From: Clostridia bacterium | Lineage (GTDB): Bacteria; Bacillota; Clostridia; RGIG8785 | Assembly (NCBI GenBank): GCA_045655245.1 | Contig: JAZOOX010000014.1 | Coordinates: forward strand, 5,056-69,055 | Direction of reading: 5' to 3' | Length of the DNA: 64,000 bases | Shown here: positions 1 through 64,000 of the stretch, in pieces | How the letters are laid out: each line of letters opens with the position of its first letter | How positions within the stretch are numbered: position 1 is the stretch's first letter | The notes under the pieces: generated by a model | Databases searched by the model: none | What the model was told of the DNA's origin: nothing | Seen by the model: the letters and a program-made list of their open reading frames with translations, nothing else | Translations under genes and position numbers: made by a program

Positions 1-9
1 AATTGAGTT

Positions 10-408
10 ATGGCTAAAGCAATGGCAAAGAAAACCACCCGCAAACGTCGTGAACGGAAGAACATTGAACGCGGCGCGGCTCATATCCGTTCTTCCTTCA
101 ACAACACGATTGTTACCATTACTGACGTAGCAGGTAATGCAATTTCTTGGGCATCCGCCGGCGGCTTGGGCTTCCGCGGCTCGAGAAAGAGCACTCCTTT
201 CGCAGCTCAGACTGCTGCTGAAACGGCTGCAAATGCAGCGAAGGAACACGGCTTAAAGTCGGTTGAGGTCTATGTAAAGGGCCCCGGTGCCGGTCGTGAA
301 GCCGCTATTCGTGCGCTGCAGGCCGCAGGTCTGGAAGTTACCCTGATCAAGGACGTAACCCCCATTCCCCACAACGGCTGCCGCCCGCCCAAGAGAAGAA
401 GAGTTTGA
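10..408 (+). CDS. rpsK: 30S ribosomal protein S11
   Basis: Translation [22 protein letters not shown]... with conserved S11 core; lies in rpsK-rpsD-rpoA-rplQ order typical of the alpha operon. Confidence 0.95.
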
Positions 409-430
409 GTTATCAGGAGGTGCATAGATA

Positions 431-1063
431 ATGGCAAGATATACTGGTGCAGTTTGCAGACTCTGCCGCCGCGAAGGACAGAAGCTGTTCTTGAAAGGCG
501 AAAGATGCTATACTACCAAATGCCCCATGGGCGAAAAGAAACGTCCTTACGCTCCCGGTCAGCACGGTCAGGGTCGTAAGAAGATGTCCGAATATGCTCT
601 GCAGCTTCGTGAGAAGCAGAAGGCAAAGCGTTTCTACGGCATCTTAGAGAAGCAGTTTGAATCTTACTTTGAGAAGGCCAACAAAATGTCCGGCATTACC
701 GGTGAGAACTTACTGCAGATTTTAGAGAGCCGTCTGGACAACGTTGCTTACCGTTTGGGTTTTGCAACTTCCAGAGCAGAGGCACGTCAGCTGGTTCTGC
801 ACGGTCATTTTACCGTTAACGGCAAGCGCGTAAACATCCCCTCTTACCTGGTTAAGGCAGGCGATGTTATCGCTGTTTGCGAGAAGAGCAGAAGTTCCTC
901 TAAGATGAAGGCTGTTTTAGAGATTACTGCCGGTCGCGTTATTCCCAAGTGGCTGGATCTGAACCGCGATACCTTAACCGGTAAAGTTGTTACCCTGGCT
1001 GCTCGTGAAGATATCGACCTTGAGGTTGAGGAGCACTTGATCGTCGAGTTGTACTCCAAATAA
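431..1063 (+). CDS. rpsD: 30S ribosomal protein S4
   Basis: N-terminal Cys cluster (CRLCRREG...CPMGEKK) and S4 RNA-binding domain; RBS AGGAGGTG 11-18 nt upstream of ATG 431. Confidence 0.95.
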
Positions 1064-1106
1064 TTAGCGTTTCATTTTGAAACTGAACCGAAGGAGGGTT
1101 ATCTCT

Positions 1107-2057
1107 ATGATAGAAATCGAAAAGCCGAGAGTAGAGTGTGTCGAGATTTCAGAGGATCATCGTTACGGCAAGTTTGTTGTTGAGCCGCTGGAACGCGGTT
1201 ACGGCACGACTTTGGGCAACTCTTTGCGCAGAATTCTGCTGTCTTCGTTGCCCGGCGCTGCGGCGACCTCCGTTAAAATTGACGGTGTATTGCACGAGAT
1301 GTCCACCATCCCCGGTGTTAAGGAAGACGTTACCGAAATCATCTTGAATATCAAGAAGCTGGCAGTAAAACTGCATTGTGACGAGCCCAAGACCGTGCTG
1401 ATTGAAGCAGAGGGCGCAGGCGAAATCAAGGCTTCGGATATCAAGATTGACTCGGATGTGGAAATCATCAACGGTGACTTGCACATTGCAACCTTAAACG
1501 AGGATGCAAAACTGTACATGGAAATCACCTTGGATAAGGGTCGCGGATACGTTTCCTCCGACCGCAACAAGGAGAAGTGTCAGAACATCATCGGCCTGAT
1601 TCCCGTCGATTCCATTTACACGCCGGTACAGAAGTTCAACTATACCGTCGAGAACACCCGCGTCGGTCAGATTACCGACTATGATATGCTGACCATCGAG
1701 CTGTGGACCAACGGTACCATCGAGCCTGATGATGCAGTAAGTCTGGGTGCCAAGATTATGAGTGAGCACTTAAAACTCTTTATCGACCTGTCCGACAACG
1801 CTAAGACTGCCGAAATTATGGTTGAGAAGGAAGAAGTTAAGAAAGAAAAGGTTCTTGAGATGACCATTGAAGAACTCGACCTTTCTGTCCGCTCGTATAA
1901 CTGCTTAAAGCGTGCAGGCATCAACACTGTTGAAGACCTGACCCGCAAGACCGAGGACGATATGATGAAGGTCAGAAACCTTGGCCGTAAATCGTTGGAT
2001 GAGGTTATCAACAAACTCGACAGTTTAGGCCTCGCCCTGTCCGCAGAAGAAGAATAA
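1107..2057 (+). CDS. rpoA: DNA-directed RNA polymerase alpha subunit
   Basis: Alpha NTD and CTD (helix-hairpin-helix region ...[19 protein letters not shown]...). Listed ORF starts at TTG 1077, but RBS AAGGAGGG (1091-1098) lies inside it, so ATG 1107 (MIEIEKP) is taken as the start. Confidence 0.95.
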
Positions 2058-2070
2058 GGAGGGATATTAG

Positions 2071-2412
2071 ATGCCGCAAGAACGCAAACTGGGTCGTGCG
2101 ACCAGTCACAGAATCGCAATGTTAAGAACGCTGACGACCTTCCTCTTAGAAAAGGGTAGAATCGAAACCACCGTTACCCGCGCTAAGGAAACTCAGGCTA
2201 TGGCAGAGAAGATGATTACGTTGGCTAAAACCAATACTCTGCATACCAGACGTCAGGCTTTGGCATTTATTACCAAGGAGGATGTCGTTAAGAAGTTGTT
2301 TGACGAAATCGCTCCCAAGTATGCCGATCGTCAGGGCGGTTACACCCGTATTATTAAGGTTGGACCCCGCCGCGGTGACGCCGCTGAAGTGGCCATCATC
2401 GAACTGGTATAA
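2071..2412 (+). CDS. rplQ: 50S ribosomal protein L17
   Basis: 113-aa basic protein, conserved L17 pattern, directly downstream of rpoA with RBS AAGGAGGG. Confidence 0.95.
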
Positions 2413-2430
2413 GGAAAGGAGTTCTGAAAC

Positions 2431-2694
2431 ATGCCGAACATTAAATCCGCTAAAAAGCGTGTAAAGGTTATTAAGACCAAGACGATGCGCAACAAGATGG
2501 TTAAGACTAACGTCAAGACTACCATCAAGAATTTTGAAGCCGCTGTTACCGCCGGTGACAAAGCGAAGGCTGCTGAAGCTTTGGCTGCAGGCTACAAGCG
2601 CATCGACCAGGCTGCTGCTAAGGGTATTCTGAACAAGAACCTGGCTGCAAGAAAGAAATCTCAGCTGGCAAAAGCCTACGCTAAGATGGCGTAA
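2431..2694 (+). CDS. rpsT: 30S ribosomal protein S20
   Basis: 87-aa Lys/Ala-rich protein MPNIKSAKKRVKV..., classic S20 N-terminus; followed by tandem rho-independent terminators. Confidence 0.85.
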   Translation: MPNIKSAKKRVKVIKTKTMRNKMVKTNVKTTIKNFEAAVTAGDKAKAAEALAAGYKRIDQAAAKGILNKNLAARKKSQLAKAYAKMA

Positions 2695-2703
2695 AACAAA
2701 AAA

Positions 2704-2737
2704 GCAAACCACCCGAACAGGGTGGTTTCTTTTTTTA
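2704..2737 (+). terminator. rho-independent terminator after rpsT
   Basis: Hairpin AAACCACCCGAACAGGGTGGTTT followed by a T8 run. Confidence 0.85.
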
Positions 2738-2758
2738 GTGAGTAGTGGTTAGTGAAGG

Positions 2759-2787
2759 AAGAAACCTTGCCGGGGTTCTTTTTTTGT
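2759..2787 (+). terminator. second, weaker terminator hairpin
   Basis: GAAACCTTGCCGGGGTTC stem-loop followed by T8. Confidence 0.6.
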
Positions 2788-2871
2788 GGAGAGATTTCCC
2801 TTAAAGTGTGGAGAGGTGGCATTTTACGTTTGGTTCATAAAAATTAATCAAACGCAAAAAGGAGGGGGCGG

Positions 2872-2895
2872 TTTAGTTAACAAAAGTTAACCAAA
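2872..2895. repeat. 24-bp palindrome, copy 1 (TTTAGTTAAC-AAAA-GTTAACCAAA, one mismatch)
   Basis: Inverted repeat with 10-bp arms around an AAAA centre; three copies in the window. Confidence 0.8.
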
Positions 2896-2917
2896 CAGAA
2901 AAAGGCGTGAGACGCGA

Positions 2918-2941
2918 TTTGGTTAACAAAAGTTAACCAAA
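2918..2941. repeat. 24-bp perfect palindrome, copy 2 (TTTGGTTAAC-AAAA-GTTAACCAAA)
   Basis: Perfect 10-bp inverted arms; 46 bp from copy 1, about 60 bp upstream of the cysK -35. Confidence 0.85.
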
Positions 2942-2998
2942 TGAGCGGCGGCAAAAGGGGGTAATGAGCGGAGTTACAAACGGAATCCCTGCTTTCTA

Positions 2999-3027
2999 TT
3001 GACAAATGGTCAGGAAATACATATAAT
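2999..3027 (+). promoter_or_regulatory. sigma-A type promoter of cysK
   Basis: TTGACA (2999-3004), 17-bp spacer, TATAAT (3022-3027): perfect consensus. Confidence 0.8.
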
Positions 3028-3062
3028 TGAAAAAGGCTACAATTTATAAACGAGGTAATTAT

Positions 3063-3992
3063 ATGGTATTTGATAATATTCTGGAAGCCATTGGGAACAC
3101 CCCTATGGTACGCCTGCGTAAATTGTCCCCTGCAGACGGTGCGGACATTTTTGTTAAGGTGGAAGGTCTAAACGTAGGTGGTTCGATTAAAACGCGGACG
3201 GCTTACAATATGATTAAAACTGCTGAATTGGAAGGAAAGCTGACTTCCGACACCATTATTGTTGAGCCAACCAGCGGCAACCAAGGCATTGGTCTGGCAC
3301 TGGTCGGTGCAGTTTTGGGTTATCAGACCAAAATCATTATGCCCGACTCAGTTAGTGAGGAACGTCGCTTATTGGTCCGCCACTACGGGGCGGAGGTCAT
3401 TTTGGTCCACGATGCGGGAAATATCGGTGAGTGTATTGACGAGTGCTTGCGCATCGCTTTGCAGATGGCAAAAGACGACCCGCGGGTATTCGTTCCACAA
3501 CAATTTGAAAACCCCGCCAACCCCCAAATCCAGCGGGAACAGACTGCCGAAGAAATTTTGGCCCAGGTGGACGGTCCCATTCATGGATTTTGCTCGGGCA
3601 TCGGCACCGGCGGCACCATTACGGGCATTGGCGAACGATTAAAAGCCAAGAACGAAGGTATGGTCATCTGGGCGGTAGAGCCTGAAAATGCCGCTATTTT
3701 GTCGGGCGGGTCGATTGGCACCCACGTACAGATGGGCATTGGTGACGGCATCATCCCCTGTATCTTGAACCAGAGCATCATTGACGACATCTGCATCATC
3801 AAGGATGAAGAAGCCATTCAGATATCAAAAGACCTTGCCGCAAAAGAGGGGATCATGTGCGGCATTTCCAGCGGCACGAATGTTGCCGCCGCCATCAAGC
3901 TGGCGAAAAAACTGGGGAAGGGAAAGACGGTGGTCACCGTCCTGCCCGATACCGCCGAACGGTATTTCTCCACGCCCTTGTTTAACGACTAA
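3063..3992 (+). CDS. cysK: cysteine synthase A (O-acetylserine sulfhydrylase)
   Basis: PLP-dependent CysK family sequence; the TTG start of the listed ORF (3027) overlaps the -10 box, so ATG 3063 (MVFDNILEAIGNTPM) is used. Confidence 0.9.
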   Translation: MVFDNILEAIGNTPMVRLRKLSPADGADIFVKVEGLNVGGSIKTRTAYNMIKTAELEGKLTSDTIIVEPTSGNQGIGLALVGAVLGYQTKIIMPDSVSEERRLLVRHYGAEVILVHDAGNIGECIDECLRIALQMAKDDPRVFVPQQFENPANPQIQREQTAEEILAQVDGPIHGFCSGIGTGGTITGIGERLKAKNEGMVIWAVEPENAAILSGGSIGTHVQMGIGDGIIPCILNQSIIDDICIIKDEEAIQISKDLAAKEGIMCGISSGTNVAAAIKLAKKLGKGKTVVTVLPDTAERYFSTPLFND

Positions 3993-3998
3993 ATACAA

Positions 3999-4029
3999 AA
4001 GAAACTCGCTTTGCGGGTTTCTTTTTTTA
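3999..4029 (+). terminator. rho-independent terminator after cysK
   Basis: GAAACTCGCTTTGCGGGTTTC hairpin followed by T7. Confidence 0.8.
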
Positions 4030-4064
4030 TTGCAACGGAGGGGGTTTTGTGGTAAAATAATCAT

Positions 4065-4778
4065 ATGATTTATAAAAATATTCTACTTGGGCGGTTTATT
4101 GACCGCCCCAACCGATTTATTGCGCATATCGAGGTGGAAGGGCAGGTCGAGGTCTGCCACGTAAAGAACACGGGTCGTTGTCGGGAATTATTGACAGAAG
4201 GCGCGACCGTGTACGTTCAACGCGCTCAGAACCCCTTGCGCAAAACCAAGTTTGACCTGATTGCGGTAAAGAAGGGCAGTCGGCTAATCAATATGGACAG
4301 CCAGATTCCCAACCGTGTCTTTGCCGAGTGGGCGGAAGAAAGTGGCTACTTCGGCGAGGTGACATTGCGCCCCGAGACGACCTATCAGAATTCCCGTTTT
4401 GACTTTTATATCGAAGCAGGGAAACGGAAAATCTTTGTAGAGGTCAAGGGTGTGACCCTGGAAGAGGAGGGTGTGGTGCTCTTCCCCGATGCGCCTACCG
4501 AGCGTGGGGTCAAGCACCTGAACGAACTGGTTTCTGCCGTGTCCGAAGGGTACGAGGCGTACGTCTTTTTTATCATTCAAATGGAGGAATGCCGCTACTT
4601 CACCCCCAATCGCAAGACCCATCCCGCTTTTGCCGATGCACTTATAAAGGCACAGGCGGCAGGAGTCAAGGTCCTTGCGTTGAATTGTGCCGTCACCCCC
4701 GACAGCATCACGGCAAAAGATTTTGTGGAAATAAAAACAGGAGACGAATCGAATGGCACACATTTTTGCATCAATTAA
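4065..4778 (+). CDS. sfsA: sugar fermentation stimulation protein A family protein
   Basis: 237-aa protein with SfsA-like N-terminus (GRFIDRPNRF...) and conserved core. Confidence 0.8.
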   Translation: MIYKNILLGRFIDRPNRFIAHIEVEGQVEVCHVKNTGRCRELLTEGATVYVQRAQNPLRKTKFDLIAVKKGSRLINMDSQIPNRVFAEWAEESGYFGEVTLRPETTYQNSRFDFYIEAGKRKIFVEVKGVTLEEEGVVLFPDAPTERGVKHLNELVSAVSEGYEAYVFFIIQMEECRYFTPNRKTHPAFADALIKAQAAGVKVLALNCAVTPDSITAKDFVEIKTGDESNGTHFCIN

Positions 4779-6282
4779 AGAGTCGCTAACCTCGGTTTTG
4801 CCGATTGCGATTATCGTTTTAATTTTGTCGGTCACCTGCGTATCCTTGGATGCAGGTGTTTTGGTGCTGTTTTTATTCGGAACCATCTTATTGATTTTAG
4901 GGATGAGCTTTTTTACGGTAGGGTCGACCATTTCGATGGAGCCGTTGGGTGATGGTATCGGTAAATCACTGAACAAAAACGGGAAGATCCTGGTTCCGCT
5001 GTTGATTTGTTTTGTTCTTGGCTTTTTAATCACTGTGTCCGAGCCTGATCTGCAGGTGTTGGCAGAGCAGGTGCCCACTATTCCAAACGCCCTTTTGATT
5101 GTCTGTGTGGGCGTGGGGGTCGGCATTTTCTTAAGCATCACCCTGGTCCGAAACAAAAAGGAGGTTTCGCTGCGAACACTGCTTTTGGTGTTTTATATTT
5201 TGATTATCGGGTTGGCGTTTTTTGCTCCCGCTGAGTTTGTTCCCACTGCCTTTGACTCGGGCGGGGTGACCACCGGCCCGATCACTGTCCCCTTTATTAT
5301 GGCGCTGGGTGCAGGTCTTGCATCGGGGATGAAGAGGAAGCACACGGGTGAGCATAGTTTCGGTCTGGTTGCTTTGTGCAGTATCGGACCGATTTTGTCG
5401 GTACTGCTTTTAAGCATTTTCTTTCAGCCACACCCCAGTACCTCGTTGTACGAGCATATTGAGGTGTTGACCACCACCGACGCCTTCCGTCAGTTTTTGA
5501 TTGCTTTGCCCCATTATGCAGAAGAAATGCTGACGGCATTTTTACCCATCGTCGGGCTGTTTGTTTTGTTCCAGTTGATTACCCGACGGTTTCACACCCA
5601 CAATGTATTAAGAATGACGGTCGGTTTTGTTTATACCTATATCGGTTTGGTTTTGTTTTTAACGGGTGCCAATGTTGGGTTTATGCCTGCAGGACGGCTG
5701 ATTGGCGGGTCAATCGCAGGGAGTTCTTTCAGCGCGATGTTGATTCCAATTGGTATGGTGATGGGTTATTTCGTAGTTTCTGCCGAGCCTGCGGTCCACT
5801 CTTTAAAACGCCAGGTCAGCGAAATTACCAAGGGTGCAATTTCGCAAAAATCGGTTGCAGTTGCCCTTTCGGTTGGTGTATCGGTATCGGTGGGGATTTC
5901 GATGCTTCGGGTACTGACGGGGATTTCTGTGATGCCTTTTTTACTGTTTGGCTACGCCGTGTCTCTGATCATCAGTTTCTTTGTTCCCCATATTTATACG
6001 GGTATCGCGTTTGACTCGGGCGGTGTTGCCAGCGGTCCCATGAGCTCGCCCTTTATGCTGCCCTTTGCTATGGGCGCTTGTGAAGCCGTCGGCGGAAACG
6101 TAATGACCGACGCTTTCGGCATTGTGGCGATGATTGCTATGACGCCGTTGATTACCATTCAGGTCTTAGGGTTGTACGAACGGAAAAAGCATTTGGAACG
6201 CATCAAAAAACTCCATACTCAAATCGGTATGGTCAAAGACGATATTATTTTCTTTGACGGAGAGGGGGATTGGGATGAATAA
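4753..6282 (+). CDS. DUF1538-family polytopic membrane protein (two internal repeats)
   Basis: 509 aa, about 12 predicted TM helices, internal duplication (..FDSGGVTTGPITVPF.. and ..FDSGGVASGPMSSPF..); RBS AGGAGACG before ATG 4753. Confidence 0.7.
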   Translation: MAHIFASIKESLTSVLPIAIIVLILSVTCVSLDAGVLVLFLFGTILLILGMSFFTVGSTISMEPLGDGIGKSLNKNGKILVPLLICFVLGFLITVSEPDLQVLAEQVPTIPNALLIVCVGVGVGIFLSITLVRNKKEVSLRTLLLVFYILIIGLAFFAPAEFVPTAFDSGGVTTGPITVPFIMALGAGLASGMKRKHTGEHSFGLVALCSIGPILSVLLLSIFFQPHPSTSLYEHIEVLTTTDAFRQFLIALPHYAEEMLTAFLPIVGLFVLFQLITRRFHTHNVLRMTVGFVYTYIGLVLFLTGANVGFMPAGRLIGGSIAGSSFSAMLIPIGMVMGYFVVSAEPAVHSLKRQVSEITKGAISQKSVAVALSVGVSVSVGISMLRVLTGISVMPFLLFGYAVSLIISFFVPHIYTGIAFDSGGVASGPMSSPFMLPFAMGACEAVGGNVMTDAFGIVAMIAMTPLITIQVLGLYERKKHLERIKKLHTQIGMVKDDIIFFDGEGDWDE

Positions 6283-6943
6283 ACGGTTAATGGTGCTGTT
6301 GTCCATTGTCGAACGGGACAAAGGGCAGAACCTGATTAAAGTTTTGGAAACCAGAAACATCCCCATGAACTTCCAATGTGTCGGGATTGGCACTGCCCCC
6401 ACCGAGATGCTGGATATCTTCGGTTTGGGTACCAAGGATAAGGACATTGTTATCAGTCTTGCTACCGAGGTGGCGGTGAAGGATATGATGTCCGATTTCG
6501 GGGCAGTTTTTGAAAGCCATAAGAAGTTCGGCGGGTTGATGATTATTTTGTCCACCACCGCCGCAAGCCGCGTGCTGACAGAGTTGTTAACCCACCACAC
6601 CAACACCCCAGGGGAGAAAGGAACAGGCGCTATGAAAAACGAACATCATAACAATCTGATTATTGTTTCGATGAATGAAGGATACGCCGATAGTGTTATG
6701 CAGGTTGCGCGAAAGGCAGGTGCAACGGGGGGCACCGTTATTAAAGGTCGTCTTGCCGATGTAGAGCTGGTTGCGGAATTGGAGAATACGGTGATTGACG
6801 AGGAAAGGGAGATTTTGTTCATCCTTGCGCCTTTAAAGACAAGCAAGCAGATTATGGAGGACATCAACCGGGAGTTTGGGATTAACTCCAAAGCCAACGG
6901 CATCATCACGGCGGTGCCTACCGAAAAAGCGTATAAAATTTGA
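6275..6943 (+). CDS. tandem P-II-like (GlnB-like) domain protein
   Basis: Two P-II-like halves; ATG 6275 preceded by RBS GAGGGGGATTGGG; classic partner of DUF1538 membrane proteins. Confidence 0.7.
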   Translation: MNKRLMVLLSIVERDKGQNLIKVLETRNIPMNFQCVGIGTAPTEMLDIFGLGTKDKDIVISLATEVAVKDMMSDFGAVFESHKKFGGLMIILSTTAASRVLTELLTHHTNTPGEKGTGAMKNEHHNNLIIVSMNEGYADSVMQVARKAGATGGTVIKGRLADVELVAELENTVIDEEREILFILAPLKTSKQIMEDINREFGINSKANGIITAVPTEKAYKI

Positions 6944-6969
6944 AAAAGAGCCAGCCGGCTCTTTTTTTG
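6944..6969 (+). terminator. rho-independent terminator
   Basis: AAAAAGAGCCAGCCGGCTCTTTTTTT. Confidence 0.85.
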
Positions 6970-6998
6970 TTGACGACGGAAGAAGAATATGGTACAAT
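6970..6998 (+). promoter_or_regulatory. sigma-A type promoter for sRNA candidate 1
   Basis: TTGACG (6970-6975), 17-bp spacer, TACAAT (6993-6998). Confidence 0.65.
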
Positions 6999-7004
6999 AG
7001 TAAT

Positions 7005-7160
7005 TGCCAAACCAACTGAATAAAACGTAGTAAAAAGTAAGGAAAATAACAGTGAAAAAACGCTGGCTTGTTTCCTTAGTTTTGCTACGGTTAGGTTGGT
7101 TTGGCGATTGACCTGAGCCTGCGTTTTTCGGTGCGCGGCTTTGGTCGCGCACTTTTTTAT
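7005..7160 (+). ncRNA. candidate structured small RNA 1 (long imperfect hairpin plus intrinsic terminator)
   Basis: Nested helices GCCAAACCAAC/GTTGGTTTGGC, CGTAGTAAAA/TTTTGCTACG and TAAGGAAA/TTTCCTTA; ends in the terminator GTGCGCGGCTTTGGTCGCGCAC plus T6; no ORF. Confidence 0.45.
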
Positions 7161-7188
7161 TGACGAAAAAGTGCAACTGTGGTAAAAT
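7160..7188 (+). promoter_or_regulatory. sigma-A type promoter for sRNA candidate 2 / leader
   Basis: TTGACG (7160-7165), 17-bp spacer, TAAAAT (7183-7188). Confidence 0.65.
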
Positions 7189-7194
7189 ATTTTT

Positions 7195-7369
7195 GCGACA
7201 TGAATTTAATAGAGAGTTCGAGTTCAACCTATGGGAGACGTTTACCTTTTGGTAAAAACGTGTCCTCTACTTGAGCGTCCTCCTTAGGGTGAACTCTCTC
7301 TGAATTCGTGTCGCAACGATCAGAGTGACGCGTTTTTCGGTGCGTGGCTTTGGTCGCGCACTTTTTTAT
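7195..7369 (+). ncRNA. candidate structured small RNA 2 or cis-regulatory leader (multi-stem, same terminator as RNA 1)
   Basis: Closing helix GCGACATGAATT/AATTCGTGTCGC, inner helix AGAGAGTTC/GAACTCTCT, further hairpins; terminator GTGCGTGGCTTTGGTCGCGCAC plus T6 directly upstream of the RBS of a 45-aa ORF. Confidence 0.45.
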
Positions 7370-7385
7370 TGGGGGAGGGAGAAAA

Positions 7386-7523
7386 ATGGCAGACTACAAA
7401 AAGTTATACTATCAGTTATTCAACCGTATTACCGACCTGATTGAAGAATTGAAAAAATTTCAGATCGACGCAGAAGAGCAGTTTATGAGCGAAGAGGACG
7501 ACGAGGAAGAGGAAGCCGAATAG
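7386..7523 (+). CDS. hypothetical 45-aa acidic protein (below ORF-track cutoff)
   Basis: RBS GGGGGAGGGAG 5 nt before ATG 7386; MADYKKLYYQLFNRITDLIEELKKFQIDAEEQFMSEEDDEEEEAE; poly-acidic C-terminus. Confidence 0.35.
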   Translation: MADYKKLYYQLFNRITDLIEELKKFQIDAEEQFMSEEDDEEEEAE

Positions 7524-7606
7524 GGCCTCCTCTTTTAATTTGTGGTTGAATTGGGAAAAATGTTTTGGTAGAATAGAATCAAAAGACTTTATGGAGTTGA
7601 TGTAAC

Positions 7607-8596
7607 ATGTATCAAGCAGACGAAAAGCGCTATGAGAGAACCGCGTATCGCCGCTGCGGCAGAAGCGGGTTAAAACTTCCTGCAGTGTCCTTGGGGTTAT
7701 GGCATAATTTTGGCGACACAGGGGACGAGACGATGATGCGACAGATGCTGAAAAAGGCGTTTGATCACGGTATTACCCATTTTGATCTGGCAAACAATTA
7801 CGGTCCCGCGCCGGGCAGTGCCGAGCGGAACTTCGGCAGGATTTTGAAAGAGGAATTTTCGGTTTACCGTGACGAGCTGGTGATCAGCACCAAGGCGGGT
7901 TATTTGATGTGGGACGGCCCTTACGGGGACTTTGGCAGCCGCAAGTACCTGATTGCCAGTTTGGACCAGAGCTTGAAGCGGATGGGTCTGGAGTATGTGG
8001 ACATTTTTTACCACCATCGGATGGACCCCGACACGCCTTTGGAGGAGACGATGGGGGCGTTGGCACAGATTGTTCAGAGCGGCAAGGCTCTTTATGTGGG
8101 GCTGTCCAACTATGACGGGGAGACCATGAAAAAGGCGTCTGACATCTTAACGGAACTCCGTTGTCCTTTTGTGATCAACCAAAACCGTTACTCGATTTTA
8201 GACCGTAGTGCGGAGCAGAGCGGGATTTTATCTGCCGCCGTTCAGGAGGGCAAGGGGATGATCATTTTCAGTCCGCTGGCACAGGGGCTTTTAAGCGGTC
8301 GGTATTTAGACGGAATTCCTGCCGACAGCCGTGTTCGCACCGATGGGCGGTTTTTGAAAGAAGGGATTATCACTCCCGAAAAGGTGGCAATGCTCCGTCA
8401 GCTGTCCGATCTGGCGGCAGAGCGGGGGCAGACGTTGGCGCAGATGGCCCTTGCCTGGGTCTATGCCAAGGAGGGGGTCACCTCGGTTTTAATCGGAGCA
8501 TCGAGACCTGAGCAGATTTTGGAAAACCTAAAGATGCAGGAGAACATCGTCTTTACCGACGAAGAACTCCGCCGCATCGACGAGATTGTGAAATAA
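7607..8596 (+). CDS. aldo/keto reductase family oxidoreductase
   Basis: 329-aa AKR fold signature (..GITHFDLANNYGP..; ..LYVGLSNY..). Confidence 0.85.
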   Translation: MYQADEKRYERTAYRRCGRSGLKLPAVSLGLWHNFGDTGDETMMRQMLKKAFDHGITHFDLANNYGPAPGSAERNFGRILKEEFSVYRDELVISTKAGYLMWDGPYGDFGSRKYLIASLDQSLKRMGLEYVDIFYHHRMDPDTPLEETMGALAQIVQSGKALYVGLSNYDGETMKKASDILTELRCPFVINQNRYSILDRSAEQSGILSAAVQEGKGMIIFSPLAQGLLSGRYLDGIPADSRVRTDGRFLKEGIITPEKVAMLRQLSDLAAERGQTLAQMALAWVYAKEGVTSVLIGASRPEQILENLKMQENIVFTDEELRRIDEIVK

Positions 8597-8763
8597 AGAA
8601 AAGGCTTTCCGTTTCGTAAGTATTGCCATAATGATTTTCCTTTTGTATGATTTAGTATATCTCGTATTTTGACGAATGTTGTTGGTTTTTTGACGGTGCT
8701 CCTATTGATTTTTGGGAAAAAGTGTGTTAAAATGAGAGAAATTGTTTAAAGGAGATTTACTTA

Positions 8764-10296
8764 ATGGACTTTTTTGCGTTTGTTTTGTATTTTGTGGCCA
8801 TGGTTGCCATCGGTGTCTATTTCTTCGTCAAGTCCAAGTCGGTTGACGAAAAAGACTACTTCTTAGGTGGCAGACAGATGGGCCCTTGGGTTACTGCCAT
8901 GAGTGCCCAGGCATCGGATATGAGTGCCTGGCTTTTGATGGGTCTGCCCGGAAGCATTTTGGCTTTCGGCTTTGGTCAGGCGTGGATCGGTATCGGTCTT
9001 GCCATCGGTACTGCTGCAAACTGGATTTTGGTTGCTAAGAGACTGCGTAAGTTCTCGAAGGCGTCGGGGGATGCCATTACCCTGCCGCAATACCTGTCCA
9101 ACCGCTTTTTAGCCCAAAGCCATGTTTTGAGCATTATCTGCGCGATTGTTTTCCTGGTCTGCTTTACCATCTACGTTGCCTCTGCTTTCGTTGCAGGTGC
9201 AGACGTGTTCACCACTCTGGTTCCTTCTTTAGAACCCATGATGGCGATGCTGATTTTTGCCGCCATTGTGATTGTGTATACCTTCCTGGGCGGTTTTAAG
9301 GCAGTTTGCTGGACCGACTTTTTCCAGGGTCTTTTGATGATTGCCGCTTTGTTGATCGTGCCGATCGTTGTCGGTCTGACCCGCAACCTGGACGTTGCGG
9401 CGCTGTCCACCGTTTATACCGGTCCTAACGGCGAGGAGTTTGCTTTCGTTGCCAACTTCTTTAACGCCAGTTGGCAGGATATCCTGTCGGGCCTGGGCTG
9501 GGGATTGGGTTACTTCGGTATGCCCCACATCATCGTTCGTTTTATGGCCATTGAAAAGCCCTCGATGGTAAAAAAATCCGCTACTGTTGCCATCATCTGG
9601 GTTGTTCTTTCCCTGGGTGCGGCTATTATGATTGCTTATCTGGGCAGAATGTTCGTTTATTCCAACGGTGTTGACCTTTCCGCTAACCTGTTGGCAAACG
9701 GCAAACAGTCCTTGGTCTTTGTTGAACTGGCAAGAGACGTCTTCCCCAAGTTCATTGCAGGCTTATTGCTTGCCGCTATTATTGCGGCGTCCATGTCCAC
9801 CGCAGACTCCCAGTTGCTGGTTGCGGCTTCGTCCTTCTCCAGTGATCTGTATAAGCCACTGATTCGCAAAAACGCTTCCAGCAAAGAAATGCTGTGGGTC
9901 AGCCGTCTGGTGGTTATTGCCATTGCTGTCGTTGCGTTTTTCATTGCCAGCAGTAAGGGGAAAGCGGCTCAGGCCATTATGGATCTGGTATCTAACGCAT
10001 GGGGCATCTTCGGTGCCGCCTTCGGTCCTGCCGTGCTCCTCTCGTTGTTTTGGAAACGGTTTACCTATAAGGGCGCCGTTGCAGGTATCATCGTCGGCGC
10101 AGTGGTTGATATGCTGTGGCTGTGGCTCCCTGTCGGCGGTGCGACTCTGACCGCTTTGACCGGCATCTACGAAATCATCCCCGGGTTTGTTTTGGGTGGT
10201 ATTGCAGCATTCGTGGTTGCGCTTTGCGATAAGAAACCGTCGGCTGAAGTCGACGCCATTTATGTCCGTGCAACCGACAACAGTGTTGACGACTAA
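8764..10296 (+). CDS. putP: sodium:solute symporter (SSS family, PutP-like)
   Basis: 510 aa, 13 TM helices, SSS-family N-terminus (YFLGGRQMGPWVTAMSAQASDMSAWLLMGLPG). Confidence 0.75.
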   Translation: MDFFAFVLYFVAMVAIGVYFFVKSKSVDEKDYFLGGRQMGPWVTAMSAQASDMSAWLLMGLPGSILAFGFGQAWIGIGLAIGTAANWILVAKRLRKFSKASGDAITLPQYLSNRFLAQSHVLSIICAIVFLVCFTIYVASAFVAGADVFTTLVPSLEPMMAMLIFAAIVIVYTFLGGFKAVCWTDFFQGLLMIAALLIVPIVVGLTRNLDVAALSTVYTGPNGEEFAFVANFFNASWQDILSGLGWGLGYFGMPHIIVRFMAIEKPSMVKKSATVAIIWVVLSLGAAIMIAYLGRMFVYSNGVDLSANLLANGKQSLVFVELARDVFPKFIAGLLLAAIIAASMSTADSQLLVAASSFSSDLYKPLIRKNASSKEMLWVSRLVVIAIAVVAFFIASSKGKAAQAIMDLVSNAWGIFGAAFGPAVLLSLFWKRFTYKGAVAGIIVGAVVDMLWLWLPVGGATLTALTGIYEIIPGFVLGGIAAFVVALCDKKPSAEVDAIYVRATDNSVDD

Positions 10297-10323
10297 ACAG
10301 TGTATCAGATTGAAATTGAATTT

Positions 10324-10353
10324 AAAAAAAGCACCCTTGCGGGTGCTTTTTTT
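10324..10353 (+). terminator. rho-independent terminator after putP-like gene
   Basis: AAAAAAAGCACCCTTGCGGGTGCTTTTTTT, bidirectional-looking. Confidence 0.85.
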
Positions 10354-10879
10354 ATCGTCTCATGGGTGGGCGGTTGGACATTCCTGCCGCCATGCCTCCG
10401 GTGACGGTACGCGAAGCGGTGACCTCTTGGGGGAAGGTGTTGACGTTGAAATCGGGGCGTTGATTGGGTAGGTAGAAGTAGACAAACTTTACCGAGAATA
10501 CGTCGCAGACGATGAAGTTGTTGTTAAAGTCATCGTACAGGGTGATAAAACTGGTGCCTACATAAAAGAGGACGCCTTGTTTGCGGACGATTTCCTGAGT
10601 GCCGATTAAGAATTCCACCACCACGTATTCGCCAATGTTTTTCGAGAGGATGTACTGGATGGAACCGCGCATCTCCTCGGTATCAAAGTTGATGGGTGGC
10701 GGAGTGACGAAGCCGAAGACCCGATAGGTTCCGTCGGGGTTTTGGGTGACGTTCTGGCCCTGGTAGTTTTGAGGGTCTGTCATGGTCGGGGACCAGGTGC
10801 CGTCGCTGTTTGTTGAGTAGGATAGATTGTTGCTGCGGTTGGTGATTTCGTTCACGGTAGCCTCCTTAAGTATCGGCAT
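10352..10879 (-). CDS. gerQ: spore coat protein GerQ-like
   Basis: Q/N-rich N-terminus, C-terminal GerQ-like core (..IQYILSKNIGEYVVVEF..VLFYVGTSFITLYDDFNNNFIVCDVFSVKFVYF); overlaps and follows cwlJ as in Bacillus cwlJ-gerQ. Confidence 0.65.
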   Translation of the reverse strand: MPILKEATVNEITNRSNNLSYSTNSDGTWSPTMTDPQNYQGQNVTQNPDGTYRVFGFVTPPPINFDTEEMRGSIQYILSKNIGEYVVVEFLIGTQEIVRKQGVLFYVGTSFITLYDDFNNNFIVCDVFSVKFVYFYLPNQRPDFNVNTFPQEVTASRTVTGGMAAGMSNRPPMRR

Positions 10880-11303
10880 ATGCCGAAGTTGGATTGTAAA
10901 AACAATGCTTCCCGATGCGGATGACGAACTCTCCTACCTCGGACGGGAAGTTCTGGCGGCAGGAGGGGGCAAAGGGGTTGAAATACCACAGGGCGTAGCC
11001 CAGGTTGGTCAGTCGGTTCCCCGCGATGGCCCAGTCGGCGATGTTCAAGTGGACATCGGTGGGGCGCATATTATAGATGTTTTGCGGGTTGTATCGGCCG
11101 TTTAAGCTTTCCCGCACGCAATCGAACTGACCTTCCTGAAAGATGGTAGCGCGAATGGTGGGTTCTAACCGCCCGTATTCCCCGTAAGTGACGCGGACGC
11201 GGTTCATTACCACCGAGGCGACAGCTTTCATTCCGTCGTCCCCTTCGCCTCCAGCTTCGCACAGAATGATACGTGCTAACAGTTCCCGTTCGGACAATGC
11301 CAC
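10866..11303 (-). CDS. cwlJ: spore cortex-lytic cell-wall hydrolase CwlJ/SleB family
   Basis: Hydrolase_2 motif LARIILCEAGGEGDDGMKAVASVVMNRV; GTG start preceded by RBS AAGGAGGGGG; the TTG start of the listed ORF (11342) would bury that RBS. Confidence 0.8.
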   Translation of the reverse strand: MALSERELLARIILCEAGGEGDDGMKAVASVVMNRVRVTYGEYGRLEPTIRATIFQEGQFDCVRESLNGRYNPQNIYNMRPTDVHLNIADWAIAGNRLTNLGYALWYFNPFAPSCRQNFPSEVGEFVIRIGKHCFYNPTSAYADT

Positions 11304-11343
11304 ATTGACCCCCTCCTTGGTAGAAGGTATGAAAAAGAGCAAT

Positions 11344-11370
11344 AAAAAAGAACCCCGAAGGGTTCTTTTT
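11344..11370 (-). terminator. rho-independent terminator ending the oadB operon
   Basis: AAAAAAGAACCCCGAAGGGTTCTTTTT (symmetric). Confidence 0.8.
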
Positions 11371-11500
11371 AGGATTTAGACTTGGTGAATCGTGCCAGCA
11401 GGTACATCACGATGACCATAACGGCGGTAGCGATGAAGATGCCCAGCATGCCTTTGCCCATAATGGGGAGGGTTTGTAAAAATGCATTGACGTTTATCAT
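11369..11500 (-). CDS. 43-aa single-TM protein, possible decarboxylase gamma-subunit-like (below ORF cutoff)
   Basis: ATGA overlap with the oadB stop; MINVNAFLQTLPIMGKGMLGIFIATAVMVIVMYLLARFTKSKS; hydrophobic core then basic tail. Confidence 0.4.
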   Translation of the reverse strand: MINVNAFLQTLPIMGKGMLGIFIATAVMVIVMYLLARFTKSKS

Positions 11501-12612
11501 AACAGACCTCCTACAATATTCAGAATCAGACCCCCTGCGATAACAGAAGCAATCTGACCCGAGACGTTAACACCGACAGTATGCATCAGCAAGAAGTTCT
11601 GGGGGTCTTCGGCAAGGCCCATCTTATGCACCACGCGGGAGGACATGGGGAATGCCGAGATGCCTGCCGCACCAATCATGGGGTTTAATTTCTTGCCTTC
11701 GGGCAGGAAAATATTGATGAGTTTGGCAAACATTACGCCGCCAACGGTATCGAAGATAAAGGCGACCAGTCCCAGTCCCATAATCAGCAGGGTTTCGGGG
11801 GTTAAGAACATCTCTGCCTGCATTTTGAAGGCGATGGTGATTCCCAAGAAGAGGGTGACCAGGTTGGCGAGGACTTTTTGTGCGGTTTCGGACAAGCTAC
11901 CCAGTACACCACATTCGCGAATGAGGTTACCGAACATCAGGAAGCCGATTAAGGCAACCGATTCGGGAGAGACCAGACCGGTGATGACCGTGATAATAAT
12001 GGGGAAGAGGATGCGGGTCAGGCGGGAGACCTCTTTGGGTTGATAGGGCATCCGAATCAACCGTTCTTTGCGGGTGGTGCAAAGGCGGATGACGGGCGGC
12101 TGAATGATGGGGACCAGTGCCATGTACGAGTATGCCGCGACGGTGATGGCACCCATATAGTTTGAGCCGAAGTGGTTGGCAACGAAGATGGAGGTGGGGC
12201 CGTCTGCCGCGCCGATGATGGCGATGGAAGCGGCATCCTTCAGCTCAAAGCCAAAGAGCGACGCCAGGGACAGGGTTAAGAAGATACCGAACTGTGCGGC
12301 GGCGCCGAAGAGCATCAGTTTGGGGTTGGACAGCAAGGGCCCGAAATCGATCATAGCACCGATGCCGATGAAGAGTAACAGGGGGAAAAGTTCATTGGCG
12401 ATACCGGCATTAAAGAGTACGGTTAACGGTCCTGTTTCAGAGACGGCACCCGATAAGGGCAGGTTTGCCAGGATAGCGCCGAAGCCGATGGGCAGGAGCA
12501 GGGTGGGTTCCATATCCCGTGCGATGGCAAGGTAAATCAAGACACCGCCGATGGCCCACATTACCACCATCTGCCAGGTCAGTTCGGAAACTGCAGTTAA
12601 CAAGAATTCCAT
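11497..12612 (-). CDS. oadB: Na+-translocating decarboxylase beta subunit (OadB/GcdB/MmdB family)
   Basis: 371-aa polytopic membrane protein with conserved OadB-family blocks (..NPKLMLFGAAAQFGIF..; ..IIGAADGPTSIF..; ..GAAGISAFPMSSRVV..). Confidence 0.85.
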   Translation of the reverse strand: MEFLLTAVSELTWQMVVMWAIGGVLIYLAIARDMEPTLLLPIGFGAILANLPLSGAVSETGPLTVLFNAGIANELFPLLLFIGIGAMIDFGPLLSNPKLMLFGAAAQFGIFLTLSLASLFGFELKDAASIAIIGAADGPTSIFVANHFGSNYMGAITVAAYSYMALVPIIQPPVIRLCTTRKERLIRMPYQPKEVSRLTRILFPIIITVITGLVSPESVALIGFLMFGNLIRECGVLGSLSETAQKVLANLVTLFLGITIAFKMQAEMFLTPETLLIMGLGLVAFIFDTVGGVMFAKLINIFLPEGKKLNPMIGAAGISAFPMSSRVVHKMGLAEDPQNFLLMHTVGVNVSGQIASVIAGGLILNIVGGLL

Positions 12613-12642
12613 AGAAACATCCTTTCTTTTAAAACAGGGAAT

Positions 12643-12760
12643 AAAAAAGACCCCTACCGTCCCGTGACGGTAAAAGTCTTGTCACTTGGTGCAGAGGCGG
12701 GCAAACGCCGACTTGACGCCGTCTGCAACGGAAGGTCCGTTGACTACTCCCTTTTACTGG
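12643..12760 (-). promoter_or_regulatory. oadB 5' leader with intrinsic terminator/attenuator (minus strand)
   Basis: Minus-strand promoter (TTGATT, 17 bp, TGgTATAAT; plus coordinates 12765-12793) then a leader of about 120 nt ending in a 13-bp stem (GACUUUUACCGUC/GACGGUAGGGGUC) plus U6, 30 nt before the oadB RBS; an alternative pairing (GACGGCG) is available upstream. Confidence 0.5.
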
Positions 12761-12808
12761 GGACATTATACCACGGTTGTTTGGCAAAATCAAGCATTTT
12801 TTGTCGAA

Positions 12809-12837
12809 TTGACAAACGACGGCAGTAATGGTAAAAT
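12809..12837 (+). promoter_or_regulatory. sigma-A type promoter of folC (divergent from the oadB promoter)
   Basis: TTGACA (12809-12814), 17-bp spacer, TAAAAT (12832-12837). Confidence 0.65.
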
Positions 12838-12862
12838 AAAAAGAAGAAAAAGGAGCGGTTTT

Positions 12863-14056
12863 ATGACAGGCGAAAGTGCAGTTTTAGAATTAACCAACCT
12901 GCCGAAAACGGTGGGAGCACCTACATTAGAACGGATGGTACGCATCCTGGACGCTTTGGGAAATCCCCAGGAAGGTCCCGGGGTTATCCATATTGCGGGG
13001 ACCAACGGGAAAGGCTCGGTTGCCGCTATGATTGCCGAGATGCTTCGTGCCGACGGGTACAAGGTGGGGATGTTTATTTCGCCTTACATTCACTCTTTTT
13101 ACGAACGGATACAGGTGGACGGGAAACCCATTCCTGCCGAGGTTTTGGCGCGGCTGTGGGAACGGGTACGTCCTTTGGCACCGGATGCAGTAGCCTTTGA
13201 AGCGGTGACTGCAATAGGGTTTTTGTACTTTGCCGAGGAAGCCTGCGACTATGTGGTTTTGGAAACAGGGTTGGGGGGGCGGTTTGACGCCACCAACACG
13301 GTCAAAAAGCCGCTGCTGTCGGTACTGACTCATATTGATTTGGATCACACCGAAATTTTGGGGGAAAGGATCGAACAGATCGCCGCTGAAAAGTGCGGTA
13401 TCTTAAGAAAAAACGGTGTGGCGGTTACTACGCCCTGTCAGAACCCCGATGCCTTAAAAGTGATTCAAGAACATTGTGACGCATTGGATGTGGCGTTGCA
13501 GATTGCGCCTTCTGCCGTTGTTTTGCGGGAAGAACGGGGCGTCCTTGAGCTGGAATGGGAAGGATCGGTATATTCCTTGGGGATGACCGCTTATTATCAG
13601 GCGGAAAACGCCGCCACCGCTCTTTGCGCAGGGTCCCTTTTAGGGATTTCTCCCGATGCGAAGGAACAAGGGTTGCGCCTTGCCCGTCAGCCGGGGCGGT
13701 TTGAATGGGTGACACCCGGGTTGGTGTTGGACGGTGCTCACAACCCCAACGGCATTAAAGGTTTGTGTGAGAGTCTGCGCCGTGTGACCCGCCCCCGAGA
13801 GGTCTGCGTGGTGCTGGGGATGCTTCCCGATAAGGAGCGGTTGTCCGCGCTGCCGTTATTGGCGGAAGTGGCGGAGGAGCTGATCGTTGTGCCTGTGCAT
13901 ACTCCGCGAGGGGATGACGGAAGACCGCTTTTTGAAGAGGCGCAACAATATTTTCCAAAGGTTTCTTACTGTGACTACGCCAAAAAGGCGATTTCGATGA
14001 CCGACAAGCCCGTGGTTTGTGTCTGCGGTTCGTTGTATTTATTAGGAGAAGTTTAA
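12863..14056 (+). CDS. folC: folylpolyglutamate synthase / dihydrofolate synthase
   Basis: Mur-ligase fold P-loop IHIAGTNGKGSV; RBS AAAGGAGCGG before ATG 12863; the listed ORF (12686) starts upstream of the promoter. Confidence 0.85.
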   Translation: MTGESAVLELTNLPKTVGAPTLERMVRILDALGNPQEGPGVIHIAGTNGKGSVAAMIAEMLRADGYKVGMFISPYIHSFYERIQVDGKPIPAEVLARLWERVRPLAPDAVAFEAVTAIGFLYFAEEACDYVVLETGLGGRFDATNTVKKPLLSVLTHIDLDHTEILGERIEQIAAEKCGILRKNGVAVTTPCQNPDALKVIQEHCDALDVALQIAPSAVVLREERGVLELEWEGSVYSLGMTAYYQAENAATALCAGSLLGISPDAKEQGLRLARQPGRFEWVTPGLVLDGAHNPNGIKGLCESLRRVTRPREVCVVLGMLPDKERLSALPLLAEVAEELIVVPVHTPRGDDGRPLFEEAQQYFPKVSYCDYAKKAISMTDKPVVCVCGSLYLLGEV

Positions 14057-14124
14057 GCATCGACAACTTTCGATGGATTGTACGGCGGGAAGTTTAGTAC
14101 AATGGTCGAAAGGAGGCGAAGCGG

Positions 14125-14472
14125 ATGCGCGTCAGAATTGAAGTAAAAAAACGTGCGTTACTGGCGACCCTGATGGGGGAGCTGGACCATCACGCGGCGA
14201 CCAAGCTCAGGGAACGGTTTGACCGCGAACTGGCCGACCGCAAAATTAAGACGTTGGTTGTGGATCTGAATCAGGTCGGGTTTATGGACAGTTCGGGAAT
14301 CGGACTTTTGATCGGCCGCTACCGACAGATGAAGTTGTTGGGCGGGGAGATGCGGATTGTGTCTTCCGACAAAGCGGTTTCACGGATGCTTACCGTTTCG
14401 GGGATCAAGAAGCTGGTCAAGGTCTACCGCAATGTAAACGATGCCTTAAAGGAGGGTGCGGCCTGTGAATGA
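14125..14472 (+). CDS. spoIIAA: anti-sigma-F factor antagonist (STAS domain)
   Basis: STAS motif ..DLNQVGFMDSSGIGLLIGRY..; first gene of the spoIIAA-spoIIAB-sigF operon. Confidence 0.9.
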   Translation: MRVRIEVKKRALLATLMGELDHHAATKLRERFDRELADRKIKTLVVDLNQVGFMDSSGIGLLIGRYRQMKLLGGEMRIVSSDKAVSRMLTVSGIKKLVKVYRNVNDALKEGAACE

Positions 14473-14875
14473 AATGAAAGTTTCTTTTTTATCCCGTTCG
14501 GAAAATGAGGCCTTTGCCCGTACGGCTGTTGCTGCCTTTGCGGCGACTGTTGACCCGACGGTAGAACAGTTAAACGAGGTCAAGACTGCGGTTTCCGAGG
14601 CAGTGACCAACGCCATCGTCCACGGCTACGGCAACGACCGCGGCTGGGTGACGGTTGAAACCAAGCTGGACGGACGGAGGTTGATTTTAACGGTAACCGA
14701 CGAGGGGTGTGGCATTGCTGATGTTCCCCGTGCCATGGAACCTCTATATACCAGCAAACCCGAAGAAGAACGCTCGGGCATTGGGTTTACGGTGATGCAA
14801 ACCTTCACCGACCGTCTTGAGGTACAGTCGGCGGTGGGCAAGGGTACCATCGTGACCATGGAAAAGCAGTTATAA
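14465..14875 (+). CDS. spoIIAB: anti-sigma-F factor (serine kinase)
   Basis: HATPase_c motifs (..EAVTNAIVHGY..; ..DEGCGI..); GTG 14465 follows RBS AAGGAGGG and gives the N-terminus MNEMKVSFL, as in Bacillus SpoIIAB. Confidence 0.9.
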   Translation: MNEMKVSFLSRSENEAFARTAVAAFAATVDPTVEQLNEVKTAVSEAVTNAIVHGYGNDRGWVTVETKLDGRRLILTVTDEGCGIADVPRAMEPLYTSKPEEERSGIGFTVMQTFTDRLEVQSAVGKGTIVTMEKQL

Positions 14876-15556
14876 ATGGGGGCGCAGGAGTTGCGCCTGG
14901 CGCTTTTACAAGCGGCACGGTCGGGTGACCGTGAGGCGGAGGAAGCGTTTGTTTCACAAAATCTGGGTCTGGTTCACGGGTTGGTGTCCCGTTTTGCGGG
15001 GGTGCACGACCGCGAGGAACTGTTCCAAGTCGGGTGTATGGGGTTGCTCCGTGCAGTCCGACGGTTTGACTTTACATACGAAGTGGCTTTTTCCACCTAT
15101 GCCGTCCCCGTGATTTTAGGGGAGATTCGGCAGTTTCTGCGAGGCGACGGGACCGTGCATGTCAGTCGTAGTGCGCGGGAACGCGGGGCGCAGGTCGCCC
15201 GCGGGACAGAGCGGCTGACCCGTGAGTTAGGGCGTCCGCCTACCGTCTCTGAACTGGCAGAGGAGTTGGGAATGACCCCTTTTGAGGTGGCGGAAGCCGA
15301 GGCGGGGCGGCAGGTGCTCCCCTTAAGCGATTGGGAGCAAAGCCTGTCAGTGCGGGATGCCGACCCTGCGGAGCGGGTGGATCTTCGTCGTGCCCTTGCA
15401 GCTTTGCCTGAAAAGGAGCGGCAGGTGTTGGTCCTGCGGTTTTGGCGGGATTGTACGCAAGGAGATGTAGGTCAACGACTGGGTGTTTCACAGACACAGG
15501 TTTCCCGCTGGGAGCGGAGCGCAATTAAACGAATGCAAAGGATGTTGGAAGAATGA
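14876..15556 (+). CDS. sigF: sporulation sigma factor SigF
   Basis: Sigma-70 regions 2-4; directly after spoIIAB. Confidence 0.9.
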   Translation: MGAQELRLALLQAARSGDREAEEAFVSQNLGLVHGLVSRFAGVHDREELFQVGCMGLLRAVRRFDFTYEVAFSTYAVPVILGEIRQFLRGDGTVHVSRSARERGAQVARGTERLTRELGRPPTVSELAEELGMTPFEVAEAEAGRQVLPLSDWEQSLSVRDADPAERVDLRRALAALPEKERQVLVLRFWRDCTQGDVGQRLGVSQTQVSRWERSAIKRMQRMLEE

Positions 15557-16518
15557 ACTGGAAAGAAGTTAGCATTGCCACAACTACCGAAGGAATCGAG
15601 GTTGTGACAGGAAATTTACTGATGATTGGCATTAATGGTGCGTCGGTCACCGACAGTCGGGACTTTGAGGCGTTTTTGAACCATACCGAAACTTACTGGG
15701 ATGCGGTAGAGGACGAGCTGATGGTCTTGCGGGACTGCGAGACCCAGGTGACGGTCTACCTTCCCGAGGACGAGCAAGGAGAGGCACAACTCCGTGACTT
15801 GGACGAGATGCTTGCCCATTTAAAGAATGAAGATACCACGGGGGTATACGGACGCTTGGAGCGGACGGTAACTGTCGTGCGGGAAGAGGACTGGGCAAAC
15901 GAGTGGCGAAAGTATTTTAAACCCTTTACCGTAGGAGAACGGTTGCTGGTCAAACCGTCTTGGGAAGAGTTGGACGTTCCCACCGATCGCATTGTATTAG
16001 AAATAGATCCCGCTTCCAGCTTCGGTACGGGGCAGCATCATACCACCCAGTTGTGCATGGAACTGATGGAAGGTTTAGACTGGTCGGATGCCCGTTTGTT
16101 GGATGTGGGTACGGGCAGTGGCATCCTTGCCATTACGGGATTGCTCCTGGGTGCGAAGTCCGCCAGGGGCATTGATATTGACCTTCATGCAGTGGAGACG
16201 TCGATTGAAAATGTCCGTAAGAATGTGGGTGTGAATGCGGCTTATGAAGGGTTTTGCGGCGACATTGTTGCCGACCGTGCTTTGCAGGAACAGGTCTGTG
16301 GACAGTACGAGGTCATCACGGCAAATATTATTGCCGATGTGATCATCGGTCTGACCGACACCTTTATCACAAACTTGAAAAAAGACGGAATTTTGATTGT
16401 GTCAGGCATCATTGACGACCGCGCTGACGAGGTGGAGGACACCTTGAAAACTGCAGGGTTCCGATTGATTGAAAGAACGGCTCAGGGCGGCTGGGTCGCA
16501 ATGGAATTTACCCGATAA
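15553..16518 (+). CDS. prmA: ribosomal protein L11 methyltransferase
   Basis: PrmA fold; SAM motif LDVGTGSGILAI. Confidence 0.9.
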   Translation: MNWKEVSIATTTEGIEVVTGNLLMIGINGASVTDSRDFEAFLNHTETYWDAVEDELMVLRDCETQVTVYLPEDEQGEAQLRDLDEMLAHLKNEDTTGVYGRLERTVTVVREEDWANEWRKYFKPFTVGERLLVKPSWEELDVPTDRIVLEIDPASSFGTGQHHTTQLCMELMEGLDWSDARLLDVGTGSGILAITGLLLGAKSARGIDIDLHAVETSIENVRKNVGVNAAYEGFCGDIVADRALQEQVCGQYEVITANIIADVIIGLTDTFITNLKKDGILIVSGIIDDRADEVEDTLKTAGFRLIERTAQGGWVAMEFTR

Positions 16519-16530
16519 GGGGGACAAAAG

Positions 16531-18270
16531 ATGAAAGAATGGTTAAAGACCCTCCGCGACGGATGGCGGCGGGCAAAACAGTTTTCTTGCAGTCGGCGGA
16601 ACAAGTCGGTAAAGGAGTTGTTGGGAATTTTCCGCGATCCCATCCGTGCATCGGCATTGCCTCTTTTGGGTGGGTTGGTGCTTTTGTTACTGGCGGCGGG
16701 AGCGGATGTTATTGCTCCGAAACTGCAGGAAGCGGTTATCGACAGTGTAGTGGAAAAGAGCGGACTGAACCAAACCCTTTTGTTTGGCGCAGGGGTAGCA
16801 TTGCTCGCCCTGGGGGCGTTGCTTTTTCGAACCCTATCCGATTTCCAACTGCACCGCTCGGAAAACAAACTGATTTTAAAAATACAGACCCAGGTCTTTT
16901 CATATTTATTGGGTTTGCCCAAGACCTACTTTGACGGCAAGGAAAAGGATGGCATCATCAACCGCGTGTCGGCTGACATTTACGGGATGCGGAGCGTTCT
17001 GGCGGTGGTGCTTCACTTCTGCGGACAGATTCCCACCTTGCTGGTCAGCGCAGGGTTCCTGATTGCCAAGCATCCTGTGGTGGCGCTGTGGTCGTTGTTA
17101 CCGCTACCCGTCTTTTTTGGGCTTTCCTATATCATCGGGCGCCGTACCCGTGCCCTTGCCTATTTGGCAGCAGACGAGCGTGCGGGAGTCTACGGCGTTA
17201 TCGCCGAGTCGGTTAAGGGTTCGACCCTGATCAAGACTGACGGAGAGCAGGCGGGACAGGTTAAAAAGTTGGAACGCCGCGGCGAGCAGAATCGTCGGAT
17301 CATGCTGGAGCAACGGGCTTTCGGCAGTCTGATGCGATTTTTGGGCGGGCTTTTCCAAAACGGCAGCAAATTGCTGGTGTTCGGCTTCGGTTTTTATATG
17401 ATGTATCGGGGTGAGCTGACCCTGGGCGGCGTGGTAGCAATGTCCACCTATATCGGGATGGTTTACAGTCCTGCCCAAGCCATTGCCCGTGGTATCCTCA
17501 CCTTGCAGGACGGCTTGACCGCATTAGAACGGGTAGCGGAGTTCTATGAGGTTCAGCCTGAGGATGTACAAAGCGGCCAGACCGCCGAAACGTTACGGGG
17601 GGAACTGACCTTTGACAAGGTTTCCTTTTCTTATGGGCAGGAACCTGTGCTGAAAGAGGTTTCCTTTGCTCTTGCCCCCGGAAAGATGCATTATCTGGTC
17701 GGTGAAAGCGGCGTGGGCAAGAGTACCCTGCTCAGCTTGATTTTATGTCTGTACCGCCCTCATACGGGAAAGATTTTCTTTGACGGTGTTGACCAAAAAG
17801 ATTATGCCATCGAGAGTTTAAGACGGCGGATCGCCTATGTTTCTCAGGAATCCGTTTTCTTTTCGGGGACGGTCGCTGATAATTTGGCGGCACAAACAGG
17901 AGCTGACCGTAAAAGGATTATTACGGCGGCGGAGACAGCAAAGATCCATCAGCGGATTTGCGGGTTGCCCGACGGGTATGATACGGTGCTGGAAAGCGGC
18001 GCACCCCTTTTTTCCCAGGGAGAACGCCAACGATTGAGTCTGGCAAGGGCGCTTTTGCGGGATGCGGATATCTATGTAGTGGACGAACCAACGGCGGCAT
18101 TAGACCCTGTAAATCGTGACGAGATACTGGCGGTATTGGATCGCCTTGCCGAGAACAAGACGGTGCTGGTGGTCACTCACCAGTTAAATATGATCCCTGG
18201 AGGGACGCAGGTTCTTCGCCTAAAAGACGGTGCGCTTTTGGAGGTGTCGGCAGATGAGACGATCCTTTGA
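16531..18270 (+). CDS. ABC exporter, fused permease/ATP-binding protein
   Basis: Six-TM domain plus NBD with Walker A GESGVGKST, signature FSQGERQRL, Walker B IYVVDE; no C39 peptidase domain. Confidence 0.8.
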   Translation: MKEWLKTLRDGWRRAKQFSCSRRNKSVKELLGIFRDPIRASALPLLGGLVLLLLAAGADVIAPKLQEAVIDSVVEKSGLNQTLLFGAGVALLALGALLFRTLSDFQLHRSENKLILKIQTQVFSYLLGLPKTYFDGKEKDGIINRVSADIYGMRSVLAVVLHFCGQIPTLLVSAGFLIAKHPVVALWSLLPLPVFFGLSYIIGRRTRALAYLAADERAGVYGVIAESVKGSTLIKTDGEQAGQVKKLERRGEQNRRIMLEQRAFGSLMRFLGGLFQNGSKLLVFGFGFYMMYRGELTLGGVVAMSTYIGMVYSPAQAIARGILTLQDGLTALERVAEFYEVQPEDVQSGQTAETLRGELTFDKVSFSYGQEPVLKEVSFALAPGKMHYLVGESGVGKSTLLSLILCLYRPHTGKIFFDGVDQKDYAIESLRRRIAYVSQESVFFSGTVADNLAAQTGADRKRIITAAETAKIHQRICGLPDGYDTVLESGAPLFSQGERQRLSLARALLRDADIYVVDEPTAALDPVNRDEILAVLDRLAENKTVLVVTHQLNMIPGGTQVLRLKDGALLEVSADETIL

Positions 18271-18697
18271 CAGCCTTTCGATTTCTGCCGCAAAAGAGAT
18301 CCTGACAGCGGTGTTGGCGACAGGGAACCGGTTTCGGTTCACCGCCCACGGGGTCAGTATGAGTCCGTTCATCCGTGACGGAGACACTGTGGAGTTGGCG
18401 CCCGTTCAAAAGATTCGGCTGGGGGATATCCTTCTGGCAGAAAAGAATGGGCGGTTGTTGCTCCACCGCGCCGTGGCAATCAAAAAGGATACGGTGCTTT
18501 TAAAAGGGGATAATTTGAGTACTCCCGACGGGTGGTTTCGAAAAAAAGAAATTTTTGCAGTTGCCGTTAAGGTGAGTCATCACCAAGTGCACCAAAAATG
18601 GGGACTGGAGCGATTTTCGAAAACAGCGGCAGTGCTTTCTCGGTACAATTTTTTGCGAAAAGCTGCTGTTTTTGGCGCAAAGTTTTTAAAAAAGTAA
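18254..18697 (+). CDS. S24/S26-family serine peptidase-like protein (signal-peptidase/LexA fold)
   Basis: Catalytic-Ser motif GVSMSPFIRDGD and downstream Lys (..KGDNL..); overlaps the ABC gene end by 17 nt (translational coupling); no obvious TM helix. Confidence 0.5.
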   Translation: MRRSFDSLSISAAKEILTAVLATGNRFRFTAHGVSMSPFIRDGDTVELAPVQKIRLGDILLAEKNGRLLLHRAVAIKKDTVLLKGDNLSTPDGWFRKKEIFAVAVKVSHHQVHQKWGLERFSKTAAVLSRYNFLRKAAVFGAKFLKK

Positions 18698-18706
18698 AAA
18701 GAACTA

Positions 18707-18735
18707 TTGACAATCAGAAAAAATGAATGTATAAT
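18707..18735 (+). promoter_or_regulatory. consensus sigma-A promoter for the secreted-protein gene
   Basis: TTGACA (18707-18712), 17-bp spacer, TATAAT (18730-18735): perfect consensus. Confidence 0.8.
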
Positions 18736-18801
18736 GTGATTATCAAAATCCATCGTTGGATGTATTATGTTGTTTGATACAATTCTGGGAGGTAATGTAA
18801 A

Positions 18802-19395
18802 ATGAAAAAGTATCTCGTAATTGCAACTGTATTGGTTGCTCTGGTAGCGTTGTTCAGCATCTCTGCTTCTGCTGCAGATATCGCTTTAGCTGATGTTCAG
18901 TATACTTCCAGTGCTACTGGTGTTACCATTAACCGTGTTGCTATCGGGCTGTCTGGAGCTCCGGTTCCTTCCGGCGACGGTTATTACACTGTTTTGGCAT
19001 ACACCGGTGCAGAAGATCCTTCTGCTGCAACGATTCTGTTTGTAGGTCAGGAAATTACTCCTATTACCAGCTTTAGTGTAAACCCCGCTTCGCTGAATAA
19101 CAGACAGTTGTATGTAAAGTGTGGCGGTAGTGGTGTGGATCAAGCTGGAAACACAAATGCTACTTATGCTTTTTCCCTGGTTGCTTTTGACGAAAATGGA
19201 ATGGCTTTGGATGTAAATAAGTATACCACAGCTGGTACCAAGAAACTGGAAGTTACCGGTGCAGACTCCATCCTTCTGTATGGCGCAGAGATTAGAAATG
19301 AAGCTGACCCGGCATACGTTGGCTTTGAAGTTCCTGGTGGAGATTCCGACGGTACCTATGCTCACCGTGTATACAGACAGTTTGTTGAACTGTAA
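18802..19395 (+). CDS. secreted protein of unknown function (signal peptide, ASA|AD cleavage site)
   Basis: N-terminal MKKYLVIATVLVALVALFSISASA signal peptide; Ser/Thr/Gly-rich beta-type composition; RBS GGGAGG. Confidence 0.6.
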   Translation: MKKYLVIATVLVALVALFSISASAADIALADVQYTSSATGVTINRVAIGLSGAPVPSGDGYYTVLAYTGAEDPSAATILFVGQEITPITSFSVNPASLNNRQLYVKCGGSGVDQAGNTNATYAFSLVAFDENGMALDVNKYTTAGTKKLEVTGADSILLYGAEIRNEADPAYVGFEVPGGDSDGTYAHRVYRQFVEL

Positions 19396-19442
19396 TTTGT
19401 AGGAACTTTTTCAAAAAATATACCATAGAGGAGTGTGTTACC

Positions 19443-20873
19443 GTGTACAATCGATTGGTACGGGTAGTCGCACTGGCTCTCACAATTGTTTTGACGATGT
19501 CCGTTTCGGTTTTTGCTGAGACGGACATTTCTGACAATTACGCCAGTTCTTCTGCCGTTTATGCTGCTGCAAAAGATGTAATTGCCAACGCCAAGGATAA
19601 GGCTGCAACCATTGATATTTACTTAGACCGCGCGTCTACCTACCTTGCATCTAACCGTACCGCTTTGATCAAAGACGGTTTTGTACTGCCTGCCGATGCA
19701 CCTGCTGCTTTGGCTGCTAACCGGAAGGCGGTAGTAGATCTGCTGGCTGCTGACGGAACAGATTACGAGGATTTAATTAAGACCTTGACCGTCCGTGTTC
19801 CTGCAAATTACTCGCTGGATTACGGCACCTTGGTTGTAGATCGTTCTACCATGGAATCCATTCGCGCTGAAGGGTTTTCCCACCTGGTTTTTGAAAATGA
19901 TCTGTTTGCTGTTCGTCTGTCTATGGTAGACTATTTGTCCACCATTCCCGAATCGGTTAAAACAGTTAAGATTTTTGCAGGCGAAACACGCACCGATGTA
20001 CCTCAGTCTGTTTTAGACAAGGCGGGTTCTATGCCTATTTTGGTTTTCCGTGAATACCATGACGGTGTTCAGGTCAACAACAACTATTCCAAAAACGCTG
20101 TTGCCTTCATTGTAAAGAGTTCCATGTACAATGTCGCAGGGCGTTCTCCTTCGGAAAATATGTTCTTTAGGTATGACCTGAAGACGAACAGTGTTCATTT
20201 TGTTGTCAATTACGGTTATTCTGTTGCAACCGACACTGCTTCCTTTGGCGTCGAGGACGGCAACTACTTTATCTTCTTGCCCAAGGAAGCCGAAATGCTG
20301 AAGCCTGTCATCCCTGGCGGTAGCAGTAACAAGTCCGGATACGAAGATGTTTTGGACGAGCATTGGGCTTGTGAGTCCATTCGTAAACTTTCCGGCCGTG
20401 ACGTTATCAGCGGCGTAGGCAATGGGATGTTTGAACCCGAGTCTTTTGTCACTCGGGAACAGTTTGCCAAGCTGTTGGCCGTCGGCTTTGATATGCCCGA
20501 CGCAAGTGATGCGCCTTTCACCGATGTTCCTGCCGATGATTGGGCACATCCCTTCATTTCCCGTGTTTATGCCAAGGGTGTAACCAAGGGAATTGGTGGA
20601 AACCTCTTTGGTTACGGTCAGCGAATCACCCGTCAGGATATGGCGGTTATGATTTACAAGGTCCTGTCTGAAAACGGTGGTCTGGACGATATTAATCGCG
20701 ACAACTTCACCTTTGTTGACGATTCGTCGATTGCCGATTATGCCCGCGATGCCGTTTACGCAATGCGCGCAAAGGGGATTATCAACGGTAACCCTGACGG
20801 TACCTTCTGTCCCAACGATTTTGCCACCCGTGCACAGGCCGCAACAATGCTTTGCTCGGCATTGGGGATTTGA
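19443..20873 (+). CDS. cell-surface protein with C-terminal S-layer-homology (SLH) repeats
   Basis: GTG start after RBS AGAGGAG; signal peptide; three C-terminal SLH-like repeats (..FVTREQFAKLL..; ..ITRQDMAVMIYKVL..; ..FATRAQAATMLCSAL..). Confidence 0.7.
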   Translation: MYNRLVRVVALALTIVLTMSVSVFAETDISDNYASSSAVYAAAKDVIANAKDKAATIDIYLDRASTYLASNRTALIKDGFVLPADAPAALAANRKAVVDLLAADGTDYEDLIKTLTVRVPANYSLDYGTLVVDRSTMESIRAEGFSHLVFENDLFAVRLSMVDYLSTIPESVKTVKIFAGETRTDVPQSVLDKAGSMPILVFREYHDGVQVNNNYSKNAVAFIVKSSMYNVAGRSPSENMFFRYDLKTNSVHFVVNYGYSVATDTASFGVEDGNYFIFLPKEAEMLKPVIPGGSSNKSGYEDVLDEHWACESIRKLSGRDVISGVGNGMFEPESFVTREQFAKLLAVGFDMPDASDAPFTDVPADDWAHPFISRVYAKGVTKGIGGNLFGYGQRITRQDMAVMIYKVLSENGGLDDINRDNFTFVDDSSIADYARDAVYAMRAKGIINGNPDGTFCPNDFATRAQAATMLCSALGI

Positions 20874-20875
20874 GT

Positions 20876-21169
20876 ATGGCTTTAGCAGAATCGGTTGTCT
20901 TCAAAAAACACTCCGAACTGGTCGAGCGTGAGATTGAAGGAGAAATCCTGGTTATCCCGATTATGGCCGGTGTCGGTGATGCGGATGCCAATATGTATTC
21001 TTTTAATAACCAGGGCGCGGCAATATGGGGTCTTATCGATGGCGAGACCTCGTTGGGTGAAATTGCAGACCGTCTTTGTGAAGAGTACGAGGTAACCCGC
21101 GACCGTGCGTTACAGGAAACAGTTGTGTTTCTGGAGGAACTTGCGGAACGGAACTTGATTTTACAGTAG
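20876..21169 (+). CDS. PqqD-family protein (RiPP recognition element-like)
   Basis: 97 aa; ..EGEILVIPIMAGVGDADANMYSFNNQGAAIWGLIDGETSLGEIADRLCEEYEV..ETVVFLEELAERNLI matches the PqqD/RRE fold pattern; ATG 20876 three nt after the SLH gene stop. Confidence 0.75.
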   Translation: MALAESVVFKKHSELVEREIEGEILVIPIMAGVGDADANMYSFNNQGAAIWGLIDGETSLGEIADRLCEEYEVTRDRALQETVVFLEELAERNLILQ

Positions 21170-21209
21170 CGCAGTCCGAAAAGACGGAGATTTGAAATGA
21201 GGGATTTGA

Positions 21210-22322
21210 ATGGAGCAACGTCGTACACCGACTTCATTTGAATTTTTAAAAAAGAAAGCGGCGGATAAAACGCCGCTTTCTTTAAGTGTAGAGTTAACGG
21301 CGCGTTGCAACAACGATTGCCGACATTGTTATATCAATGTCCCCGCAGGGGATATCGCTGCCAAGGAAAAGGAACTCCCCCTTACCGAATGGGAAAGGAT
21401 TGCCGATATGGCACGAGATGCAGGAGTGCTCTGGTGCCTGATTTCAGGCGGGGAACCCATGCTTCGCAGTGATTTTTTTGACCTTTACATGATGTTTAAA
21501 CGTAAGGGGTTTTTGATCACTCTCTTTACCAATGCAACCTTAATGACCGAAGAGGCAGTGGCGTTTTTCAAGCGGTATCCGCCCTATAAAATTGAGGTTT
21601 CGGTCTACGGCGTTACCGACGATACTTATTTTGCGGTCACAGGAAAACGTGGGTACTGTCAGCGGATGAAAGAGGGCATTGAACGGTTGCGTGCTGCGGG
21701 GCTATACACCTGCTTGAAAACCCCTTTGATTCGTTCGAATCAGCAGGAGGCAGAAGCAATTTACCAATACTGTCGGGAACGGTCTTCTGAACCATTTCGT
21801 TTTGATACCATTCTACACAACCGGGTGGACTTTGACGCCGACCGCAATCGCTCGATTGCTGAAGAACGGTTAACACATCAACAGGTACTGGACTTGGAAG
21901 GCTTACGTCCTGAACGGTTGGAAATTTTAAAAAATGCGTGTCTGAACTCGCAACGTCAACTGCGTATCGACCCGGTCACGGGAGAACAACCGTTGTTTCG
22001 TTGTCGTGCGGGGGCGGAAAGCATCACGGTTGATCCTTATGGCAGAATGCGCCTTTGTGCTATGTTATCGGGTCCTGAATTCTTATATGATTTGAAGAAG
22101 GGCACCATTGATGAGGCCATGGGACCATTTCGGGATAGGATTTTGACAATGCCCAACAAAAACCCCGCCTTTGAACGGTGCCGCGGCTGTCGGGCGTTGC
22201 CCCTTTGCAACTGGTGTCCCGGCCGTGCCCTTTTGGAGATGGGAACAGTGGATGCCTTTATGCCAGAACTTTGCCGATTGGCAGAGAAACGCTTTGATGC
22301 TTTGACCAAGGAGGATGTGTAA
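21210..22322 (+). CDS. radical SAM/SPASM-domain peptide-modifying enzyme
   Basis: CNNDCRHC (C-x3-C-x2-C) rSAM cluster motif; C-terminal SPASM motif CRGCRALPLCNWC (C-x2-C-x5-C-x2-C). Confidence 0.85.
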   Translation: MEQRRTPTSFEFLKKKAADKTPLSLSVELTARCNNDCRHCYINVPAGDIAAKEKELPLTEWERIADMARDAGVLWCLISGGEPMLRSDFFDLYMMFKRKGFLITLFTNATLMTEEAVAFFKRYPPYKIEVSVYGVTDDTYFAVTGKRGYCQRMKEGIERLRAAGLYTCLKTPLIRSNQQEAEAIYQYCRERSSEPFRFDTILHNRVDFDADRNRSIAEERLTHQQVLDLEGLRPERLEILKNACLNSQRQLRIDPVTGEQPLFRCRAGAESITVDPYGRMRLCAMLSGPEFLYDLKKGTIDEAMGPFRDRILTMPNKNPAFERCRGCRALPLCNWCPGRALLEMGTVDAFMPELCRLAEKRFDALTKEDV

Positions 22323-23197
22323 TGCGGGACGAAAAATGTTACGGGATGTATGCCGCGGCGGGAATTACCTTTCGGCTGTTTTCCGAACGCCCTGTTACAA
22401 CTTCCACTTTTGCACCCAAAATGGACAAGTTTGCCGTTGCCGAGACGGGCGCCGAGGTGGTGGACGTCCATCACCATTTTACCATGCCCCAACGGCGGTT
22501 CGATACATCACCTGTGTACAACACCTCCCCCTGGACCATTTACCAGGAAGGGGAGACCTGGCACTATGTTTGGACCAATAAGCTGACCCGGACGGTGGAA
22601 TACTACGCCGTTTTTACCGAGGAATACCATCAGGTACACATCTACCACTACAACACCGATCTTTGGGATCGGGGGAATCACGTGGGACTGTTGATGCGCA
22701 CCAATGATCAGGTGCTGTTTTTGCCCCTGCTTTGGCAGCGGGGTGGATTTGTGCTTCATTCCTCGGCGGTGGTTCAGGGGGATCGTGCCATTGTTTTGGT
22801 GGGGCATTCGGGCGCGGGGAAGAGTACTGCTACCAATCACTTTGGAAAAGATGCAGTGGTCATCAGCGAAGACCGCAATATTATTCTACCCGAGAATGAC
22901 GCGTTTTACGTTTACGGTTCCTGGATTCATTATAACAACGATCGTATCACCAATGACCGTAAGCGAGTAGATGCGTTGTACTTCATCAAAAAGGCCAACG
23001 AAACCCGTTTAGAACCTTTAAAACCCTTGACCGCAATACACGAAACGCTGTCCCATGTCGCTCGTGGATACGCCAATGCCAAGGGCTGGAATGCCACCGT
23101 TGATGCAGTGGAAAAATTTATTCAAAAAAATTTATGTTTTTACTTGCATTTTGAAAAAGATGGTGGTATAATGAATTTACTAAATCGTCAAAATTGA
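22322..23197 (+). CDS. HPr-kinase C-terminal-domain-like P-loop protein (putative peptide kinase)
   Basis: Walker A GHSGAGKST as in HprK; ATGA start/stop overlap with the rSAM gene. Confidence 0.65.
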   Translation: MRDEKCYGMYAAAGITFRLFSERPVTTSTFAPKMDKFAVAETGAEVVDVHHHFTMPQRRFDTSPVYNTSPWTIYQEGETWHYVWTNKLTRTVEYYAVFTEEYHQVHIYHYNTDLWDRGNHVGLLMRTNDQVLFLPLLWQRGGFVLHSSAVVQGDRAIVLVGHSGAGKSTATNHFGKDAVVISEDRNIILPENDAFYVYGSWIHYNNDRITNDRKRVDALYFIKKANETRLEPLKPLTAIHETLSHVARGYANAKGWNATVDAVEKFIQKNLCFYLHFEKDGGIMNLLNRQN

Positions 23198-23233
23198 TTT
23201 AATAATGTAAAGTTTCATTGGGAGGTATATGAG

Positions 23234-23395
23234 AATGAAAAAGGTATGGGAAACTCCTGAAGTTGTAGCAGTAGTACATGGTAGCCCTGAAGAAGCTGTT
23301 TTGATGACTTGCTATGATGATTTGACTTGCGAATTCGATGCAGCCGAAAGCACTGGGGCTGAATTTCTGACTGTTGATCTGGCTGCTATCAGCTG
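23234..23395 (+). CDS. putative RiPP precursor peptide (53 aa; below ORF-track cutoff)
   Basis: RBS GGGAGG (23219-23224) 9 nt before ATG 23234; MKKVWETPEVVAVVHGSPEEAVLMTCYDDLTCEFDAAESTGAEFLTVDLAAIS; W-x-x-P leader motif, acidic two-Cys core, C-terminal Ser; terminator follows. Confidence 0.5.
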
Positions 23396-23430
23396 ATTTT
23401 TACATTTTTCACAACCAAAAATGACAATTA

Positions 23431-23470
23431 CCAAGTTGTTGGGATACCGACAGCTTGGTTTGTTGTGTCT
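23431..23470 (+). terminator. terminator after the precursor-peptide gene
   Basis: CCAAGTTG..(loop)..CAGCTTGG hairpin followed by a T-rich tract. Confidence 0.6.
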
Positions 23471-23535
23471 TTGAACAAACGAGCTGTATCGGAAATACGA
23501 AAGGCGGGGAAAGGGGACTTTCTCTGCTTTTTTTC

Positions 23536-23564
23536 TTTACATTAATAGGAGACTGTGGTACAAT
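23536..23564 (+). promoter_or_regulatory. sigma-A type promoter of metY
   Basis: TTTACA (23536-23541), 17-bp spacer, TACAAT (23559-23564). Confidence 0.6.
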
Positions 23565-23619
23565 AAAGCCAATACCAAAAGGGGGTTGCCCCTGCTTATA
23601 CCAAACGGAGGTGTCTCGA

Positions 23620-24885
23620 ATGAGAATTGAAACCAAGTGTATTCAAGAAGGATATGAGCCGAAAAACGGAGAACCGAGAATGCTCCCCATTTTTCAGAGC
23701 ACGACCTATAAATACGACAGCGCCGAGCATTTAGGGAAACTTTTTGACTTAGAGGCTCCGGGGCATATGTATACCCGCATCTCCAATCCTACGGTGGATG
23801 CGGTTGAAAAGAAGATTGCCGCTTTGGAAGGCGGTATCGGTGCTCTTTGTACCTCGGGCGGTCAGGCAGCCAGCCTGATTTCGGTCATGAACATCTGTCG
23901 TGCAGGAGACCATATCATCAGTTCCTCTGCCATTTACGGCGGTACCTTGAATCTTTTTGACGTGACCTTGCGGAAGTTTGGCATCGAGACTACTTTTATT
24001 CCCCCGGATGCAGACGAGGAGACTTTAGAAGCTGCCTTCCGTGAAAACACCAAGCTGGTCTTTGCTGAGAGTCTGTCCAACCCTTCTCTGGCGGTAGTGG
24101 ACCTGGAACTCTTTTCCCGCATTGCCCATGCTCACGGGGTTCCGCTGATTATTGACAACACCTTCCCCACGGCGGTGAACTGCCGTCCCTTCGAGCACGG
24201 TGCTGACATTGTGATTCATTCTACTTCTAAGTACATGGATGGCCATGGCGTTTCGTTGGGCGGTGTCATTATTGATTCGGGTAAATTCCAGTGGTCTCCC
24301 GAAAAGTTCCCTGACCTGGTTGAGCCGGACGAGTCCTACCACGGCGTTAGCTACGTTCGTGATTTTGGTGCGGCGGCGTACATTACCAAGGCCCGTGTCC
24401 AGCTAATGCGTGACCTGGCATCGTCCCCCTCGCCCTTTAACGCTTTTTTGCTGAATTTGGGGCTTGAGACCCTACCTTTACGGATGAAGCAGCATTGTGA
24501 AAATGCGATGAAGGTTGCCGCATTTTTGGATGCCGAGGACAAGGTGGCATGGGTTTGCCATCCCTCTTTAAAATCCCATCCCCAGTATGATTTGGCGCAA
24601 AAATACTTGAAGGACAGTGGTTGCGGCGTCATCTCCTTTGGTGTGAAAGGCGGACGGGAAGCTGCAATGAAACTGATGAACAGCCTACAACTTGCCAAGA
24701 TTGTAGTCCACGTTGCAGATGCCCGTACTTGTGTACTCCATCCCGCATCTACCACCCATCGTCAGCTGACCGACCAACAGTTAGTCGAGTGTGGTGTGAA
24801 ACCCGAAATGATCCGTCTGTCGGTGGGTATTGAGCATGCTGACGACATCATTGATGACCTGAAGCAGGCGTTGGCAAGATTATGA
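23620..24885 (+). CDS. metY: O-acetylhomoserine sulfhydrylase (PLP-dependent Cys/Met metabolism family)
   Basis: Family signature (..PIFQSTTYKYD..; ..YTRISNPT..; ..HSTSKYMDGHG..); RBS GGAGGTG before ATG 23620; the listed ORF start (23455) lies in the upstream terminator/promoter region. Confidence 0.85.
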   Translation: MRIETKCIQEGYEPKNGEPRMLPIFQSTTYKYDSAEHLGKLFDLEAPGHMYTRISNPTVDAVEKKIAALEGGIGALCTSGGQAASLISVMNICRAGDHIISSSAIYGGTLNLFDVTLRKFGIETTFIPPDADEETLEAAFRENTKLVFAESLSNPSLAVVDLELFSRIAHAHGVPLIIDNTFPTAVNCRPFEHGADIVIHSTSKYMDGHGVSLGGVIIDSGKFQWSPEKFPDLVEPDESYHGVSYVRDFGAAAYITKARVQLMRDLASSPSPFNAFLLNLGLETLPLRMKQHCENAMKVAAFLDAEDKVAWVCHPSLKSHPQYDLAQKYLKDSGCGVISFGVKGGREAAMKLMNSLQLAKIVVHVADARTCVLHPASTTHRQLTDQQLVECGVKPEMIRLSVGIEHADDIIDDLKQALARL

Positions 24886-26012
24886 GCCGTTACGAGTTAG
24901 TGATTCCCACCCTTTTCGGTATTGAGGCGGTTGTCGCCCGTGAAGTGCGGGAATTGGGTTACGAGACCACCGAAGTTTCGGACGGTCGGGTCTGTTTTTT
25001 AGGGGACGACGAGGCGGTGGTGCGCGCCAACCTGGGCATTCGTGCAGGTGAGCGGGTTTTGATCAAGGTGGGGGAGTTTGAAGCCCGTACTTTTACAGAA
25101 CTGTTTGACGGCTGCCGTGCATTGGACTGGCCACGGTTTATCCCCAAGCACGGGGCGTTCCCCGTGAAGGGGCACTCGGTGCGCTCGACTCTGTTCAGCG
25201 TTCCTGACTGCCAAAAGATTATTAAAAAGAGTGTTGCCGATTGTCTGGGTAGCCGGTACTCCCTGGGGCGGATGCCCGAGGATGGAGAGCTGTACCAGAT
25301 TCAGTTTTCTATTTTAAAGGACAAGGTAACCTTGATGATTGATACCAGCGGTGAGGGTTTGCATAAGCGGGGTTACCGCAGGGATTCGTCCAACCGCGCC
25401 CCCATCCGTGAGACCCTGGCGAGTGCCATGGTGCAGTTGTCCTTTTGGAATGAGCATCGGATCTTGCTGGACCCCTTTTGCGGGTCGGGGACCATCCCCA
25501 TTGAGGCGGCAATGATCGCCAAGAACATGGCGCCCGGGTTGCGGCGCAACTTTGCGGCAGAGTCTTTTAGCTGGCTGGACCCCACCCTTTGGAAAGAAAT
25601 CCGTGAAGAGTTTACAGATGCGGTGGTGGAAGCCAAAGATACCATGATTTTTGCTTCGGACATCAACCCTGACTGTGTTCGTCTGACCATGAAAAATGCA
25701 TCGGCGGCGCGGGTAGACCCCCTGGTTCGTGCAGGGGTGCGGGACGTTCGTGATCTAAAGTTCCGCGACCCGCGGGGCATCATCATTACCAACCCGCCTT
25801 ATGGTGAGCGGATGGGGGATGCCAAGGAGGCGAAAGAACTTTCTCGGGTGATGGGGCGTGTGTTCCCCACATTCCCCGATTGGTCTTATTACATTATTAC
25901 GCCTGACGAGGACTTTGAAAAAGACTTTGGAAAAAAAGCGTCCAAAAAACGGAAACTTTACAATGGTATGATTCGGTGTCAGTACTACCAGTACTTTGCT
26001 CCGAAAAAATGA
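24882..26012 (+). CDS. THUMP-domain class I SAM-dependent RNA methyltransferase
   Basis: N-terminal THUMP-like region plus methyltransferase motifs (..LLDPFCGSGTIPIEAA..; ..IITNPPYGERMG..). Confidence 0.8.
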   Translation: MSRYELVIPTLFGIEAVVAREVRELGYETTEVSDGRVCFLGDDEAVVRANLGIRAGERVLIKVGEFEARTFTELFDGCRALDWPRFIPKHGAFPVKGHSVRSTLFSVPDCQKIIKKSVADCLGSRYSLGRMPEDGELYQIQFSILKDKVTLMIDTSGEGLHKRGYRRDSSNRAPIRETLASAMVQLSFWNEHRILLDPFCGSGTIPIEAAMIAKNMAPGLRRNFAAESFSWLDPTLWKEIREEFTDAVVEAKDTMIFASDINPDCVRLTMKNASAARVDPLVRAGVRDVRDLKFRDPRGIIITNPPYGERMGDAKEAKELSRVMGRVFPTFPDWSYYIITPDEDFEKDFGKKASKKRKLYNGMIRCQYYQYFAPKK

Positions 26013-26065
26013 GAAAACGCGAGAGAAACTTCGAAATCACGAGGTTTCTCTTATTTTTTTGAAAA

Positions 26066-26130
26066 TTTGACTTTGTTTGACTTTTGCGATTTTGTGACAG
26101 AATGGTATACTAAAGTCAAAGAAAGTCAAA
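26066..26130 (+). promoter_or_regulatory. ctsR promoter with two CtsR operator repeats
   Basis: TTTGACTTTGTTTGACT (26066-26082, inverted orientation) and AGTCAAAGAAAGTCAAA (26114-26130) match the CtsR heptad direct-repeat consensus; extended -10 TGgTATACT at 26103-26111. Confidence 0.8.
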
Positions 26131-26149
26131 AACAAAAAGAGGTGGTCTG

Positions 26150-26599
26150 ATGAAAGTCAGCGATATCATTGAAAGGTTTTTAAAGGAACTGTTAGAGGAG
26201 AATGGCGGGACGGTAGAGATTTGCCGTAATGATCTGGCGACGCGATTTCACTGTGTGCCCTCCCAGATCAACTATGTGATTGCCACGCGGTTTAAGAATG
26301 AGAACGGCTATGCTGTGGACAGCCGTCGGGGCGGCGGCGGGTCGGTACGGATTCGGCGGGTACAGCCTGCAGGCGGGAATGTGGTGATGCATCTGGTCAA
26401 CCATATGGGGGATCGGGTGAGTTATCAAGAGATGGCTTATTTTCTGCAGGATCTGCTGTCTGCAGGAATTTTAAGTGAACGGGAGTGCAAACTGTTATTG
26501 GGAGCACTGTCCGACCGCGTACTCGGGGCCAACATCGAGCATCGGGAGCGTGTTCGTGCCGTTGCGTTAAAGAACGCCCTGGTGCATTTAATCAGTTGA
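26150..26599 (+). CDS. ctsR: class III stress-gene transcriptional repressor CtsR
   Basis: N-terminal winged-HTH and conserved Gly-rich loop (..RRGGGGSVRIRR..). Confidence 0.9.
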   Translation: MKVSDIIERFLKELLEENGGTVEICRNDLATRFHCVPSQINYVIATRFKNENGYAVDSRRGGGGSVRIRRVQPAGGNVVMHLVNHMGDRVSYQEMAYFLQDLLSAGILSERECKLLLGALSDRVLGANIEHRERVRAVALKNALVHLIS

Positions 26600-26609
26600 G
26601 GTGATAAAA

Positions 26610-27101
26610 ATGATTTGTCAACATTGTAAGCAACAGCCTGCCACCACTTATTTCAGCGAGACGGTGAACGGGCATCAGAAGGAATTGTATCTTTGCGCTG
26701 AGTGCGCCGCCAAGCATCAGTCCTCCTTTTTGAATGTGGGGGATTTCATGCAGGGGTTTTTGGGACAGGGGTATGTGCCCCGGAAAGAAAAAGCTTGTCC
26801 CGTCTGCAAGATGACCGAAAGGGCGTTTTATAAGCACAGCAAGTTTGGTTGCGCCGCCTGTGCCCGTACCTTTGAAGCCCAGACCCGCAGGGTCTTGCAA
26901 CAGGTGCAGGGGAGCGGTCGGCATGTGGGAAAGGTTCCTGCCCACGGGCAGGAAACCGTCCGCAAACAGCGGGAGTTGGAACACTTAGAGAAAGAACTCC
27001 GTCAGGCGATTGCAGCCGAGGAGTATGAAGAAGCGGCACGGCTACGGGATACCATCCGTGACCTGAAAGGAGGGAATGACGGATGTGGTACAACGAAATA
27101 G
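26610..27101 (+). CDS. mcsA: McsA-like protein (zinc-finger plus UVR domain; McsB activator)
   Basis: CxxC pairs (CQHCK..CAEC; CPVCK..CAAC) and C-terminal UVR motif (..EEYEEAARLRDTIRDLK). Confidence 0.8.
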   Translation: MICQHCKQQPATTYFSETVNGHQKELYLCAECAAKHQSSFLNVGDFMQGFLGQGYVPRKEKACPVCKMTERAFYKHSKFGCAACARTFEAQTRRVLQQVQGSGRHVGKVPAHGQETVRKQRELEHLEKELRQAIAAEEYEEAARLRDTIRDLKGGNDGCGTTK

Positions 27102-28090
27102 GACCCGAGCAGGATGTGGTGTTAAGCACCCGCATCCGTCTGGCACGAAACCTTGCGGACCTGCCTTTTTCGGTGTTTATGGGGGCGGAGGAAGCCGCCG
27201 AACTTTTAAAACGGGTGGAGGGGGTATTGCCCCGACTGGGTGGATACCTAACGATGTATCGGTTGGATGGGATGGACGGAATTACCCGTCAGAAACTGGT
27301 GGAAGAGCATTTAATCAGCAAAGAACTGCAGGGAGGCGGCGGAGTGTTGCTCTCTGACGATCGCAAGGTGAGCGTGTTGGTCAACGAGGAGGACCATTTG
27401 CGGATTCAGGCGGTGGTGGCAGGGTTTGACCCCGCCGGCGCGCTGGATTTGGCGAACCGTGTGGACGATGCTTTGGAAGAAGAGTTTGCTTATGCATTTG
27501 ACCCCGAGTGGGGGTATCTGACCTCCTGCCCGACCAACATGGGAACGGGGATGCGGCTGAGCGTGATGGTACATCTTCCCGCTCTGCAACAGTTAAAGCA
27601 AATTGGGAATCTGCGGGAGTCGTTGTCTAAAATCGGACTGACTGTTCGCGGGTTGTACGGTGAAGGTTCGGAAGCGGACGGTGCGGTGTATCAAATCTCC
27701 AATCAGATTACCATGGGCGTGACCGAAGCCGAGTTGGTGGAAAAGGTCACTGCTGCCATGAACCAGGTGATTAAGATGGAACGCTCTGCTGTTCGGGAGT
27801 TGAAGGATCGGTTTTTAGAGCGGTTTTCCGACCCTGTTTGGCGGGCTTACGGTGTACTTTGTTACGCTCGAAAGCTCAGCGGTCGGGAGTTTATGAACTT
27901 ATACTCTCAGGTGCGGTTGGGGATTGCTTTAGGGATCATCCCCCTGGAAGAGTCTCCGTCTTTTCGGGAATTATTTGTTGCCGCCCAGGCTGGGATGCTG
28001 ATGGCGGAAGCAGGGGAAGAGCTGTCCCCCGAAGAACGGGATTTGGCACGGGCGGACAAGGTTCGTGCCGTTTTGAAAGGAGCGATATAA
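27083..28090 (+). CDS. mcsB: protein-arginine kinase McsB
   Basis: Guanidino-kinase signature CPTNMGTGMR. Confidence 0.9.
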   Translation: MWYNEIGPEQDVVLSTRIRLARNLADLPFSVFMGAEEAAELLKRVEGVLPRLGGYLTMYRLDGMDGITRQKLVEEHLISKELQGGGGVLLSDDRKVSVLVNEEDHLRIQAVVAGFDPAGALDLANRVDDALEEEFAYAFDPEWGYLTSCPTNMGTGMRLSVMVHLPALQQLKQIGNLRESLSKIGLTVRGLYGEGSEADGAVYQISNQITMGVTEAELVEKVTAAMNQVIKMERSAVRELKDRFLERFSDPVWRAYGVLCYARKLSGREFMNLYSQVRLGIALGIIPLEESPSFRELFVAAQAGMLMAEAGEELSPEERDLARADKVRAVLKGAI

Positions 28091-30553
28091 ATGAAAAACG
28101 AACTGCGATTTACCCGACTTGCCGAGCGGGTTTTGCGCCATGCACAGGAAATCGGTGAGAGTTCGGGCTACGGATATGTGGGCAGTGAAATGATTTTGGC
28201 AGGGATGTTGCGAGAAGCCGAGGGTGTTGCCTGTCAGGTGCTTTCCGACCATGGCGTGACCGAAGAAAAGGTCACCGAAAAGGCGTTGGAGATTTTGGGT
28301 GAACCCAGCGGTTCGGGGACCCCTGCCGCACTGACTCCCCGCACCAAGCGGGTGATTGAGCTGTCCGCCGTGGAAGCGGCACGGCAGGGACACGGATACA
28401 TCGGTACCGAGCATCTGCTGATGGCGATTTTGCGGGAAGGTGCCAACATCGCTGTCCGTGTATTGGGCGAGTTGGGGGTTTCTGCCCGTGATTTGTACCA
28501 AGAGGTATTAAAGCGCATCAACGGCGAGGACTCTGTGACCGAAGAAACCGTCCCGCCTAAGGCGAAGGCGGGGTCTGCCAAGGGGAGAAAGACGCCCACC
28601 CTGGACCAGTTTGGTCGGGACCTGACTGAACTGGCGCGGGCGGGGAAGTTTGACCCGATTATTGGTCGGGGCGAAGAAATCGAACGGGTGACTCAGATTC
28701 TAAGCCGCCGCACCAAGAACAACCCCTGTCTGATCGGGGAGCCGGGGGTGGGCAAGACTGCTGTGGCAGAAGGTTTGGCGCAGGAGATTGCCGCGGGAAA
28801 CGTACCCGAGCTGCTTCGCAACAAGCGGGTGATTGCCATTGACCTGTCTTCTATGGTGGCAGGCGCCAAGTACCGCGGGGAGTTTGAAGAACGTTTAAAG
28901 AAAGCATTAGAAGAAATTGTTACTGCGGGGGATGTGATCCTCTTTATCGACGAGGTGCATACCATTGTGGGTGCAGGTGCCGCTGAGGGTGCCATCGACG
29001 CTGCCAACATCCTAAAACCGTTGTTGGCGCGGGGGGAACTCCAGCTGATTGGTGCCACTACTCTGAATGAATATCGGAAGTATATTGAAAAGGATGCGGC
29101 GCTGGAGCGGCGGTTCCAGCCGATTACAGTAGGTGAGCCGACAGTGGAAGAAACGGTTGCCATCCTAAAGGGGATCCGTGATAAGTACGAAGCCCATCAC
29201 GCCGTAGCCATTACCGATGGCGCGTTAGAAGCGGCGGCAAAGCTTTCGGCACGGTATATCACCGATCGATTCCTCCCTGATAAGGCAATTGATCTGGTGG
29301 ATGAGGCGGCATCGCGAATGAAACTGCAGACGGTGACCGCTCCTGCAGAGCTACGGGAGATGGAAGAGCGTTTGTCCCAAATCGGTCGTGAGAAAGAGGA
29401 GGCTGTCCGCGGACAAGATTTTGAGAAAGCGGCTACCCTTCGTGACGAGGAGAATCGGGTTGCCGAGGAACTGAAGTCGTTGAAGTCGGTTTGGGAACAG
29501 GAGACCCAAAACGCCGCCCGAAAGGTTACCGAGGAGGAGATTGCCGAAGTGGTTGCCAAGTGGACGGGGATTCCCACCCGCCGTTTGCAGGAGGAAGAAG
29601 GGGAGCGGTTGCTTCGCTTAGAGGAGACTTTGCACAACCGTGTCATCGGTCAGGATGATGCCGTTTCGGCGGTTGCCCGTGCCATTCGCCGTGGCAGAGT
29701 CGGGTTAAAAGACCCCAAGCGACCCATTGGTTCCTTTATCTTTTTGGGGCCTACGGGTGTGGGTAAGACCGAGCTTTGCAAAGCCCTTGCCGAAGCGCTG
29801 TTCGGGGACGAGGACGCCATGATTCGGGTGGATATGTCTGAGTATATGGAAAAGCACTCGGTCTCCCGTTTGGTCGGTTCGCCTCCCGGATATGTAGGTT
29901 ATGATGACGGCGGCCAGCTCACTGAAAAGGTCCGCCGCAAGCGCTATTCCGTTGTTTTGTTTGACGAGATTGAAAAGGCGCATCCTGACGTGTTCAATAT
30001 CCTGCTTCAGGTACTGGAGGACGGGATACTGACCGACAGTCAGGGACGAAAGGTGGACTTTCGTGACACGGTGGTGATTATGACTTCCAACGTAGGTGCA
30101 CGACGGATTACCGAGACTCAGCGCCGTCTGGGTTTTGCTGCCGAAGAACAGACTGCGGGCAGTGAGGAAATCCGTGAGCAGGTAATGGGCGAACTGAAAC
30201 AGGCCTTCCGTCCCGAGTTTTTAAACCGTATTGATGACGTCATTGTTTTTGCCCAGTTGCAAAAGCCCCAGATACGCATCATTGCCGAGAAGATGCTGGA
30301 GCGGGTGACTGCACGGATGGTGGACCATGGCATTGCCCTTCGCGTTACCGACGAAGCGTTGGACCATTTGGCGGAAGCGGGCTTTGACCCCGTTTACGGA
30401 GCAAGACCCTTGCGCCGTGCCATCCAGTCCCAGGTGGAGGATTTACTGGCGGAAGGAATGCTGTCGGGGAAGGTTTTGACCGATGCGGATGCGGTAATCG
30501 GCGTACAGGACGGGAAGATTGCCCTGGTTTCGGAAGAAAATTTGGGAAAATGA
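28091..30553 (+). CDS. clpC: ATP-dependent Clp protease ATP-binding subunit ClpC
   Basis: Clp N-repeats, two AAA+ modules (GEPGVGKT and GPTGVGKT Walker A), UVR linker; fourth gene of the ctsR operon. Confidence 0.95.
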
Positions 30554-30617
30554 TTGACAAACCCAAGAAGTTTAGTTATAATAAATACGCATGTTTATAG
30601 GAAGAGGTACGTTGCGC

Positions 30618-31094
30618 ATGAATCTGTCCGCATTGTTGAAAAATGAAGGTGCCGTTCGGGAACTGAACGAAGTTCTGGAAATTGACGGCGTTTCTTTGGC
30701 GGAGGGGTTTGTCCCGATTGAAGGTGGAGCCACGGTAGTCGGCTCGGTCAAGAATATCGGGCAAGAACTGTTACTTGATGCAACCGTGTCGATGACTGTC
30801 GTCCGCGGGTGTGACCGTTGCTTAAACGAGACGCGGACACAGACCGTTTTCTCGGTTTCGGAGCATCTACTCCCCGAAACCCGCATCAGCGAGGCTGATG
30901 AGAAAGACGGCATTGTGCTCGTTGAGGGCGAGTTGGATTTGGTTGAGCTGGTCAAAAGCCGACTGATTCTTCACCTGCCGATCAAGCACCTGTGTTCCGA
31001 AGACTGCAAGGGCTTGTGCGCACAATGTGGGGCCGACTTAAACGTTGCTCCCTGCATCCACTGCTCCGCGCAGGAGTCTGAACACGAAGAATAA
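30618..31094 (+). CDS. yceD: YceD/DUF177-family protein
   Basis: C-terminal Cys cluster (..CDRC..; ..CSEDCKGLCAQCGADLNVAPCIHC); immediately upstream of rpmF, as is usual. Confidence 0.75.
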   Translation: MNLSALLKNEGAVRELNEVLEIDGVSLAEGFVPIEGGATVVGSVKNIGQELLLDATVSMTVVRGCDRCLNETRTQTVFSVSEHLLPETRISEADEKDGIVLVEGELDLVELVKSRLILHLPIKHLCSEDCKGLCAQCGADLNVAPCIHCSAQESEHEE

Positions 31095-31124
31095 ACAAAC
31101 AATTCCGTAGGAGGTGTTTTTTCA

Positions 31125-31307
31125 ATGGCAGTACCGAAGAGAAAAGTATCCAAATCCAGACGCGATAAGAGACGCGCTAATTGGAAACTGTTGATTCCTG
31201 GTATGGTTGAGTGTCCTCAGTGCCACGCCGCCAAACTTCCCCACCGTGTGTGCAAGGAGTGCGGCTATTACAAGGGCAAGGAAGTCATCTCGGTTTCCAA
31301 CGACTAA
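31125..31307 (+). CDS. rpmF: 50S ribosomal protein L32
   Basis: [17 protein letters not shown].. with CxxC..CxxC zinc ribbon. Confidence 0.9.
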
Positions 31308-31316
31308 TCACAACAC

Positions 31317-31346
31317 AAAAGGCGATCCGTCAGGGTCGCTTTTTTG
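31317..31346 (+). terminator. terminator after rpmF
   Basis: GCGATCCGTCAGGGTCGC hairpin followed by T6. Confidence 0.7.
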
Positions 31347-31452
31347 TTTGTCCGAAAAGAAAAATACGCCAGGCTATATAAGCCCGTTTTCTTGTGCGTT
31401 CTAAGAGAGAAGACGTCCCGTTTCGGGGGCTTACCAAGGGCTTTTATAACCA

Positions 31453-31485
31453 AAAAAGACCCTCCCGAAACGGGAAGGTCTTTTG
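31453..31485 (-). terminator. bidirectional terminator after the abrB-like gene
   Basis: AAAAAAGACCCTCCCGAAACGGGAAGGTCTTTT. Confidence 0.8.
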
Positions 31486-31496
31486 TTTGTTTGGGG

Positions 31497-31739
31497 TTAG
31501 TTGTTTTGGAGTTCTTCTAAACAATCGGCACAGATTAGTTTGCCCTTAAAGGTGTTCAGGTCTTTGCTCGAACCGCAGAAGAGGCAGTTGATTTCGTGCT
31601 TCTTTAACACGATGCGGTCTTCCTCGACGGTAATTTCCAGAAAGTCACGCTCCGCAATGTTCAAAGTGCGGCGCATTTCGATGGGTAATACGATTCTGCC
31701 CAAGTCGTCCAGCGCACGAATCATTCCGGTAGATTTCAT
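31497..31739 (-). CDS. AbrB/SpoVT-family transcriptional regulator with C-terminal zinc ribbon
   Basis: N-terminus MKSTGMIRALDDLGRIVLPIEMRRTLNI closely resembles AbrB; C-terminal CLFCG..CADC; RBS GGAGGAAACGG before ATG 31739; the listed ORF start is 54 nt further upstream. Confidence 0.8.
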   Translation of the reverse strand: MKSTGMIRALDDLGRIVLPIEMRRTLNIAERDFLEITVEEDRIVLKKHEINCLFCGSSKDLNTFKGKLICADCLEELQNN

Positions 31740-31849
31740 TCCGTTTCCTCCTTTGTTTTTTCCTAGTATAGCATAATTTCCAAAGATTGTCAATTATTTT
31801 ACATGAAAGATTTTGCGGGGGAATAGAATGAATCAAAGGAGGGGAAGGG

Positions 31850-32425
31850 ATGCTGAACGGATTGTGGTCGGGGATGTTGATCATTTCGTTGTTCTTCGGC
31901 GGGATCAACGGACGGCTGGACGAGGTGGTTGGAGCGGGGCTCAACGCTGCAGGGGAAGCGGCAAAGCTGACTCTGGGGTTGTTGGGCGTTCTTTGTCTTT
32001 GGTGCGGGGTAATGGAGGTGTTGCGCCAGGCGGGAGGTGTGGGCTTGGTGGGGCGAATTTTCCGACCTGTGTTAAAGCGACTGTTCCCCAAACTACCCGA
32101 AGAATCCCCTGCCATGGAAGCGATTGTTCTGAATTTGTCCGCCAATATGCTGGGGATTTCCAACGCCGCTACGCCTTTGGGGTTAAGGGCGATGCGGGAA
32201 CTACAAAAACGAAACCAAAACCCCGATGAAGCCAGCAACGAAATGTGTACCTTTGCGGTAATGAACACCGCTTCGGTGCAGCTGATCCCCACCACCTTGG
32301 TTGCCCTGCGTCAGGGAGCCGGATCGACGGCGCCCTTTGAGATTGTTCTCCCCGTGGTGGCGGTTAGTCTGATCGTGCTGATGATTGCTCTGACCTGTGA
32401 AAAACTGGGGGAATGGCGATGGTAA
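31850..32425 (+). CDS. spmA: spore maturation protein A
   Basis: Nucleoside-transporter-like membrane protein of the SpmA family, followed by spmB. Confidence 0.8.
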   Translation: MLNGLWSGMLIISLFFGGINGRLDEVVGAGLNAAGEAAKLTLGLLGVLCLWCGVMEVLRQAGGVGLVGRIFRPVLKRLFPKLPEESPAMEAIVLNLSANMLGISNAATPLGLRAMRELQKRNQNPDEASNEMCTFAVMNTASVQLIPTTLVALRQGAGSTAPFEIVLPVVAVSLIVLMIALTCEKLGEWRW

Positions 32426-32922
32426 TCGGGTTGGTGCTGTTTGGGACCATTCTGCTGGCGTGGTACAAAAGAGTTTCGGTTTTTGACGGGTTTGTGGCGG
32501 GGGCGAAGGAGGGAATCGCTACCGCCTTCGGGATCCTGCCGTCCCTGGTAGGGTTGCTGGTTGCGGTGGGGATGTTCCGCGCTTCAGGGGCGATGGATCT
32601 GCTGTTGACCTTTCTTGCCCCCGTCGGCAGTGCCTTGGGGATTCCTGCCGAGGTCATGCCCCTGGCAATGCTTCGGCCTGTATCGGGAAGCGGGTCACTG
32701 GCATTGGTGGCAGAGCTTTTTGACCGCTATGGACCCGACTCCTTCATTGGGCGGGCGGCATCGGTATTGATGGGGTCTACCGAGACGACCTTTTATACCC
32801 TGGCGGTCTATTTCGGGAGCGTAGGCATCCGCCGCACCCGACATACACTTCCTGCCGCGCTGATTGCCGACGGATGCGCCGCAATCCTTGCCGTAGCGGC
32901 GGTGCGGGTCTTTTTTGAATAA
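32413..32922 (+). CDS. spmB: spore maturation protein B
   Basis: SpmB-family membrane protein; overlaps the spmA end. Confidence 0.8.
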   Translation: MAMVIGLVLFGTILLAWYKRVSVFDGFVAGAKEGIATAFGILPSLVGLLVAVGMFRASGAMDLLLTFLAPVGSALGIPAEVMPLAMLRPVSGSGSLALVAELFDRYGPDSFIGRAASVLMGSTETTFYTLAVYFGSVGIRRTRHTLPAALIADGCAAILAVAAVRVFFE

Positions 32923-32983
32923 GACTTGATTTTGCGGGGAAAAACTGGTATAATAAAATAAATTCCACAAGGAGGGATTCGAT

Positions 32984-33307
32984 ATGGAAAACGGAAAAGT
33001 AATTTTCTCTGAAGATGTGATTATTGCGTTAATGAAAAAGGCGATTGCCGAGACCGAGGGTGTTTCTACTGTCAGCGGCGGTTTGTTTAACAAAAAACCT
33101 GCCATCCGTGCAGTGGTGGAAGAAGCAGGCGTATCGGTTGCCGCCAGCGTTTGTGTGGACTACGGCAAGCACATTCCCGATGTGGTACTGGCATTACAGC
33201 AGTGTGCCGCAGGGATGATTACCGATATGACCGGTTTGGCTGTTTTGGAACTGAACATCACGGTTGCGGATGTTGCCATTCCCAAGACCGAAGAGGTTTC
33301 GGAATGA
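32984..33307 (+). CDS. Asp23/Gls24-family (alkaline shock) protein
   Basis: 107 aa; MENGKVIFSEDVIIALMKKAIAETEGV.. typical Asp23 N-terminus. Confidence 0.8.
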   Translation: MENGKVIFSEDVIIALMKKAIAETEGVSTVSGGLFNKKPAIRAVVEEAGVSVAASVCVDYGKHIPDVVLALQQCAAGMITDMTGLAVLELNITVADVAIPKTEEVSE

Positions 33308-34158
33308 GTTGGAGCGTTTCGCTCCTGAAGGCAGTAAACCGCCTTTTCCCCTTGCCGCAACATCCTTTTAATCTGCAAAACGACGGGGTCAAGACCTATG
33401 CCGAATGGCAGTTTGAAAAGGGTCGCGACACCGTCGCTTTTTATTTGGAATATGCGACGTTGGCAGAACTGTTTTCAGGTAAGCAGGTGTTGGACATCGG
33501 TTGCGGTGCGGCGGGCAAGACCCTTTTTTATGCCAGCTGCGGCGTAGACCACATCACGGGAATGGACATTGTTCCTTACTATGAGGACGAGGCCAATGCT
33601 CTGGCTGAAAAGCTGGGCTACGCCGACCGGTTTACTTTTGTGTTGGGAGATGCCGCCCAGACCCCTTTTACCGATAACTCCTTTGACACGATTATCATGA
33701 ACGATGCCATGGAGCACGTGGACAAGCCTGAAGAAGTCTTAAAAGAGTGTCTGCGCATTCTTCGTCCCAAGGGCCGTATCTATATCAATTTTCCGCCTTA
33801 CGACCACCCTTACGGAGCCCACCTGAGCGATGCCATCGGGATGCCCTGGGTCCATCGGTTTTTTACCGAAAAAACCTTAATCGCAGGGTACAAAGACCTG
33901 GTTCGCCATCTGCCCGACGGCGAGAGCCGCATCGACTTCCGCATTTCCAAACGGGAGAACGGAGAGGAATATTTTTCTTATATTAATCATATGAGTATCC
34001 GCCGATTTCGGGGCATACTAAACCGACTGGACCTGACTCCCGCTTATTTGCGGGAAGTACCGTTGCGGGGGTTTTTAACGCCCTTGGCAAAACTCCCCTT
34101 ACTCAAGGAGTGCTTCGTCAAAATGGTAGTCTGTGTGATTGAAAAGGAGGACATATGA
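33304..34158 (+). CDS. class I SAM-dependent methyltransferase
   Basis: Motif I VLDIGCGAAGKT; ATGA overlap with the Asp23 stop; the listed ORF (33151) starts inside the previous gene. Confidence 0.7.
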   Translation: MSWSVSLLKAVNRLFPLPQHPFNLQNDGVKTYAEWQFEKGRDTVAFYLEYATLAELFSGKQVLDIGCGAAGKTLFYASCGVDHITGMDIVPYYEDEANALAEKLGYADRFTFVLGDAAQTPFTDNSFDTIIMNDAMEHVDKPEEVLKECLRILRPKGRIYINFPPYDHPYGAHLSDAIGMPWVHRFFTEKTLIAGYKDLVRHLPDGESRIDFRISKRENGEEYFSYINHMSIRRFRGILNRLDLTPAYLREVPLRGFLTPLAKLPLLKECFVKMVVCVIEKEDI

Positions 34159-35948
34159 ATATCAGCCAAAACATTCGCTACATCGGCGTAAACGACTATA
34201 AAACCGACCTGTTCGAAGGTCAGTACAAGGTTCCTGACGGAATCTCGTACAATTCTTATCTGATTTTGGACGACAAGATTGCGGTCATGGACACGGTAGA
34301 CACCCGCTTTTCCCACGAGTGGCTGGACGCTCTCCAGCGGGAATTGGGCGGTCGTACCCCCGATTATCTGGTTATTCAGCATATGGAGCCTGACCATTCG
34401 GGGAGCATTGGCAAGTTCTTGGACACCTACCCTAATGCCACTGTGGTTTCCTCGGACAAATCTTTTGGGATGATGCAAAAGTTCTTTGGTCGACCCAAGG
34501 GCGAGGAGCAGCGTCTGACCGTTGCCGAGGGGGACACCCTTTCTTTGGGCGCACACACCCTGCATTTTGTTGCTGCACCCATGGTCCACTGGCCCGAGGT
34601 TATGGTCACTTACGAATCCTCTGAAAAGGTGCTCTTTTCCGCTGACGGGTTCGGCAAGTTTGGTACCCCCGAGCGGGGCGGTGAATGGGCAGACGAGGCG
34701 CGACGCTATTACATCGGTATCGTAGGAAAGTATGGTCCGCAGGTTCAGGCGTTGTTGAAAAAAGCCGCAGGATTGGATATTGAAACAATTTGCCCTCTGC
34801 ATGGGCCTGTGCTGAAAGCACCTCTGGCCGAGTATCTGCGGTTGTATCAGGCTTGGTCGTCCTACACTCCCGAAGAAGAGGGGATTATGATTGCCTATAC
34901 CTCGGTCTATGGGAACACCCGCAACGCCGTACAAAAACTGGCGGAAAAACTCAAAGCACTGAACTGCCCCCGTGTAGAGGTCTGTGACCTGGCACGTACC
35001 GACATCGACCAGGCGGTGGCAAACGCCTTCCGATTCAGTAAACTGGTTTTGGCGACCACCACTTATAATGCGGGACTATTCCCCTATATGCGCCGCTTTG
35101 TGGAATATCTCACCGAGCGAAACTTCCAAAACCGCACTGTGGGTCTGATTGAAAACGGAAGCTGGGCACCCCGTGCTAACAAACTGCTGCACGAGGCGCT
35201 GGATAGCTGCAAAAACATCACCTGGCTGGCGGACGAGCTTACCATCCACGCGGCAATGACCGACGCCGACGGCGAGACCTTGCAAAGAATGGCGGAAGAA
35301 CTTTGTCAGGACTATCTGGCACAAAACGGCGAGACCGCTGATAAGCAGGACAAGACCGCCCTCTTTAAACTGGGCTACGGGTTGTACGTGGTTACCTGCC
35401 GGGACGGCGAGAAGGACAACGGGCTTATCGTCAACACTGTGACCCAGGTCACCGACACCCCTCAACGGGTAGCGGTCACCATCAATAAAGAAAACTACTC
35501 CCACCATATTATCCAAAAGACGGGGAAGATGAACATTAACTGTCTCACCGAGGAAGCACCTTTCTCGGTCTTCGAAAACTTTGGATTTAAGAGCGGTCGT
35601 TCGACAGATAAGTTTGCCGACATCGACGCCCTACGCTCGGACAATGAGCTTACCTTCTTGTCCCGTTATATCAATGCCATGCTCTCGTTAGAAGTAGAGG
35701 AGTATGTGGATTTGGGCACCCACGGCATGTTCGTTTGCGCCGTCACCGAATCCCGCGTAATGAGTGACAAACCCAGTATGACCTACGCTTATTATCACGA
35801 AAACGTTAAGCCGAAGCCTCAAACCGACGGCAAAAAAGGATACGTCTGCCGCATCTGCGGATACGTCTACGAGGGTGATCCGTTGCCCGAGGACTTCATC
35901 TGTCCTCTTTGCAAACACGGCGTAGCGGATTTTGAGCCGATTGAATAG
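34155..35948 (+). CDS. flavodiiron protein (metallo-beta-lactamase + flavodoxin + flavin-reductase-like + C-terminal rubredoxin fusion)
   Basis: HxExDH diiron motif (..HMEPDHSG..), flavodoxin-like region, C-terminal rubredoxin CRICGYVYEGD..CPLC. Confidence 0.8.
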   Translation: MNISQNIRYIGVNDYKTDLFEGQYKVPDGISYNSYLILDDKIAVMDTVDTRFSHEWLDALQRELGGRTPDYLVIQHMEPDHSGSIGKFLDTYPNATVVSSDKSFGMMQKFFGRPKGEEQRLTVAEGDTLSLGAHTLHFVAAPMVHWPEVMVTYESSEKVLFSADGFGKFGTPERGGEWADEARRYYIGIVGKYGPQVQALLKKAAGLDIETICPLHGPVLKAPLAEYLRLYQAWSSYTPEEEGIMIAYTSVYGNTRNAVQKLAEKLKALNCPRVEVCDLARTDIDQAVANAFRFSKLVLATTTYNAGLFPYMRRFVEYLTERNFQNRTVGLIENGSWAPRANKLLHEALDSCKNITWLADELTIHAAMTDADGETLQRMAEELCQDYLAQNGETADKQDKTALFKLGYGLYVVTCRDGEKDNGLIVNTVTQVTDTPQRVAVTINKENYSHHIIQKTGKMNINCLTEEAPFSVFENFGFKSGRSTDKFADIDALRSDNELTFLSRYINAMLSLEVEEYVDLGTHGMFVCAVTESRVMSDKPSMTYAYYHENVKPKPQTDGKKGYVCRICGYVYEGDPLPEDFICPLCKHGVADFEPIE

Positions 35949-35966
35949 AATAGTGATTAGTTAAGG

Positions 35967-35996
35967 AAAGGACTTGGATTTCTCCAAGTCCTTTTT
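35967..35996. repeat. hairpin repeat copy A (AAAGGACTTGG-N-CCAAGTCCTTTTT), inverted orientation
   Basis: 11-bp stem; four copies in the window (also 38011, 40846, 55563); copy A has its loop flipped relative to the others. Confidence 0.85.
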
Positions 35997-36002
35997 GTTA
36001 TA

Positions 36003-36040
36003 AAAAAGAAGACCAATAATGACCAAAAGGATTGTGGTAT
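36003..36040 (+). promoter_or_regulatory. conserved 38-bp box (AAAAAGAnGACCAATAATGACCAAAAGnAnTGTGGTA), copy 1, promoter-like
   Basis: Nearly identical to 55603-55637 upstream of the phage small terminase; contains -35/-10-like hexamers. Confidence 0.5.
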
Positions 36041-36106
36041 GCTTTCTTTGTAAAAGGTTGTTGCTTTACAAACGACCGAGTTTATGATAGTATTAGGAGG
36101 AAATGA

Positions 36107-36763
36107 ATGAACGAAGAAAGAACCGCAGACGTTTTTCGCTCGTACTTGGTTGAAAATGCGGAATATGCAGGACAGGCAGAACTTCCGATCATCAAAACCA
36201 GCGATGAACTTCCGCAAAAACTTGTCCCGTTTTCCAAAGCGGTGACCAGAGGTCGCAAAGACTTCGACAGTTGGATTTGCTTTTATGAGCATGATGACCG
36301 ATTTGAACGGTTGTGGAAAGACCCCAAGCGCTACTTGCCGATTATCAAAAAATTTAAAGGGGTTATTTCACCCGACTTCAGTCTCTACCGCAATATGCCG
36401 ATTTGTATGCAATTGTGGAATACTTACCGTGGTAGAGCACTCGCCAATTGGCTTCAAAAAAACGGCGTAGAGGTTATCCCTAACGTCCGTTTTGGGGACG
36501 AACGCTCTTATTCTTTTTGCTTTGACGGGATTGAATCACAAAAAACGATTGCCGTTGGTACCCACGGATGCATTAAACACAAAACAGACCGCCTCTTTTT
36601 CCAAGTGGGCTTGGATGTTGCTGTCCGTAGACTGAACCCCAAAAACATAATCGTTTACGGACGGGCCCCTGACCGCGTATTTAAGCCCTACCGTGACCGA
36701 GGTATCCACGTTATCGCCTTCGAAAGCGAGTTCGCAGCATCTCGAAAGAAGGTGCGGGAATAA
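36107..36763 (+). CDS. hypothetical protein (phage-associated; possibly DUF4417-like, from memory)
   Basis: 218 aa; ..WICFYEHDDRFERLWKDPKRYLPIIKKFKGVISPDFSLYRNMP..; RBS AGGAGGAAATGA; preceded by the same box as the phage terminase gene. Confidence 0.5.
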   Translation: MNEERTADVFRSYLVENAEYAGQAELPIIKTSDELPQKLVPFSKAVTRGRKDFDSWICFYEHDDRFERLWKDPKRYLPIIKKFKGVISPDFSLYRNMPICMQLWNTYRGRALANWLQKNGVEVIPNVRFGDERSYSFCFDGIESQKTIAVGTHGCIKHKTDRLFFQVGLDVAVRRLNPKNIIVYGRAPDRVFKPYRDRGIHVIAFESEFAASRKKVRE

Positions 36764-37359
36764 TGGGTGGCGGAGCAGGCGGAAATTTTGGAAAAACCCA
36801 GGGGAGCGCATTGGATGCAATCAGTAACCTATTAGTAGCGGCATCTTTGATTCCGGGAGTGGATAGTGTTACCAACGTCATCTCGATTCCCGTTGACATC
36901 CTTCGGGGAGATTGGCTTTCGGTAGGACTGGATGTGCTGGGAGTCTTGCCCGTTGTCGGCGAAGCAGGAGATGCTATGAAACTGGCAAAACTTTCCGACA
37001 AGGCTTCGGATGCTACGAAGGTAGTAAAAAGAGCTACAAAAAGTGTGTCCGATAATGCGAGAAACGTTGCCAAACGATATTCTCTTAGTAAAAATGGTTA
37101 TTTCGGAACGAAAGGAAAAAACACACGAGTTTTCAAAAGCAGTGATCCTTTGAAAGAGTCTGCTGACTTTTATAAAAAGATCAGTAGGGGTGGCGTAGAA
37201 CGGGTTTTGCCTAATGGAAAAGGTGTTCAAACGGTTTTTCCTGATAATTCAAGCGTTGTTTATCGAGTGATTACCAAGACGCTTGATAGTCCTGCGGTTG
37301 AAATAATAGTAAAAACTGCAGGGCAAATAAAGTCACAAAAGATTCATTTTATAAAATAA
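36763..37359 (+). CDS. hypothetical Gly-rich N-terminus protein, possible truncated polymorphic-toxin C-terminal module
   Basis: ATGG overlap with the upstream stop; segment ..GLDVLGVLPVVGEAGDAMKL.. recalls a pre-toxin TG-type linker, then a basic about 90-aa C-terminal domain; no N-terminal secretion domain. Confidence 0.35.
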   Translation: MGGGAGGNFGKTQGSALDAISNLLVAASLIPGVDSVTNVISIPVDILRGDWLSVGLDVLGVLPVVGEAGDAMKLAKLSDKASDATKVVKRATKSVSDNARNVAKRYSLSKNGYFGTKGKNTRVFKSSDPLKESADFYKKISRGGVERVLPNGKGVQTVFPDNSSVVYRVITKTLDSPAVEIIVKTAGQIKSQKIHFIK

Positions 37360-37373
37360 GGAAGTGAGAACAA

Positions 37374-37916
37374 GTGATATTTGTTACTTTAAACGATCAA
37401 ATGGAAAAATTGCTCAGAAGCATTAAAGGAGCCGAAACGGTTTCGTATGAATGCGAGAAAACTTTTAATAATGTTTATGGCAAACTGAGAATCCATACCG
37501 AAAAAGGGTCTGTCGAAGTGACCAATTTTCATCAAACGAGAGACGTTTTAGGGGCTCAGGAAGATGTGTCCGGATTTCAATGCAAAAAGGTGAAAAAAGG
37601 GGATTGTTTTAAATCCTTGTGCGGGGACGTTGCTGAAACGTTTCGGATGAAGGGGCTTGTTACGGAAATCAAAATTATAAATGATGCCATTTCAGTGAAC
37701 GACGGAACATATGAAATCTCTTTCGATCAAGCGATTGTTATAAAAACAGAGGACGAAACAGTAATGTTTTCGCGCGATGCGTGGTTTTCGGAGGATATAA
37801 CAGTTTCCGAGCACGATGATTATGATTTGCTTGTTCCAGTGTCTCGGGTTGCTGAACTGTGGTCATTTGATGGGGATAATAAAGTAAAGATCACCAGAAC
37901 AAGCCGACAGTTATAG
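37374..37916 (+). CDS. hypothetical protein, candidate immunity partner
   Basis: GTG start after RBS AGGAAGTGAG; acidic 180-aa cytoplasmic protein immediately downstream of the toxin-like ORF. Confidence 0.3.
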   Translation: MIFVTLNDQMEKLLRSIKGAETVSYECEKTFNNVYGKLRIHTEKGSVEVTNFHQTRDVLGAQEDVSGFQCKKVKKGDCFKSLCGDVAETFRMKGLVTEIKIINDAISVNDGTYEISFDQAIVIKTEDETVMFSRDAWFSEDITVSEHDDYDLLVPVSRVAELWSFDGDNKVKITRTSRQL

Positions 37917-38010
37917 AAATGAGCGATGGTTTTTTGGGTATTATCATTTGGACAAAGCAATTGATGAAAAACATATCGCCGTATTTGACGAGATCATTAA
38001 ACTTTAAACG

Positions 38011-38038
38011 AAAAGGACTTGGAGAAATCCAAGTCCTT
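38011..38038. repeat. hairpin repeat copy C
   Basis: AAAAGGACTTGGAGAAATCCAAGTCCTT; inverted relative to copy A, so the 36.0-38.0 kb cassette is bracketed by inverted copies. Confidence 0.85.
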
Positions 38039-38123
38039 CTTTGTTTTGGTTTAAAAATCATGGCGATCATCTACCGAGAGTCTGTTCTCGGAAAACAAGC
38101 GAAGCAACTCCTTATTGCAATAT

Positions 38124-38138
38124 GGGGATTATATCCCC
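38124..38138. promoter_or_regulatory. perfect palindrome GGGGAT-TAT-ATCCCC upstream of the XRE gene (candidate operator)
   Basis: 6-bp arms, 3-bp spacer, about 65 bp upstream of the XRE RBS. Confidence 0.45.
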
Positions 38139-38228
38139 TTAATAATTGAGATTATAACCCCCCATAATAGTACTTGCCAAGATGAAGGGGGAAATAGAAC
38201 GATTCGGTTTGACAAGTTGTGGGAGACA

Positions 38229-38399
38229 ATGGAGCAAAAGGGTGTCAGTACCTATCAGTTGAGGGAAAAGTGTGGCATCGACAGCAAGACCATTCGGCGG
38301 TTAAAAGCCAACGAGAATGTTGAGACAAAGACTTTGGACAAGCTTTGCGCCGCACTGGACTGTGTGCTGAGCGACATTGCTGAATATATTGCAGAATAA
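38229..38399 (+). CDS. XRE-family helix-turn-helix transcriptional regulator (start uncertain)
   Basis: HTH_3-like ..GVSTYQLREKCGIDSKTIRRLKANENV..; strong RBS GAAGGGGGAAA at 38184-38194 points to initiation near 38202 (in-frame ATT) rather than ATG 38229. Confidence 0.6.
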   Translation: MEQKGVSTYQLREKCGIDSKTIRRLKANENVETKTLDKLCAALDCVLSDIAEYIAE

Positions 38400-38419
38400 G
38401 GTATCATGGTTCGTTAATG

Positions 38420-38450
38420 AAAAAAGTCAGCCGAGGGGCTGACTTTTTTA
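38420..38450. terminator. bidirectional terminator between the XRE gene and rsmE
   Basis: AAAAAAGTCAGCCGAGGGGCTGACTTTTTT. Confidence 0.85.
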
Positions 38451-38494
38451 TAGGGGATTCAGGGTTTATTGGTTACGGATAACGGATCGCCGTT

Positions 38495-39196
38495 TTATGA
38501 CCACTCGCCCAGTGCAAACGATAATGCAGCAAGGACGGCAGGACCTGCAGTTTCGGTGCGGAGGATGCGAGGTCCTAAGGTGACCACGGTAGCACCTTGG
38601 GCAGTCGCTACTTCGGCGGGGTCAAACCCGCCTTCGGGACCGATCCAGATGCCCACTCGTTTGGGAGTGCTTTTTAAGGCTTCTTTTAAAGATTGACCGC
38701 CGCACTCATAGGGGAGCAAAAAGAGGTCGAAGTCGCCGATGCGGGCGGGGACGTCTTTGCTTTTGATTAACGGAGAGACGGCGGGGACTTTTCCACGGCC
38801 GCTCTGCTTGGCGGCGGAGAGTGCGATTTTTTGCCAGCGCTCGGTCTTGTCGCCTTTGGCAACGGAGCGGGACATTTCCACTGGGACGATTTCGCTGACT
38901 CCCAATTCCACGGCTTTTTGGATGACCGTTTCCATGCGGTCGCCCTTGGAAAGGCCTTGGAAAAGGACAAACTCGGTTTTCGGCTCGGCAGTGGAGGGGC
39001 GTTTTTCCCTTAAGGTGGCGGTGACGCAATCTTTTTGGATATGGGTGATGGTGCCTACGTAGTCAAAGCCTTGACCATCGCACAGCTCTAAGGTTTCCCC
39101 CGCTGTCATCCGCAGGACGCGGACGATATGACCTGCATCCTCGCCGCGGATATTGGCGGTGGTATCATTTTCGAATTCAAAGAAAAACCGGGGCAT
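38495..39196 (-). CDS. rsmE: 16S rRNA (uracil1498-N3)-methyltransferase
   Basis: PUA-like N-terminus and SPOUT C-terminus (..IWIGPEGGFDPAE..); RBS AAAGGAGG before ATG 39196; the listed ORF start is 144 nt upstream. Confidence 0.85.
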   Translation of the reverse strand: MPRFFFEFENDTTANIRGEDAGHIVRVLRMTAGETLELCDGQGFDYVGTITHIQKDCVTATLREKRPSTAEPKTEFVLFQGLSKGDRMETVIQKAVELGVSEIVPVEMSRSVAKGDKTERWQKIALSAAKQSGRGKVPAVSPLIKSKDVPARIGDFDLFLLPYECGGQSLKEALKSTPKRVGIWIGPEGGFDPAEVATAQGATVVTLGPRILRTETAGPAVLAALSFALGEWS

Positions 39197-39398
39197 GGAA
39201 CTACCTCCTTTTGCTTCATTATAACATATATAGGAACGTTTGCAAGAAAATTTTAAAAAAACCTTGCATTTACCAAAAAACTGTGGTAAACTATTTAGGC
39301 AAAATACGCACATTCGCGGATATTCTCGGCGGTGCCGCAAGGTTCCGAGGGTAGTTGATGCGGGTGGAGGTATTAAAAAAACCGGAGGTGTTTTAAAA

Positions 39399-40118
39399 AT
39401 GGCAGTAATTTCTATGAAGCAGTTGTTGGAGGCCGGCGTACATTTCGGTCACCAAACCAGAAGATGGAACCCTAAAATGGCAGAGTACATCTTCACCGAG
39501 AGAAACGGTATCTACATCATTGACCTGTTAAAGACGGTTAAGAAGGTAGACGAAGCTTATCGTTTCTTACAAGAGGTCAGCGCTGAGGGCGGCGACATTC
39601 TGTTCGTCGGCACCAAGAAGCAGGCGCAGGAAGCCATCCGTGACGAGGCTGTTCGCGTTGGTATGTACTACGTAAACGTAAGATGGCCCGGCGGTATGCT
39701 GACCAACTTCAAGACCATCCGCAAGAGCATTGATCGCTTAAAGCAGTTGGAAACCATGGAAGCAGACGGCACTTTTGAGCTGCTCCCCAAGAAAGAAGTT
39801 ATCAAGCTGAAGAACGAAGCCGCTCGTCTGGAAAAGATCTTAGGCGGTATCAAGGAAATGAAGCAGTTGCCTAAGGCACTGTTCGTTGTTGACCCCCGCA
39901 AGGAGCACATCGCCATTTCCGAAGCGCGCAAGCTGAACATTCCGATTGTTGCTATCGTTGATACCAACTGTGATCCGGAAGAAGTAGACTACGTTATCCC
40001 CGGCAACGATGACGCTATCCGCGCCGTTAAGCTGATCACCGCCGCTATGGCCAACGCCGTTATCGAAGGCCGTCAGGGTGAGCAGAACGTTGCTGAAGAA
40101 AGCGAAGACGCTGAATAA
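39399..40118 (+). CDS. rpsB: 30S ribosomal protein S2
   Basis: [27 protein letters not shown].. canonical S2; RBS GGAGGTG. Confidence 0.95.
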
Positions 40119-40142
40119 TTCAAAATAAGGAGTGTTTGAGAG

Positions 40143-40790
40143 ATGTTTACTGCTCAAGACGTTAAAGAATTACGCGAAAGAACCGGCTGCGGTATGATGG
40201 ACTGCAAAAAGGCTCTGACCGAGACCAATGGCGACATGGACAAGGCTATTGAGTTCCTGCGCGAAAAGGGCTTGGCTACTGCCGCTAAGAAGGCAAGTCG
40301 TATCGCAAGCGAAGGTTTGGTTGATTGCTACATCCACGATGGCGGTCGTATCGGTGTTATGATTGAAGTAAACTCCGAGACCGACTTCGTTGCCAAGAAC
40401 GCTGAGTTCAAGCAGCTGGTACACGACCTGGCAATGCAGGTTTGCGTTAACAGCCCTGCTTACGTTCGTCGCGAAGAGGTTCCTGCTGAAGTAATCGAAC
40501 ACGAACGTGAAATCATCCGCGCTCAGGCGTTAAACGAAGGCAAGCCTGAAAAGATCGTCGACAAGATGGTTGACGGCCGCATTGAGAAATACTTCAAGGA
40601 AGTTTGCTTGATGGAACAGCCTTTCATCAAGGATCCTGATATCAGCGTCAGTGACCTGGTTACTTCCAAGATCGCTACCATTGGTGAGAACATCACCGTT
40701 CGTCGTTTCGTTCGTTTCGAACGCGGCGAAGGTTTGGAAAAGCGCAGTGACGACTTTGCAAACGAAGTTGCACAGATGATCAATGGCTAA
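40143..40790 (+). CDS. tsf: elongation factor Ts (short form)
   Basis: N-terminal UBA-like ..[19 protein letters not shown]..; directly after rpsB. Confidence 0.95.
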
Positions 40791-40794
40791 TTTC

Positions 40795-40825
40795 AAAAAG
40801 CACCCGAAAGGGTGCTTTTTTTGAA
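40795..40825 (+). terminator. rho-independent terminator after tsf
   Basis: AAAAAGCACCCGAAAGGGTGCTTTTTTT. Confidence 0.9.
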
Positions 40826-40845
40826 GTAATAATGAAGAGGTAAGA

Positions 40846-40875
40846 AAAGGACTTGGGAAACCAAGTCCTTTTTCA
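40846..40875. repeat. hairpin repeat copy D
   Basis: AAAAGGACTTGGGAAACCAAGTCCTTTTTC. Confidence 0.8.
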
Positions 40876-40876
40876 T

Positions 40877-40900
40877 TTGGTTAACAAAAGTTAACCAAAA
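40877..40900. repeat. 24-bp perfect palindrome, copy 3 (TTTGGTTAAC-AAAA-GTTAACCAAA)
   Basis: Identical to copy 2 at 2918-2941. Confidence 0.85.
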
Positions 40901-41165
40901 CGGGGCAGGAGAGCGGAGGGGTGGTTGGAAATTCTTAACTGATTGATAATTGTTGGGCGATTTTTCTTAGCCAAAAGAGACGTCGTTTTTAGGGATTTTC
41001 TCCCACCGTGGAAAAAGGCTGAAGGAGCTGTCGCGACAAGCGGGATTTTTAAAAATTTTTGTAGAACATTTTGTGTTTATTTCTGTTCTGTTACAAACAT
41101 ACCACAAAATGTTGTATATGTTTCATTTATGTTTCAATCAGGTTAAAATTTTTTTAAAAAAAGGG

Positions 41166-41240
41166 TTGAAATCTCAAAAAAAATACTTTATAATATAGTC
41201 AAGTGGGGTGAAGTGTCACCAAATGTCATGAAGTGGCAAA
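41166..41240 (+). promoter_or_regulatory. mraZ/dcw promoter followed by four 10-bp-phased MraZ-type direct repeats
   Basis: TTGAAA (41166-41171), 17-bp spacer, TATAAT (41189-41194); then AGTGGGGTGA / AGTGTCACCA / AATGTCATGA / AGTGGCAAAA (41202-41240). Confidence 0.75.
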
Positions 41241-41280
41241 AATCGGTCCCCGATTCCCAATGAAAAGGTGGTGAAACAAA

Positions 41281-41724
41281 ATGCTCATCGGTAAGTTCGA
41301 ACACAGTTTGGATGCAAAGGGACGTGTTACGGTTCCGGGGCGGTTCCGCGACGACCTTGGCGAGCATTTTGTCATTACTCAGGGAATGGATCAAAACCTT
41401 TACATTTACCCCTTGGAGCAATGGGAAAGCTTTGCTGCAAAATTAAGCAGACTTCCGTTGGGCAACAAGGATGCCCGTGAGATTCTTCGTTTCTTTACCG
41501 GTGCTGCATGTGAGTGCGAACTGGACAAGCAGGGAAGAGTCTTGATTCAAAGCGAACTTCGCAGCTTTGCCAATATGGTCAAGGATGTTGTTTTCGTTGG
41601 CGCCATCAACCGTATCGAGGTTTGGGGTCGTGAAGAGTACCTTGCCAAGATGGCGCAGGTCGATACCGATCCTGAGACCATGAACGCGCGGCTGGAAGCC
41701 AAGATGGAAGAATTTGAACTGTGA
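41281..41724 (+). CDS. mraZ: transcriptional regulator MraZ
   Basis: Duplicated MraZ domains with DxxxR motifs (..LDAKGRVTVP.. and ..LDKQGRVLIQ..). Confidence 0.95.
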   Translation: MLIGKFEHSLDAKGRVTVPGRFRDDLGEHFVITQGMDQNLYIYPLEQWESFAAKLSRLPLGNKDAREILRFFTGAACECELDKQGRVLIQSELRSFANMVKDVVFVGAINRIEVWGREEYLAKMAQVDTDPETMNARLEAKMEEFEL

Positions 41725-42662
41725 TGACGAGTTTTTCCCATATCTCGGTACTAAAAGAAGAAACTATTAATCAACTTGACATTAAGCCGAACGGCGTCTA
41801 TTTAGACGGTACCCTGGGCGGGGGCGGACATGCTTTTGAGATTGCCCGCCAGTTGGGGAATGGTCGGCTGATAGGAATTGACCGTGACGATGCTGCGATT
41901 GCTGCTGCAACCGAACGGCTTTCTCCTTTTTCGGACAAGGTTACCCTTGTTCGGGACAACTTTAAAAACGCTCGTTTTATATTAGAAGAACTGGGCGTTG
42001 ACGGTCTGGACGGCGCCATGCTGGACTTGGGCGTTTCCTCCCATCAACTGGACGAGGGAGAGCGAGGGTTTAGTTATCGGTTTTCCGCACCCTTGGATAT
42101 GCGGATGGACAGACGTCAGGAACTGACTGCCGATACGGTGGTCAACACTTACTCGGAACAGGACTTAGCCCGTGTCATCAACGACTACGGAGAAGAACGG
42201 TTTGCTCGTGCCATTGCGCGGCGGATTGTTCAAGCCCGCGCAACGGCGCCTATCGAAACGACCGATGCGTTGGCGGAGCTGGTTTTATCAGCATTCCCTG
42301 CGGCGGCTCGAAGAAACGCCACGGGACATCCTGCGAAACGCACTTTTCAGGCTTTGCGAATTGAGGTCAACGGGGAATTGACCATCTTAAAAGACGCCGT
42401 TTATGACCTTTTCTCCTGTTTGAAATCGGGAGGGAGGTTAGCGATTATCACCTTCCATTCCTTAGAGGATCGGGCGGTGAAACAAGTCTTTGCAGACCTG
42501 TCCACCGGTTGCACCTGTTCGAAAAAATTGCCCGTTTGTGTTTGCGGACGGGTGGCGGCAGGAAGGCTGATTACCAAAAAGCCGTTTGTTGCGACGGCAG
42601 AAGAACAAGAGCAAAATCACCGTGCCCACAGTGCAAAACTGCGGGTCATTGAAAAAAATTAA
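41721..42662 (+). CDS. rsmH: 16S rRNA (cytosine1402-N4)-methyltransferase
   Basis: ..YLDGTLGGGGHA.. SAM motif; follows mraZ. Confidence 0.95.
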   Translation: MMTSFSHISVLKEETINQLDIKPNGVYLDGTLGGGGHAFEIARQLGNGRLIGIDRDDAAIAAATERLSPFSDKVTLVRDNFKNARFILEELGVDGLDGAMLDLGVSSHQLDEGERGFSYRFSAPLDMRMDRRQELTADTVVNTYSEQDLARVINDYGEERFARAIARRIVQARATAPIETTDALAELVLSAFPAAARRNATGHPAKRTFQALRIEVNGELTILKDAVYDLFSCLKSGGRLAIITFHSLEDRAVKQVFADLSTGCTCSKKLPVCVCGRVAAGRLITKKPFVATAEEQEQNHRAHSAKLRVIEKN

Positions 42663-42675
42663 GGGGGAACGCGAC

Positions 42676-43140
42676 ATGTCAGTTGCTACACGGGGGAGTA
42701 GCGCCTATCGTTTAGAAATGATAGACTCGGCCGAACGGGTCGAACACACCAAATCTAAAAATCGCCGCAACCTGCAGACCAAAGCCGCTTCGAAGATGAA
42801 GGCGTTCGTTGCGTTACTGACTGTTTGTGCGGTTGCCTTTGGGATGGCATATCGGTTTGCCGTCTGGACCGGTTTAAACGCCGAGGTGAATGCTTTGGAA
42901 AAGGAGCTGACTTTAATTCAGGGTCAGAACAAACAGAGCGAACTGGCCATTGAGCAGAGTTACGACTTAAAAACGGTAGAAGAAATCGCCGTTACCAAGT
43001 TGGGAATGAGCCGCCCGTCCAAAGCACAGATTACTTATATTTCGATGAATTCCGCAGATTTCGCCGAGGTTGTCGGCGCTGAAGAACCTTCAGCGTGGCT
43101 GAGCCGTTTGGCAAGTGGCGTTCTGGCATATTTGCGATAA
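42676..43140 (+). CDS. ftsL: cell division protein FtsL-like (single TM + coiled coil)
   Basis: ATG 42676 after RBS GGGGGAACG; bitopic topology; sits between rsmH and the PBP gene. Confidence 0.6.
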   Translation: MSVATRGSSAYRLEMIDSAERVEHTKSKNRRNLQTKAASKMKAFVALLTVCAVAFGMAYRFAVWTGLNAEVNALEKELTLIQGQNKQSELAIEQSYDLKTVEEIAVTKLGMSRPSKAQITYISMNSADFAEVVGAEEPSAWLSRLASGVLAYLR

Positions 43141-43243
43141 GGAAAACATACACTCAAGATAGTGGCGAGGCGTTTTAGTGGCCTCGCCATTTTGCCCACT
43201 TTTAGGAAAAGAAGGGCAATGAAATGCAGAAGGGAGAAAAAAC

Positions 43244-45412
43244 ATGGGACACCATACCAGAGCGAGAACGGTCATATTGATTCCCGTTGCTATCATCCTG
43301 GCGCTGGCGCTGTTGATTCGCGTTGGGTATTGGCAGTTTGTCCGCGGGGACCAGCTGCGCACCGAAGCGGCGCAACAGCAAACCCGTGACCGTTTGGTAC
43401 AGTCGCCCCGTGGTTCGATTTTAGACCGAAACGGCAAGGAACTGGCAGTTTCTACCACTGTGGAAACAGTTTCGGTCACCCCAAAGACGGTGCGGGATAA
43501 TAACAAGGATGTTGCGCTGGTTGCCTCTCGCCTGGCAGGGATTTTGGAAATGGATCCTCAGGATGTACTGGATATTTTTAACCGTCAGACCAGCTACGAA
43601 ATCGTCAAACGGCGGGTGGATAAAGACACCGCCGCGGCTGTTCGCGCCTATGTGGCAGAAGCGGATGTCAAGGGGATCAGTCTGGACGAGGATACCAAAC
43701 GAATGTATCCTTTGGGTTCGTTTGCTGCCCATGTTATCGGCTTTACGGGTACGGACAATGTTGGCCTTTCGGGGATTGAAATGGTCTTAAACTCCCGTTT
43801 GGTAGGTGAGCCCGGTCGCGTGGTTTCTGCTAAAAATGCCGCGGGGGACGAAATGCCCTTCCATTACGAGCGTCGCATCGACCCCAAAGAAGGGGAGGAT
43901 GTGGTACTGACCATTGACGAGGTTATTCAGCTCTTTGCCGAAAAGCATTTGAACGAAGCTTATACCGAATGTGAAGCTGCCGAGGGGGCTTCCTGTATTG
44001 TGATGGACCCCAAAACGGGCGAGATTCTTGCCATGGCAGTAGAAGGAACCTTTGATTTAAATGACCCCTTTTATCTCACTGACGAGGAAAAAGAGGTCTT
44101 AAAGCCGTTAGAAGGGGTTGCGTACAACGAGACTTGGAACAGCATCATGCAGCCCAAATGGCGGAATAAGGCGGTTCAGGACAGCTACGAGCCGGGTTCT
44201 ACCTTTAAGATTATCACCGCCTCTGCCGCATTGGAAGAAGGTTTGGTTTCGGAAAATGACCATTTCTATTGCGGCGGCGTCAAAAAGGTTGGTTCCTGGG
44301 ACATTCATTGTCACAACCGTGCCGGACACGGGGCACAGACCTTCCGCGAGGGCATTCAGAATTCCTGCAATATTGTAGTGATGGAACTTGCCGAGCGGTT
44401 AGGCTCTGAGCTCTTTAAAAAGTACATCAAGTCCTTTGGCTTTTTCGAGACCACGGGCATTGAACTAAACGGCGAACAAAGCGGCATTTTCTACAGTAAT
44501 TTTGGGGAAGTGGATATGGCGACCTCCTCCTTCGGGCAGGGGTTTCAGGTCACCCCTTTGCAGATGATGCGTGCCGTTTCGGCGGTTGCTAACGGTGGCA
44601 ATCTGGTTCGTCCCCATTTGGTCAAGGAGTACCGCGACCGTGACGGCAACGTCACCGAAACGGTAGAGCCTACGATTTTGCGTCAGGTTATTTCGAAGAA
44701 GACGTCCGAGACGATGGCCTCGATTTTGGAATCGGTTGTTTCGGAGGGGACAGGTAAAAATGCTTTTGTTAAAGGGTACCACGTTGCGGGTAAGACGGGT
44801 ACTTCCGAGAAAAACCCCCGCGGTACTGAAAAACGTATTGCTTCCTTTATCGGATTTGCCCCCGCTGACGACCCCAAACTTTGCTGTCTGGTTATGCTGG
44901 ATGAACCGCAGACCGAAGTTAAGTCGGGTGGATATCTTGCCGCCCCCGTTGTGGCACGGATTTTGGACGATTCTTTGAACTATCTGGGCGTCGAACCTGA
45001 TTATAACGAAACCAACGAGGTGCAGGAATTTTCTGTTCCCGATGTGAAGGGGCTTCCTTTGGATGCTGCCCGCAATACGCTGAACGAAAGCGGCTTCTCT
45101 TACACAGTTCACGGTGAGGGGGATACGGTTGTGGCACAGAGCCCTCCGTCCATGGCGTTGATTCGTCAGGGTGGAACCGTCCATTTGTACACCGAGGCGC
45201 AGGATGCGGAAATGACCGTAGTGCCTGACCTTTCTAAAAAATCGGCGTTGGATTGCAACGTCCTACTGACCGGAGCGCGGCTGAACATGCGTATGACGGG
45301 CAACACGGGCGAGGGGGCTTACTATGCCATGTCCCAAAGCCCCGAAGCAGGGACCGAAGTTCCTGTGGGCAGCATCGTAACCGTTGAGTTCCGCAGTTTA
45401 GAACAGGAGTAA
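43244..45412 (+). CDS. penicillin-binding protein 2B / SpoVD-like transpeptidase with C-terminal PASTA domain
   Basis: STFK, SCN and KTGT motifs; C-terminal PASTA. Confidence 0.9.
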   Translation: MGHHTRARTVILIPVAIILALALLIRVGYWQFVRGDQLRTEAAQQQTRDRLVQSPRGSILDRNGKELAVSTTVETVSVTPKTVRDNNKDVALVASRLAGILEMDPQDVLDIFNRQTSYEIVKRRVDKDTAAAVRAYVAEADVKGISLDEDTKRMYPLGSFAAHVIGFTGTDNVGLSGIEMVLNSRLVGEPGRVVSAKNAAGDEMPFHYERRIDPKEGEDVVLTIDEVIQLFAEKHLNEAYTECEAAEGASCIVMDPKTGEILAMAVEGTFDLNDPFYLTDEEKEVLKPLEGVAYNETWNSIMQPKWRNKAVQDSYEPGSTFKIITASAALEEGLVSENDHFYCGGVKKVGSWDIHCHNRAGHGAQTFREGIQNSCNIVVMELAERLGSELFKKYIKSFGFFETTGIELNGEQSGIFYSNFGEVDMATSSFGQGFQVTPLQMMRAVSAVANGGNLVRPHLVKEYRDRDGNVTETVEPTILRQVISKKTSETMASILESVVSEGTGKNAFVKGYHVAGKTGTSEKNPRGTEKRIASFIGFAPADDPKLCCLVMLDEPQTEVKSGGYLAAPVVARILDDSLNYLGVEPDYNETNEVQEFSVPDVKGLPLDAARNTLNESGFSYTVHGEGDTVVAQSPPSMALIRQGGTVHLYTEAQDAEMTVVPDLSKKSALDCNVLLTGARLNMRMTGNTGEGAYYAMSQSPEAGTEVPVGSIVTVEFRSLEQE

Positions 45413-45416
45413 AAAC

Positions 45417-46808
45417 ATGAAACTTTCCAGTCTGATTCCTTGCGCATTTGATACCGAAATCACCGATATTGCTGTGGACACCCGCTTGGTGCAAAAAGGT
45501 TCCCTTTTTGTCTGCATTACGGGGGTCAAGGTAGACGCGCATCAGTTTGCCGCTCGGGCGGAGGAACTGGGTGCCGTGGCAATCTTAGCAGAAAAAGACG
45601 TGGAAGTAAAAAACATCCCCGTGGTTCAGGTGGAAAACACCCGTGCCGCACTGCCCCGCATCATGTCCGCCTTTCTGGGACATCCCGAGTCAAAATTCCG
45701 ACTGATCGGAGTTACGGGTACCAACGGCAAGACCAGCAGTACCCATTTCCTAAAATCGATTTTAGAAGCCGAGGGTCGCACCGTCGGCTTAATCGGCACC
45801 AACCACAACTTGATCGGCAATACTGAACTGCCGTCTACCCATACCACTCCTGACAGTGTTTCCCTCTTTCGTCTGTTTGCCAAGATGGCAGAACTGGGCG
45901 CAACCGATGTGGTTATGGAGATTTCGTCCCACGCATTAGACCAACACCGTGCCGATGCTGCCTTTACTGCGGCGGGGATCACCAATCTGACCCAGGACCA
46001 CCTGGACTATCACGGCACTATGGAAGCCTATGCGGCGGCAAAGAAACGTCTTTTTACCATGACGGATGCGGCGGTTTACAATGCTGATGATCCTGCGGTC
46101 TGTGCTCTTTTGGGAGACTGCGCCGACGCTTTGACCTTTGGCATCCAAAGGGGAGATGTCCGTGCTGAAAACATTGTTAACAAGCCTACGGGCGTTTCTT
46201 TTACCGTGGATGGAAAACCGTATTCTCTTGCCATCCCCGGGAGATTTAGCGTATACAATGCCTTGATGGCGTTTGCCCTTGCCCGTACCCTGGGATGCAG
46301 TGATGAAACCATCCGGCGTGGGCTTGCGGCGGTAGAAGGGGTCAGTGGCCGTGCGGAAGTCGTTCCCGTCAACCTGCCTTTTACCGTAATGATTGACTAT
46401 GCACATACTCCTGACGGCATCGAGAAAATCTTAAATGCCGCACGGGAATTTACCGAAGGGGAGCTGTGGATTCTGTTCGGTTGCGGCGGTGACCGTGACA
46501 ACACCAAACGGCCCAAAATGGGTGCTGTGGCAGAAAAACTTGCCGACCGTTTGGTAGTCACCTCGGATAACCCCCGATCGGAGGACCCCGAAGCCATTAT
46601 TACTGACATTTTAGCAGGCATCACCGACCGAAGCCGTACGGTGGTATTCCCTGACCGTACCGAAGCCATCGCTTATGCTTTATCCCACGCCAAGGAGGGG
46701 GATGTGGTGGTTTTGGCAGGAAAAGGTCACGAGACCTATCAGGTCTTAAAAGAAGGAAAAATCCACTACGACGAACGGGAAGTTATCAGACAAATACTGG
46801 AGGGATAA
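45417..46808 (+). CDS. murE: UDP-N-acetylmuramoyl-tripeptide ligase
   Basis: Mur ligase P-loop GVTGTNGKTS; dcw position. Confidence 0.9.
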   Translation: MKLSSLIPCAFDTEITDIAVDTRLVQKGSLFVCITGVKVDAHQFAARAEELGAVAILAEKDVEVKNIPVVQVENTRAALPRIMSAFLGHPESKFRLIGVTGTNGKTSSTHFLKSILEAEGRTVGLIGTNHNLIGNTELPSTHTTPDSVSLFRLFAKMAELGATDVVMEISSHALDQHRADAAFTAAGITNLTQDHLDYHGTMEAYAAAKKRLFTMTDAAVYNADDPAVCALLGDCADALTFGIQRGDVRAENIVNKPTGVSFTVDGKPYSLAIPGRFSVYNALMAFALARTLGCSDETIRRGLAAVEGVSGRAEVVPVNLPFTVMIDYAHTPDGIEKILNAAREFTEGELWILFGCGGDRDNTKRPKMGAVAEKLADRLVVTSDNPRSEDPEAIITDILAGITDRSRTVVFPDRTEAIAYALSHAKEGDVVVLAGKGHETYQVLKEGKIHYDEREVIRQILEG

Positions 46809-46809
46809 T

Positions 46810-48156
46810 ATGAAATTGACCATCCGCCAACTTGCAGAAGCCATCTCCGCCCTTTCTGTTACAGGGGAGGAAACGGCAACTTTTGATGGTGTTACCACCG
46901 ATACCCGTGAGGATTGCGCGGGCAAACTCTTTGTTCCCTTGGTAGGTGACCGTTTTGATGGTCACGACTATATTAAAACCGCTTTTGAAAAAGGAGCAGT
47001 AGCCGCTCTTTCCGATCGTGAGGCGGAGGGTAGATGCATCCTGCGGGTGGAAAACACCCTAACCGCGTTACAGGCGTTATCCGCCTATGTTCGACAAATG
47101 TGCAAGATTCCCGTTGTGGGCATCACGGGCAGTGTCGGCAAAACCACCACCAAAGAAATGCTCACCCTGACGGTGGGTAGTCAATATTGCACTCATAAGA
47201 CCGAGAAAAACTTTAACAACCACATCGGCGTTCCGCTGACCCTTTTAAAACTGGAGGAAGAGCATCAGGCCGCCGTGGTGGAAATGGGGATGAACAACTC
47301 GGGTGAAATTTCTGTTTTGACCCGCCTCGCTCGTCCTGATGTTGCGGTTTTTACCAATATCGGGATGTCCCATATCGGAAACCTGGGCTCCCAAGAAAAC
47401 ATCTTAAAAGCCAAGCTGGAAATGTTAGAAGGTCTGCCCGATGACGGCATCGTGGTTTTGAACGCCGATGATCGTTTGCTTTGGAACGTACGGAATGACC
47501 TGCCCTTTCGGGTCATTTCCTATGGCATCCGCAACCCCGAAGCCGATTTGCGTGCCACCGACATCCGTACGGCAGAAGAATCGGTTACCTTTACGGTTAA
47601 CGGGGAAACCGTTTGCCTGCCGTCTCCCGGTGAACACTCGGTCTATAACGCTTTGGCTGCTATTGGCGGTGGTCTTGCCGTAGGGGCAGAACTACCCAAA
47701 ATGGTTCGCGCGTTAGAGACCTTTGGTGGTACCAAAATGCGGTTGAACATCCAGACGGTACGGGACTTCCGTGTTATCGAGGATTGCTATAATGCCAGTC
47801 CCGCTTCGGTTGCGGTGGCTTTGAAAGTCCTTACGGATTTGAAATGCGGCGGTAAGCGCATCGCCGTCTTAGGGAATATGAACGAGCTGGGTGACTATGC
47901 GGTTAGTGAGCATCAGCGCATCGGCCGTTTGGTTTTTGAATCGGGTGTGGATTTTCTGATTACCGTAGGTGATCTGGCGCGGGAAATCGCTCAGGGGGCG
48001 GCTTCCGCAGGCTTCCCTCAGACCCGACTCCGTTCTTTTGAAAATAACAATGCGGCAGGCGCGTTTTTGCGCACTGTTGTCGGTGGCGAGGATGTGGTCC
48101 TGGTCAAGGGCTCCCGTTCGACCCATTTGGAAGAAGTCATTGAAATACTGGAGTGA
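46810..48156 (+). CDS. murF: UDP-MurNAc-pentapeptide synthetase
   Basis: Mur ligase P-loop GITGSVGKTT. Confidence 0.9.
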   Translation: MKLTIRQLAEAISALSVTGEETATFDGVTTDTREDCAGKLFVPLVGDRFDGHDYIKTAFEKGAVAALSDREAEGRCILRVENTLTALQALSAYVRQMCKIPVVGITGSVGKTTTKEMLTLTVGSQYCTHKTEKNFNNHIGVPLTLLKLEEEHQAAVVEMGMNNSGEISVLTRLARPDVAVFTNIGMSHIGNLGSQENILKAKLEMLEGLPDDGIVVLNADDRLLWNVRNDLPFRVISYGIRNPEADLRATDIRTAEESVTFTVNGETVCLPSPGEHSVYNALAAIGGGLAVGAELPKMVRALETFGGTKMRLNIQTVRDFRVIEDCYNASPASVAVALKVLTDLKCGGKRIAVLGNMNELGDYAVSEHQRIGRLVFESGVDFLITVGDLAREIAQGAASAGFPQTRLRSFENNNAAGAFLRTVVGGEDVVLVKGSRSTHLEEVIEILE

Positions 48157-48161
48157 GTACC

Positions 48162-49106
48162 ATGAAAATCTTGTTTGCAGGGATCTTGTCCTTTATCCTG
48201 ACCGTGTTACTGGGTCAGGCGATTTTGCCCTTGCTTCGCCGTTGGAAGTTTGGTCAATCCATCCGTGAAGAAGGACCTAAAAGCCATCAGAAAAAAGCAG
48301 GCACCCCTACGGTCGGCGGACTCTTTTTCATCCCCGCCGTTTTGGTGACCGCTTTGTTGCTCTTCCCCGATTCCAGGACGCTGGCGGTCTGTGTGGTCTC
48401 TTTGCTCTTTGGGCTGATTGGTCTGGCGGATGATGCCTTAATCATTGCCCGGGGGAAAAATCAGGGATTGACTGCAAAACAAAAACTGTTCTTGCAGATT
48501 TTAGCTTCGGCAGTGCTGGTAGTTTGGGCGCTGTATGGTTTGGGGATTGATACGGTAATTCGGATGCCCTTTGGCTTTTCTTTTACCATGCCCCTTTGGC
48601 TTTTTATCCCCTTGGTCTTGTTTATGACGGTGGGGATGACCAACGCCTCCAATCTGACTGATGGCATTGACGGTCTGGCATCGTCGGTAGTGCTGGTCGT
48701 TGCGATTTTTATGGGTGTGCTCTGTTTCCGACTCGGTATCGGGGAGGGGGCAGGCTTTGCTGCAGCGGTCGCAGGTGGTTGCGCAGGGTTTTTGGTGTAC
48801 AATGCGCATCCCGCAAAAGTCTTTATGGGCGATACCGGATCCATCTTTTTGGGTGGCGCGCTGACCGCCCTTTCGGTGGTTTACGGCTTGGAGGTTTTTT
48901 GGCTGATTGCCGCCGCCATTATGCTTTTTGAAACCTTATCGGTGATGATTCAGGTCGCTTCTTTCCAACTGACGGGGAAACGGGTCTTTAAAATGAGTCC
49001 CTTCCACCACCATTTGGAACTCTGCGGTTGGAGCGAATGGAAGATCGTCGGGTTCTTTGCCGCAGTGACTCTGGTACTCTGTGCACTGCTATTACTGATC
49101 ATTTAA
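48162..49106 (+). CDS. mraY: phospho-MurNAc-pentapeptide translocase
   Basis: MraY motifs (..NLTDGIDGLA..; ..GDTGS..); ATG 48162 after RBS GGAGTG. Confidence 0.95.
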   Translation: MKILFAGILSFILTVLLGQAILPLLRRWKFGQSIREEGPKSHQKKAGTPTVGGLFFIPAVLVTALLLFPDSRTLAVCVVSLLFGLIGLADDALIIARGKNQGLTAKQKLFLQILASAVLVVWALYGLGIDTVIRMPFGFSFTMPLWLFIPLVLFMTVGMTNASNLTDGIDGLASSVVLVVAIFMGVLCFRLGIGEGAGFAAAVAGGCAGFLVYNAHPAKVFMGDTGSIFLGGALTALSVVYGLEVFWLIAAAIMLFETLSVMIQVASFQLTGKRVFKMSPFHHHLELCGWSEWKIVGFFAAVTLVLCALLLLII

Positions 49107-49116
49107 GGAGGATACC

Positions 49117-50253
49117 ATGCCGAAACGCTCAGCACTCGGAAAAAAACTAAAGAAACAAGGCGCCTTTGACTTCACCTTCTTTTTGCTGTTAATGGCCCTG
49201 CTGGCGTTTGGGCTGATCATGCTCTTTTCCGCCAGTGCTCCTACCGCGGCGCAGGCGCCCTTTAACAACCCCTTCCACTTTGTATTCCGTCAGGGGGCGT
49301 GGGCACTGATTGGTCTGGGCGGGATGTTTGCCTGCTCGTATATTGATTATCGGTTTTGGAAACGGTTTGCGCGTTTGTTTGTGCTCTTGTCTATTGTGTT
49401 GTTGGTGCTGGTCTTGTTAGTGGGCACCGAAATCAACGGCGCCAAGCGCTGGTTGGGCGTTGGTGCCGCCAGTTTCCAGCCTTCCGAGCTGGTTAAGATT
49501 ATGGTGATTTTAGCTCTTGCCGCCTTCCTTTCCCGCGGGGGAGATAAGATTAAAAAATTCTGGAAAGGGCTTTTTCCCTATCTTGCGTTGTTGGGTGTGA
49601 TTGCCATACTGTTGTTGGGGCAACCCCACCTAAGTTGTACCGTTGTTATTTTGGGTACCGCCTGCATTATGTTTTTATTGGCAGGGGCGCGGATTCGCCA
49701 CTACGGGATTTTGGCGGCGATCGTTGCACCCATCGGCTACTGGCTGATTACCAGCGATGCAGAGCGCATGGAGCGTGTTCTTAGTTTCGTGGACCCCTGG
49801 AAGTACAAGCAGGAGGGTGGCTGGCAGGTCATCCAGTCGTTGTATGCTATTGGCTCGGGGGGGCTGTTCGGACTGGGGTTTACCCAAAGCCGCCAGAAGT
49901 TCCTGTACATTCCCGAACCTTATAACGACTTTATCTTTGCCATCGTTTGCGAAGAATTGGGGTTTATCGGCGCCGCGCTGTTTGTTGCCCTTTTTGCTCT
50001 TTTGATTATTCGCGGCGTTAAAATTGCCGTGAATGCCCCCGATACTTTTGGAACTCTTGCGGTAGCGGGTTTGACTACCCTGATTGCCGTTCAGTTTTTC
50101 CTGAACATTGCCGTTGTTACCTCCAGCGTTCCCGTTACGGGGATGCCGTTGCCCTTCTTTAGTTACGGTGGCTCGGCGTTGTGCTTTTTACTCTGGTCGA
50201 TGGGCATTATTTTAAATGTCAGCCGTCAGTCTAAGGAGGTGCCCAAACAATGA
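49117..50253 (+). CDS. ftsW: FtsW/SpoVE/RodA-family peptidoglycan glycosyltransferase
   Basis: SEDS-family 10-TM protein in dcw position. Confidence 0.85.
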   Translation: MPKRSALGKKLKKQGAFDFTFFLLLMALLAFGLIMLFSASAPTAAQAPFNNPFHFVFRQGAWALIGLGGMFACSYIDYRFWKRFARLFVLLSIVLLVLVLLVGTEINGAKRWLGVGAASFQPSELVKIMVILALAAFLSRGGDKIKKFWKGLFPYLALLGVIAILLLGQPHLSCTVVILGTACIMFLLAGARIRHYGILAAIVAPIGYWLITSDAERMERVLSFVDPWKYKQEGGWQVIQSLYAIGSGGLFGLGFTQSRQKFLYIPEPYNDFIFAIVCEELGFIGAALFVALFALLIIRGVKIAVNAPDTFGTLAVAGLTTLIAVQFFLNIAVVTSSVPVTGMPLPFFSYGGSALCFLLWSMGIILNVSRQSKEVPKQ

Positions 50254-51326
50254 GAGTGATTTTTGCAGGAGGCGGTACTGCGGGGCATATCAATCCCGCA
50301 ATTTCCGCAGCCCAGGAACTTTGCCGTCGCGACCCCCAAACAAAGGTGCTTTTCATCGGTGTGCGGGGGCATATGGAAGAAACCCTTTGCCAAAAAGCGG
50401 GGTTTGATATTTCGTTTATCCGTGTGGCGGGGTTTGACCGCCGCCATCTTTTGAAGAATGTAAAGATTGCAGGGGAGGCGCTAGCCGCCGTCCGTGACGC
50501 TAAAAAAATCATCCGTGCATTTGCCCCCGATGTGGTGGTGGGTACGGGCGGGTATGTCAGCGGTCCTGTGGTTTTTGCCGCCTCCCGTTTGAAAATTCCT
50601 ACTGTCATTCAGGAACAAAATGTTTTGGCGGGAGTTACTACTAAACTTCTTTGCCGTGTGGCGACTGCCGTGGGTACCGCCTTTGAAGAATGTAAACTTC
50701 CCAACTGTAAAAAACGGGTCTGTGTCGGGAACCCCTTACGCGCCGAACTCTTTGGTCTGTCGAAATTGGAAGCCCGTCAGCGCCTGGGTATCCCCCAAAA
50801 CGTTCCCTTTGTGGTCGGTGTGGGCGGGAGCTTAGGCGCCCGTGCCATTACCGAGAATATGATTGCCCTGATGCACCACGCCCCCGAAAAGGTGCAGGTG
50901 TGGTTGTCGACGGGGAAGGGGGCTTATGAAAAGTATTATCCCAAGGCGCCTACCACCCCCAATTGCAAGGTGCTCCCTTATATCTATAATGCAGGGGAGG
51001 TCTATGCCGCCGCCGATTTACTGGTCTGCCGTGCAGGTGCCATTACCCTGTCCGAAATGAACGCTATGGGCAAACCGGCTGTTTTGATCCCGTCCCCCTA
51101 TGTGGCGGAAAACCATCAGGAACATAACGCAAGGATGCAGCAGGAAAAAGGTGCTGCCGTGATGATTACTGAAGGGGAATTAAACGAACAGGTTTTTATG
51201 GATACCGTATTTGGTTTGTTAAACGACCCTGCCCGGCTGGCGCAGATGTCAGAAGCTTCGCTCAAACTGGCGGTTGCCGATTCGTCGGCACGGTTTGCCG
51301 ATTTGATTTTGGAGTGTGCAAAATGA
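50250..51326 (+). CDS. murG: undecaprenyl-PP-MurNAc-pentapeptide-UDP-GlcNAc transferase
   Basis: GGTAGH N-terminal motif; GT28. Confidence 0.9.
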   Translation: MRVIFAGGGTAGHINPAISAAQELCRRDPQTKVLFIGVRGHMEETLCQKAGFDISFIRVAGFDRRHLLKNVKIAGEALAAVRDAKKIIRAFAPDVVVGTGGYVSGPVVFAASRLKIPTVIQEQNVLAGVTTKLLCRVATAVGTAFEECKLPNCKKRVCVGNPLRAELFGLSKLEARQRLGIPQNVPFVVGVGGSLGARAITENMIALMHHAPEKVQVWLSTGKGAYEKYYPKAPTTPNCKVLPYIYNAGEVYAAADLLVCRAGAITLSEMNAMGKPAVLIPSPYVAENHQEHNARMQQEKGAAVMITEGELNEQVFMDTVFGLLNDPARLAQMSEASLKLAVADSSARFADLILECAK

Positions 51327-51772
51327 CAGTTGCATTTACGGGACATCGACAATTAAAACACGCCACCTTTTGGGTCTATCTTAAATTGCTGCGCACCGTC
51401 AAAAAACTCATTGACGAGGGAGCGGATACCTTCCTGTGCGGCGGCGCGTTGGGCTTTGACACGTTGGCTGCCCGTGCTGTGCTCCATTATCGGAAACGTT
51501 GTCCCGTCAAACTTTGTATGGTGATTCCCTGCCAAAGGCAGGACCGCTACTACACCCCTGAACAAAAGGCGGAGTATGCGCAGATTCTGGCTGCAGCAGA
51601 CGAGGTTAAGGTCTTGTCCGAAACCTATTACCGCGGTTGTATGCATGCCCGCAACCGCTTTATGGTCGAACAATGCACCCTGCTGGTCTCCTACTGTTAC
51701 GACAGTACGGGCGGCACGGCGTACACCACCGACCTTGCACTGAAAAAGCAAAAACCCGTCATCTCCTTGTAA
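51323..51772 (+). CDS. YpsA/DUF1273 (SLOG superfamily) protein
   Basis: ..VAFTGHRQL..; ..[14 protein letters not shown]..; occupies the slot where ftsQ/ftsA/ftsZ usually follow murG. Confidence 0.7.
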
Positions 51773-51844
51773 AATGACGGGTTTTTCTCTTGTGTTTGGG
51801 AAAAACTTGTGATATAATACACAGGTTGAAAGGAAGTATGAACT

Positions 51845-53668
51845 ATGATTGCAAAAGAACAGATTCGGAATATTGCCATTATTGCCCACGTTGACCACGG
51901 AAAAACTACTCTGGTGGATGCCATGCTCCGCCAAAGCGGTACCTTTCGTGACAACGAAAAGGTGGAAGAACGGGTGATGGACTCCAACGACTTAGAGCGG
52001 GAGCGCGGCATTACCATTCTGGCTAAAAATACCTCGTTGATGTACGGCGATATCAAAATCAACATCATTGACACTCCCGGTCACGCTGACTTTGGCGGCG
52101 AGGTGGAGCGGGGGCTTAAAATGGCTGACGGCGTACTGTTGTTGGTCGATGCTTTTGAGGGGTGTATGCCCCAGACCCGTTTTGTCTTGCAAAAAGCATT
52201 GGCTTTGGACTTAAAGCCCATTGTGGTGGTCAACAAGGTCGACCGTCCCAACGCTCGTCCTTACGATGTGGCGGACGAAGTGCTGGAACTCTTTTTGGAT
52301 TTGGATGCCACCGAGGAGCAGATCAACTCCCCCGTGGTCTATTGTTCGGGCCGTGACGGCTGGGCGACTCTGGACCCCGGCACGCCCGGCACCGACCTGA
52401 AGGTGTTGCTTGAAATGATTACCCGGGAGATCCCTTCCCCCAAAGGCGAGGCGGAGGGTCCTTTCAGAATGTTGGTCTCCAACATCGACTATGATGGCTA
52501 CACAGGCCGCATCGCCGTGGGGAAGATCGACCGCGGATCGATCTCGGTCAACGAGACGGTAACCGTTGCTGTTACTGACGGCAAAGAGTACTCTGCTCGT
52601 GTGTCCAAGCTCTTTCAGTTTGAGGAGCTGGAGCGCAAGGCGGTTGAACGTGCAGGGGTTGGCGATGTGGTCGCCATCTCGGGCTTAGGCGATATCAATA
52701 TCGGAGACACCGTATGCAACCCTGCGGCGGTAGAAGCCCTGCCTTTTGTCCAGATCGACGAGCCTGTTTTGTCTATGAATTTCAGCGTTAACGACAGTCC
52801 TTTTGCAGGGCGGGAAGGGGAGTATGTTACATCCCGTCATTTGCGGGACCGTCTTTTCCGTGAATTGGACTCCAACATTAGTTTAAAGGTGGAAGAGACC
52901 GATTCTCCCGACGCCTTTATCGTATCGGGACGGGGGGAGCTTCATCTGTCGGTGTTAATTGAAAATATGCGTCGTCAGGGTTATGAGTTCCAGGTCTCCC
53001 GTCCGAAAGTTATTTTAAAAGAAATCGACGGTGTGGTTTGCGAACCGACCGAGTTGGCAACCATTGACGTGCCCGACGAATTCGTAGGTACCGTTATCGA
53101 GAGTATGGGCGAGCGTCAGGGGGAAATGCAGGACATGAGCCCCGCTTCCCAAGGGTATACCCGCCTGCTCTTTAAGGTTCCTGCCCGCGGGCTGATCGGT
53201 TACCGCAGTGACCTGTTGACCAAGACCAAAGGAACGGGTATTATCAACCATATTTTTGACGGGTACGAGCCTGTCCGCGGCGAATCTATCCGCCGCTCCC
53301 GTGGTGCATTGGTGGCTTACGAGGCAGGGGAGGCAATGGCTTACGGACTCTTTAATGCACAGGATCGCGGCGACCTGTTTATCGGCGCAGGGGTCAGCGT
53401 TTATGAAGGGATGATTGTGGGAGAAAACGCCCGTGCCGAGGACGTTTCGGTGAACGTCTGCAAGAAAAAGCACGTCACCAATATGCGTGCTGCCGGCTCG
53501 GACGAGGCACTTCGTCTGTCACCACCCCGCATTTTGAGCTTGGAACAGTGCATCGAGTTTATTGGCGAGGACGAGTTACTGGAAGTAACTCCTGCCTCTC
53601 TGCGGTTAAGAAAGCGCATCTTAAACGCCGAGCTTCGTGCCAAGGCAATGAACCGTGCAAAAAAATAA
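51845..53668 (+). CDS. typA: translational GTPase TypA/BipA
   Basis: ..[19 protein letters not shown].. G1 motif, EF-G-like domains, 607 aa. Confidence 0.95.
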
Positions 53669-53675
53669 GAATGGA

Positions 53676-53706
53676 AGGAAACCCCGAAAGAGGTTTCCTT
53701 TTTCTT
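53676..53706 (+). terminator. rho-independent terminator after typA
   Basis: GGAAACCCCGAAAGAGGTTTCC followed by T-rich tract. Confidence 0.85.
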
Positions 53707-53766
53707 TTAAAACTGTTGACATTACAGGGCATTTTCGTTACAATGAAGGAGAATGAAAGAGGAGTG

Positions 53767-55548
53767 ATGAAGATGCTGACGATTCAAGGAAAACAATTCT
53801 TATTAGACGGCGAGCCTATCCATATCTATTCGGGTGTTGTTCACTATTTCCGTCATCCGCGGGAGTACTGGCGGGACCGTCTGTTAAAACTGAAAGCAGC
53901 AGGGTTTAACTGTGTTGAGACCTATACCTGCTGGAGTATGCACGAGCCGAAAAAAGGAGAGTTCCATTTTGACGGCGATTTGGACATCGGAGCCTTTTTG
54001 GATTTGGTGCAGGAACTGGGGTTGTGGGCGATTGTCCGCCCCGGTCCGTACATCTGTGCCGAAATCGATATGGGCGGTCTGCCCTCCTGGTTGCTTCAGG
54101 ACCATGAAATGCAGCTCCGTTGCATGTATCAACCTTATCTGGATGCGGTTACCGATTATTATCGCGAACTGTTTAAGTACTTAAAGCCCCGTCAGGACAC
54201 CTATGGCGGTCCCATTATCGCCATGCAGGTGGAAAACGAGTACGGTTCTTATGGAAACGACAAGGTTTATCTTGCCTGGATTCGGGATCTGATGTTGGAT
54301 TGCGGAATGACCGTTCTGCCCTTTACCTCCGACGGTCCTTATGATGTTTGTCTGTCGGGCGGTGCTGTTGACGGCATCTATGCTTGTGGTAACTTCGGCG
54401 GTCACGCCGATATGGCTTATGAGAGTATGGAAGAATTCCGACCCGATCAACCCTTTATGTGTATGGAGTTTTGGGGCGGCTGGTACCATCATATGCTCTA
54501 TCCCCATGAAAAGCGTCCCCCTGCAGAAGTAGTGGATGAACTGTCCCGCATTATTGCCCACAACGGCAATTTTAATTACTGGGTCTTTGCAGGCGGCACC
54601 ACCTTTGGTTTCTATGCAGGGGCTACCACCACCGACGGACGGATTTACGACGCCATCTGCACCACTTATGACGATGATGCGCTGTTGACCGAGTGGGGGG
54701 AATACACCGAAAAGTTCCACGCCGTACGGAAACTGCTCCACGACGCGCAGGGGAAGGAATTGGGCGAACTGCCCCCGTCTCCCCGTGTCACCGACTACGG
54801 CCGTATTCCGGTTACCAAAAAGGGCGGGGTACTGACCTCTCCCAAGGCGGTTAAGGGTACCTTTAAATCCCCTTGGCCGTTGACTTTTGAGGACTGTGGC
54901 CAGGACTACGGTCTGATGAACTACCGCACGGTTTTGACCGGCAACTACAGCCCCATCAAGGCTTGGAACTCGATTCCCAGTCTGGTGGCAAACGGCATCA
55001 ACGACCGTGCTCATATCTTTGTGAACGGCAAGTATCTGGTTACTTTCTACCGCAACGACGAACTGACCCACAGCGTTGAACTTCCCGAAGGATTGAAGAA
55101 CGGGGATGTCATCGACGTTTTGGTGGAGGCGATGGGTCGTATCAACTACGGTCCCAACATGCGTGACCGCAAGGGTTTGGTCGGTCAGGTGATGATCGGT
55201 CAGCAGATTTTGCACCATTGGGAAATGACGTCTATTCCCCTGGACAACGTAGCGGACCTGGAATACAACGGGTTACCCGAGTACGGTCCCACCGTACTGT
55301 CGGCAACCTTGACCACCGATGACCCCACCGACACCTTTATCGATGTTACCAACTTGAAAAAGGGCGTGGTCTTTGTCAATGGGCATAACATCGGTCGATA
55401 CTGGAGCATTTCTACCCAGCAGACCTTATACATTCCCGGTTGCTGGTTGAAGAAGGGCGACAACGAGATTGTTGCCGTAGACTTCGATGGTGCCGATGCG
55501 GATGAACTGATTTTAACTGCCGAACACCGTCTTGAATGTTTGAAATAA
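53767..55548 (+). CDS. glycoside hydrolase family 35 beta-galactosidase
   Basis: GH35 catalytic region (..NCVETYTCWSMHEP..; ..GPIIAMQVENEYGSY..); RBS AAGAGGAG before ATG 53767; the listed ORF (53548) starts inside typA. Confidence 0.85.
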   Translation: MKMLTIQGKQFLLDGEPIHIYSGVVHYFRHPREYWRDRLLKLKAAGFNCVETYTCWSMHEPKKGEFHFDGDLDIGAFLDLVQELGLWAIVRPGPYICAEIDMGGLPSWLLQDHEMQLRCMYQPYLDAVTDYYRELFKYLKPRQDTYGGPIIAMQVENEYGSYGNDKVYLAWIRDLMLDCGMTVLPFTSDGPYDVCLSGGAVDGIYACGNFGGHADMAYESMEEFRPDQPFMCMEFWGGWYHHMLYPHEKRPPAEVVDELSRIIAHNGNFNYWVFAGGTTFGFYAGATTTDGRIYDAICTTYDDDALLTEWGEYTEKFHAVRKLLHDAQGKELGELPPSPRVTDYGRIPVTKKGGVLTSPKAVKGTFKSPWPLTFEDCGQDYGLMNYRTVLTGNYSPIKAWNSIPSLVANGINDRAHIFVNGKYLVTFYRNDELTHSVELPEGLKNGDVIDVLVEAMGRINYGPNMRDRKGLVGQVMIGQQILHHWEMTSIPLDNVADLEYNGLPEYGPTVLSATLTTDDPTDTFIDVTNLKKGVVFVNGHNIGRYWSISTQQTLYIPGCWLKKGDNEIVAVDFDGADADELILTAEHRLECLK

Positions 55549-55562
55549 GAAAGTAGTTCCGA

Positions 55563-55592
55563 AAAGGACTTGGAGAAATCCAAGTCCTTTTT
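55563..55592. repeat. hairpin repeat copy B
   Basis: AAAAGGACTTGGAGAAATCCAAGTCCTTTTTT at the host/phage-module junction. Confidence 0.85.
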
Positions 55593-55602
55593 TATTTTTC
55601 CA

Positions 55603-55637
55603 AAAAGATGACCAATAATGACCAAAAGAAGTGTGGT
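55603..55637 (+). promoter_or_regulatory. conserved box, copy 2 (promoter-like; -10 TATAAT at 55632-55637)
   Basis: GATGACCAATAATGACCAAAAGAAGTGTGGTAGTATAAT; near-identical to 36003-36040. Confidence 0.5.
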
Positions 55638-55664
55638 AGTATAATTTCGAAAGGAGGAATACGG

Positions 55665-55847
55665 ATGGCAAAACGAAAACAGGCAAGTAGTGCCGTTGCC
55701 TTTTGGGAGCGATTGTTAAACGACCCGGAGGCAGATATCAAGGACCGCTTAAAGGCGTCGGAGTTCCTGGCAAAAGCCCACAAGACTTTTGCCGAAGAGC
55801 CGCTGACCGACCGTGAGCTGAACGTGACGATCCGTGTGGTTGAATAA
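55665..55847 (+). CDS. phage terminase small-subunit-like protein
   Basis: 60 aa; RBS AAGGAGG before ATG 55665; TAATG overlap with the large-terminase start; position and size fit a small terminase, sequence alone is weak. Confidence 0.4.
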   Translation: MAKRKQASSAVAFWERLLNDPEADIKDRLKASEFLAKAHKTFAEEPLTDRELNVTIRVVE

Positions 55848-57214
55848 TGGATTTAAACCTTACCGTCACCCAAAAGCAAAAGTCCTTTCTGGATGCCACT
55901 GCTGACGAAGTGTTATACGGCGGGGCGGCAGGGGGCGGGAAGAGTTACGGACAGGTAGTGGATGCCTTGGTTTATGCCCTGCGCTACAAGGGCATCCGTC
56001 AGCTGGTGCTTCGCCGCACCTTTCCCGAACTGAAGCGGAGTTTGATTTTAACCTCTCTTGCCCTTTTTCCAAAAGGAGTCTGTCAGTACCAAAGCGCAAA
56101 CCATCGGTTTGTCTTTCAAAACGGCTCGGTCATCGAGTTTGGTTATTGTGACACGGAAGGGGATGTGACCCAGTACCAATCGGCGGAGTACGATGTTTTA
56201 CGATTTGACGAGCTGACCCACTTCACCGAGTTTCAGTACCGTTACTTAATCTCCCGTATTCGTGGCGTCAACGGCCATCCCAAACAGGTCAAGGCCACTA
56301 CCAATCCGGGGGGCATCGGGCACAGTTGGGTGAAAGAACGGTTTATCGGTCACGACGGGGAGTGGACGGCAGAGGATGGACGCACGCGAGTATTTATCCC
56401 TGCCACCGTGCGGGACAACTGTTTTTTAATGTCGTCAGACAGTGGCTACCTCGCCCGTCTGGAACAGTTGCCCGAGCAGGAAAAACGTGCCTTGCTTTAC
56501 GGGGACTGGGACTTGTACGAGGGACAAGCCTTTGGGGAGTTTCGCAACAACCCCGACGGGTATCTCTCCCGCCGCGGCAGTCACGTCATCACCCCTTTCG
56601 AGATTCCGGAACACTGGCGGCGATTCCGCAGTTTTGACTTCGGCTATGCCAAGCCTTTTGCGGTTCAATGGTGGGCGGTAGATGAGGACGGACGTGCTTA
56701 TCTTTACCGACAACTGTACGGGTCCACGGGGAAACCCAACGAGGGGAGGCGGTGGACGGTCAGTCAAATCGGTCAGGCCATTGCCCGTATCGAAGCGGAA
56801 GAAGAACGGGGACGAAATATCACGGGGATTGCCGATCCCAGTATCTGGGACACCTCCCGTGGGGAGTCGGTTGCCGAGATGCTGGAGCGGGAGGGGGTTT
56901 ACTTCGACCCCGGGGACAACGCCCGTCTGGCAGGGAAGATGCAGCTGCACTACCGACTTCAGTTTGATGAAGGGGGCTTGCCGATGCTTTATGTCTTTTC
57001 TACCTGTCGGGACTTTATCCGCACATTGCCCGGGCTGATTTATGACCGACACCGCTCCGAGGACATCGACACCAACGGCGAAGACCACGACTATGATGCC
57101 TGCCGCTACTTTTTAATGGCAAATCCCATTGGAGCAAAACGTCCACAGCCCCGCGGGCATTTCGAGACCGACCCCCTCGACCGAAAAGTATGGGTCATTG
57201 ATTTACCAAAGTAA
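55847..57214 (+). CDS. phage terminase large subunit (PBSX/XtmB-like)
   Basis: Walker A ..YGGAAGGGKSY.., about 450-aa compact terminase with C-terminal nuclease region. Confidence 0.9.
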   Translation: MDLNLTVTQKQKSFLDATADEVLYGGAAGGGKSYGQVVDALVYALRYKGIRQLVLRRTFPELKRSLILTSLALFPKGVCQYQSANHRFVFQNGSVIEFGYCDTEGDVTQYQSAEYDVLRFDELTHFTEFQYRYLISRIRGVNGHPKQVKATTNPGGIGHSWVKERFIGHDGEWTAEDGRTRVFIPATVRDNCFLMSSDSGYLARLEQLPEQEKRALLYGDWDLYEGQAFGEFRNNPDGYLSRRGSHVITPFEIPEHWRRFRSFDFGYAKPFAVQWWAVDEDGRAYLYRQLYGSTGKPNEGRRWTVSQIGQAIARIEAEEERGRNITGIADPSIWDTSRGESVAEMLEREGVYFDPGDNARLAGKMQLHYRLQFDEGGLPMLYVFSTCRDFIRTLPGLIYDRHRSEDIDTNGEDHDYDACRYFLMANPIGAKRPQPRGHFETDPLDRKVWVIDLPK

Positions 57215-57233
57215 TGAAGATAGGAGAAGAAAA

Positions 57234-58757
57234 ATGGAAGAATTTTTCAGAGAAGTGCAACGGGCGTTTAATACTTACGTTGCCGAAAAAGCCGCCATTG
57301 ACAGTGAACTGGTAGATGGTGAGGAATGGTTTAATGATCGTTGTTTTGACGGCGGTCGGGAAGCGGATGGGAGTGTTCGCGGTGCAGGCGGATATGTGTA
57401 TAACATTGTTGCCAACAAGCATGCCGATGCCATGGACCAGATGCCCGCGCCCCTCTTTTTGCCCCGTGAGCAAGAGGACACGATTGCGGCTGAGGAAGCC
57501 TCGCAGGTGTTACCGGTAGTACTGGCACGATGCGGGTTTGAACGCACTTATTCCGACGGCTGGTGGAACAAGCTAAAGCATGGCACTGCCGCCTATGGAG
57601 TTTTTTGGGACAATGCTAAATCGGATATCTGCATTCGTGAGGTGGACCTGCTTAACATCTTTTGGGAACCTGCAGTAGAGGACATCCAGGACAGCCGATT
57701 TTTGTTTATCACTCGTGTGCTGAGCCGTCAGCAGATGGGGGAACTGTACCCCCAACTGTCGCCTGCCGACTATGCCGCTCCCATCAACCTGCGGAGCTAC
57801 GAGCATCGCTTTGACCCCGAACGGGTTTTGGTGGTGGATTGCTACTACAAAGACCGCGGAGTACATCTTTTAAAGTTCTGCGGGGACAAAATCCTGTACC
57901 ACTCTAAAGAGGACAAGCGGTTAAATCGCCGCGGCCTCTATCATCACGGACAGTATCCCATCGTCTTTGACCGCCTGATTGCCAAGCGGGGGACACCTCA
58001 GGGTGCAGGGTTTATCTCTCTTTCCCGCGGGGCGCAGGAGTACATTGATCGCCTGGACAGTTTGCTGCTTCAGAACGCCTTGGTGTCGGGACGGCAACGC
58101 TGGTTTATCAAAGACAACGGCGGCGTGAACGAACAGGAGTTTTTAAACTTTGAAAATGATTTGATTCATGTTGCGGGAAGTCTGGAAGAAACGCACATCC
58201 GTCCCTTCCAGGCAACGGCACTGCCCTCCTATGTGCAGTATTTGCGGGAACACAAGATTTCCGAATTGAAGGAGATTTGCGGCAACCGCGACTTCCAGCA
58301 GGGCGCTACCGCCCAGGGGGTTACTGCTTATTCTGCCATTGCCGCCTTACAGGAAGCGGGGAACAAGCTCAGTCGGGATATGATTGCCGAGAGCTATGAT
58401 GCGTTCCGACAGATCATGCGGCTCTGCCTTTCTTTGGTGGTCCAGTTTTATGACGAGGCGCGGGTTTTCCGTGTAACGGGGGACCAATTCCTAAGCTTTT
58501 CTGCCAAGTCACTGGTACGGGACGGAAAGGAAGTGGAACTGGACATTGAAGTACAGGCACAGAAGCAGAACCCCGTTACCCGCGAAGGACAAAACCAATT
58601 GCTGATGGAACTCTATCGGCTGGGGGTATTCCGCCCCGAGAATGCAACGGCCGCTAAAGTACTGGTCTCCCAGATGGACTTTAACGGGCGTGAGGGTCTG
58701 CTTTCGGCGCTGATTCGTGCCGAGCAGGGCTACCGCAACGAGGAGGCACAGGCATGA
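57234..58757 (+). CDS. phage portal protein
   Basis: About 507 aa directly after the terminase; RBS AGGAGAAG before ATG 57234; size and position fit a portal. Confidence 0.75.
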   Translation: MEEFFREVQRAFNTYVAEKAAIDSELVDGEEWFNDRCFDGGREADGSVRGAGGYVYNIVANKHADAMDQMPAPLFLPREQEDTIAAEEASQVLPVVLARCGFERTYSDGWWNKLKHGTAAYGVFWDNAKSDICIREVDLLNIFWEPAVEDIQDSRFLFITRVLSRQQMGELYPQLSPADYAAPINLRSYEHRFDPERVLVVDCYYKDRGVHLLKFCGDKILYHSKEDKRLNRRGLYHHGQYPIVFDRLIAKRGTPQGAGFISLSRGAQEYIDRLDSLLLQNALVSGRQRWFIKDNGGVNEQEFLNFENDLIHVAGSLEETHIRPFQATALPSYVQYLREHKISELKEICGNRDFQQGATAQGVTAYSAIAALQEAGNKLSRDMIAESYDAFRQIMRLCLSLVVQFYDEARVFRVTGDQFLSFSAKSLVRDGKEVELDIEVQAQKQNPVTREGQNQLLMELYRLGVFRPENATAAKVLVSQMDFNGREGLLSALIRAEQGYRNEEAQA

Positions 58758-59335
58758 GTGAACTTTCTTTGGGCGCAAGAACTGCGGAACCCGCCCACCC
58801 GCAAGACGGTGCAAATACCGAAAGTCCGTCCGCCGTCCGGACCCCGATTCTGGCGTTTTATTCCCAGGACGAAGTCGACCGTTTTATGGGAAAACGTTTG
58901 GGAGAGAGTCGGAAAATCAAAGAGGCGTACGAGCAACTTCAGCCGATGCTGGTACACCTGCGCAAAGAGTATGGCTGTGATAACGACCGGGATTTGGTCG
59001 GGCAGGTGTTAGGTCAGGCGGAAGCAGGCGGCTTACGCTATGGAATCGGCGCCACCACCCCTGCCGACTGGGCGGCGTTGTTACAGGAGCACCCCGATAT
59101 TGACCCTGTTGAGGTCACCGACGACCCGAAAGTCCGTCGGGCAATGCGAGCGGGGTTTAGCCTGTCCGAAGCTGTACGGATTGCCAAACTGTTAAACGAC
59201 GGCGCTGCCCGCCCTGACGAAAACGGGGCGGCACGGCATCGCAGCAGGATTCGGCTGGATATTGAGCGGATGACCGACGCCCAGTTAAACGAAGTGGCAC
59301 GTCGGGTCAGACGCGGAGAACTTGTTCAATTTTAG
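58754..59335 (+). CDS. hypothetical phage protein (scaffold/head-morphogenesis position)
   Basis: ATGA overlap with the portal stop; lies between portal and capsid. Confidence 0.35.
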   Translation: MSELSLGARTAEPAHPQDGANTESPSAVRTPILAFYSQDEVDRFMGKRLGESRKIKEAYEQLQPMLVHLRKEYGCDNDRDLVGQVLGQAEAGGLRYGIGATTPADWAALLQEHPDIDPVEVTDDPKVRRAMRAGFSLSEAVRIAKLLNDGAARPDENGAARHRSRIRLDIERMTDAQLNEVARRVRRGELVQF

Positions 59336-59348
59336 GAGGAATTAAGTT

Positions 59349-60506
59349 ATGAGTAATGTAAACGAAAACATTCAAAGCACCGCCACCTTAAGTGCGGAAA
59401 ACAAAACCTATTACGACAAACGATTGATTCAGTTTGCCAAGCCCAATCTGGTCCACGACCAGTTCGGTCAAAAGCGACCTATCCCTAAAAATGGCGGCAA
59501 AACCATTGAGTTCCGCAGTTTCTCGTCCCTGCCCAAGGCGTTGGTACCCCTGACCGAGGGCGTTACCCCCGATGGCGAAAGTCTGACCGTGGAGCAGATT
59601 TCTGCATCGGTCAACCAGTACGGCTCGTACGTTACCACCACCGATATGCTGAATATGACCGCCATTGACAACATTGTGGTTGAGACTTCCGAGGTCTTAG
59701 GTGACCAGGCGGGAAGAACCTTGGATACTGTTGTTCGCGAATACTTAAACGCCGGTTCTTCGGTTCAGTATGCCGACGGCGAAAAGGATTCCCGTTCCCA
59801 GCTGACTGCCGCTGATACCCTGTCGGTGAAGGCGGTCCAGCGTGCCGTTGCAACCTTAAAAAAGAACAATGCCAAACCTTTTGCCGACGGGTCTTTTGTT
59901 GCCATTGTCCATCCCGCCGTTGCTCATGACCTGATGCGCGACCCCGAATGGAAGGACGTTGCCAATTACAACCCTGCGGAATGGTATGCGGGTGAAATTG
60001 GCCGCATCGCAGGTGTTCGCTTTGTTGAAACCACCGAAGCCAAAATTTTCGAAGCGGAGGATCTGGCAGGATTTGATGACTTGACGATTACGGCAGTAGA
60101 TGCCCAAAATCGCAAGGTTACCATCGCTGAAGAAGTGGATGCATCGGTCATCGGCCGTGAAATCGTCATTAACGGTCTGGACTACACGATCGCAGCTGTT
60201 GACGGTTTTACCCTGACCTTGTCCGAGGTCCTGCCCGCATCGGTTGCCGCTAACGATAAGGTTTACCCCGCCGGCGGCACCTCGGACGGCAGTCCTGTTT
60301 ATTCTACTTTGATTTTGGGTCGTGATGCTTATGGTGTTACCGAGATTACCGGCGGCGGTCTGGAAATGATTGTAAAGCCTTTGGGCTCCGGCGGTACGGG
60401 CGACCCCTTAAACCAACGTTCCACCATGGGCTGGAAAGCAACCAAGGTGGCTAAAATTCTGACCGAAGAGTATATGATTCGCGTGGAGACTACTGCAGCA
60501 TTATAA
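59349..60506 (+). CDS. phage major capsid protein
   Basis: 385 aa, RBS AGGAGG; capsid-like composition and position after the scaffold. Confidence 0.65.
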   Translation: MSNVNENIQSTATLSAENKTYYDKRLIQFAKPNLVHDQFGQKRPIPKNGGKTIEFRSFSSLPKALVPLTEGVTPDGESLTVEQISASVNQYGSYVTTTDMLNMTAIDNIVVETSEVLGDQAGRTLDTVVREYLNAGSSVQYADGEKDSRSQLTAADTLSVKAVQRAVATLKKNNAKPFADGSFVAIVHPAVAHDLMRDPEWKDVANYNPAEWYAGEIGRIAGVRFVETTEAKIFEAEDLAGFDDLTITAVDAQNRKVTIAEEVDASVIGREIVINGLDYTIAAVDGFTLTLSEVLPASVAANDKVYPAGGTSDGSPVYSTLILGRDAYGVTEITGGGLEMIVKPLGSGGTGDPLNQRSTMGWKATKVAKILTEEYMIRVETTAAL

Positions 60507-60554
60507 GAAAGTGGGGGCGGGATACCGCCCCCTGGCACAAAAGGAGGAATTACA

Positions 60555-60884
60555 ATGGCAGAAAAGAAAATTACTGTCAGTTTGACCGCCGAGGAACTGA
60601 TGGCGTTAAAGCAACTGGTCCATAACCCTGAAACTCGCGCGGTTTCGCCCGTTAAGGAACCGGCTGATGCGGTTCGTGCTTACTATGACGAGCCGGTGGA
60701 GATCTATCTGCATCCTTACGGCACCCGCGAATACCTGACCGTAGTGGTCAACGGCGTGACCTATCAGGTGCGCCGCGGGGTCAGTGTCACTGTTCCCCGT
60801 CGTGTAGCACGGGTTATTCGTCAGGCAGAGGAAAATTATCGTCGTGCGCTGGTCTTTGATCGCCGCATGATCGCGCAAGGGTAG
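60555..60884 (+). CDS. hypothetical phage protein (109 aa)
   Basis: RBS AAAGGAGG; head-completion position. Confidence 0.4.
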   Translation: MAEKKITVSLTAEELMALKQLVHNPETRAVSPVKEPADAVRAYYDEPVEIYLHPYGTREYLTVVVNGVTYQVRRGVSVTVPRRVARVIRQAEENYRRALVFDRRMIAQG

Positions 60885-60893
60885 GTGATAAAA

Positions 60894-61934
60894 ATGCAAA
60901 ATTTTTGGTGGAATCGCAAGTTCTATCATGGAAGACCCGAGCCGGACAGTTACAGACTGTCTCGCTTGGAAGAAACCAGCTCGACAACCGCCGAAACCCT
61001 GTCTGCTCTGTCAAAGGCGCAGACTGCGACAGACGCTTTAAACGATGCCCAGGGCAAACTTCTGGGGGAACACACTGCCCTGCTATCCCATCTGACTGAC
61101 ATCGCCGCCTCCACGCAAGAGGATGTGGAGCAGGTTGTGGCAGAATGTGACAGCATCAGTAACGAACTTACTGCCCTGGAGCAGAACGACAATGTGCTGT
61201 CTGCTCGTATCGATGGCATCGAAGAAGCCTGCGCTGATACTTCGGCAGAGCAAGCCACACGGTTGAACCAACTGGAGTCTGCTACTGCTGAATTCCCGAA
61301 AAAACTTACTGTACTGGAAAACAAACTCACGTCTACAAGAGGTGAGGGGATGGGGTACCTCCCCTTTCAAGGTTACGGTTGCACCTGCAATCTATTGGGT
61401 TCGTATCCCGCCGGAGGAGTTACGTTGTTCAGCGAATCATACGATGCAGCCAACCTATATCTGTCACCAATAAATGAGACACAGCTGATAATCCCCCCAG
61501 GGAGTGGGGTCCTTTTCGGATCGATGGATGGTATCAAATTTTCTGATGGAGAATTTGAAGTGATTAACCTTTCCCAGATGCCGATGCTGAAGAAAATAGG
61601 TTTTTGTGACTTTGTGTTTCACGGTCTTGTCATGCCCTCAAAACCTATCTTGTACGAGGTGGTGTTAGAGAGAACTAACGGCGTTACAGTAGATTTACAA
61701 AATCAAACCCAGCTGTTCAACCTGACCATGGTAAATTGTCATGCAAATGTGCGCTTACCCGATACTCTTCCGAACCTGGAATATGTGGTATTGGATAGTA
61801 ATAAAGCGCAGGATGAAGATTTTTTGAAAAAATATCTCTTCGACCGTAGTCAAACTAGCCCCGGACGGGTGTCACTGTCGGGCGCAACGCCTCCCGACTG
61901 GCTGGCAGAACGGAACTGGACGGTGATAGGGTGA
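60894..61934 (+). CDS. hypothetical phage protein: N-terminal coiled coil + C-terminal Leu-rich repeat-like region
   Basis: Heptad-rich N-terminal half (..ALSKAQTATDALNDAQGKLLGEHTALLSHL..), C-terminal LRR-like segment; ATG 60894 after RBS AGGGTAGGTG. Confidence 0.45.
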   Translation: MQNFWWNRKFYHGRPEPDSYRLSRLEETSSTTAETLSALSKAQTATDALNDAQGKLLGEHTALLSHLTDIAASTQEDVEQVVAECDSISNELTALEQNDNVLSARIDGIEEACADTSAEQATRLNQLESATAEFPKKLTVLENKLTSTRGEGMGYLPFQGYGCTCNLLGSYPAGGVTLFSESYDAANLYLSPINETQLIIPPGSGVLFGSMDGIKFSDGEFEVINLSQMPMLKKIGFCDFVFHGLVMPSKPILYEVVLERTNGVTVDLQNQTQLFNLTMVNCHANVRLPDTLPNLEYVVLDSNKAQDEDFLKKYLFDRSQTSPGRVSLSGATPPDWLAERNWTVIG

Positions 61935-62662
61935 ACGTTTTTGCTTTAAAGATTATCCATGATGCCGATGCCCGCATTCCTAACGCCCTCCCTACGGCAA
62001 AGAAACTGGACTGGCTCAACCGCCTGGAAGCCCGTATTCGTTTGGAAATCAAGCGCATCTATGACGAGTACACCCTTACGGTTACCGAGGATAAACCCTA
62101 CCTGCTCCCCGTGTCGGAAGAGCAAATAGAATGGGTGTTTTATAACGGCAACCCCATCCCGAAAATCGACCTTCGTTCTGCCGAAGGGTTGCGGGCGGGG
62201 GAGTACCGATTCGTTTGCCGTAGCCTGCCCGAGCCTCTGACCGATCGAGTGGTGACCGATGAAAACGCCACTTTTTCGGCGGACAGCATCACCTTCTCCG
62301 AGTACCATCCTTTTGTGAAAGGCGATTTTATTGGCATTTCGGAAACGCCAGACAACAATGTTACCGCCACGGTAACCGAAATTGATGGTGTGACCGTCAA
62401 AACGGATTACACCGCCTTTGTTGCAGGGGAAATGCCCGCTACCGTATGCAGTATCAACGACCGTCCCATGGAGATCCCCACTCAGCACCCTTGCTTTGGG
62501 ATATACGAGGAGTATCTGTGTATGGAACTCGCCCGTCACCTGGCGGATACCGAGCGTTTCCGTCTGGCAGAGAGCGCCTTTGCTGCCTTATGGGAGGAGT
62601 ACGCCCGACTCTACCGCCAGACTGCCCCCCAAACCCCCGGGGCAAAAGTAAGGGGGATCTGA
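61931..62662 (+). CDS. hypothetical phage protein (243 aa)
   Basis: GTG start overlapping the upstream stop (GTGA). Confidence 0.4.
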   Translation: MNVFALKIIHDADARIPNALPTAKKLDWLNRLEARIRLEIKRIYDEYTLTVTEDKPYLLPVSEEQIEWVFYNGNPIPKIDLRSAEGLRAGEYRFVCRSLPEPLTDRVVTDENATFSADSITFSEYHPFVKGDFIGISETPDNNVTATVTEIDGVTVKTDYTAFVAGEMPATVCSINDRPMEIPTQHPCFGIYEEYLCMELARHLADTERFRLAESAFAALWEEYARLYRQTAPQTPGAKVRGI

Positions 62663-64000
62663 TATGGCAGAAACCTTACTGGACATCAAAACCTTCGGCG
62701 GGCTGAACTTTAGTCCCAATGCCGAAGCGGGGGAGTGTGCCATTGCCCTCAACCTGGACGATGCCAATGCCCCCGCCTTGCGTACCGCATACGGATTTAC
62801 CGATGAGACGGTAACCGAAACGGGTACTTTTCAGGGTCATCTCATCGAACAGGGCAAAACGGTGATGTCGGTCTTTGACGATACGTTGTATATGGGTCAA
62901 ATGCAATTTCCGTTAGAGCCTTTGGGTGTGCCTCGCAGATTTCTGCGTATCACGCCCAAGGACGTTTTAATCTTCCCCGATTGCTACCGCTACTCCTATT
63001 CCCACGTCGAGTGCGCCCCCTTGGACGAACGCTTTACCTCCGAAGGGACGGCTACTCACGATGACGGCAAAGTGCGGGTGAAATTGACCACCCGCCCGCT
63101 CAGCTCCATCCGTGGTCGGGTCTACCTGGATGATGCGGGGTATACCTATTACGACCCCGAAACCGCCCCGGGTGAATCTCTTTTGTACTTCGAGGTGGAG
63201 AGTTACGACCACGACGGAAGCGGTTGTGCGTTAGTGTTAAAACCTGTCACCAACGGAACCGGCATGTATTCTTATTCGTCGGATAAAGTCAAAGACCGAC
63301 TCACCCTCCGTCAGGTCTATCCCCGCATGGACCATGTAATGATCTTCCGCAACCGGCTCTGGTGCGTGGGCGGAATGGTCCTTACCGCATCAAAACTGGG
63401 TGACTACTTAAACTTCACCGATTTTTCGGGTCTTTCCACCGATAGCTTTTCGATGGAAGTGGAAGAACCCCTAAACGCAATCTCCCACTTTGGAGAACGG
63501 GTGGTCTTTATGAGCAAAACCCACCTCTACGAACTCTACGGCGACCGTCCTTCCAACTATCAGGTCTCAGCTCCGAAATCGGGCGGTTGTACCTACCCCG
63601 ACTCTGTATGTACTGCAGGGGGTTACCTCATCTATGCCGACGATCGCAACCTCTATCGTTATGGTGGCGGGGACCCCCAGGTTACCACCGAACGGCTGGA
63701 TTTCCCCCAATGGACTTCGGTGTTCGGCGTTTCGGACGGCGAATCCTGTTATCTTGGCATCGACGGCCACCTCTATCGCTACCGTCCCAAACGCAATACC
63801 TTTTATGCCCTCGACCGCACCGCCACCCTGGGCATCACCCAACAAAGCACCTGTTTCTTCTATAATAATAAGGGATACTTCTGTCCCAACCGCGAACGGA
63901 CGGGTGAGGTGCACTTCCGTTCGGGTTGGCTCTGCCTGGACAAGCGGGGTCGCGTCGCACCGAAAGAGATTCTGCTCCGTATTGACGGTGCGGTAGACGA
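62663..64000 (+). CDS. hypothetical phage structural protein (partial, 3' end outside window)
   Basis: Open frame from ATG 62663 (MAETLLDIKTFGGLNFSPN..) to the window end (over 445 codons) with no stop; absent from the ORF track, presumably because it is incomplete. Confidence 0.5.

Follow-up and report, generated by a model that had tools for sequence, protein, structure and literature searches.

A 24-bp inverted repeat that occurs upstream of cysK and again upstream of the dcw cluster in an uncultured spore-forming Clostridia genome appears, at odds that we put at about even (roughly 0.5), to be a lineage-specific, non-coding hairpin repeat of a REP/MITE-like kind rather than an operator of cysK or of the dcw genes. 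The REP-like reading is drawn from two loci within 64 kb, and membership of the REP/RAYT systems proper is not claimed. The window, by which we mean the whole stretch of 64,000 nucleotides that was analysed, carries rpsK-rpsD-rpoA-rplQ-rpsT, cysK and sfsA; it also holds spoIIAA-spoIIAB-sigF, ctsR-mcsA-mcsB-clpC and a gene for an SLH-domain protein, and further on rpsB-tsf, mraZ-rsmH followed by the dcw cluster, and a prophage-like region from about 55.8 kb. Because GC skew is positive across the window, the + strand was taken as the leading strand.

The exact 24-mer, TTTGGTTAACAAAAGTTAACCAAA (TTTGGTTAAC-AAAA-GTTAACCAAA), is present at 2918-2941 and at 40876-40899, and a copy with one mismatch lies at 2872-2895 (Table 1). 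An earlier reading made from the letters of the window (the sequence-only reading) had reported these three copies, the last of them one base too high, at 40877-40900. The repeat is not a chance occurrence, since matches with up to 3 mismatches averaged 0.00 in 100 dinucleotide-preserving shuffles. The same reading described a perfect palindrome and, upstream of cysK, a tandem pair, and each description holds in part. The 10-bp inverted arms are real, but they surround a non-symmetric AAAA spacer that is found on the + strand in every copy, and the reverse complement of the 24-mer scores 4 mismatches; because the copies share one orientation, the 24-mer counts as an inverted repeat rather than as a true palindrome. 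Likewise, the tandem arrangement stands but the pair does not: a degenerate further unit, u0, brings the tandem array next to cysK to three units, which stand at periods of 43 and 46 bp and carry 4, 1, and 0 mismatches (u0, u1, and u2) going towards cysK. Similarity among the array units runs for approximately 10 nt 3′ of the arms (C-R-N-AAAAAGG), and purine-rich, Shine-Dalgarno-like tracts lie 3′ of each unit. The RNA hairpin of u2 has a folding energy of -10.2 kcal/mol (z = -4.5), and that of u0 is weak (-1.4 kcal/mol), its innermost pair having gone from C-G to T-A with both sides changed.

Between the two loci 25 nt are identical (40875-40899 and 2917-2941; ATTTGGTTAACAAAAGTTAACCAAA). The flanks of the cysK-side and tsf-mraZ-side copies are unrelated, purine richness excepted, leaving approximately 25 bp alone in common. 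At 86 bp from s3, an incomplete copy in inverted orientation forms a TIR-like right end to a unit of approximately 100 bp (40876-40975); allowing up to 2 mismatches, the window has 11 matches where 1.6 would be expected. In a contig of the same species (L030) it reads TTTGGTTAAGAAAA, and there the inverted ends of the ~100-bp unit agree at 14 of 15 positions. None of the four units falls within a gene, nor does the partial copy. Outside the repeats, single TTTGGTTAAC half-sites are no more frequent in the window than chance predicts, and the idea of an uptake sequence was rejected on that ground. A restriction site was also considered and rejected, GTTAAC not being avoided in the window (17 observed vs. 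12 expected).

Table 1. Repeat units, neighboring promoters and hairpin, and lineage-specific blocks in the window.
Feature	Coordinates	Strand	Remarks
u0, degenerate unit TTTGGTTCATAAAAATTAATCAAA, 4 mismatches	2829-2852	+	First in tandem array
u1, TTTAGTTAACAAAAGTTAACCAAA, begins TTTAGTTAAC, 1 mismatch	2872-2895	+	
u2, exact copy; arms reach 11 bp at 2917-2942	2918-2941	+	
s3, solitary exact copy, 3 nt past second hairpin downstream of tsf	40876-40899	+	
Partial inverted copy (left arm and spacer), TTTGGCTAAGAAAA	40962-40975	-	
cysK promoter TTGACA-17-TATAAT, 12/12 consensus positions	2999-3027	+	Conserved in relatives without the repeat
mraZ/dcw promoter TTGAAA-17-TATAAT with tandem GTGGG-type MraZ-box-like repeats	41166-41238	+	Conserved in relatives without the repeat
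Terminator hairpin, recurrent GGACTTGG...CCAAGTCC family	40845-40872	+	Ends 3 nt upstream of s3
Lineage-specific block, rpsT terminator to cysK promoter, holds the array	2735-2994		blastn breakpoints
tsf terminator-to-mraZ block, no blastn homology to sister species	40822-41039		Core insertion ~40873-40985 (113 bp)

Terminators immediately precede every copy, and the closest -35 box is 57-266 bp away. On the cysK side, the array is preceded by the rpsT terminator (2706-2728) and by a second, weaker terminator-like hairpin, and its units stand 57-170 bp upstream of the -35 box that starts at 2999; the sequence-only reading had given the distances to this consensus promoter correctly. It had placed the distant copy between the tsf terminator and mraZ, where s3 follows a hairpin by 3 nt and lies 266 bp before the -35 box of the mraZ promoter proper (41166-41194). 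No credible small ORF was found in block 2735-2994 or block 40822-41039. Rfam returned nothing at the gathering threshold over the whole window, and permissive E-values over both regions gave sub-threshold noise. Neither block had a plasmid or phage match.

Comparison with strains and relatives indicates that the repeat is young and that the adjacent promoters are conserved without it. Another strain of the source species (L030, 99.3% identical), reached by exact look-up of the window MraZ, retains s3 and the surrounding 113-bp segment; exact look-ups of the window RpsT, CysK, Tsf, and RplQ found no contig. L030 is a Logan contig that ends 6 nt upstream of the 24-mer, its first 30 nt (k-1, k = 31) being ‘ttttca’ plus the 24-mer, and this end may reflect an assembly-graph break from strain variation or a repeat, or may be a coincidence. 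In three sister-species contigs (L089, L090, and L092), which are 92% identical through rpsB-tsf and have MraZ proteins at 74%, and in the more distant L093, the mraZ promoter region is conserved and the 24-mer is absent. The hairpin after tsf passes straight into ‘tttttagggatttt’ in L089, whereas the window has approximately 113 bp (40873-40985) interposed, starting with the 24-mer repeat. Because the outgroup L093 also lacks the block, the block is an insertion in this lineage. On the cysK side, block 2735-2994 takes the place of a 600-bp segment in L095 (94.6% identical over rpoA-rplQ-rpsT, CysK 96%) and L094 (CysK 98%), where a 169-aa gene lies between rpsT and the conserved cysK promoter; the product of this gene has a sub-threshold AAA_33 match only (23.2 bits vs. 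a cut-off of 27). In L096 and L097 a terminator stands immediately before the cysK promoter with no 24-mer, and in L098 and L099 (Tsf 99% identical) other DNA follows tsf and the 24-mer is again absent. No copy was found in any of the fetched relatives when up to 6 mismatches were allowed. Around the sites, 2735-2994 and 40822-41039 are the only stretches without blastn homology to sister species, the flanking ribosomal genes being 92-95% identical and the cysK and mraZ promoters retained. Given its absence from sister species at both loci, the 24-mer is therefore a recent acquisition of the source species. The same spacers are hypervariable even among sister-species strains (L092 vs. L089). 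Other short hairpin modules, too, recur in this lineage at non-orthologous places and in either orientation, which likewise speaks for a repeat family.

These comparisons argue against the proposal of the sequence-only reading that the tandem copies form an activator-type operator of cysK and the distant copy a dcw site. The repeat is missing from the spacers of L089, L090, L092, L093, L094, L095, L096, and L097, even though the cysK and mraZ promoters are conserved in sister species, and the window copies sit in lineage-specific filler after terminators, neither next to nor over promoters (57-170 bp and 266 bp from the -35 boxes). Moreover, the identity between the two loci extends over approximately 25 bp, taking in an asymmetric spacer and an orientation on which a symmetric dimer would impose no constraint, which points to copying of a small unit rather than to convergent selection of operators. 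The sequence-only reading had left a choice between a regulon marker and a repeat family; the second fits better, and a regulatory role at cysK and dcw is not supported.

The observations show a unit of approximately 25 bp (ATTTGGTTAAC-AAAA-GTTAACCAAA) that was copied to two or more terminator-to-promoter spacers, which are separated by 38 kb, with its orientation on the leading strand unchanged. On the cysK side, a 43-46-bp unit consisting of the 24-mer and an AAAAAGG-type tail was then duplicated in tandem, with the units decaying progressively away from cysK (0, 1, and 4 mismatches). On the tsf-mraZ side, the copy is part of the 113-bp insertion, which has an inverted partial copy at its far end, giving the ~100-bp unit with inverted ends. 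Spread presumably occurred by copy-and-paste of the hairpin unit, through an enzyme encoded elsewhere and acting in trans (e.g., a hairpin-recognising IS200/RAYT-type transposase), or through recombination or templated repair. The unit would land where the DNA tolerates insertions, and any influence on adjacent genes would probably be incidental. On this account it would be a mistake to label the 24-mer a regulatory site or to build a regulon on it, a caution that follows from the conservation of the adjacent promoters without the repeat. It would represent one further family of short extragenic palindromic repeats, in uncultured Clostridia, for which few descriptions of such elements exist, and the rpsT-cysK and tsf-mraZ spacers would be places of frequent small-module turnover, of possible use in strain typing. 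The repeat is real but ordinary, and its chief value is as a warning against annotation as a regulon marker.

REP sequences and REPINs are repetitive extragenic palindromes mobilised by RAYT transposases (PMC3116915, PMC3337134). The window repeat resembles them in its hairpin units of ~25 nt, its strictly extragenic position just 3′ of genes or terminators, its occurrence both singly and in clusters, and its variable presence among close relatives; at tsf-mraZ, the partial inverted second copy ~86 bp away gives a REPIN-like size. It differs in that the cysK array consists of direct tandem 43-46-bp units and not of the inverted doublets usual in REPINs, and in that the stem is perfect and AT-rich. 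Additionally, no transposase of any kind, RAYT included, was found among the 30 window ORFs scanned against Pfam, and no conserved flanking tetranucleotide was identified. To our knowledge, REP/RAYT systems have been described mainly in Proteobacteria and not in Clostridia. A MITE would share the ~100-bp unit with inverted ends and its absence from the orthologous site of the sister species, but no target-site duplication is visible, no full-length element is common to both loci or present in a second copy, and there is no known parent insertion sequence. A strict MITE was rejected, since TIR-like ends occur at one locus, without duplication, and 25 bp are shared between the loci. The array also recalls a CRISPR mini-array in having partly palindromic repeats of 24-28 nt at regular spacing, one terminal repeat being degenerate. 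However, the intervening segments are 19-22 nt long (vs. at least about 26) and resemble one another, so that the true unit is the 43-46-bp tandem repeat; given these short, similar spacers, no cas gene among the scanned ORFs, and no match to a CRISPR direct-repeat family in Rfam, a CRISPR array was rejected.

The alternative that survives best, unlikely in our view but a serious contender, is that the 24-mers are sites for a dimeric TetR-like helix-turn-helix regulator encoded elsewhere in the genome. They would then be recently acquired high-affinity operators, decoys, or roadblocks, with the array binding several dimers upstream of cysK and the solitary s3 standing behind the tsf terminators. 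The sequence-only reading had noted that the shape suits a dimeric DNA-binding protein, and this is fair: inverted arms of 10-11 bp at a fixed 4-bp spacing have a geometry that suits a dimer, and the same arms are found in an operator-like position beside an orthologous TetR gene in six Bacillota genomes. A scan of 185,579 species-representative genomes for TTGGTTAAC-N4-GTTAACCAA gave 26 single-copy loci in unrelated taxa. At six of the 26, the site directly follows a TTGACA-N17 -10 box and stands ahead of the RBS and start codon of an operon whose products are a ceramidase-like protein, a TetR, and an Aas-like acyltransferase/AMP-ligase; the six come from Sporomusa (L006, L009, and L017), Acidaminococcales (L024), and Bacillota MAGs (L016 and L022). 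Their TetR proteins are orthologous (58-74% identity, TetR_N domain), and their spacers vary (GATC, GATT, GAGC, AAAA) around fixed arms, an invariance that is informative only for the outer positions, since the search pattern imposed 9 bp of each arm (18 bases). L024 agrees with the window over 25 of 25 nt, the AAAA spacer included. Judging from sequence and gene order, (A)ATTTGGTTAAC-N4-GTTAACCAAAT(T) is likely the TetR operator of a lipid-recycling operon in Sporomusa, Acidaminococcales, and other Bacillota (for example, at 1251-1272 in L009 and 7746-7767 in L024, between the -10 box and the RBS). Taken with the full match in L024, this putative operator makes it plausible that a TetR-type dimer recognises the 24-mer, and the identity of the arms counts against reading the window copies purely as a repeat.

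Several features of the window sites nevertheless weigh against a TetR regulon. A TetR of this kind was found neither among the genes of the window nor in the relatives that were fetched. No promoter abuts any copy, and the sites are not kept in sister species whereas the promoters are. The sites of a regulon normally differ, whereas these are identical, including the spacer and orientation, and the periods of 43 and 46 bp are not whole helical turns. Furthermore, agreement with the six loci beyond the 18 forced bases has little significance, amounting to two flank positions that are independent and to an AAAA spacer at one of the six. The candidate operator of the ceramidase-like/TetR/Aas-like operon and the window sites thus share the arms, (A)TTTGGTTAAC...GTTAACCAAA(T), and the 4-bp spacer, but the former is single, abuts a -10 box beside the TetR gene, and is conserved across genera, while the latter are multiple, identical, far from promoters, without a TetR nearby, and absent from sister species. 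As operators of that type, with a promoter immediately upstream and an adjacent TetR, the window copies were rejected, both features being absent from the window. The window does encode CtsR, SigF, and a protein with an HTH_26 domain, but no link from any of these to the 24-mer could be made. Were a TetR-like protein nevertheless involved, the 24-mer would be a ready-made bait for it.

Searches of wider collections gave little else. No exact copy from the source species was found in the species-representative or metagenome collections, the source genome not being among those scanned. A metagenome scan with GGTTAACAAAAGTTAACC gave 58 loci, mainly unrelated terminator hairpins; a scan of a viral collection gave 3 chance-like matches, and a literature search by sequence returned primers only. 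Tandem GGGTTAAC-AAAA-GTTAACCC hairpins on freshwater contigs L040, L074, and L079 were judged a different motif family, matched via the search pattern alone. These contigs carry many GGGTTAAC half-sites within one intergenic region, with tandem CGCGGGTTAAC-AAAA-GTTAACCCGC hairpins at a 41-bp period (L040 380-520, L074 880-1030, and L079 2760-2900), judged to be a separate multi-site operator or structured RNA. Also among the matches, TTGGTTAACCCCGGTTAACCAA has conserved flanks in five Chitinophagaceae/Bacteroidota genomes (L008, L010, L013, L023, and L025) and is probably another conserved operator.

A broader view, which we regard as rather doubtful, is that the 24-mer is one of a set of mobile hairpin cassettes that actively remodel terminator-to-promoter spacers, an undescribed REP-like system of Firmicutes, possibly with its own hairpin-recognising enzyme, whose hosts would be uncultured spore-forming Clostridia/Oscillospirales. 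The other cassettes would be the GGACTTGG...CCAAGTCC and GTCAGCC...GGCTGAC terminator hairpins and stop-codon-rich (TAGTGAN)n-plus-hairpin modules. A AAAAGGACTTGG-loop-CCAAGTCCTTTT terminator hairpin occurs four times in the window (35970-35992, 38015-38037, 40849-40869, and 55566-55588) and recurs in relatives (L093 at 2275; L098 at 4577, 7274, and 7849; L099 at 850, 3447, and 4022), at non-orthologous sites and with variable loops; because the loops ATTTCT and AGAAAT are reverse complements, it is present in both orientations. GCACCC...GGGTGC and GTCAGCC...GGCTGAC hairpins recur likewise, and it seems that this lineage re-uses terminator sequences or that these are mobile. In an Oscillospiraceae genome (L028), heptad repeats, a terminator hairpin, and then TTGGTTAAC-CAAA-GTTAACCAA follow one another in the same order as in the window, which hints that the repeat family may be wider but diverged.

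Two modules were noted besides these hairpins. Stop-codon-rich heptads (TAGTGAT, TAGTGGT, or TAGTGAA, ending ..TTAAGG) stand directly before a terminator hairpin at 2737-2785 and 35949-35995, are tandemly repeated in L092 (1-190), and form a 34-nt inverted pair in L028 (7144-7247); we know of no described family of such heptad-plus-hairpin modules. A 48-nt module at 35992-36039 and 55591-55638 (83% identical) follows a GGACTTGG hairpin in each case and holds GACCAATAATGACCAAAAG immediately before a TGTGGTA(T/G)..-type -10 region. A DUF4417 island follows one copy and prophage packaging genes follow the other, and the module is possibly a promoter or operator of mobile origin that the two share.

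It is very unlikely, we think, that the repeat functions at the RNA level, as a hairpin that stabilises the 3′ or 5′ end of read-through or antisense transcripts, for instance, or marks them for processing. The stability of the u2 hairpin, the Shine-Dalgarno-like tracts behind each unit, and the two-sided change of the innermost pair in u0 are compatible with such a role, but little transcription is to be expected because one or two terminators precede each site and the next promoter comes only after it. Additionally, the mismatches of u0 and u1 favor neither strand, the repeat has no Rfam match, and it is not conserved in relatives. An intrinsic terminator in particular was rejected, since no U-tract (T-run in the DNA) follows the hairpin on either strand and a terminator scan called no copy.

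It is less likely still that the repeats are recombinase sites or partition or chromosome-organising sites (res-like, hix-like, or parS-like). Three dimer-type sites in 113 bp resemble a res layout, the asymmetric center gives each site a polarity, and all copies are directly oriented on the leading strand. Equal 10+4+10 subsites are, however, unlike known res architecture, and recombination between direct copies would excise 38 kb including sigF, clpC, rpsB, and tsf. Moreover, neither a recombinase nor a ParB gene was among the 30 window ORFs scanned against Pfam, and the repeat was found neither in sister species nor in phage and plasmid collections.

Other features of the window were noted in passing. 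In 6944-7606, two 42-nt terminators are 98% identical (7121-7162 and 7330-7371), each preceded by a promoter-like site and 130-150 nt of non-coding sequence; the region, which has no Rfam match, could be a pair of small RNA genes, and a 45-aa acidic ORF (7386-7523) follows the second terminator. A radical-SAM enzyme is encoded at 21210-22322 and a protein without a Pfam match at 22322-23197, followed by a 53-aa Cys-containing ORF (23235-23396; MKKVWETPEVV...), and 21210-23396 may hold a RiPP precursor and its maturase. The region 55800-64000 was judged prophage-like from its raw translation alone and contains a terminase-like ORF starting MDLNLTVTQKQKSFLDATADEVLYGGAAGGGKSYGQ; GC skew falls to about zero over the last 4 kb of the window. 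Finally, GACTTTGTTTGACTTT and AAAGTCAAAGAAAGTCAAA repeats at 26069-26132, upstream of ctsR-mcsA-mcsB-clpC, resemble the CtsR box and are presumably CtsR operators.

Follow-up and report, generated by a model that had tools for sequence, protein, structure and literature searches.

We conclude, with a probability of roughly 0.7, that the two structured units upstream of a 45-codon open reading frame (the micro-ORF) are members of a single widespread family of leader RNAs, not yet catalogued, that act in cis as transcription attenuators. The units were found in a 64,000-nt (64-kb) stretch of Clostridia DNA, hereafter the window. The locus consists of two sigma-A-type promoters, two folded RNAs of about 160-180 nt, a 42-nt module that occurs twice, a Shine-Dalgarno (SD) sequence and the 45-aa ORF. 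The features are as follows, with positions counted in the window.

6943-6969, + strand: terminator hairpin of the preceding gene (AAAAAGAGCCAGCCGGCUCUUUUUUU; sequence, terminator scan and alignment A3)
6970-6998, + strand: unit 1 promoter, -35 box TTGACG, 17-nt spacer, TG, -10 box TACAAT (promoter scan)
7004-7160, + strand: unit 1 leader RNA, GCCAAAC-type P1 subgroup (match to covariance model R1, fold, inverted repeats)
7056-7068, + strand: internal strand of the predicted unit 1 helix P4 (AAAAACGCUGGCU), partner at 7116-7128 (inverted repeat I4)
7110-7146, + strand: predicted unit 1 antiterminator hairpin with loop UUUUUCGG (-19.2 kcal/mol, z = -4.2)
7121-7162, + strand: first copy of the 42-nt conserved 3' module (direct-repeat search)
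7130-7159, + strand: unit 1 intrinsic terminator, GGUGCGCGGC UUUG GUCGCGCACU and then U6 (terminator scan; -18.4 kcal/mol)
7160-7188, + strand: unit 2 promoter, -35 box TTGACG overlapping the end of the first module copy, TG, -10 box TAAAAT (promoter scan)
7163-7371, + strand: 209-nt insertion relative to loci L001 and L003 (alignment A3)
7193-7369, + strand: unit 2 leader RNA, canonical GCGACA-type (R1 match, fold, inverted repeats I2/I5)
7254-7268, + strand: internal strand of the predicted unit 2 helix P4 (AAAAACGUGUCCUCU), partner at 7322-7337 (AGAGUGACGCGUUUUU; read from the sequence)
7318-7355, + strand: predicted unit 2 antiterminator hairpin (-18.9 kcal/mol, z = -4.6)
7339-7368, + strand: unit 2 intrinsic terminator with U tract (terminator scan)
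7371-7381, + strand: SD sequence of the micro-ORF (GGGGGAGGGAG; read from the sequence)
7386-7523, + strand: micro-ORF, 45 aa, of a conserved small-protein family (98 homologous clusters)
about 7499-7541, + strand: terminator-like hairpin overlapping the micro-ORF stop codon (-20.2 kcal/mol)
7546-7574, + strand: promoter-like site of the aldo/keto reductase (AKR) gene itself, TTGAAT, 17-nt spacer, TAGAAT, with TG (promoter scan)

An earlier note had read the two units as candidate promoter-to-terminator structured RNAs, and the promoters, terminators and folds, all on the + strand, agree with this. Both promoters have the boxes and 17-nt spacers given there, and each scored 10/12 with a TG-extended -10; in the region as a whole, five promoter-like sites were seen as compared to 1.7 expected in shuffled sequence. 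The folding energy was -69.2 kcal/mol for unit 1 (7003-7162, z = -7.8) and -78.7 kcal/mol for unit 2 (7193-7371, z = -8.6), and for each unit none of 200 shuffled sequences was as stable. The intrinsic terminators (7130-7153 and 7339-7362) each contain 10 pairs followed by a T run, and the 45-aa ORF reads as described. The repeated module is present at 7121-7162 and 7330-7371 with a single mismatch, but it is 42 nt long rather than 45; no further copy was found within the window and none is expected by chance. It had been taken for a shared terminator, and a duplicated terminator is indeed part of it, but the module is really the conserved 3' switching module of the entire family. The T run of terminator 2 ends at 7368, the SD sequence begins at 7371 and the ATG lies at 7386, so the gap between terminator and ribosome-binding site is about 2-3 nt, not the 14 nt reported before.

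The covariance model R1 was built from 29 canonical units, with unit 2 in the seed and unit 1 outside it. As a seed member, unit 2 scored 105.9 bits (E = 1e-21), and unit 1 was recovered with 76.3 bits (E = 3.6e-15). The earlier note treated the units as unlike, one 6S-like and the other a possible riboswitch with several helices; they are paralogues of one family, and a search of the 64-kb window with R1 gave only these two copies even with the filters off. For the whole window, no match at the gathering score was obtained with Rfam 15, whose families include 6S (RF00013), SAM, T-box, c-di-AMP/GMP, SRP and tmRNA. The matches at E <= 10 for positions 6900-7650 were at chance level, and 6S, antitoxin, SAM, T-box and similar families were not among them. 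Neither unit is 6S-like. Rfam searches of 14 canonical loci gave nothing relevant, and the best canonical unit had no match at E <= 1; matches named MIR9471 and MicX were rejected as reflecting merely a long hairpin followed by a terminator. A tRNA/tmRNA search found none. In the papers searched, no match was found to the module sequence or to the small-protein motif, and a keyword search returned nothing specific to such a leader family, although the unnamed candidates of one study (PMC8040213) could include it.

A DNA pattern for the 3' module (GCGTTTTTCGGTGCG-N10-16-CGCACTTTTT) matched at least 120 contigs from metagenomes and at least 120 from species genomes of gut and rumen Clostridia, with about 117 different Clostridia assemblies among the genome matches listed. 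With R1, 108 matches were identified in 100 genome loci and 123 in 100 metagenome loci, about 20 of the latter being weak opposite-strand echoes (29-35 bits) of the palindromic P1/P2. Most family members were gathered with the exact 3' pattern, so the conservation of the module is overstated.

All family members share one plan, in which a promoter belonging to the unit is followed by the closing helix P1, which covaries, by P2, which varies, and by P3, a small hairpin. In unit 1, P1 is formed by 7002-7018 and 7093-7109 (scan of inverted repeat I1/I3, and fold; the scan gave 7002-7016 with 7095-7109 for the closing helix), P2 by about 7026-7045 and 7071-7091, and the local hairpin P3 by CAGUG (7050-7054) and CGCUG (7061-7065). 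The closing helix noticed before in unit 2 is present as P1 (7193-7206 with 7303-7316, 14 nt, 93% complementarity), with an extension at 7206-7219 and 7291-7304, and P3 is formed by 7238-7246 and 7251-7261. Covariation in homologous regions had been proposed as a check, and P1 as well as three competing pairings, described below, were found to covary. In alignment A1, 92.3% of the cells were paired as compared to 82.6% in shuffles, 23 pairs changed on both sides, and the observed pairing values were reached by none of 500 shuffles. In alignment A2, which was fitted to the covariance model, 94.0% were paired and 31 of 39 pairs changed on both sides; the covariation score was 0.372, as compared to 0.137 when shuffled and at most 0.056 with slid partners. 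Mismatches in P1 were far more often G.U (84) than A.C (17; p = 8e-12, with the register set by Watson-Crick pairs only), so that selection acts on the + strand RNA. The core of P1 is conserved and the junction J1/2 carries a conserved AAUA, while P2 is free in sequence and length. Conserved unpaired nucleotides are few across the family.

The intrinsic terminator and the antiterminator are mutually exclusive and both are supported by covariation. In all, three mutually exclusive pairings covary: the internal strand with the tail X (P4), the tail with the 5' arm of the terminator (the antiterminator), and the terminator. The second half of P4 and the antiterminator were assessed by partner-swap and shuffle tests, since bulges shift the register of individual columns. 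The native tail outperformed swapped tails in pairing with the internal strand (130 of 173 units; p = 1.5e-15) and with the top of the terminator (149 of 173; p = 4e-21). The mean energy of the antiterminator was -12.7 kcal/mol, as compared to -8.0 kcal/mol with a shuffled tail, and the native tail was better in 198/202 units; the family means for the terminator and the P4 duplex were -17.1 and -18.0 kcal/mol, respectively. In the window, the antiterminators (-19.2 and -18.9 kcal/mol) compare with -18.4 kcal/mol for the terminator, and the minimum free energy fold of full-length unit 2 contained the antiterminator in preference to the terminator. In unit 1, the antiterminator pairs the tail X and GCG with the 5' arm, the loop and the first 3'-arm bases of the terminator, and P4 covaries in L003 (GGG with CCC). 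Full compensatory changes were also observed in diverged copies, namely in L197 and L168 (AAAAAUAC with GUAUUUUU) and in L200 (AAAAGGUGUUUCC with GGAACACUUUUU, and GAAGGAAC with GUUCCUUC).

These pairings suggest the following switch, in which start sites, termination and read-through are predictions. Transcription would start from the unit's own sigma-A promoter at the foot of the long closing helix P1, which encloses the variable P2 and the small hairpin P3, whose 3' arm (AAAAACGC...) runs into a short single strand. After P1 comes the tail X, then GCGUUUUUC, and then the intrinsic terminator. X and the adjoining GCGUUUUU could pair back with the internal strand to form P4, displacing the look-alike 5' arm of P3, or could pair forward with the 5' arm and loop of the terminator to form an antiterminator roughly as stable as the terminator. 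Once P4 is in place, the terminator would form and the RNA would end as a species of about 160-180 nt; if P4 is prevented, the antiterminator would form first and the polymerase would read into the ORF, which starts about 20-30 nt further on. The analysis establishes family membership, the covarying helices, the placement of promoters and ORFs, and the insertion described below; that termination is regulated, and which of the two states is the default, we infer. It counts against the attenuator reading that the predicted P4 is a pseudoknot across P1 and P2. Only 5-7 nt separate the foot of P1 from X, so for P4 to form, either P1 would have to open or P2 would have to bend back onto it. A leader peptide ending at a conserved UGG-UAA was also considered and rejected, an in-frame ATG being present in only 21 of 188 units.

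The position of the units relative to promoters and genes is regular. A -10 box was located 1-12 nt ahead of P1 in 193 of 202 units (145 of these with TG), and 237 of 243 units were followed by an ORF with an SD sequence on the same strand, at a median distance of 26 nt and within 60 nt in 188 cases. The products of the 237 downstream ORFs form 130 unrelated clusters, which include BspA-type LRR proteins, Wzy_C proteins, lipoproteins, zinc-ribbon proteins, ABC ATPases and many of no known kind.

We also compared the window to L001 and L003 in alignment A3. The hairpin at 6943-6969 marks the 5' boundary of a conserved block common to all three, and the unit 1 promoter is retained in both relatives. 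In these, unit 1 directly precedes the ORF, whereas in the window unit 2 intervenes as a 209-nt insertion that holds its promoter, its body and the second copy of the module; the micro-ORF starts 19 nt after this module. We take unit 1 to be the leader that the micro-ORF had ancestrally, and unit 2 to be a second family member, complete with a promoter of its own, that was inserted by recombination in the conserved 3' module. For the micro-ORF to be expressed, the polymerase would then have to pass terminator 2, and after starting at promoter 1 it would have to pass terminator 1 as well. Over the first 20 or so codons of the micro-ORF, all differences from L001 and L003 were at synonymous sites, and the protein is under purifying selection.

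Known attenuators of Bacillota with terminator, antiterminator and anti-antiterminator (pyr/PyrR, trp/TRAP, T-box, transcriptional riboswitches) likewise have a leader between promoter and ORF, with a terminator a few tens of nucleotides before the start, an antiterminator that uses the 5' arm of the terminator and an upstream strand that captures the 5' half of the antiterminator. The new family differs from them in that no sequence or model match was found, the promoter lies within the conserved cassette and the gene set has no common pathway. In addition, the capturing strand is placed at the tip of a rod of about 30 bp, so that the anti-antiterminator would be a pseudoknot, and P3 is formed by a duplicate of the 3' strand (GCGUUUUU), which amounts to a strand-displacement design.

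Judging by the gene set, the effector is more likely to be a global signal that acts in trans than a metabolite of one pathway. In a classical metabolite or second-messenger riboswitch, P1-P2-P3 would be the aptamer and a ligand would decide between P3 and P4. This would be a special case of the attenuator reading with a small-molecule effector, for example a cyclic dinucleotide as a global signal, and we regard it as somewhat unlikely. The expression platform with its three competing helices is riboswitch-like, the P1 core and the AAUA of J1/2 are conserved, and the units occur at many loci in many species ahead of surface and envelope genes. The c-di-GMP-I and c-di-GMP-II riboswitches of Clostridia, which mostly work through termination, precede genes for surface proteins and adhesins as well as genes of unknown function. 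The new family resembles their regulons in this respect, but it differs in having neither an Rfam match, to these or to any other riboswitch, nor a recognisable conserved aptamer core. Also, P2 varies in sequence and length, one subgroup carries an extra 60 nt or so, most of the invariant positions are in the switching helices and not in the junctions, and no metabolic theme was detected among the 130 downstream protein clusters. The conserved ligand core and coherent gene set of a metabolite riboswitch were consequently not found, and the few conserved unpaired nucleotides together with the incoherent gene set offer no handle on a ligand.

Alternatively, the switch could be set by a protein, and the tightly linked small protein is one candidate factor. 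A helical protein of 45-55 aa, encoded behind one leader per genome, would then be the trans-acting factor and would regulate its own synthesis, as is conceivable by analogy with pyrR: PyrR is encoded behind the first pyr attenuator, and here too a small conserved protein, a possible factor, is encoded directly behind one leader. In 9 of 11 protein-first lineages, an R1 match ended 13-21 nt upstream of the start codon, and leader and small ORF remain together amid changing gene neighbours (TrmE, PPDK/CotH, histidine kinase, trypsin/MscS, DUF362, resolvase, Wzy_C, M24 peptidase). These leaders carry module variants beyond the reach of the DNA pattern, and a Pyramidobacter MAG as well as records under the name Selenomonas ruminantium are among the lineages. 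Within the loci obtained with the pattern, the small ORF was found only directly after a unit. The purifying selection and a confident model of the protein as a single long helix (mean pLDDT 90.6) are in line with such a role. Against it, the protein had no match in Pfam or NCBIfam, and with that no known RNA-binding or polymerase-binding domain, two homologues (L004 and L255) are encoded without a leader, and the linkage could merely mean that the gene is an old, vertically inherited target. On balance, we consider a protein-set switch unlikely.

It is improbable that the units are independent genes for trans-acting small RNAs (6S-like, antitoxin-like or regulatory) with incidental ORFs downstream. 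In favour of this, a strong promoter and a strong terminator belong to every unit, and tandem units, each started from a separate promoter, are present in the window and in about 6-7% of the loci (L011, L152, L168, L175, L178, L197, L209). After termination, the RNA would form a stable rod that exposes a strand at its apex. In its long imperfect rod-like hairpin and its size, unit 1 is similar to 6S RNA (RF00013), but it has no central bubble, it has its own terminator with an ORF after it, and it is one of two paralogues. The orientation and spacing of the ORFs described above are non-random, with only the SD sequence in between, and a plain small RNA would not need an antiterminator that overlaps and covaries with the terminator. 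Furthermore, no 6S or other small RNA model matched and a toxin-like ORF is absent. In the rep leaders of pT181 and pIP501, a loop strand of the countertranscript pairs with the nascent leader and blocks the anti-terminating pairing, so that the terminator forms. In the new family, the complementary strand is in the same transcript, and action in trans between family members is only conceivable.

A DNA inversion switch is rejected as the main explanation because of the essentially uniform orientation of the assembled units and the G.U bias in P1, and we rate it as very improbable. In such a switch, the arms of P1 would be inverted repeats, the promoter would lie outside and the orientation of the interior would set termination. 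The layout parallels that of cwpV, where a 195-bp segment between promoter and ORF is bounded by inverted repeats and an intrinsic terminator forms in only one of the two orientations (PMC2784873). Like the cwpV and flgB switches of Clostridioides difficile (PMC2784873, PMC5386303), the units have a promoter before inverted repeats that flank a leader of about 100-200 bp, a terminator that depends on pairing of the interior, and cell-surface proteins among their targets. The P1 core sequence is conserved, flipping the interior weakens the P4 duplex (from -17.3 to -7.8 kcal/mol in unit 1 and from -19.6 to -10.8 kcal/mol in unit 2), one locus (L116) has a flipped interior, and small tyrosine or serine recombinases were seen near some units. 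However, 241 of 242 units had the same orientation, a count from assemblies, which are blind to minority orientations, and L116 has no outside promoter, lies in an atypical mirrored context and looks like the product of a rearrangement that involved two divergent units. The behaviour of the repeats is that of an RNA helix: the mismatches in P1 are not symmetric, as they would be for repeats at the DNA level, and P2, P3, P4 and the antiterminator covary as RNA helices. No homologue of the recombinases was found in the 64-kb window.

A selfish or neutral MITE-like promoter-terminator cassette with no regulatory role is hardly credible and was rejected on account of the orientation bias relative to genes and the extensive covariation with its G.U bias, even though the family has terminal inverted repeats, is found in many genomes, has copies within mobile elements (and five in viral contigs) and shows a presence/absence polymorphism for unit 2 with a 42-nt direct repeat at the flanks; this repeat is the family's own 3' module rather than a target-site duplication, only two copies are present in the 64-kb window, and no transposase is associated with them.

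With the attenuator reading as a basis, a wider interpretation is possible and is put forward tentatively. The family may represent a new and widespread class of RNA switch, a promoter-leader cassette with a toehold/strand-displacement pseudoknot that responds to a global signal, distributed from gut Clostridia to Negativicutes and possibly Synergistota. The signal might be a small molecule or the helical protein of 45-55 aa, in which case the protein would be an attenuation factor of a new type, and the regulon would comprise surface and accessory genes. If the reading is right, a regulatory RNA that is absent from the catalogues is common to hundreds of species of Clostridia in gut and rumen, where it fronts genes for LRR proteins of adhesin-like type, O-antigen-ligase-like proteins and lipoproteins, and for many small proteins of unknown function. 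This would define a regulon and a signal that at present escape notice in gut bacteria that are among the hardest to work with. Research on riboswitches and attenuation would gain a large orphan class whose switching design is clear and can be tested, and a conserved family of proteins of about 50 residues would gain its first functional context.

The earlier note had suggested that unit 2 could be a riboswitch or attenuator for the micro-ORF and possibly for the AKR gene downstream. For the micro-ORF, regulation by an attenuator-type leader remains the preferred interpretation, but leader control of the AKR gene is unlikely, because a terminator-like hairpin (7499-7541) and a promoter-like site (7546-7574) are located between the micro-ORF and this gene. 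The same arrangement was observed in L001 and L003, the hairpin having an energy of -20.9 kcal/mol in L001, and the promoter-like site, which is outside the element, sets its 3' boundary. As for tandem units, the second promoter bypasses the first switch, an arrangement that suits independent RNA genes and leaders equally well.

The contents of the interval 6943-7607 as described in the earlier note were borne out, with promoters, folded stretches, a repeat with a terminator, a Shine-Dalgarno sequence and an ORF all present between the upstream gene and the aldo/keto reductase (AKR) gene. The features are:

6254-6943, upstream gene
6970-6998 and 7160-7188, promoter-like sites with extended -10 boxes
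7004-7160 (+), unit 1, predicted leader RNA
7193-7369 (+), unit 2, predicted leader RNA
7056-7068 with 7116-7128, strands of the predicted helix P4 in unit 1
7254-7268 with 7322-7337, strands of the predicted helix P4 in unit 2
7121-7162 and 7330-7371, direct repeat of 42 nt with one mismatch, which includes the intrinsic terminator
7386-7523, 45-aa ORF (micro-ORF) preceded by a strong Shine-Dalgarno sequence
~7499-7541, terminator-like hairpin at the end of the micro-ORF
7607-8596, AKR gene, best name L-glyceraldehyde-3-phosphate reductase (NF007388, 449 bits)

Folding exceeded that of shuffled controls in unit 1 (z = -7.8) as well as in unit 2 (z = -8.6). No further copies of the 42-nt repeat were found across the window, and Rfam 15 gave no match to the window at the gathering score; at E <= 10, matches to 6900-7650 did not rise above chance level. 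The upstream gene, designated P-II in the earlier note, matched no model of Pfam or NCBIfam at the thresholds applied and is preceded by a gene for a DUF1538 membrane protein (4753-6282).

Relatives were collected with a DNA pattern for a relaxed version of the conserved 3' module, GCGTTTTTCGGTGCG-N10-16-CGCACTTTTT, with at least 120 matching contigs among the metagenomes and at least 120 among species-representative genomes; 2.9 million viral contigs contained just 5 matches. The genome matches listed derive from about 117 distinct assemblies, all Clostridia from animal guts and rumen, and include Oscillospiraceae, Acutalibacteraceae, Christensenellaceae, Ruminococcus, Faecousia, Dysosmobacter, Lachnospiraceae and Butyrivibrio crossotus. 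The family is undescribed in the sense that neither Rfam 15 nor the literature text searched contains it, the unnamed candidate lists of comparative studies (PMC8040213) falling outside that search. At a group of related loci (L015, L026, L048, L075, L097, L100, L103, L113, L115, L123, L140) the unit lies within an apparent integrative element, with a tyrosine integrase of ~440 aa 2-3 kb upstream and, encoded on the opposite strand, a tyrosine recombinase of 188-197 aa at 1.2-1.7 kb downstream. At another locus, a Gut-1 RNA (L046 1905-1980; RF01706, 54.3 bits, above the gathering score) is located between two family units in a region rich in GTGATGT-type repeats.

In 193 of the 202 distinct upstream regions, the element is preceded by a predicted promoter (TTGnnn-17-TGnTAnnnT) at a distance of 1-12 nt, in most cases 4-5 nt. 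The closing helix P1 contains 8-21 contiguous pairs with a conserved core (UGC[G/C/U]A[C/A]ACAA with UUGU[G/U]U[C/G/A]GCA), AAUA sits in an internal loop, and helix P2 is variable in both sequence and length, one subgroup being ~60 nt longer. P3 is a small hairpin composed of GCGUUUUUA, a loop ending in GG, and UAAAAACGC; the single strand AGGCUC follows directly, after which P2' and P1' close the structure. The tail X (AGCAAUC-GGAGCU) is followed by GCGUUUUUC and the GC-rich terminator. Unit 2 is classified as a canonical member and unit 1 as belonging to the GCCAAAC-type P1 subgroup. P3 of unit 1 is likewise small but differs (CAGUG with CGCUG); even so, it overlaps the internal strand of P4, and it covaries in the related locus L003 (CUGUG with CGCAG). 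Units of the longer subgroup (type B, e.g., L098 831-1046) carry a conserved insert, UAUGGGAUAAUUAUACCCUUUUUU, which reads GGGTATAATTATCCC on the reverse strand, a perfect -10 hexamer.

A covariance model of the family (R1) was built from a seed alignment of 29 canonical units, with unit 1 outside the seed. Unit 2 scored 105.9 bits and unit 1 76.3 bits (E = 3.6e-15), and no copy beyond these two was identified by R1 in the whole 64 kb, also with filters off. In the seed alignment, 92.3% of the cells were paired, as compared to 82.6% in shuffles, and 23 pairs had changed on both sides. An alignment of 108 R1 matches from genome loci, which was fitted to R1 and mostly gathered via the module so that its figures are biased towards the structure, had 94.0% paired cells, changes on both sides in 31 of 39 pairs and a covariation score of 0.372 versus 0.137 when shuffled and no more than 0.056 with slid partners. 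Most of the signal nevertheless came from P1 and P2, which the search pattern does not cover. Mismatches in P1 were G.U in 84 cases versus A.C in 17 (p = 8e-12; register picked on Watson-Crick pairs only), indicating that this helix is under selection in the + strand RNA.

Three pairings would compete in such a leader, a probable transcription attenuator. P4 would form between the internal strand AAAAACGC-AGGCUC and X plus GCGUUUUU. The antiterminator would join X plus (A/U)GCG to UGCG together with the upper part of the terminator 5' arm and the terminator loop, so that UUUUUCGG remains as its own loop; the third is the terminator itself. Compared with tails exchanged among members, native tails gave better pairing in 130 of 173 units (p = 1.5e-15) for the internal strand and in 149 of 173 (p = 4e-21) for the terminator top. 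The antiterminator hairpin had a mean energy of -12.7 kcal/mol versus -8.0 with shuffled tails (native better in 198 of 202 units), and mean predicted energies were -17.1 for the terminators and -18.0 kcal/mol for the P4 duplexes. The antiterminators in the window (-19.2 and -18.9 kcal/mol) are on par with the terminator (-18.4), and were picked in the full-length MFE folds of both units. Complete compensatory changes were observed in copies outside the pattern selection, at L197 and L168 (AAAAAUAC with GUAUUUUU) and at L200 (AAAAGGUGUUUCC with GGAACACUUUUU, GAAGGAAC with GUUCCUUC). The P3 5' arm is identical in sequence to the P4 3' strand and AGGCUC is unpaired beside P3, so the design looks like toehold-mediated strand displacement: X would dock on AGGCUC, and we infer that GCGUUUUU would then displace the P3 5' arm. 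P4 would be a pseudoknot, and since just 5-7 nt link P1 and X, it requires that the P1-P2 rod of ~30 bp folds back or that P1 opens. In "minimal" versions at two loci (L085 ~572-694 and L154), the promoter abuts the tail and terminator module without P1-P3, and the antiterminator would be unopposed.

An attractive alternative is a DNA inversion switch as in cwpV (PMC2784873), the layout of which matches that of the family units; flipping the interior would, as computed, cost P4 ~9 kcal/mol in both window units. However, 241 of 242 units have a single orientation, and the G.U bias in P1 favours an RNA helix. The sole exception (L116 1-1353, minus strand shown) has a flipped interior. Tail, terminator module, RBS and gene are mirrored on either side of it and no promoter is present outside, which gives it the look of a product of rearrangement between two divergent units; alternatively, it may be a rare two-way switch. 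Of its two flanking genes, one encodes a Cys-rich small protein and the other a protein of no known kind.

A same-strand ORF with a Shine-Dalgarno sequence was found downstream of 237 of the 243 units with sufficient downstream sequence, at a median of 26 nt from the module end (<=60 nt in 188). The family thus appears to be cis-acting, the space between module and ORF being too short for another promoter. Neither this spacing nor the covariation of the antiterminator fits easily with free-standing sRNAs. A leader peptide was excluded, as was a MITE-like repeat by the orientation bias and covariation. The earlier note had raised the possibility that unit 2 controls the AKR gene, but this gene has a promoter-like site of its own which, together with the hairpin that ends the micro-ORF, intervenes, so it probably lies outside the switch.

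The downstream products form 130 clusters, including BspA-type LRR proteins (21), Wzy_C O-antigen-ligase-like proteins (10), a Cys-rich small protein (10), NPCBM lipoproteins, ABC ATPases, DUF4234+SHOCT membrane proteins, AbrB/MazE-like and zinc-ribbon proteins and many unknowns. No common pathway is apparent among these clusters, which makes a pathway metabolite unlikely as effector and favours a global signal or a dedicated factor. The Cys-rich small protein (...VCLGNGEQGFECCCDECDYYLLCFPE...), which recurs at ~10 loci (e.g., L025, L043, L053, L074, L212, L116), has no Pfam match; it may bind metal or be a modified peptide.

The micro-ORF is a genuine ORF; in the first ~20 codons, every codon change relative to two of its closest homologues (L001 and L003) is synonymous. 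A profile search placed it in a conserved family of helical proteins 45-55 aa long, which comprises 98 clusters and splits into two subfamilies, with the motif M-x-D-Y-x-x-L-Y ... A-E-E-x-Y (window 7386-7523; L250-L264). No Pfam or NCBIfam model covers this family, and its genes nearly always follow the leader. The micro-protein was modeled as a single long helix (mean pLDDT 90.6). In a search that started from the protein, an R1 match ended 13-21 nt 5' of the start codon in 9 of 11 lineages, among them the L001-L003 lineage (18 nt); the labels of some lineages are Selenomonas ruminantium and a Pyramidobacter MAG. Their leaders bear module variants beyond the reach of the DNA pattern (e.g., ...CGTGGCGCGG...), and the neighbouring genes are unlike in each. 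Among the pattern-derived loci, the small protein was seen only immediately behind a unit (L008 and L061). Retention of the leader next to changing neighbours argues that leader and small gene have long been co-inherited, in which case the protein may be an ancient target or else a candidate factor for the leader family as a whole, an arrangement that resembles pyrR behind its own attenuator.

The closest homologues (L001 to L003) have one unit, homologous to unit 1, immediately 5' of the ORF, and share with the window the promoter and the upstream terminator, as well as the terminator behind the ORF and the promoter of the AKR gene, so that unit 2 and the second module copy amount to a 209-nt insertion (7163-7371). 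The terminator top of unit 2 is GGCUUUGGUC, as in the unit 1 lineage, rather than the usual GGCUUCGGCU, which suggests recombination or gene conversion inside the conserved module. Transcripts from promoter 1 would have to pass terminator 1, traverse unit 2 and then pass terminator 2, whereas those from promoter 2 would have terminator 2 alone to pass. Tandem units with separate promoters occur at ~6-7% of loci. P2 of unit 1 (7019-7092) and its counterparts in L001 (1352-1436) and L003 (~741-816) have wholly different sequences, all of which pair, despite flanks that are ~90% identical, suggesting either exchange of the interior with a paralogue or template-switch correction of both arms.

Follow-up and report, generated by a model that had tools for sequence, protein, structure and literature searches.

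On the minus strand of the window (the whole stretch of 64,000 nucleotides that was analysed) lies the gene oadB, which encodes the beta subunit of a Na+-translocating decarboxylase. It is accompanied by a 43-aa micro-ORF and preceded by a leader of about 145 nt that separates it from its promoter. The leader contains a small hairpin and ends in an intrinsic terminator, which raises the question of whether it is a riboswitch and, if so, to which family it belongs and which ion it would sense. A first-pass annotation had proposed a transcription-attenuating riboswitch of the cation-sensing kind, with Na+ or Li+ as candidate ligand. The analysis presented here leads us to a different family: with a probability of about 80% we consider the leader to be the compact three-way-junction form of the yybP-ykoY (Mn2+) riboswitch, functioning as a transcriptional ON switch.

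The oadB transcription unit

Promoter, 7-bp hairpin, terminator, ribosome-binding site, oadB and the 43-aa ORF were all found on the minus strand as the first-pass annotation had described them (Table 1). The promoter scored 10/12 with an extended -10 (TG) in a promoter scan. Transcription is predicted to start at about 12758-12760, which is the first base of the aptamer described below, the 5' end of which, at 12758, lies 7 nt past the -10 element. For the terminator 15 pairs were counted over 12680..12647 by the terminator scanner; the terminator energy is -18.1 kcal/mol. The leader folds better than shuffled versions of itself (z = -3.8; 0 of 200 shuffles equally good), with the terminator as the main contributor. 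The gene folC lies on the plus strand, divergent from oadB, with the two promoters back-to-back.

Comparisons were made with a sample of 80 loci encoding close OadB relatives with 72-83% identity, all from Oscillospirales-type genomes. The critical residues of Klebsiella OadB, at the Na+ site and in catalysis, are D203, Y229, N373, G377, S382 and R389 (Klebsiella/Salmonella numbering). Equivalents of all six are kept in the OadB of the window according to its alignment with the Salmonella OadB structure (PDB 6IVA chain A; E 3.3e-94). That oadB and the micro-ORF form a stand-alone unit was borne out: of the 20 window ORFs scanned for partners (13 of at least 440 aa and seven of 150-185 aa), none contains a carboxyltransferase or biotin-carrier domain, nor did a credible biotinylation motif come to light. 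Clustering of all flanking ORFs from the 80 loci identified no recurrent neighbour gene around oadB, hence oadB and the small ORF behave as an independent unit of two genes.

A homologous small single-helix ORF is located directly 3' of oadB in approximately 66 of the 80 orthologous loci, usually with a length of 40-56 aa and with the conserved core LPxMGKGMLGIFIV; the remaining loci have no such ORF or reach the contig end. In OadG the N-terminal membrane helix is followed by a C-terminal tail through which the protein binds the alpha subunit. The 43-aa ORF has space for the helix alone and none for an OadG-type C-terminal tail, and its likeness is to the N-terminal helix of OadG only, and weak. 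Longer homologues gave a weak Pfam match to the N-terminal part of OAD_gamma (E 7.6e-4, below the cut-off), and a profile search found no PDB match for the 43-aa ORF.

Table 1. Coordinates of the oadB operon, its expression signals and the predicted elements of its leader
Feature	Position	Strand	Description
Promoter, sigma-70-type	12765..12793	-	-35 TTGATT 12793..12788; 17-nt spacer; extended -10 TGgTATAAT 12773..12765
Aptamer, three-way-junction yybP-ykoY type (predicted)	12668..12758	-	full-length covariance-model match
P1.1 5' strand	12751..12758	-	(A)GUAAAAG; pairs with CUUUUAC 12676..12670; putative anti-terminator strand
L1 loop, 5' side	12745..12750	-	GGAGUA; 5/6 positions invariant, sixth G in 43/44 oadB-linked members
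P1.2 5' strand	12741..12744	-	GUCA; pairs with UGAC 12684..12681; 4/4 pairs covary
P2 hairpin	12729..12739	-	CGGA-CCU-UCCG; first C-G pair invariant; 3/4 pairs covary
P3 arm	12691..12726	-	P3.1 lower GCAGA/UCUGC; P3.1 upper GGCG/CGCC with invariant C-G; P3.2 hairpin GGC-GUUU-GCC
L3 bulge	12710..12716	-	UCAAGUC; in oadB-linked members U 43/44, C 44/44, A 44/44, closing C 44/44
J3/1 linker, at the position of helix P4	12685..12690	-	ACCAAG; oadB-linked consensus AU(U/G)AAA, i.e. UNAAA
L1 loop, 3' side	12677..12680	-	AAGA; AGA near-invariant, 43-44/44
P1.1 3' strand	12676..12669	-	inside terminator 5' arm
Intrinsic terminator	12643..12678	-	5' arm 12678..12666; loop ACGG; 3' arm 12661..12649; U6 12648..12643
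Ribosome-binding site	12620..12626	-	GAAAGGA; 7 nt 5' of oadB ATG; read from sequence
oadB	11497..12612	-	ATG at 12612; 371 aa; Na+-translocating decarboxylase beta subunit; Pfam OAD_beta 1e-150
43-aa single-helix membrane ORF	11369..11500	-	overlaps oadB stop codon
Second terminator	11345..11370	-	end of two-gene operon; 11-bp stem then U run

Structure and family membership of the leader

About half of the 80 loci carry a conserved block 5' of oadB, which can be written as AAAAGGGAGUAG ... hairpin ... GCGUCAAUACGG ... CCCGC ... AUUAAA ... GCAAGAC-UUUUAYC ... terminator. A covariance model, R1, was made from a hand-structured seed of nine sequences, window included. When searched against the window and the 80 loci it gave 42 full-length matches, all on the oadB strand and exactly one of them in the window, where the leader scored 92.1 bits as a member of the R1 seed itself. 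By this model the motif precedes oadB in 41 of the 80 orthologous loci. No second conserved leader is shared by the 39 oadB loci that lack it. The first-pass annotation had held that a lack of any Rfam match together with a leader that is not conserved at orthologous loci would speak against a riboswitch; Rfam indeed has no match on the window leader, but the leader is conserved in these 41 loci, so the combination does not apply.

In the oadB alignment 90.6% of the cells form standard pairs, against 73% upon column shuffling and 38-49% with the 3' partners slid by 1-3 columns. Compensatory changes were identified in 21 of the 28 pairs and in every helix (P1.1, P1.2, P2, P3.1 and P3.2), with a covariation score of 0.53 compared to 0.07-0.11 for slid partners. 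These comparisons identify the leader of oadB as a genuinely structured RNA. The alternative GGGAGU-ACUUUU pairing given by RNAalifold was set aside since its columns never vary, whereas the modelled P1.1 does covary.

The predicted aptamer has its arms arranged around a three-way junction. P2 corresponds to the core of the 7-bp hairpin (CAACGGA/UCCGUUG, 12742..12726). The C-G pair that adjoins the L3 bulge is C12718-G12698 in the window and is C-G in all scored cells, 39/39 in the oadB set and 50/50 in the set from other genes. At the first base of the L1 3' side, A predominates among oadB-linked sequences and G among the ATPase- and CaCA-linked ones. The UNAAA linker of the oadB-linked members has its U in 41 of 44 and its three A residues in 40, 42 and 39 of 44, respectively. 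The window copy deviates from it with a C where 41/44 have U and a G where 39/44 have A, and it has no P4; in addition, one L3 position is U where 41/44 members have A. Given these two linker deviations and one L3 deviation the window copy may be a weaker or altered sensor. Five oadB-linked relatives (L035, L045, L047, L051 and L063) carry a P4-like hairpin, a bridge between the compact form and the canonical four-way junction.

With Rfam 15 the leader gave no match at E<=10, nor did any part of the window at gathering score. Neither RF00080 (Manganese, or yybP-ykoY; threshold 45 bits) nor RF02617 (SSRC10; threshold 56 bits) matched the window leader at E<=10. When nine oadB-linked relatives were compared with Rfam at a permissive cut-off, SSRC10 gave repeated sub-threshold matches of 27-34 bits exactly on the motif. 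RF00080 gave weak co-located matches of 8.5 and 13.5 bits on two relatives. RF00080 is a 177-position model of a four-way junction and fits the compact form poorly; at its threshold it matched none of 13 metagenome loci scanned. SSRC10 rose above its threshold on the ATPase-linked loci L092, L111 and L133, with 63-73 bits. A wholly new riboswitch class had also been considered, and was dropped once the sub-threshold SSRC10 matches led to the streptococcal mgtA riboswitch. Membership of the Na+-I (DUF1646) or Li+-I/Na+-II (nhaA-I) families was rejected, as neither model matched the window leader at E<=10 or the nine relatives at E<=1, and the junction is a three-way one.

An independent covariance model, R2, was built exclusively from 52 members that precede Na_Ca_ex, P-type ATPase, MntP or TerC genes; the window and all oadB leaders were absent from it. 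On its own this set has 89.6% of its cells paired, with 33-49% for slid controls across both sets, and compensatory changes in 23 of 28 pairs. The P1.1 helix shows compensatory changes in 6 of its 8 pairs in the oadB set and in 7 of 8 in the non-oadB set. With an E-value of 1.6e-17 and 72.5 bits, R2 matched the window at full length from 12758 to 12668; elsewhere in the 64 kb it gave a single match at noise level (12 bits, E 0.62). Since R2 was built without oadB leaders and yet matches the window leader, this leader is a member of the three-way-junction yybP-ykoY branch that was missed by curated models, an assignment based on custom models together with published features of the class.

Those features come from the leader of the S. 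pneumoniae PII-type ATPase gene mgtA, SN44, which Martin et al. 2019 described as a yybP-ykoY riboswitch with a three-way junction (PMC6649816). That RNA has an invariant UNAAA where helix P4 would be, with a terminator behind the aptamer; L1 has a conserved 5' side and a 3' side with an invariant AGA, the L3 bulge contains an invariant metal-coordinating C and A, and the C-G pair adjoining L3 is the receptor for an A-minor contact from L1 (PMC6649816). In S. pyogenes the counterpart is apparently SSRC10 (Rfam RF02617), a 113-nt transcript with its own promoter and terminator located just 5' of a 'putative calcium transporter' (PMC3675131). The window leader shares with the mgtA riboswitch P1.1, L1, P1.2, P2 and P3 with its L3 bulge, the matching L1 and L3 sequences, the lack of P4, and the overlap of terminator and P1.1 that constitutes an ON-switch geometry. 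It also falls within one covariance-model family with P-type ATPase leaders that score above the SSRC10 threshold. It differs in its host, a gut Oscillospirales, in its target, which is oadB and a micro-ORF rather than a P-type ATPase, and in its linker, CCAAG instead of UNAAA. With the canonical yybP-ykoY riboswitches (RF00080; L. lactis yoaB, B. subtilis yybP and ykoY, E. coli mntP and alx) it has the metal-site loops L1 and L3 and the coaxial P1 and P3 arms in common, whereas those form a four-way junction with a P4 helix. Canonical members have read-through activated by Mn2+ in Gram-positives, and their targets, too, include MntP, TerC and P-type ATPases (PMC8632737).

Regulon, switching and ligand

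Metagenome contigs were scanned with the three-way-junction pattern, which yielded at least 120 loci. R1 matched all 100 metagenome loci in which it was searched, at full length and with 27-86 bits. Downstream genes were identified by tblastn with Pfam-checked representatives. Among the matches listed (120 loci) these were Na_Ca_ex (CaCA) in 45, a PII-type P-type ATPase in 43, OadB in 11, MntP in four, TerC in one and another gene in eight, with the contig ending early in the remaining eight. The L1 and L3 signature nucleotides are identical in oadB-linked and in ATPase- or CaCA-linked members, although in the latter several of the bases were prescribed by the search pattern with which those loci were fetched. 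It counts against the proposed switch that oadB is not known for a part in Mn2+ homeostasis and that the riboswitch is absent from roughly half of its orthologous loci.

The 5' arm of the terminator begins at the GAC of the L1 3' side and takes in the entire P1.1 3' strand in 39 of the 41 oadB-linked members. For the window leader we calculated -39.1 kcal/mol with the terminator formed and -27.2 with the aptamer closed, with a minimum free energy of -45.2. The terminator state is far more stable than the closed aptamer, so the default would be termination, or OFF. The first-pass annotation had assigned the role of anti-terminator to an upstream GACGGCG segment. This segment lies inside P3.1 and covaries with its own partner; the conserved competitor is the P1.1 5' strand, GUAAAAG at 12757..12751. 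The switch would then operate as follows. RNA starting at about 12758 would fold into P1.1, L1, P1.2, P2 and P3 with the L3 bulge, with a short linker instead of P4. When abundant, a divalent cation would bridge L1 and L3, dock the arms and keep P1.1 closed. As the P1.1 3' strand CUUUUAC doubles as the 5' arm of the terminator, a closed P1.1 would preclude the terminator and allow read-through into oadB and the 43-aa gene; with no ion available the more stable terminator would form and the transcript would stop at U6. The direction of switching is most likely ON by analogy with the S. pneumoniae mgtA riboswitch, in which Mn2+ activates read-through both in vitro and in vivo (PMC6649816). By the same analogy the ligand is most likely Mn2+, perhaps Ca2+.

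The proposal that a transcription-attenuating riboswitch of the cation-sensing kind controls oadB thus gains support from conservation, covariation and family membership. The Na+/Li+ part of the proposal was not supported: neither DUF1646 nor nhaA-I of Rfam matched at E<=10, R2 places the leader in the yybP-ykoY three-way-junction branch, and homology points to Mn2+ as the probable ligand, with Ca2+ bound by relatives in vitro.

Ca2+ remains a live alternative since the targets are mostly Ca2+-type transporters. RNA class and ON mechanism would then be the same, the physiological signal would be Ca2+, and the regulon would be one of Ca2+ efflux, in which Ca2+-type P-type ATPases act beside Na+/Ca2+ exchangers kept driven by a Na+ pump. 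The 45 Na_Ca_ex and 43 PII-type ATPase genes among the matches listed (120), versus four MntP and one TerC, agree with this, as does the fact that a Na+ pump is a natural companion of a Na+/Ca2+ exchanger. However, the Mn2+ exporters MntP and TerC are also among the targets, and CaCA and PII-type ATPases are able to move Mn2+ as well. The behaviour of the mgtA riboswitch cuts both ways: in vitro its aptamer has a higher affinity for Ca2+ than for Mn2+, but Ca2+ activates it poorly, Mn2+ being far better in vitro and the only activator in vivo in S. pneumoniae and B. subtilis reporters (PMC6649816). Weighing this, we regard Ca2+ as an unlikely physiological signal. A shift of the oadB-linked sub-branch to Na+, comparable to the rare nhaA-I variants that went from Li+ to Na+, is suggested by the nature of the regulated gene, a Na+ pump subunit, by the documentation of specificity switches within one fold (PMC9646797), and by the first base of the L1 3' side, which tends to A in the oadB set and to G in the ATPase and CaCA sets. 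There is also a precedent in the Na+-I (DUF1646 motif) riboswitches on oxaloacetate decarboxylase genes (PMC9337991). These too are terminator-based cation ON switches on the same Na+-pumping decarboxylase genes in Clostridia, but they have, like nhaA-I, an unrelated motif of two hairpins (PMC9337991), another ligand and no Rfam similarity to the RNA described here. All positions of L1 and L3 that contact the metal are equal in oadB-linked and in ATPase-, CaCA-, MntP- and TerC-linked members, the DUF1646 and nhaA-I models show no similarity, and at one locus (L002) the same riboswitch precedes a PiT-family phosphate/metal transporter, a DUF47 gene and oadB (Pfam-checked). These observations make a change to Na+ improbable.

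Alternatively, the conserved RNA might act mainly in trans as a short sRNA, in line with the Rfam entry for SSRC10, or as an attenuator that depends on a protein, and would then not sense an ion directly. Northern blots of S. pyogenes did detect the terminated 113-nt SSRC10 transcript (PMC3675131), and with the terminator state so strongly favoured in the window short transcripts should accumulate. Yet the RNA always lies directly 5' of a cation-transport gene and on the same strand, P1.1 and the terminator overlap in nearly all members (39/41), and the streptococcal homologue answers to Mn2+ directly in a purified transcription system (PMC6649816), which renders this reading more improbable still. 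The compact yybP-ykoY ON switch, most likely for Mn2+, is therefore the reading that we retain.

Implications for metal sensing and the sodium cycle

A leader that has no Rfam match thus becomes a candidate metal-sensing riboswitch. The class and its compact form are already known from Streptococcus; it is oadB as a target that is unusual, placing the beta subunit of a Na+ pump under the same type of riboswitch as the Na+/Ca2+-exchanger family, P-type ATPases, MntP and TerC. We found no literature that links yybP-ykoY to oadB, with the two 2015 discovery papers (Dambach 2015, Price 2015) outside the search, and an earlier mention is possible. There is also an annotation gap, in that RF00080 stays below threshold on every three-way-junction copy examined while the streptococcal members are filed as the sRNA SSRC10.

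Why such a riboswitch would control oadB is a matter for speculation. Extra Na+ pumping might drive or offset the Na+-coupled export of Mn2+ or Ca2+ by CaCA-type exchangers; alternatively, the pair of OadB and the micro-ORF may itself take part in cation export. In a wider and tentative form, which we consider possible but rather doubtful, the orphan OadB and its helix-only gamma-like peptide would be part of a riboswitch-controlled Mn2+/Ca2+ detoxification regulon in Oscillospirales including Faecalibacterium, with the pair acting either as a cation transporter without alpha subunit or as the Na+ pump that powers or offsets Mn2+/Ca2+ export by CaCA. If true, divalent-metal sensing and the sodium cycle would be connected in a way not recognised before, and the three-way-junction branch would be widespread in gut Clostridia and invisible to the Mn2+ model of Rfam. 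The finding suggests that in abundant gut anaerobes sodium cycling is coupled to the efflux of Mn2+ or Ca2+, or that orphan OadB has a role in transport apart from decarboxylation.

Genes around oadB in the window

Among the 80 orthologous oadB loci, about 66 carry a conserved micro-protein immediately 3' of this decarboxylase beta subunit gene, as the window does (see the table). It is usually 40-56 aa long, with the core LPxMGKGMLGIFIVTxVII, and a few homologues have long N- or C-terminal extensions (119 aa in L036, 101 aa in L050). Typical OadG proteins are much longer, and the micro-protein is too small to accommodate a C-terminal tail.

Approximately 1 kb past the end of the oadB operon, convergent and on the opposite strand, lies a sodium:solute symporter family gene, which places a Na+-dependent transporter near the Na+-pump subunit. 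The cell-wall hydrolase gene is overlapped at its downstream end by a 175-aa ORF that gave no Pfam match; by eye this pair is reminiscent of cwlJ-gerQ, and three further genes resemble spoIIAA-spoIIAB-sigF. Spore formation by the host is therefore probable. Towards its right end, the window carries terminase and portal genes, which identify a prophage or phage remnant there.

On the other side, the oadB promoter stands back-to-back with a plus-strand promoter that drives a Mur-ligase-family gene, which looks like folC. The start listed for this gene at 12686 is an artefact, overlapping the riboswitch on the opposite strand.

Features of the window and of related loci
Feature	Location	Strand	Remarks
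Sodium:solute symporter family gene	window 8764..10296	+	Pfam SSF, 5e-92
Cell-wall hydrolase and overlapping 175-aa ORF	window 10352..11342	-	hydrolase: Pfam Hydrolase_2, SleB/CwlJ-like
Micro-protein ORF after oadB	window 11369..11500	-	
Promoter TTGACA, 17 nt, TAAAAT with TG	window 12809..12837	+	near-consensus, 11/12
Mur-ligase-family gene, folC-like	window 12863..14056	+	ATG at 12863
Putative spoIIAA-spoIIAB-sigF	window 14125..15556		by eye
Phage terminase large subunit and P22-like portal protein	window 55847..58757	+	Pfam
Riboswitch to small ORF	L002 1121..4116		
Riboswitch without terminator	L032 2858..3000		
SSRC10 (RF02617)-linked locus	L092 3884..3994		
SSRC10 (RF02617)-linked locus	L111 4050..4155		
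SSRC10 (RF02617)-linked locus	L133 3268..3389		

Rfam filing and exchanger-linked metagenome loci

The Mn2+ (yybP-ykoY) model RF00080 stayed below threshold on every three-way-junction copy scanned. RF02617, filed as 'SSRC10, Streptococcus sRNA 10', appears to be a three-way-junction yybP-ykoY riboswitch with its own terminator, upstream of P-type ATPase genes, as in the tabulated loci L092, L111 and L133. Several CaCA-linked loci among the metagenome matches listed (e.g. L088, L101, L112, L120) contain as complete ORFs only ones of 90-120 aa, located by a simple ORF caller immediately 3' of the riboswitch and similar to Na_Ca_ex. Possible explanations are half-size exchangers, frameshifts and caller artefacts.

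Variant riboswitches upstream of oadB

In L002 the riboswitch lies 1.8 kb upstream of oadB and is followed by a PiT-family phosphate (metal-phosphate) transporter gene (Pfam PHO4), a DUF47/PhoU_div gene, oadB and a small ORF, in what looks like a four-gene operon under riboswitch control. The oadB-linked member in L032 has no terminator and the sequence 3' of AGACUUUUAU leads directly into the ribosome-binding site, which suggests that control in this genome is translational, not transcriptional. Five further oadB-linked members (L035, L045, L047, L051 and L063; aptamers at approximately 2700-2940) have an additional hairpin between P3 and P1.2, at the site occupied by AUUAAA in most members, and look like four-way-junction forms. 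Both forms thus share one orthologous setting, and repeated loss or gain of P4 seems likely.

Follow-up and report, generated by a model that had tools for sequence, protein, structure and literature searches.

In the window, i.e. the whole stretch of 64,000 nucleotides of a Clostridia bacterium genome that has been analysed here, the genes of an ABC exporter and of a soluble peptidase are followed by the genes of a secreted protein and of an SLH-anchored protein, and then by the genes of a PqqD-family protein, a radical SAM enzyme, an ScmC-like protein and a short precursor peptide (Table 1). The genes spoIIAA-spoIIAB-sigF are located upstream of the region, and the nearest relatives are MAGs labelled “Clostridia bacterium”, both of which fit a Clostridial origin.

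Table 1. Genes and transcription or translation signals of the region, in positions of the window.
Feature	Position	Strand	Basis
ABC half-transporter exporter, 579 aa	16531..18270	+	Transmembrane and nucleotide-binding domains, no C39 peptidase domain (Pfam)
Clan-SF peptidase, Sec11/SipW type, 147 aa, soluble, proposed leader peptidase	18254..18697	+	Pfam, SEC11C alignment, model
Sigma-70-type promoter TTGACA-17-TATAAT of the 197-aa gene	18707..18735	+	12/12 match, consensus scan
RBS GGGAGG of the 197-aa gene	18787..18792	+	Read from sequence; invariant in six loci
197-aa secreted orphan protein, Sec-type signal peptide residues 1-24 (…ASA/A)	18802..19395	+	
SLH-anchored cell-wall protein, 476 aa	19443..20873	+	Signal peptide; three C-terminal SLH repeats (Pfam SLH 5.9e-33, 3 stretches)
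PqqD-family peptide-binding chaperone (RRE)	20876..21169	+	Pfam PqqD 1.8e-16
Radical SAM/SPASM peptide maturase	21210..22322	+	Pfam Radical_SAM 5.9e-21
ScmC / HprK-related P-loop protein, putative peptide kinase	22322..23197	+	NCBIfam HprK_rel_B 4.4e-6, ScmC 4.8e-5, both below cut-off
Precursor peptide, 53 aa, MKKVWETPEVVAVVHGSPEEAVLMTCYDDLTCEFD…AAIS	23235..23396	+	Conserved in relatives; cross-phylum precursor family
Terminator-like hairpin, 13 pairs, after the precursor gene	23430..23459	+	Consensus scan
Promoter-like site for metY	23536-23564	+	Consensus scan

The first domain of the exporter is the transmembrane domain (Pfam ABC_membrane, residues 48-312), which is followed by the nucleotide-binding domain (ABC_tran, residues 374-522); the N-terminal Peptidase_C39 domain of the PCAT exporters has no Pfam match in it, and its best NCBIfam matches, i.e. 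the MsbA, HlyB and NHLP-bacteriocin exporters, all score under their cut-offs. The exporter gene starts 12 nt after the stop codon of prmA, and the ATG of the peptidase gene (18254), preceded by a GGAGG sequence (18240-18244), lies inside the exporter gene, so that the two genes overlap by 17 nt up to the exporter stop codon (18268-18270); the overlap is also present in relatives. The first-pass annotation had described an ABC exporter without a C39 domain, translationally coupled to the gene of a 148-aa soluble S24/S26-like peptidase with a GVSMSP motif and a later Lys; the exporter is borne out by its Pfam domains and the coupling by the overlap and the GGAGG sequence, and the soluble fold and the motif of the peptidase also stand, while its length has been corrected to 147 aa and the Lys has been replaced by a histidine as the predicted catalytic base.

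The peptidase matches Pfam Peptidase_S24 (1.2e-7) and, below the cut-off of 51.85 bits, TIGR02228 (sigpep_I_arch; 28.4 bits, 1.3e-6), a model on which the homologue at another locus (L038) scores 51.5 bits. Its top sequence match among the solved structures is human SEC11C, with the GSMEP, HRV and KGDN motifs aligned. The GVSMSP motif occupies residues 33-38, and among 62 peptidase sequences, S35 is invariant (62/62), followed by H71 (61/62), R72 (60/62), D86 (59/62) and D92 (50/62), while K84, the Lys in question, is variable (K in 21, Q in 20 and R in 17 of the sequences); on these residues, the enzyme is predicted to be a Ser/His peptidase (S35, H71), as in Sec11 and SipW, and not a Ser/Lys one. 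The AlphaFold model (pLDDT 89) has the clan SF fold, with LexA, SpsB, SipA and SEC11A as its Foldseek matches (TM ~0.5, probability 1.0). Neither a membrane segment (Kyte-Doolittle means over 19 residues reach 1.05 at most) nor a signal peptide is found in the peptidase, which is presumably cytoplasmic, because it has no membrane anchor; it combines the fold and the GxSMxP/His/GDN…D motif of the S26B signal peptidases with the absence of their trans-side anchor. The presence of LexA among the best fold matches, as well as a PHROG match to a CI-like repressor (2.4e-4), would also suit a LexA-like self-cleaving regulator, or some other protease that does not act on leaders, but we consider this very unlikely, as the model has a single N-terminal helix ahead of the catalytic core and no DNA-binding domain, the predicted base is His as opposed to the Lys of LexA, and the gene neighbourhood is consistently biosynthetic.

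The gene downstream of the peptidase encodes a protein with a classical signal peptide (MKKYLVIATVLVALVALFSISASA/AD, where the slash marks its end), and the mature part is predicted to be a beta-sandwich, the model of which gives generic beta-sandwich matches only. The signal peptide is 92-96% conserved, compared with 40-50% identity in the mature part, and since its codons carry synonymous changes, the constraint is on the peptide sequence itself. The next gene encodes a protein that has an N-terminal hydrophobic segment (hydropathy 2.26) in addition to its SLH repeats, as is characteristic of SLH-anchored surface proteins; its N-terminal domain, of ~275 aa, has no known family and no sequence match in the PDB. 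A textbook promoter, a secreted 197-aa protein and an SLH-anchored protein 3 nt ahead of the PqqD gene had all been noted earlier, and all three are recovered here, with the difference that the gap is 2 nt long; the HMM assignment that had been proposed for the 197-aa protein has returned no family from Pfam, NCBIfam or PHROG, and TasA/camelysin (Peptidase_M73) is matched neither by family nor by fold.

The exact TTGACA-17-TATAAT pattern occurs three times in the window, against none expected from shuffles, and in six Clostridial loci neither the two promoter hexamers nor the RBS of the 197-aa gene vary, and its 5' UTR is invariant in parts. Between the stop codon of the SLH gene (TGA, 20871-20873) and the ATG of the PqqD gene (20876) there are 2 nt, or 2-17 nt with the relatives included, and co-transcription is therefore likely; the genes are closely spaced, and the first terminator-like hairpin is the one at 23430, which is the probable end of the operon. 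The promoter of the 197-aa gene, from which, by sequence, all genes as far as the precursor could be transcribed, probably also drives the PqqD, radical SAM, ScmC and precursor genes by read-through. The exporter and peptidase genes may be transcribed with sigF-prmA, apart from the modification genes. No Rfam families are found within positions 14000-26500.

The radical SAM enzyme has ScmE as its best NCBIfam match (2.3e-21, far under the cut-off), and it aligns with the radical SAM enzymes that are encoded directly downstream of the peptidase in other phyla with E-values of ~1e-84 to 1e-97; the homologues of the ScmC-like protein all carry Pfam PF27840 (ScmC). The precursor family, of which an HMM finds ~45 members in the peptidase-anchored loci, shows a C-terminal Ser and the leader KKxWxxPxLIVLxRGxPEExVLxxCK; the 53-aa peptide is the sole match of this HMM in the window (1.9e-20).

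When genomes were scanned with an alignment of the peptidase, 58 loci were found, 57 of them non-Clostridial, including loci of Methanoregulaceae, Acidobacteriota, Desulfobacterota, Chloroflexota, Omnitrophota, WOR-3, Nitrospirota and Chlorobiaceae; in more than 10 bacterial and archaeal phyla, relatives of the peptidase are located beside PqqD, radical SAM and ScmC-like genes. Of the 57 non-Clostridial loci, 51 have homologues of PqqD, radical SAM/SPASM or ScmC-like genes at a distance of no more than 6 kb from the peptidase gene, and in the 23 well-flanked loci (at least 6 kb on each side of the peptidase gene) there is an adjacent radical SAM gene in 19, an ScmC gene in 16 and an ABC exporter gene in 15. 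The peptidase family occurs almost only inside cassettes of PqqD, radical SAM/SPASM and ScmC-like genes. PqqD is located directly upstream of the peptidase in 33/57 non-Clostridial loci, the strict order PqqD, peptidase, radical SAM, which is the usual one, is seen in 26/57, and a gene of the NTP_transf_5 family recurs in 20 cassette loci. The window departs from this order, with a distance of 2.2 kb between peptidase and PqqD; its own order, i.e. ABC, peptidase, 197-aa, SLH, PqqD, radical SAM, ScmC, precursor, is shared by all Clostridial relatives with enough contig, but these are close kin (MetY 93-95% identical), and their common synteny is thus weak evidence by itself.

We consider it probable that the region holds the parts of one RiPP gene set, which encloses an unrelated module of surface-protein genes: the exporter, the peptidase, PqqD, one radical SAM/SPASM enzyme, the HprK/ScmC-like protein and the precursor would represent a widespread cassette family in reduced and rearranged form, and the products of the 197-aa and SLH genes a pair of abundant cell-surface proteins, unrelated to the RiPP set. 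The exporter and the peptidase are assigned to the RiPP set because relatives of the peptidase adjoin peptide-modifying genes across more than 10 phyla, while the surface genes belong to the lineage only, their homologues being confined to the Clostridial relatives, a gut Clostridia lineage. As in RRE-dependent radical SAM RiPP clusters, a precursor gene, a PqqD-type RRE and a radical SAM/SPASM gene adjoin one another and are conserved across taxa. The 197-aa and SLH genes are a module that is specific to the lineage, evolves fast, has a strong promoter and sits inside the operon; like the cassette genes, they diverge much more rapidly than the flanking housekeeping genes. That export and leader-peptidase functions would serve a PqqD/radical SAM cassette had been suggested in the first-pass annotation, and the cross-phylum neighbourhoods and the homologous precursor family support it; the gene-order check proposed there has found the synteny from exporter and peptidase to PqqD and radical SAM unbroken in the relatives mentioned above, close kin as they are. 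The description of the region as unannotated biology was also fair, as no curated NCBIfam model has been found for the peptidase subfamily or for the precursors, and the literature search has found no paper, nor any curated model, that describes the cassette family.

The same annotation had offered a SipW/TasA-like arrangement as the alternative, in which the peptidase would be the dedicated signal peptidase of the 197-aa protein, perhaps also of the SLH protein. This is highly improbable and has found no support: the peptidase does not co-occur with a secreted partner across genomes, as 0/57 loci of other phyla have a homologue of the 197-aa or the SLH protein, versus 51 with RiPP genes, there is no match to TasA or camelysin, and, having neither a membrane segment nor a signal peptide, the peptidase would have its active site on the wrong side of the membrane. 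These observations outweigh the Sec11/SipW subtype of the peptidase motifs, the position of the 197-aa gene directly downstream, behind a consensus promoter, and the conserved signal peptide with its ASA/A end.

The two surface proteins could instead be working parts of the RiPP system, providing self-immunity, a surface receptor or carrier, or a further substrate, an explanation that fits the location of both genes between peptidase and PqqD in every Clostridial relative seen, the likely co-transcription of SLH and PqqD, and the rapid divergence of surface and cassette genes alike. We regard it as unlikely, since the cassettes of all other phyla lack the surface genes, the synteny of such close relatives is possibly just inherited, and neither protein has a peptide-binding or immunity-type domain.

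The link between the exporter and the cassette rests on adjacency, not on orthology: the transmembrane domain is weakly similar to those of cassette-linked exporters elsewhere, few of which resemble it. Together with the short distance to prmA and a possibly shared sigF-prmA transcript, this would be expected of a general ABC efflux pump that is linked to the cassette by chance, with the peptidase alone being a RiPP gene. Such a chance link is quite unlikely in view of the 17-nt overlap with the peptidase gene, in the window as well as in the relatives, and of the ABC exporters that lie within 7 kb of the peptidase in 15/23 well-flanked loci of other phyla.

Under the preferred reading of a RiPP gene set with a nested surface module, PqqD would bind the conserved leader (KKxWxxPxL…PEExVL), the radical SAM enzyme would cross-link the Cys-containing core, and the HprK-like protein may modify the conserved C-terminal Ser of the precursor. 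The cytoplasmic peptidase would cut the leader that is presented by PqqD, like the split B1 (RRE) and B2 (protease) of lasso peptide clusters, and secretion of the product would fall to the C39-less ABC exporter, whose gene is translationally coupled to that of the peptidase; by analogy with lasso B1/B2, and from the gene neighbourhood, removal of the leader in the cytoplasm followed by secretion is the most likely course.

Several known systems share parts of this arrangement. Sec11, SipW and the archaeal type I signal peptidases (S26B) have the fold, the Ser, His-Arg and GDN…D motifs and their spacing in common with the peptidase, which, unlike them, has no membrane anchor and has RiPP enzymes, not secreted matrix proteins, as its genomic partners. 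In PCATs, leader cleavage is tied to ABC export through the C39 domain, a connection that may have its counterpart here at the gene level, in the 17-nt overlap; here, however, the exporter lacks a C39 domain, and the protease, a polypeptide of its own, is related to C39 in neither fold nor catalytic type. The ranthipeptide and sactipeptide clusters (PapB, SCIFF and subtilosin types) also comprise an RRE, an exporter and a radical SAM/SPASM maturase whose precursor contains Cys, and the peptidase-adjacent radical SAM enzyme of locus L038 aligns with the full-length PapB model (2.5e-15), scoring well under the cut-offs; the cassette differs in its leader family and in having a free-standing PqqD protein as its RRE. 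The SynChlorMet (ScmC-ScmD-ScmE-ScmF) and GeoRSP cassettes (TIGRFAMs/NCBIfam), which give the best NCBIfam matches, likewise bring together PqqD, at least one radical SAM/SPASM enzyme and an HprK/ScmC-like protein, but the scores fall far short of the curated cut-offs (ScmE 76.1 vs 400, ScmC 22.8 vs 125, ScmD 22 vs 100); unlike them, the cassette family also includes a precursor family that can be identified, the peptidase and, often, an ABC exporter. Lasso clusters with split B1/B2, including the paeninodin type with an HPr-kinase homologue, differ in their protease, a transglutaminase-like Cys protease as opposed to a predicted Ser-His clan-SF enzyme, and in their modifying enzyme, a cyclase as opposed to a radical SAM/SPASM enzyme acting in a family with Cys-rich cores. 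Lasso precursors have a conserved C-terminal Ser that is phosphorylated by HprK-like kinases and modified further by a nucleotidyltransferase homologue (PMC9266682), and the cassette likewise has an HprK-like protein and a C-terminal precursor Ser, with NTP_transf_5 recurring in related loci; the leader motif xWxxPxL is marginally like that of lasso leaders (NCBIfam E ~0.1), and in both systems a PqqD-family leader binder adjoins a cytoplasmic leader protease, a proposed one in the cassette, and the ABC exporter is of the C39-less kind.

The genes around the exporter, an ABC half-transporter in which no C39 domain was found with Pfam, are listed in the table; the first-pass annotation had described this layout accurately, save for small numbers (the peptidase has 147 residues, and the gap before the gene of PqqD, the leader-binding chaperone, is 2 nt) and for the catalytic residues of the peptidase. 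The ATG of the peptidase gene (18254) is preceded by GGAGG, and the gene overlaps the exporter stop by 17 nt; the TGA of the SLH gene ends at 20873 and the ATG of the PqqD gene is at 20876.

Features of the window around the exporter, peptidase and PqqD genes
Feature	Position	Strand	Basis
folC, spoIIAA, spoIIAB, sigF, prmA, in this order	upstream of exporter	+	domain/family searches
ABC exporter	16531-18270	+	transmembrane domain from residue 48 and nucleotide-binding domain
S24-fold peptidase	18254-18697	+	Pfam Peptidase_S24
TTGACA-17-TATAAT promoter	18707-18735	+	exact pattern
197-aa secreted protein	18802-19395	+	Sec-type signal peptide
476-aa SLH protein	19443-20873	+	three SLH repeats
PqqD	20876-21169	+	Pfam/NCBIfam
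Radical SAM/SPASM enzyme (rSAM)	21210-22322	+	Pfam/NCBIfam
ScmC/HprK-like P-loop protein	22322-23197	+	NCBIfam
Short precursor ORF	23235-23396	+	
metY, rlmL, ctsR, mcsA, mcsB, clpC, in this order	downstream of precursor ORF	+	

The exact TTGACA-17-TATAAT pattern occurs three times in the window, where none is expected by chance; the two other perfect promoters, both on the + strand, are located at 2999-3027 and at 30554-30582, the latter beginning directly 3' of the clpC stop (30553). In the stretch from spoIIAA to the peptidase gene (14125-18697), the genes from sigF onward are separated by gaps of at most 12 nt or overlap (sigF and prmA by 4 nt), and no promoter-like site occurs in this stretch 5' of the exporter; because of this packing and the lack of such a site, the exporter and the peptidase may be expressed with the sporulation sigma-F operon, where the location of prmA next to sigF is itself unusual. 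At the other end, in the 220-nt spacer 5' of metY (23397-23620), there are two long hairpins, one at 23430-23459 and one at 23499-23532, as well as a promoter-like site at 23536-23564; a SAM riboswitch or a T-box could be expected 5' of a methionine-pathway gene, but neither was found, and the search of 14000-26500 against Rfam families gave no match.

The peptidase belongs to the Pfam class Peptidase_S24, its sole NCBIfam match is the archaeal/ER-type signal peptidase model, below the cut-off, and the best solved structure, found with a profile of 11 homologues, is human SEC11C; the GxSMxP, HR and KGD…D motifs of the peptidase align with GSMEP, HRV and KGDN of SEC11C. Ser35, His71, Arg72, Gly85 and Asp86 are essentially invariant across 62 members of the family, which span many phyla, whereas the position of Lys84 is occupied by K, Q or R in roughly equal shares; the pair formerly read as a Ser/Lys dyad is a Ser/His pair. 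The structural model (pLDDT 89) has the LexA/signal-peptidase fold, and no hydrophobic segment was found, the highest 19-residue hydropathy mean being 1.05. On the grounds of these motifs, their conservation, the fold and the lack of a hydrophobic segment, we regard the peptidase as soluble and presumably cytoplasmic, with active-site residues of the Sec11 and SipW kind; the signature of its family is GxSMxPFIRDGD.

Exact look-ups of the peptidase and of the rSAM of the window returned no record, and the genomic context has therefore been taken from homologues. Close homologues of the peptidase are few, and all of them come from gut or rumen Clostridia MAGs or metagenome assemblies, where gene order and flanks are the same as in the window; since these organisms are close kin (MetY 93-95% and PrmA 83-93% identical), this synteny alone proves little. 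The decisive comparison was a scan that covered one genome for each species, with the peptidase alignment as the query; it returned 58 loci, 57 of them outside Clostridia: in Archaea (Methanoregulaceae, Methanospirillum) and in Bacteria that include Acidobacteriota, Desulfobacterota, Chloroflexota, Omnitrophota, WOR-3, Nitrospirota, Chlorobiaceae, NC10 and Coprothermobacterota. With the proteins of the window as queries against the six-frame ORFs, 51 of the 57 loci proved to carry a homologue of PqqD, rSAM or ScmC no more than 6 kb from the peptidase gene, which supports across phyla one of the two readings of the first-pass annotation, that the peptidase serves a RiPP pathway. The order PqqD, peptidase, rSAM occurs in 26/57 loci, and each neighbour, taken separately, in 33/57. 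Sequence of 6 kb or more flanks the peptidase gene on both sides in 23 loci, of which 19 have an adjacent rSAM, 17 at least two rSAMs, 16 ScmC and 15 an ABC exporter; the single rSAM of the window matches the one located directly 3' of the peptidase gene elsewhere (E ~1e-84 to 1e-97). Additional recurrent genes of the cassette, a nucleotidyltransferase (NTP_transf_5, 20 loci) and a methyltransferase (9 loci), are absent from the window. The membership of the exporter and the peptidase in the biosynthetic cluster is supported by these comparisons of gene content, the link between the peptidase and the RiPP genes being one of cross-phylum neighbourhood.

Two sets of loci depart from this arrangement. 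In L066 (9953-12008), a Muribaculaceae locus, a member of the peptidase family is directly followed by an ABC exporter, with no RiPP genes; the catalytic motifs of this peptidase are degenerate (HY for HR, GAS for GDN), so that the locus is uninformative, and the two genes may have been left over in inactive form or put to another use. In L005-L009, distant homologous loci, ScmC, PqqD and rSAM form cassettes that lack the peptidase and the exporter, in place of which a large secreted Peptidase_C25/PKD protein comes next; the precursor of these loci has 40-42 residues (MKKPYEKPAVIYKERIEARASSCG…GCSAPFVS).

The two genes located between the peptidase and PqqD have a different distribution: they are found solely in this Clostridia clade, with no homologue of either in the 57 non-Clostridial loci, and the conserved gene order that the first-pass annotation had looked to in relatives is kept among the Clostridia relatives, the pair being absent from the cassette in other phyla. 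The 197-aa protein has a Sec-type signal peptide that ends in ASA|A and a predicted beta-sandwich; it matches no known family in Pfam, NCBIfam or PHROG, TasA and camelysin included, only seven homologues occur among 1.84 billion representative proteins, and a metagenome scan for the family found nothing. Its partner consists of a signal peptide, an orphan N-terminal domain with no sequence relative in the PDB, and the SLH repeats; comparison of the two proteins indicates that they are not paralogues.

It had been proposed that the peptidase and the secreted protein form an arrangement like that of SipW and TasA, with a dedicated signal peptidase. The resemblance of the peptidase to the SipW subtype is real, but the enzyme has no membrane anchor, the secreted partner is absent wherever else the peptidase occurs, and the 197-aa protein gives no TasA or camelysin signal; these three observations argue against this reading. 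The signal peptide of the 197-aa protein (18802-18873) is itself unusual: it shows 92-96% identity among relatives and synonymous changes in its codons, against 40-50% identity for the mature part, and a 36%-identical homologue (P0035) retains nearly the same signal peptide. Since the signal peptide is usually the faster-evolving part of a secreted protein, and the opposite is seen here together with synonymous changes, a specific constraint is indicated on this signal peptide, at the level of the peptide sequence.

The promoter, the RBS and part of the 5' UTR of the surface pair are invariant in six loci, and between organisms with 93-95% identity in MetY, identity in the mature 197-aa protein is only 40-50%; together with the restriction to one clade, these are the marks of abundant, rapidly diversifying cell-surface proteins. 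The distance from the SLH stop to the PqqD start is 2-17 nt in all loci and no terminator-like hairpin occurs upstream of 23430, because of which transcription from the strong promoter at 18707-18735 probably extends through the modification genes to the precursor gene. We consider it unlikely that the surface pair has taken on a role in the pathway, such as immunity or display of the peptide, as opposed to being a passenger. All eight genes of the block (16531-23396) have diverged much faster than the housekeeping genes on either side when compared with three homologous loci (L001, L010 and L069): the peptidase is 48-50%, ScmC 58-60% and the precursor 55-62% identical, against 93-95% for MetY and ~90% for RlmL; this difference suggests that selection across the entire block is relaxed or diversifying.

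The short ORF at the end of the cassette is conserved in relatives and has weak matches among the small ORFs of other phyla; with an HMM of these sequences, ~45 precursors were found in the peptidase-anchored loci, none of which is recognised by NCBIfam models. The precursors share the leader KKxWxxPxLIVLxRGxPEExVLxxCK, followed by variable, Cys-rich cores and an almost invariant C-terminal Ser (…TS, …GS, …NS; L014-L068), and the precursor of the window (MKKVWETPEVVAVVHGSPEEAVLMTCYDDLTCEFD…AIS) fits this family. HprK-like kinases encoded in lasso-peptide clusters add phosphate to a conserved C-terminal Ser, which a nucleotidyltransferase homologue further decorates (PMC9266682). The same combination of HprK-like kinase, nucleotidyltransferase and C-terminal Ser, as in paeninodin- and pseudomycoidin-type clusters, is seen in the cassette family, with the nucleotidyltransferase gene in 20 related loci and not in the window; because of this parallel, tailoring of the C-terminal Ser of the lasso type is likely here, and the analogy suggests C-terminal (poly)phosphorylation of the precursor family.

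From gene content, we infer all five steps of the following pathway: the leader would be bound by PqqD, the Cys-bearing core cross-linked by the rSAM/SPASM enzyme, the terminal Ser modified by the HprK-like protein, the leader removed in the cytoplasm by the soluble Ser-His peptidase, and the product secreted by the C39-less exporter. PqqD probably presents the leader to the peptidase, as the two genes adjoin each other in most phyla. The peptidase gene of the window has been relocated beside the exporter gene, which it overlaps, and this is suggestive of a peptidase-containing ABC transporter divided into two polypeptides. The exporter link is the weakest step, with adjacency as its basis, since few cassette-linked exporters resemble the transmembrane domain of the one in the window; orthology with these exporters is weak.

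We put forward, as a proposal with about even prospects of being right, that the 147-aa protein represents a new class of RiPP leader peptidases (cytoplasmic, anchor-less, of the Sec11/SipW Ser-His type and partnered with PqqD) within an undescribed radical-SAM RiPP family of Archaea and more than ten bacterial phyla, with the leader KKxWxxPxL…PEExVLxxCK, Cys-rich cores and a C-terminal Ser that is probably phosphorylated by the HprK-like protein, and that in this gut Clostridia lineage the pathway is wired behind the promoter of the surface pair. If confirmed, this would provide a portable tool for leader cleavage and, through the peptidase signature and the leader motif of the precursors, a handle on a widely distributed, uncharacterised family of radical-SAM peptides, of use for RiPP genome mining; in annotation, the exporter and the peptidase should be counted in the biosynthetic cluster, and the two intervening surface-protein genes should not be annotated as TasA-like.

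Removal of RiPP leaders is known for Cys proteases (C39, lasso B2), subtilisin-like, S9 and metallo-proteases. A signal-peptidase-type Ser-His enzyme in this role was not found in the literature and curated models searched, and a review on the proteases that remove RiPP leaders says nothing of S24, S26 or signal peptidases. Our literature search, which covered few subscription journals, found no paper on a cassette of rSAM, PqqD and S24/S26 peptidase, and no description of the pairing of such a protease with PqqD or of the precursor and cassette family, although earlier work may exist; the curated models do not cover the peptidase subfamily, the precursor or the cassette family. The cassette of the window resembles two curated systems, SynChlorMet and GeoRSP, and misses their cut-offs widely, as does that of a Chlorobiaceae locus. 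RiPP clusters with a protease and an ABC exporter are a known kind of system, and the proposed pairing of PqqD with the peptidase follows the same logic as the lasso B1/B2 pair.
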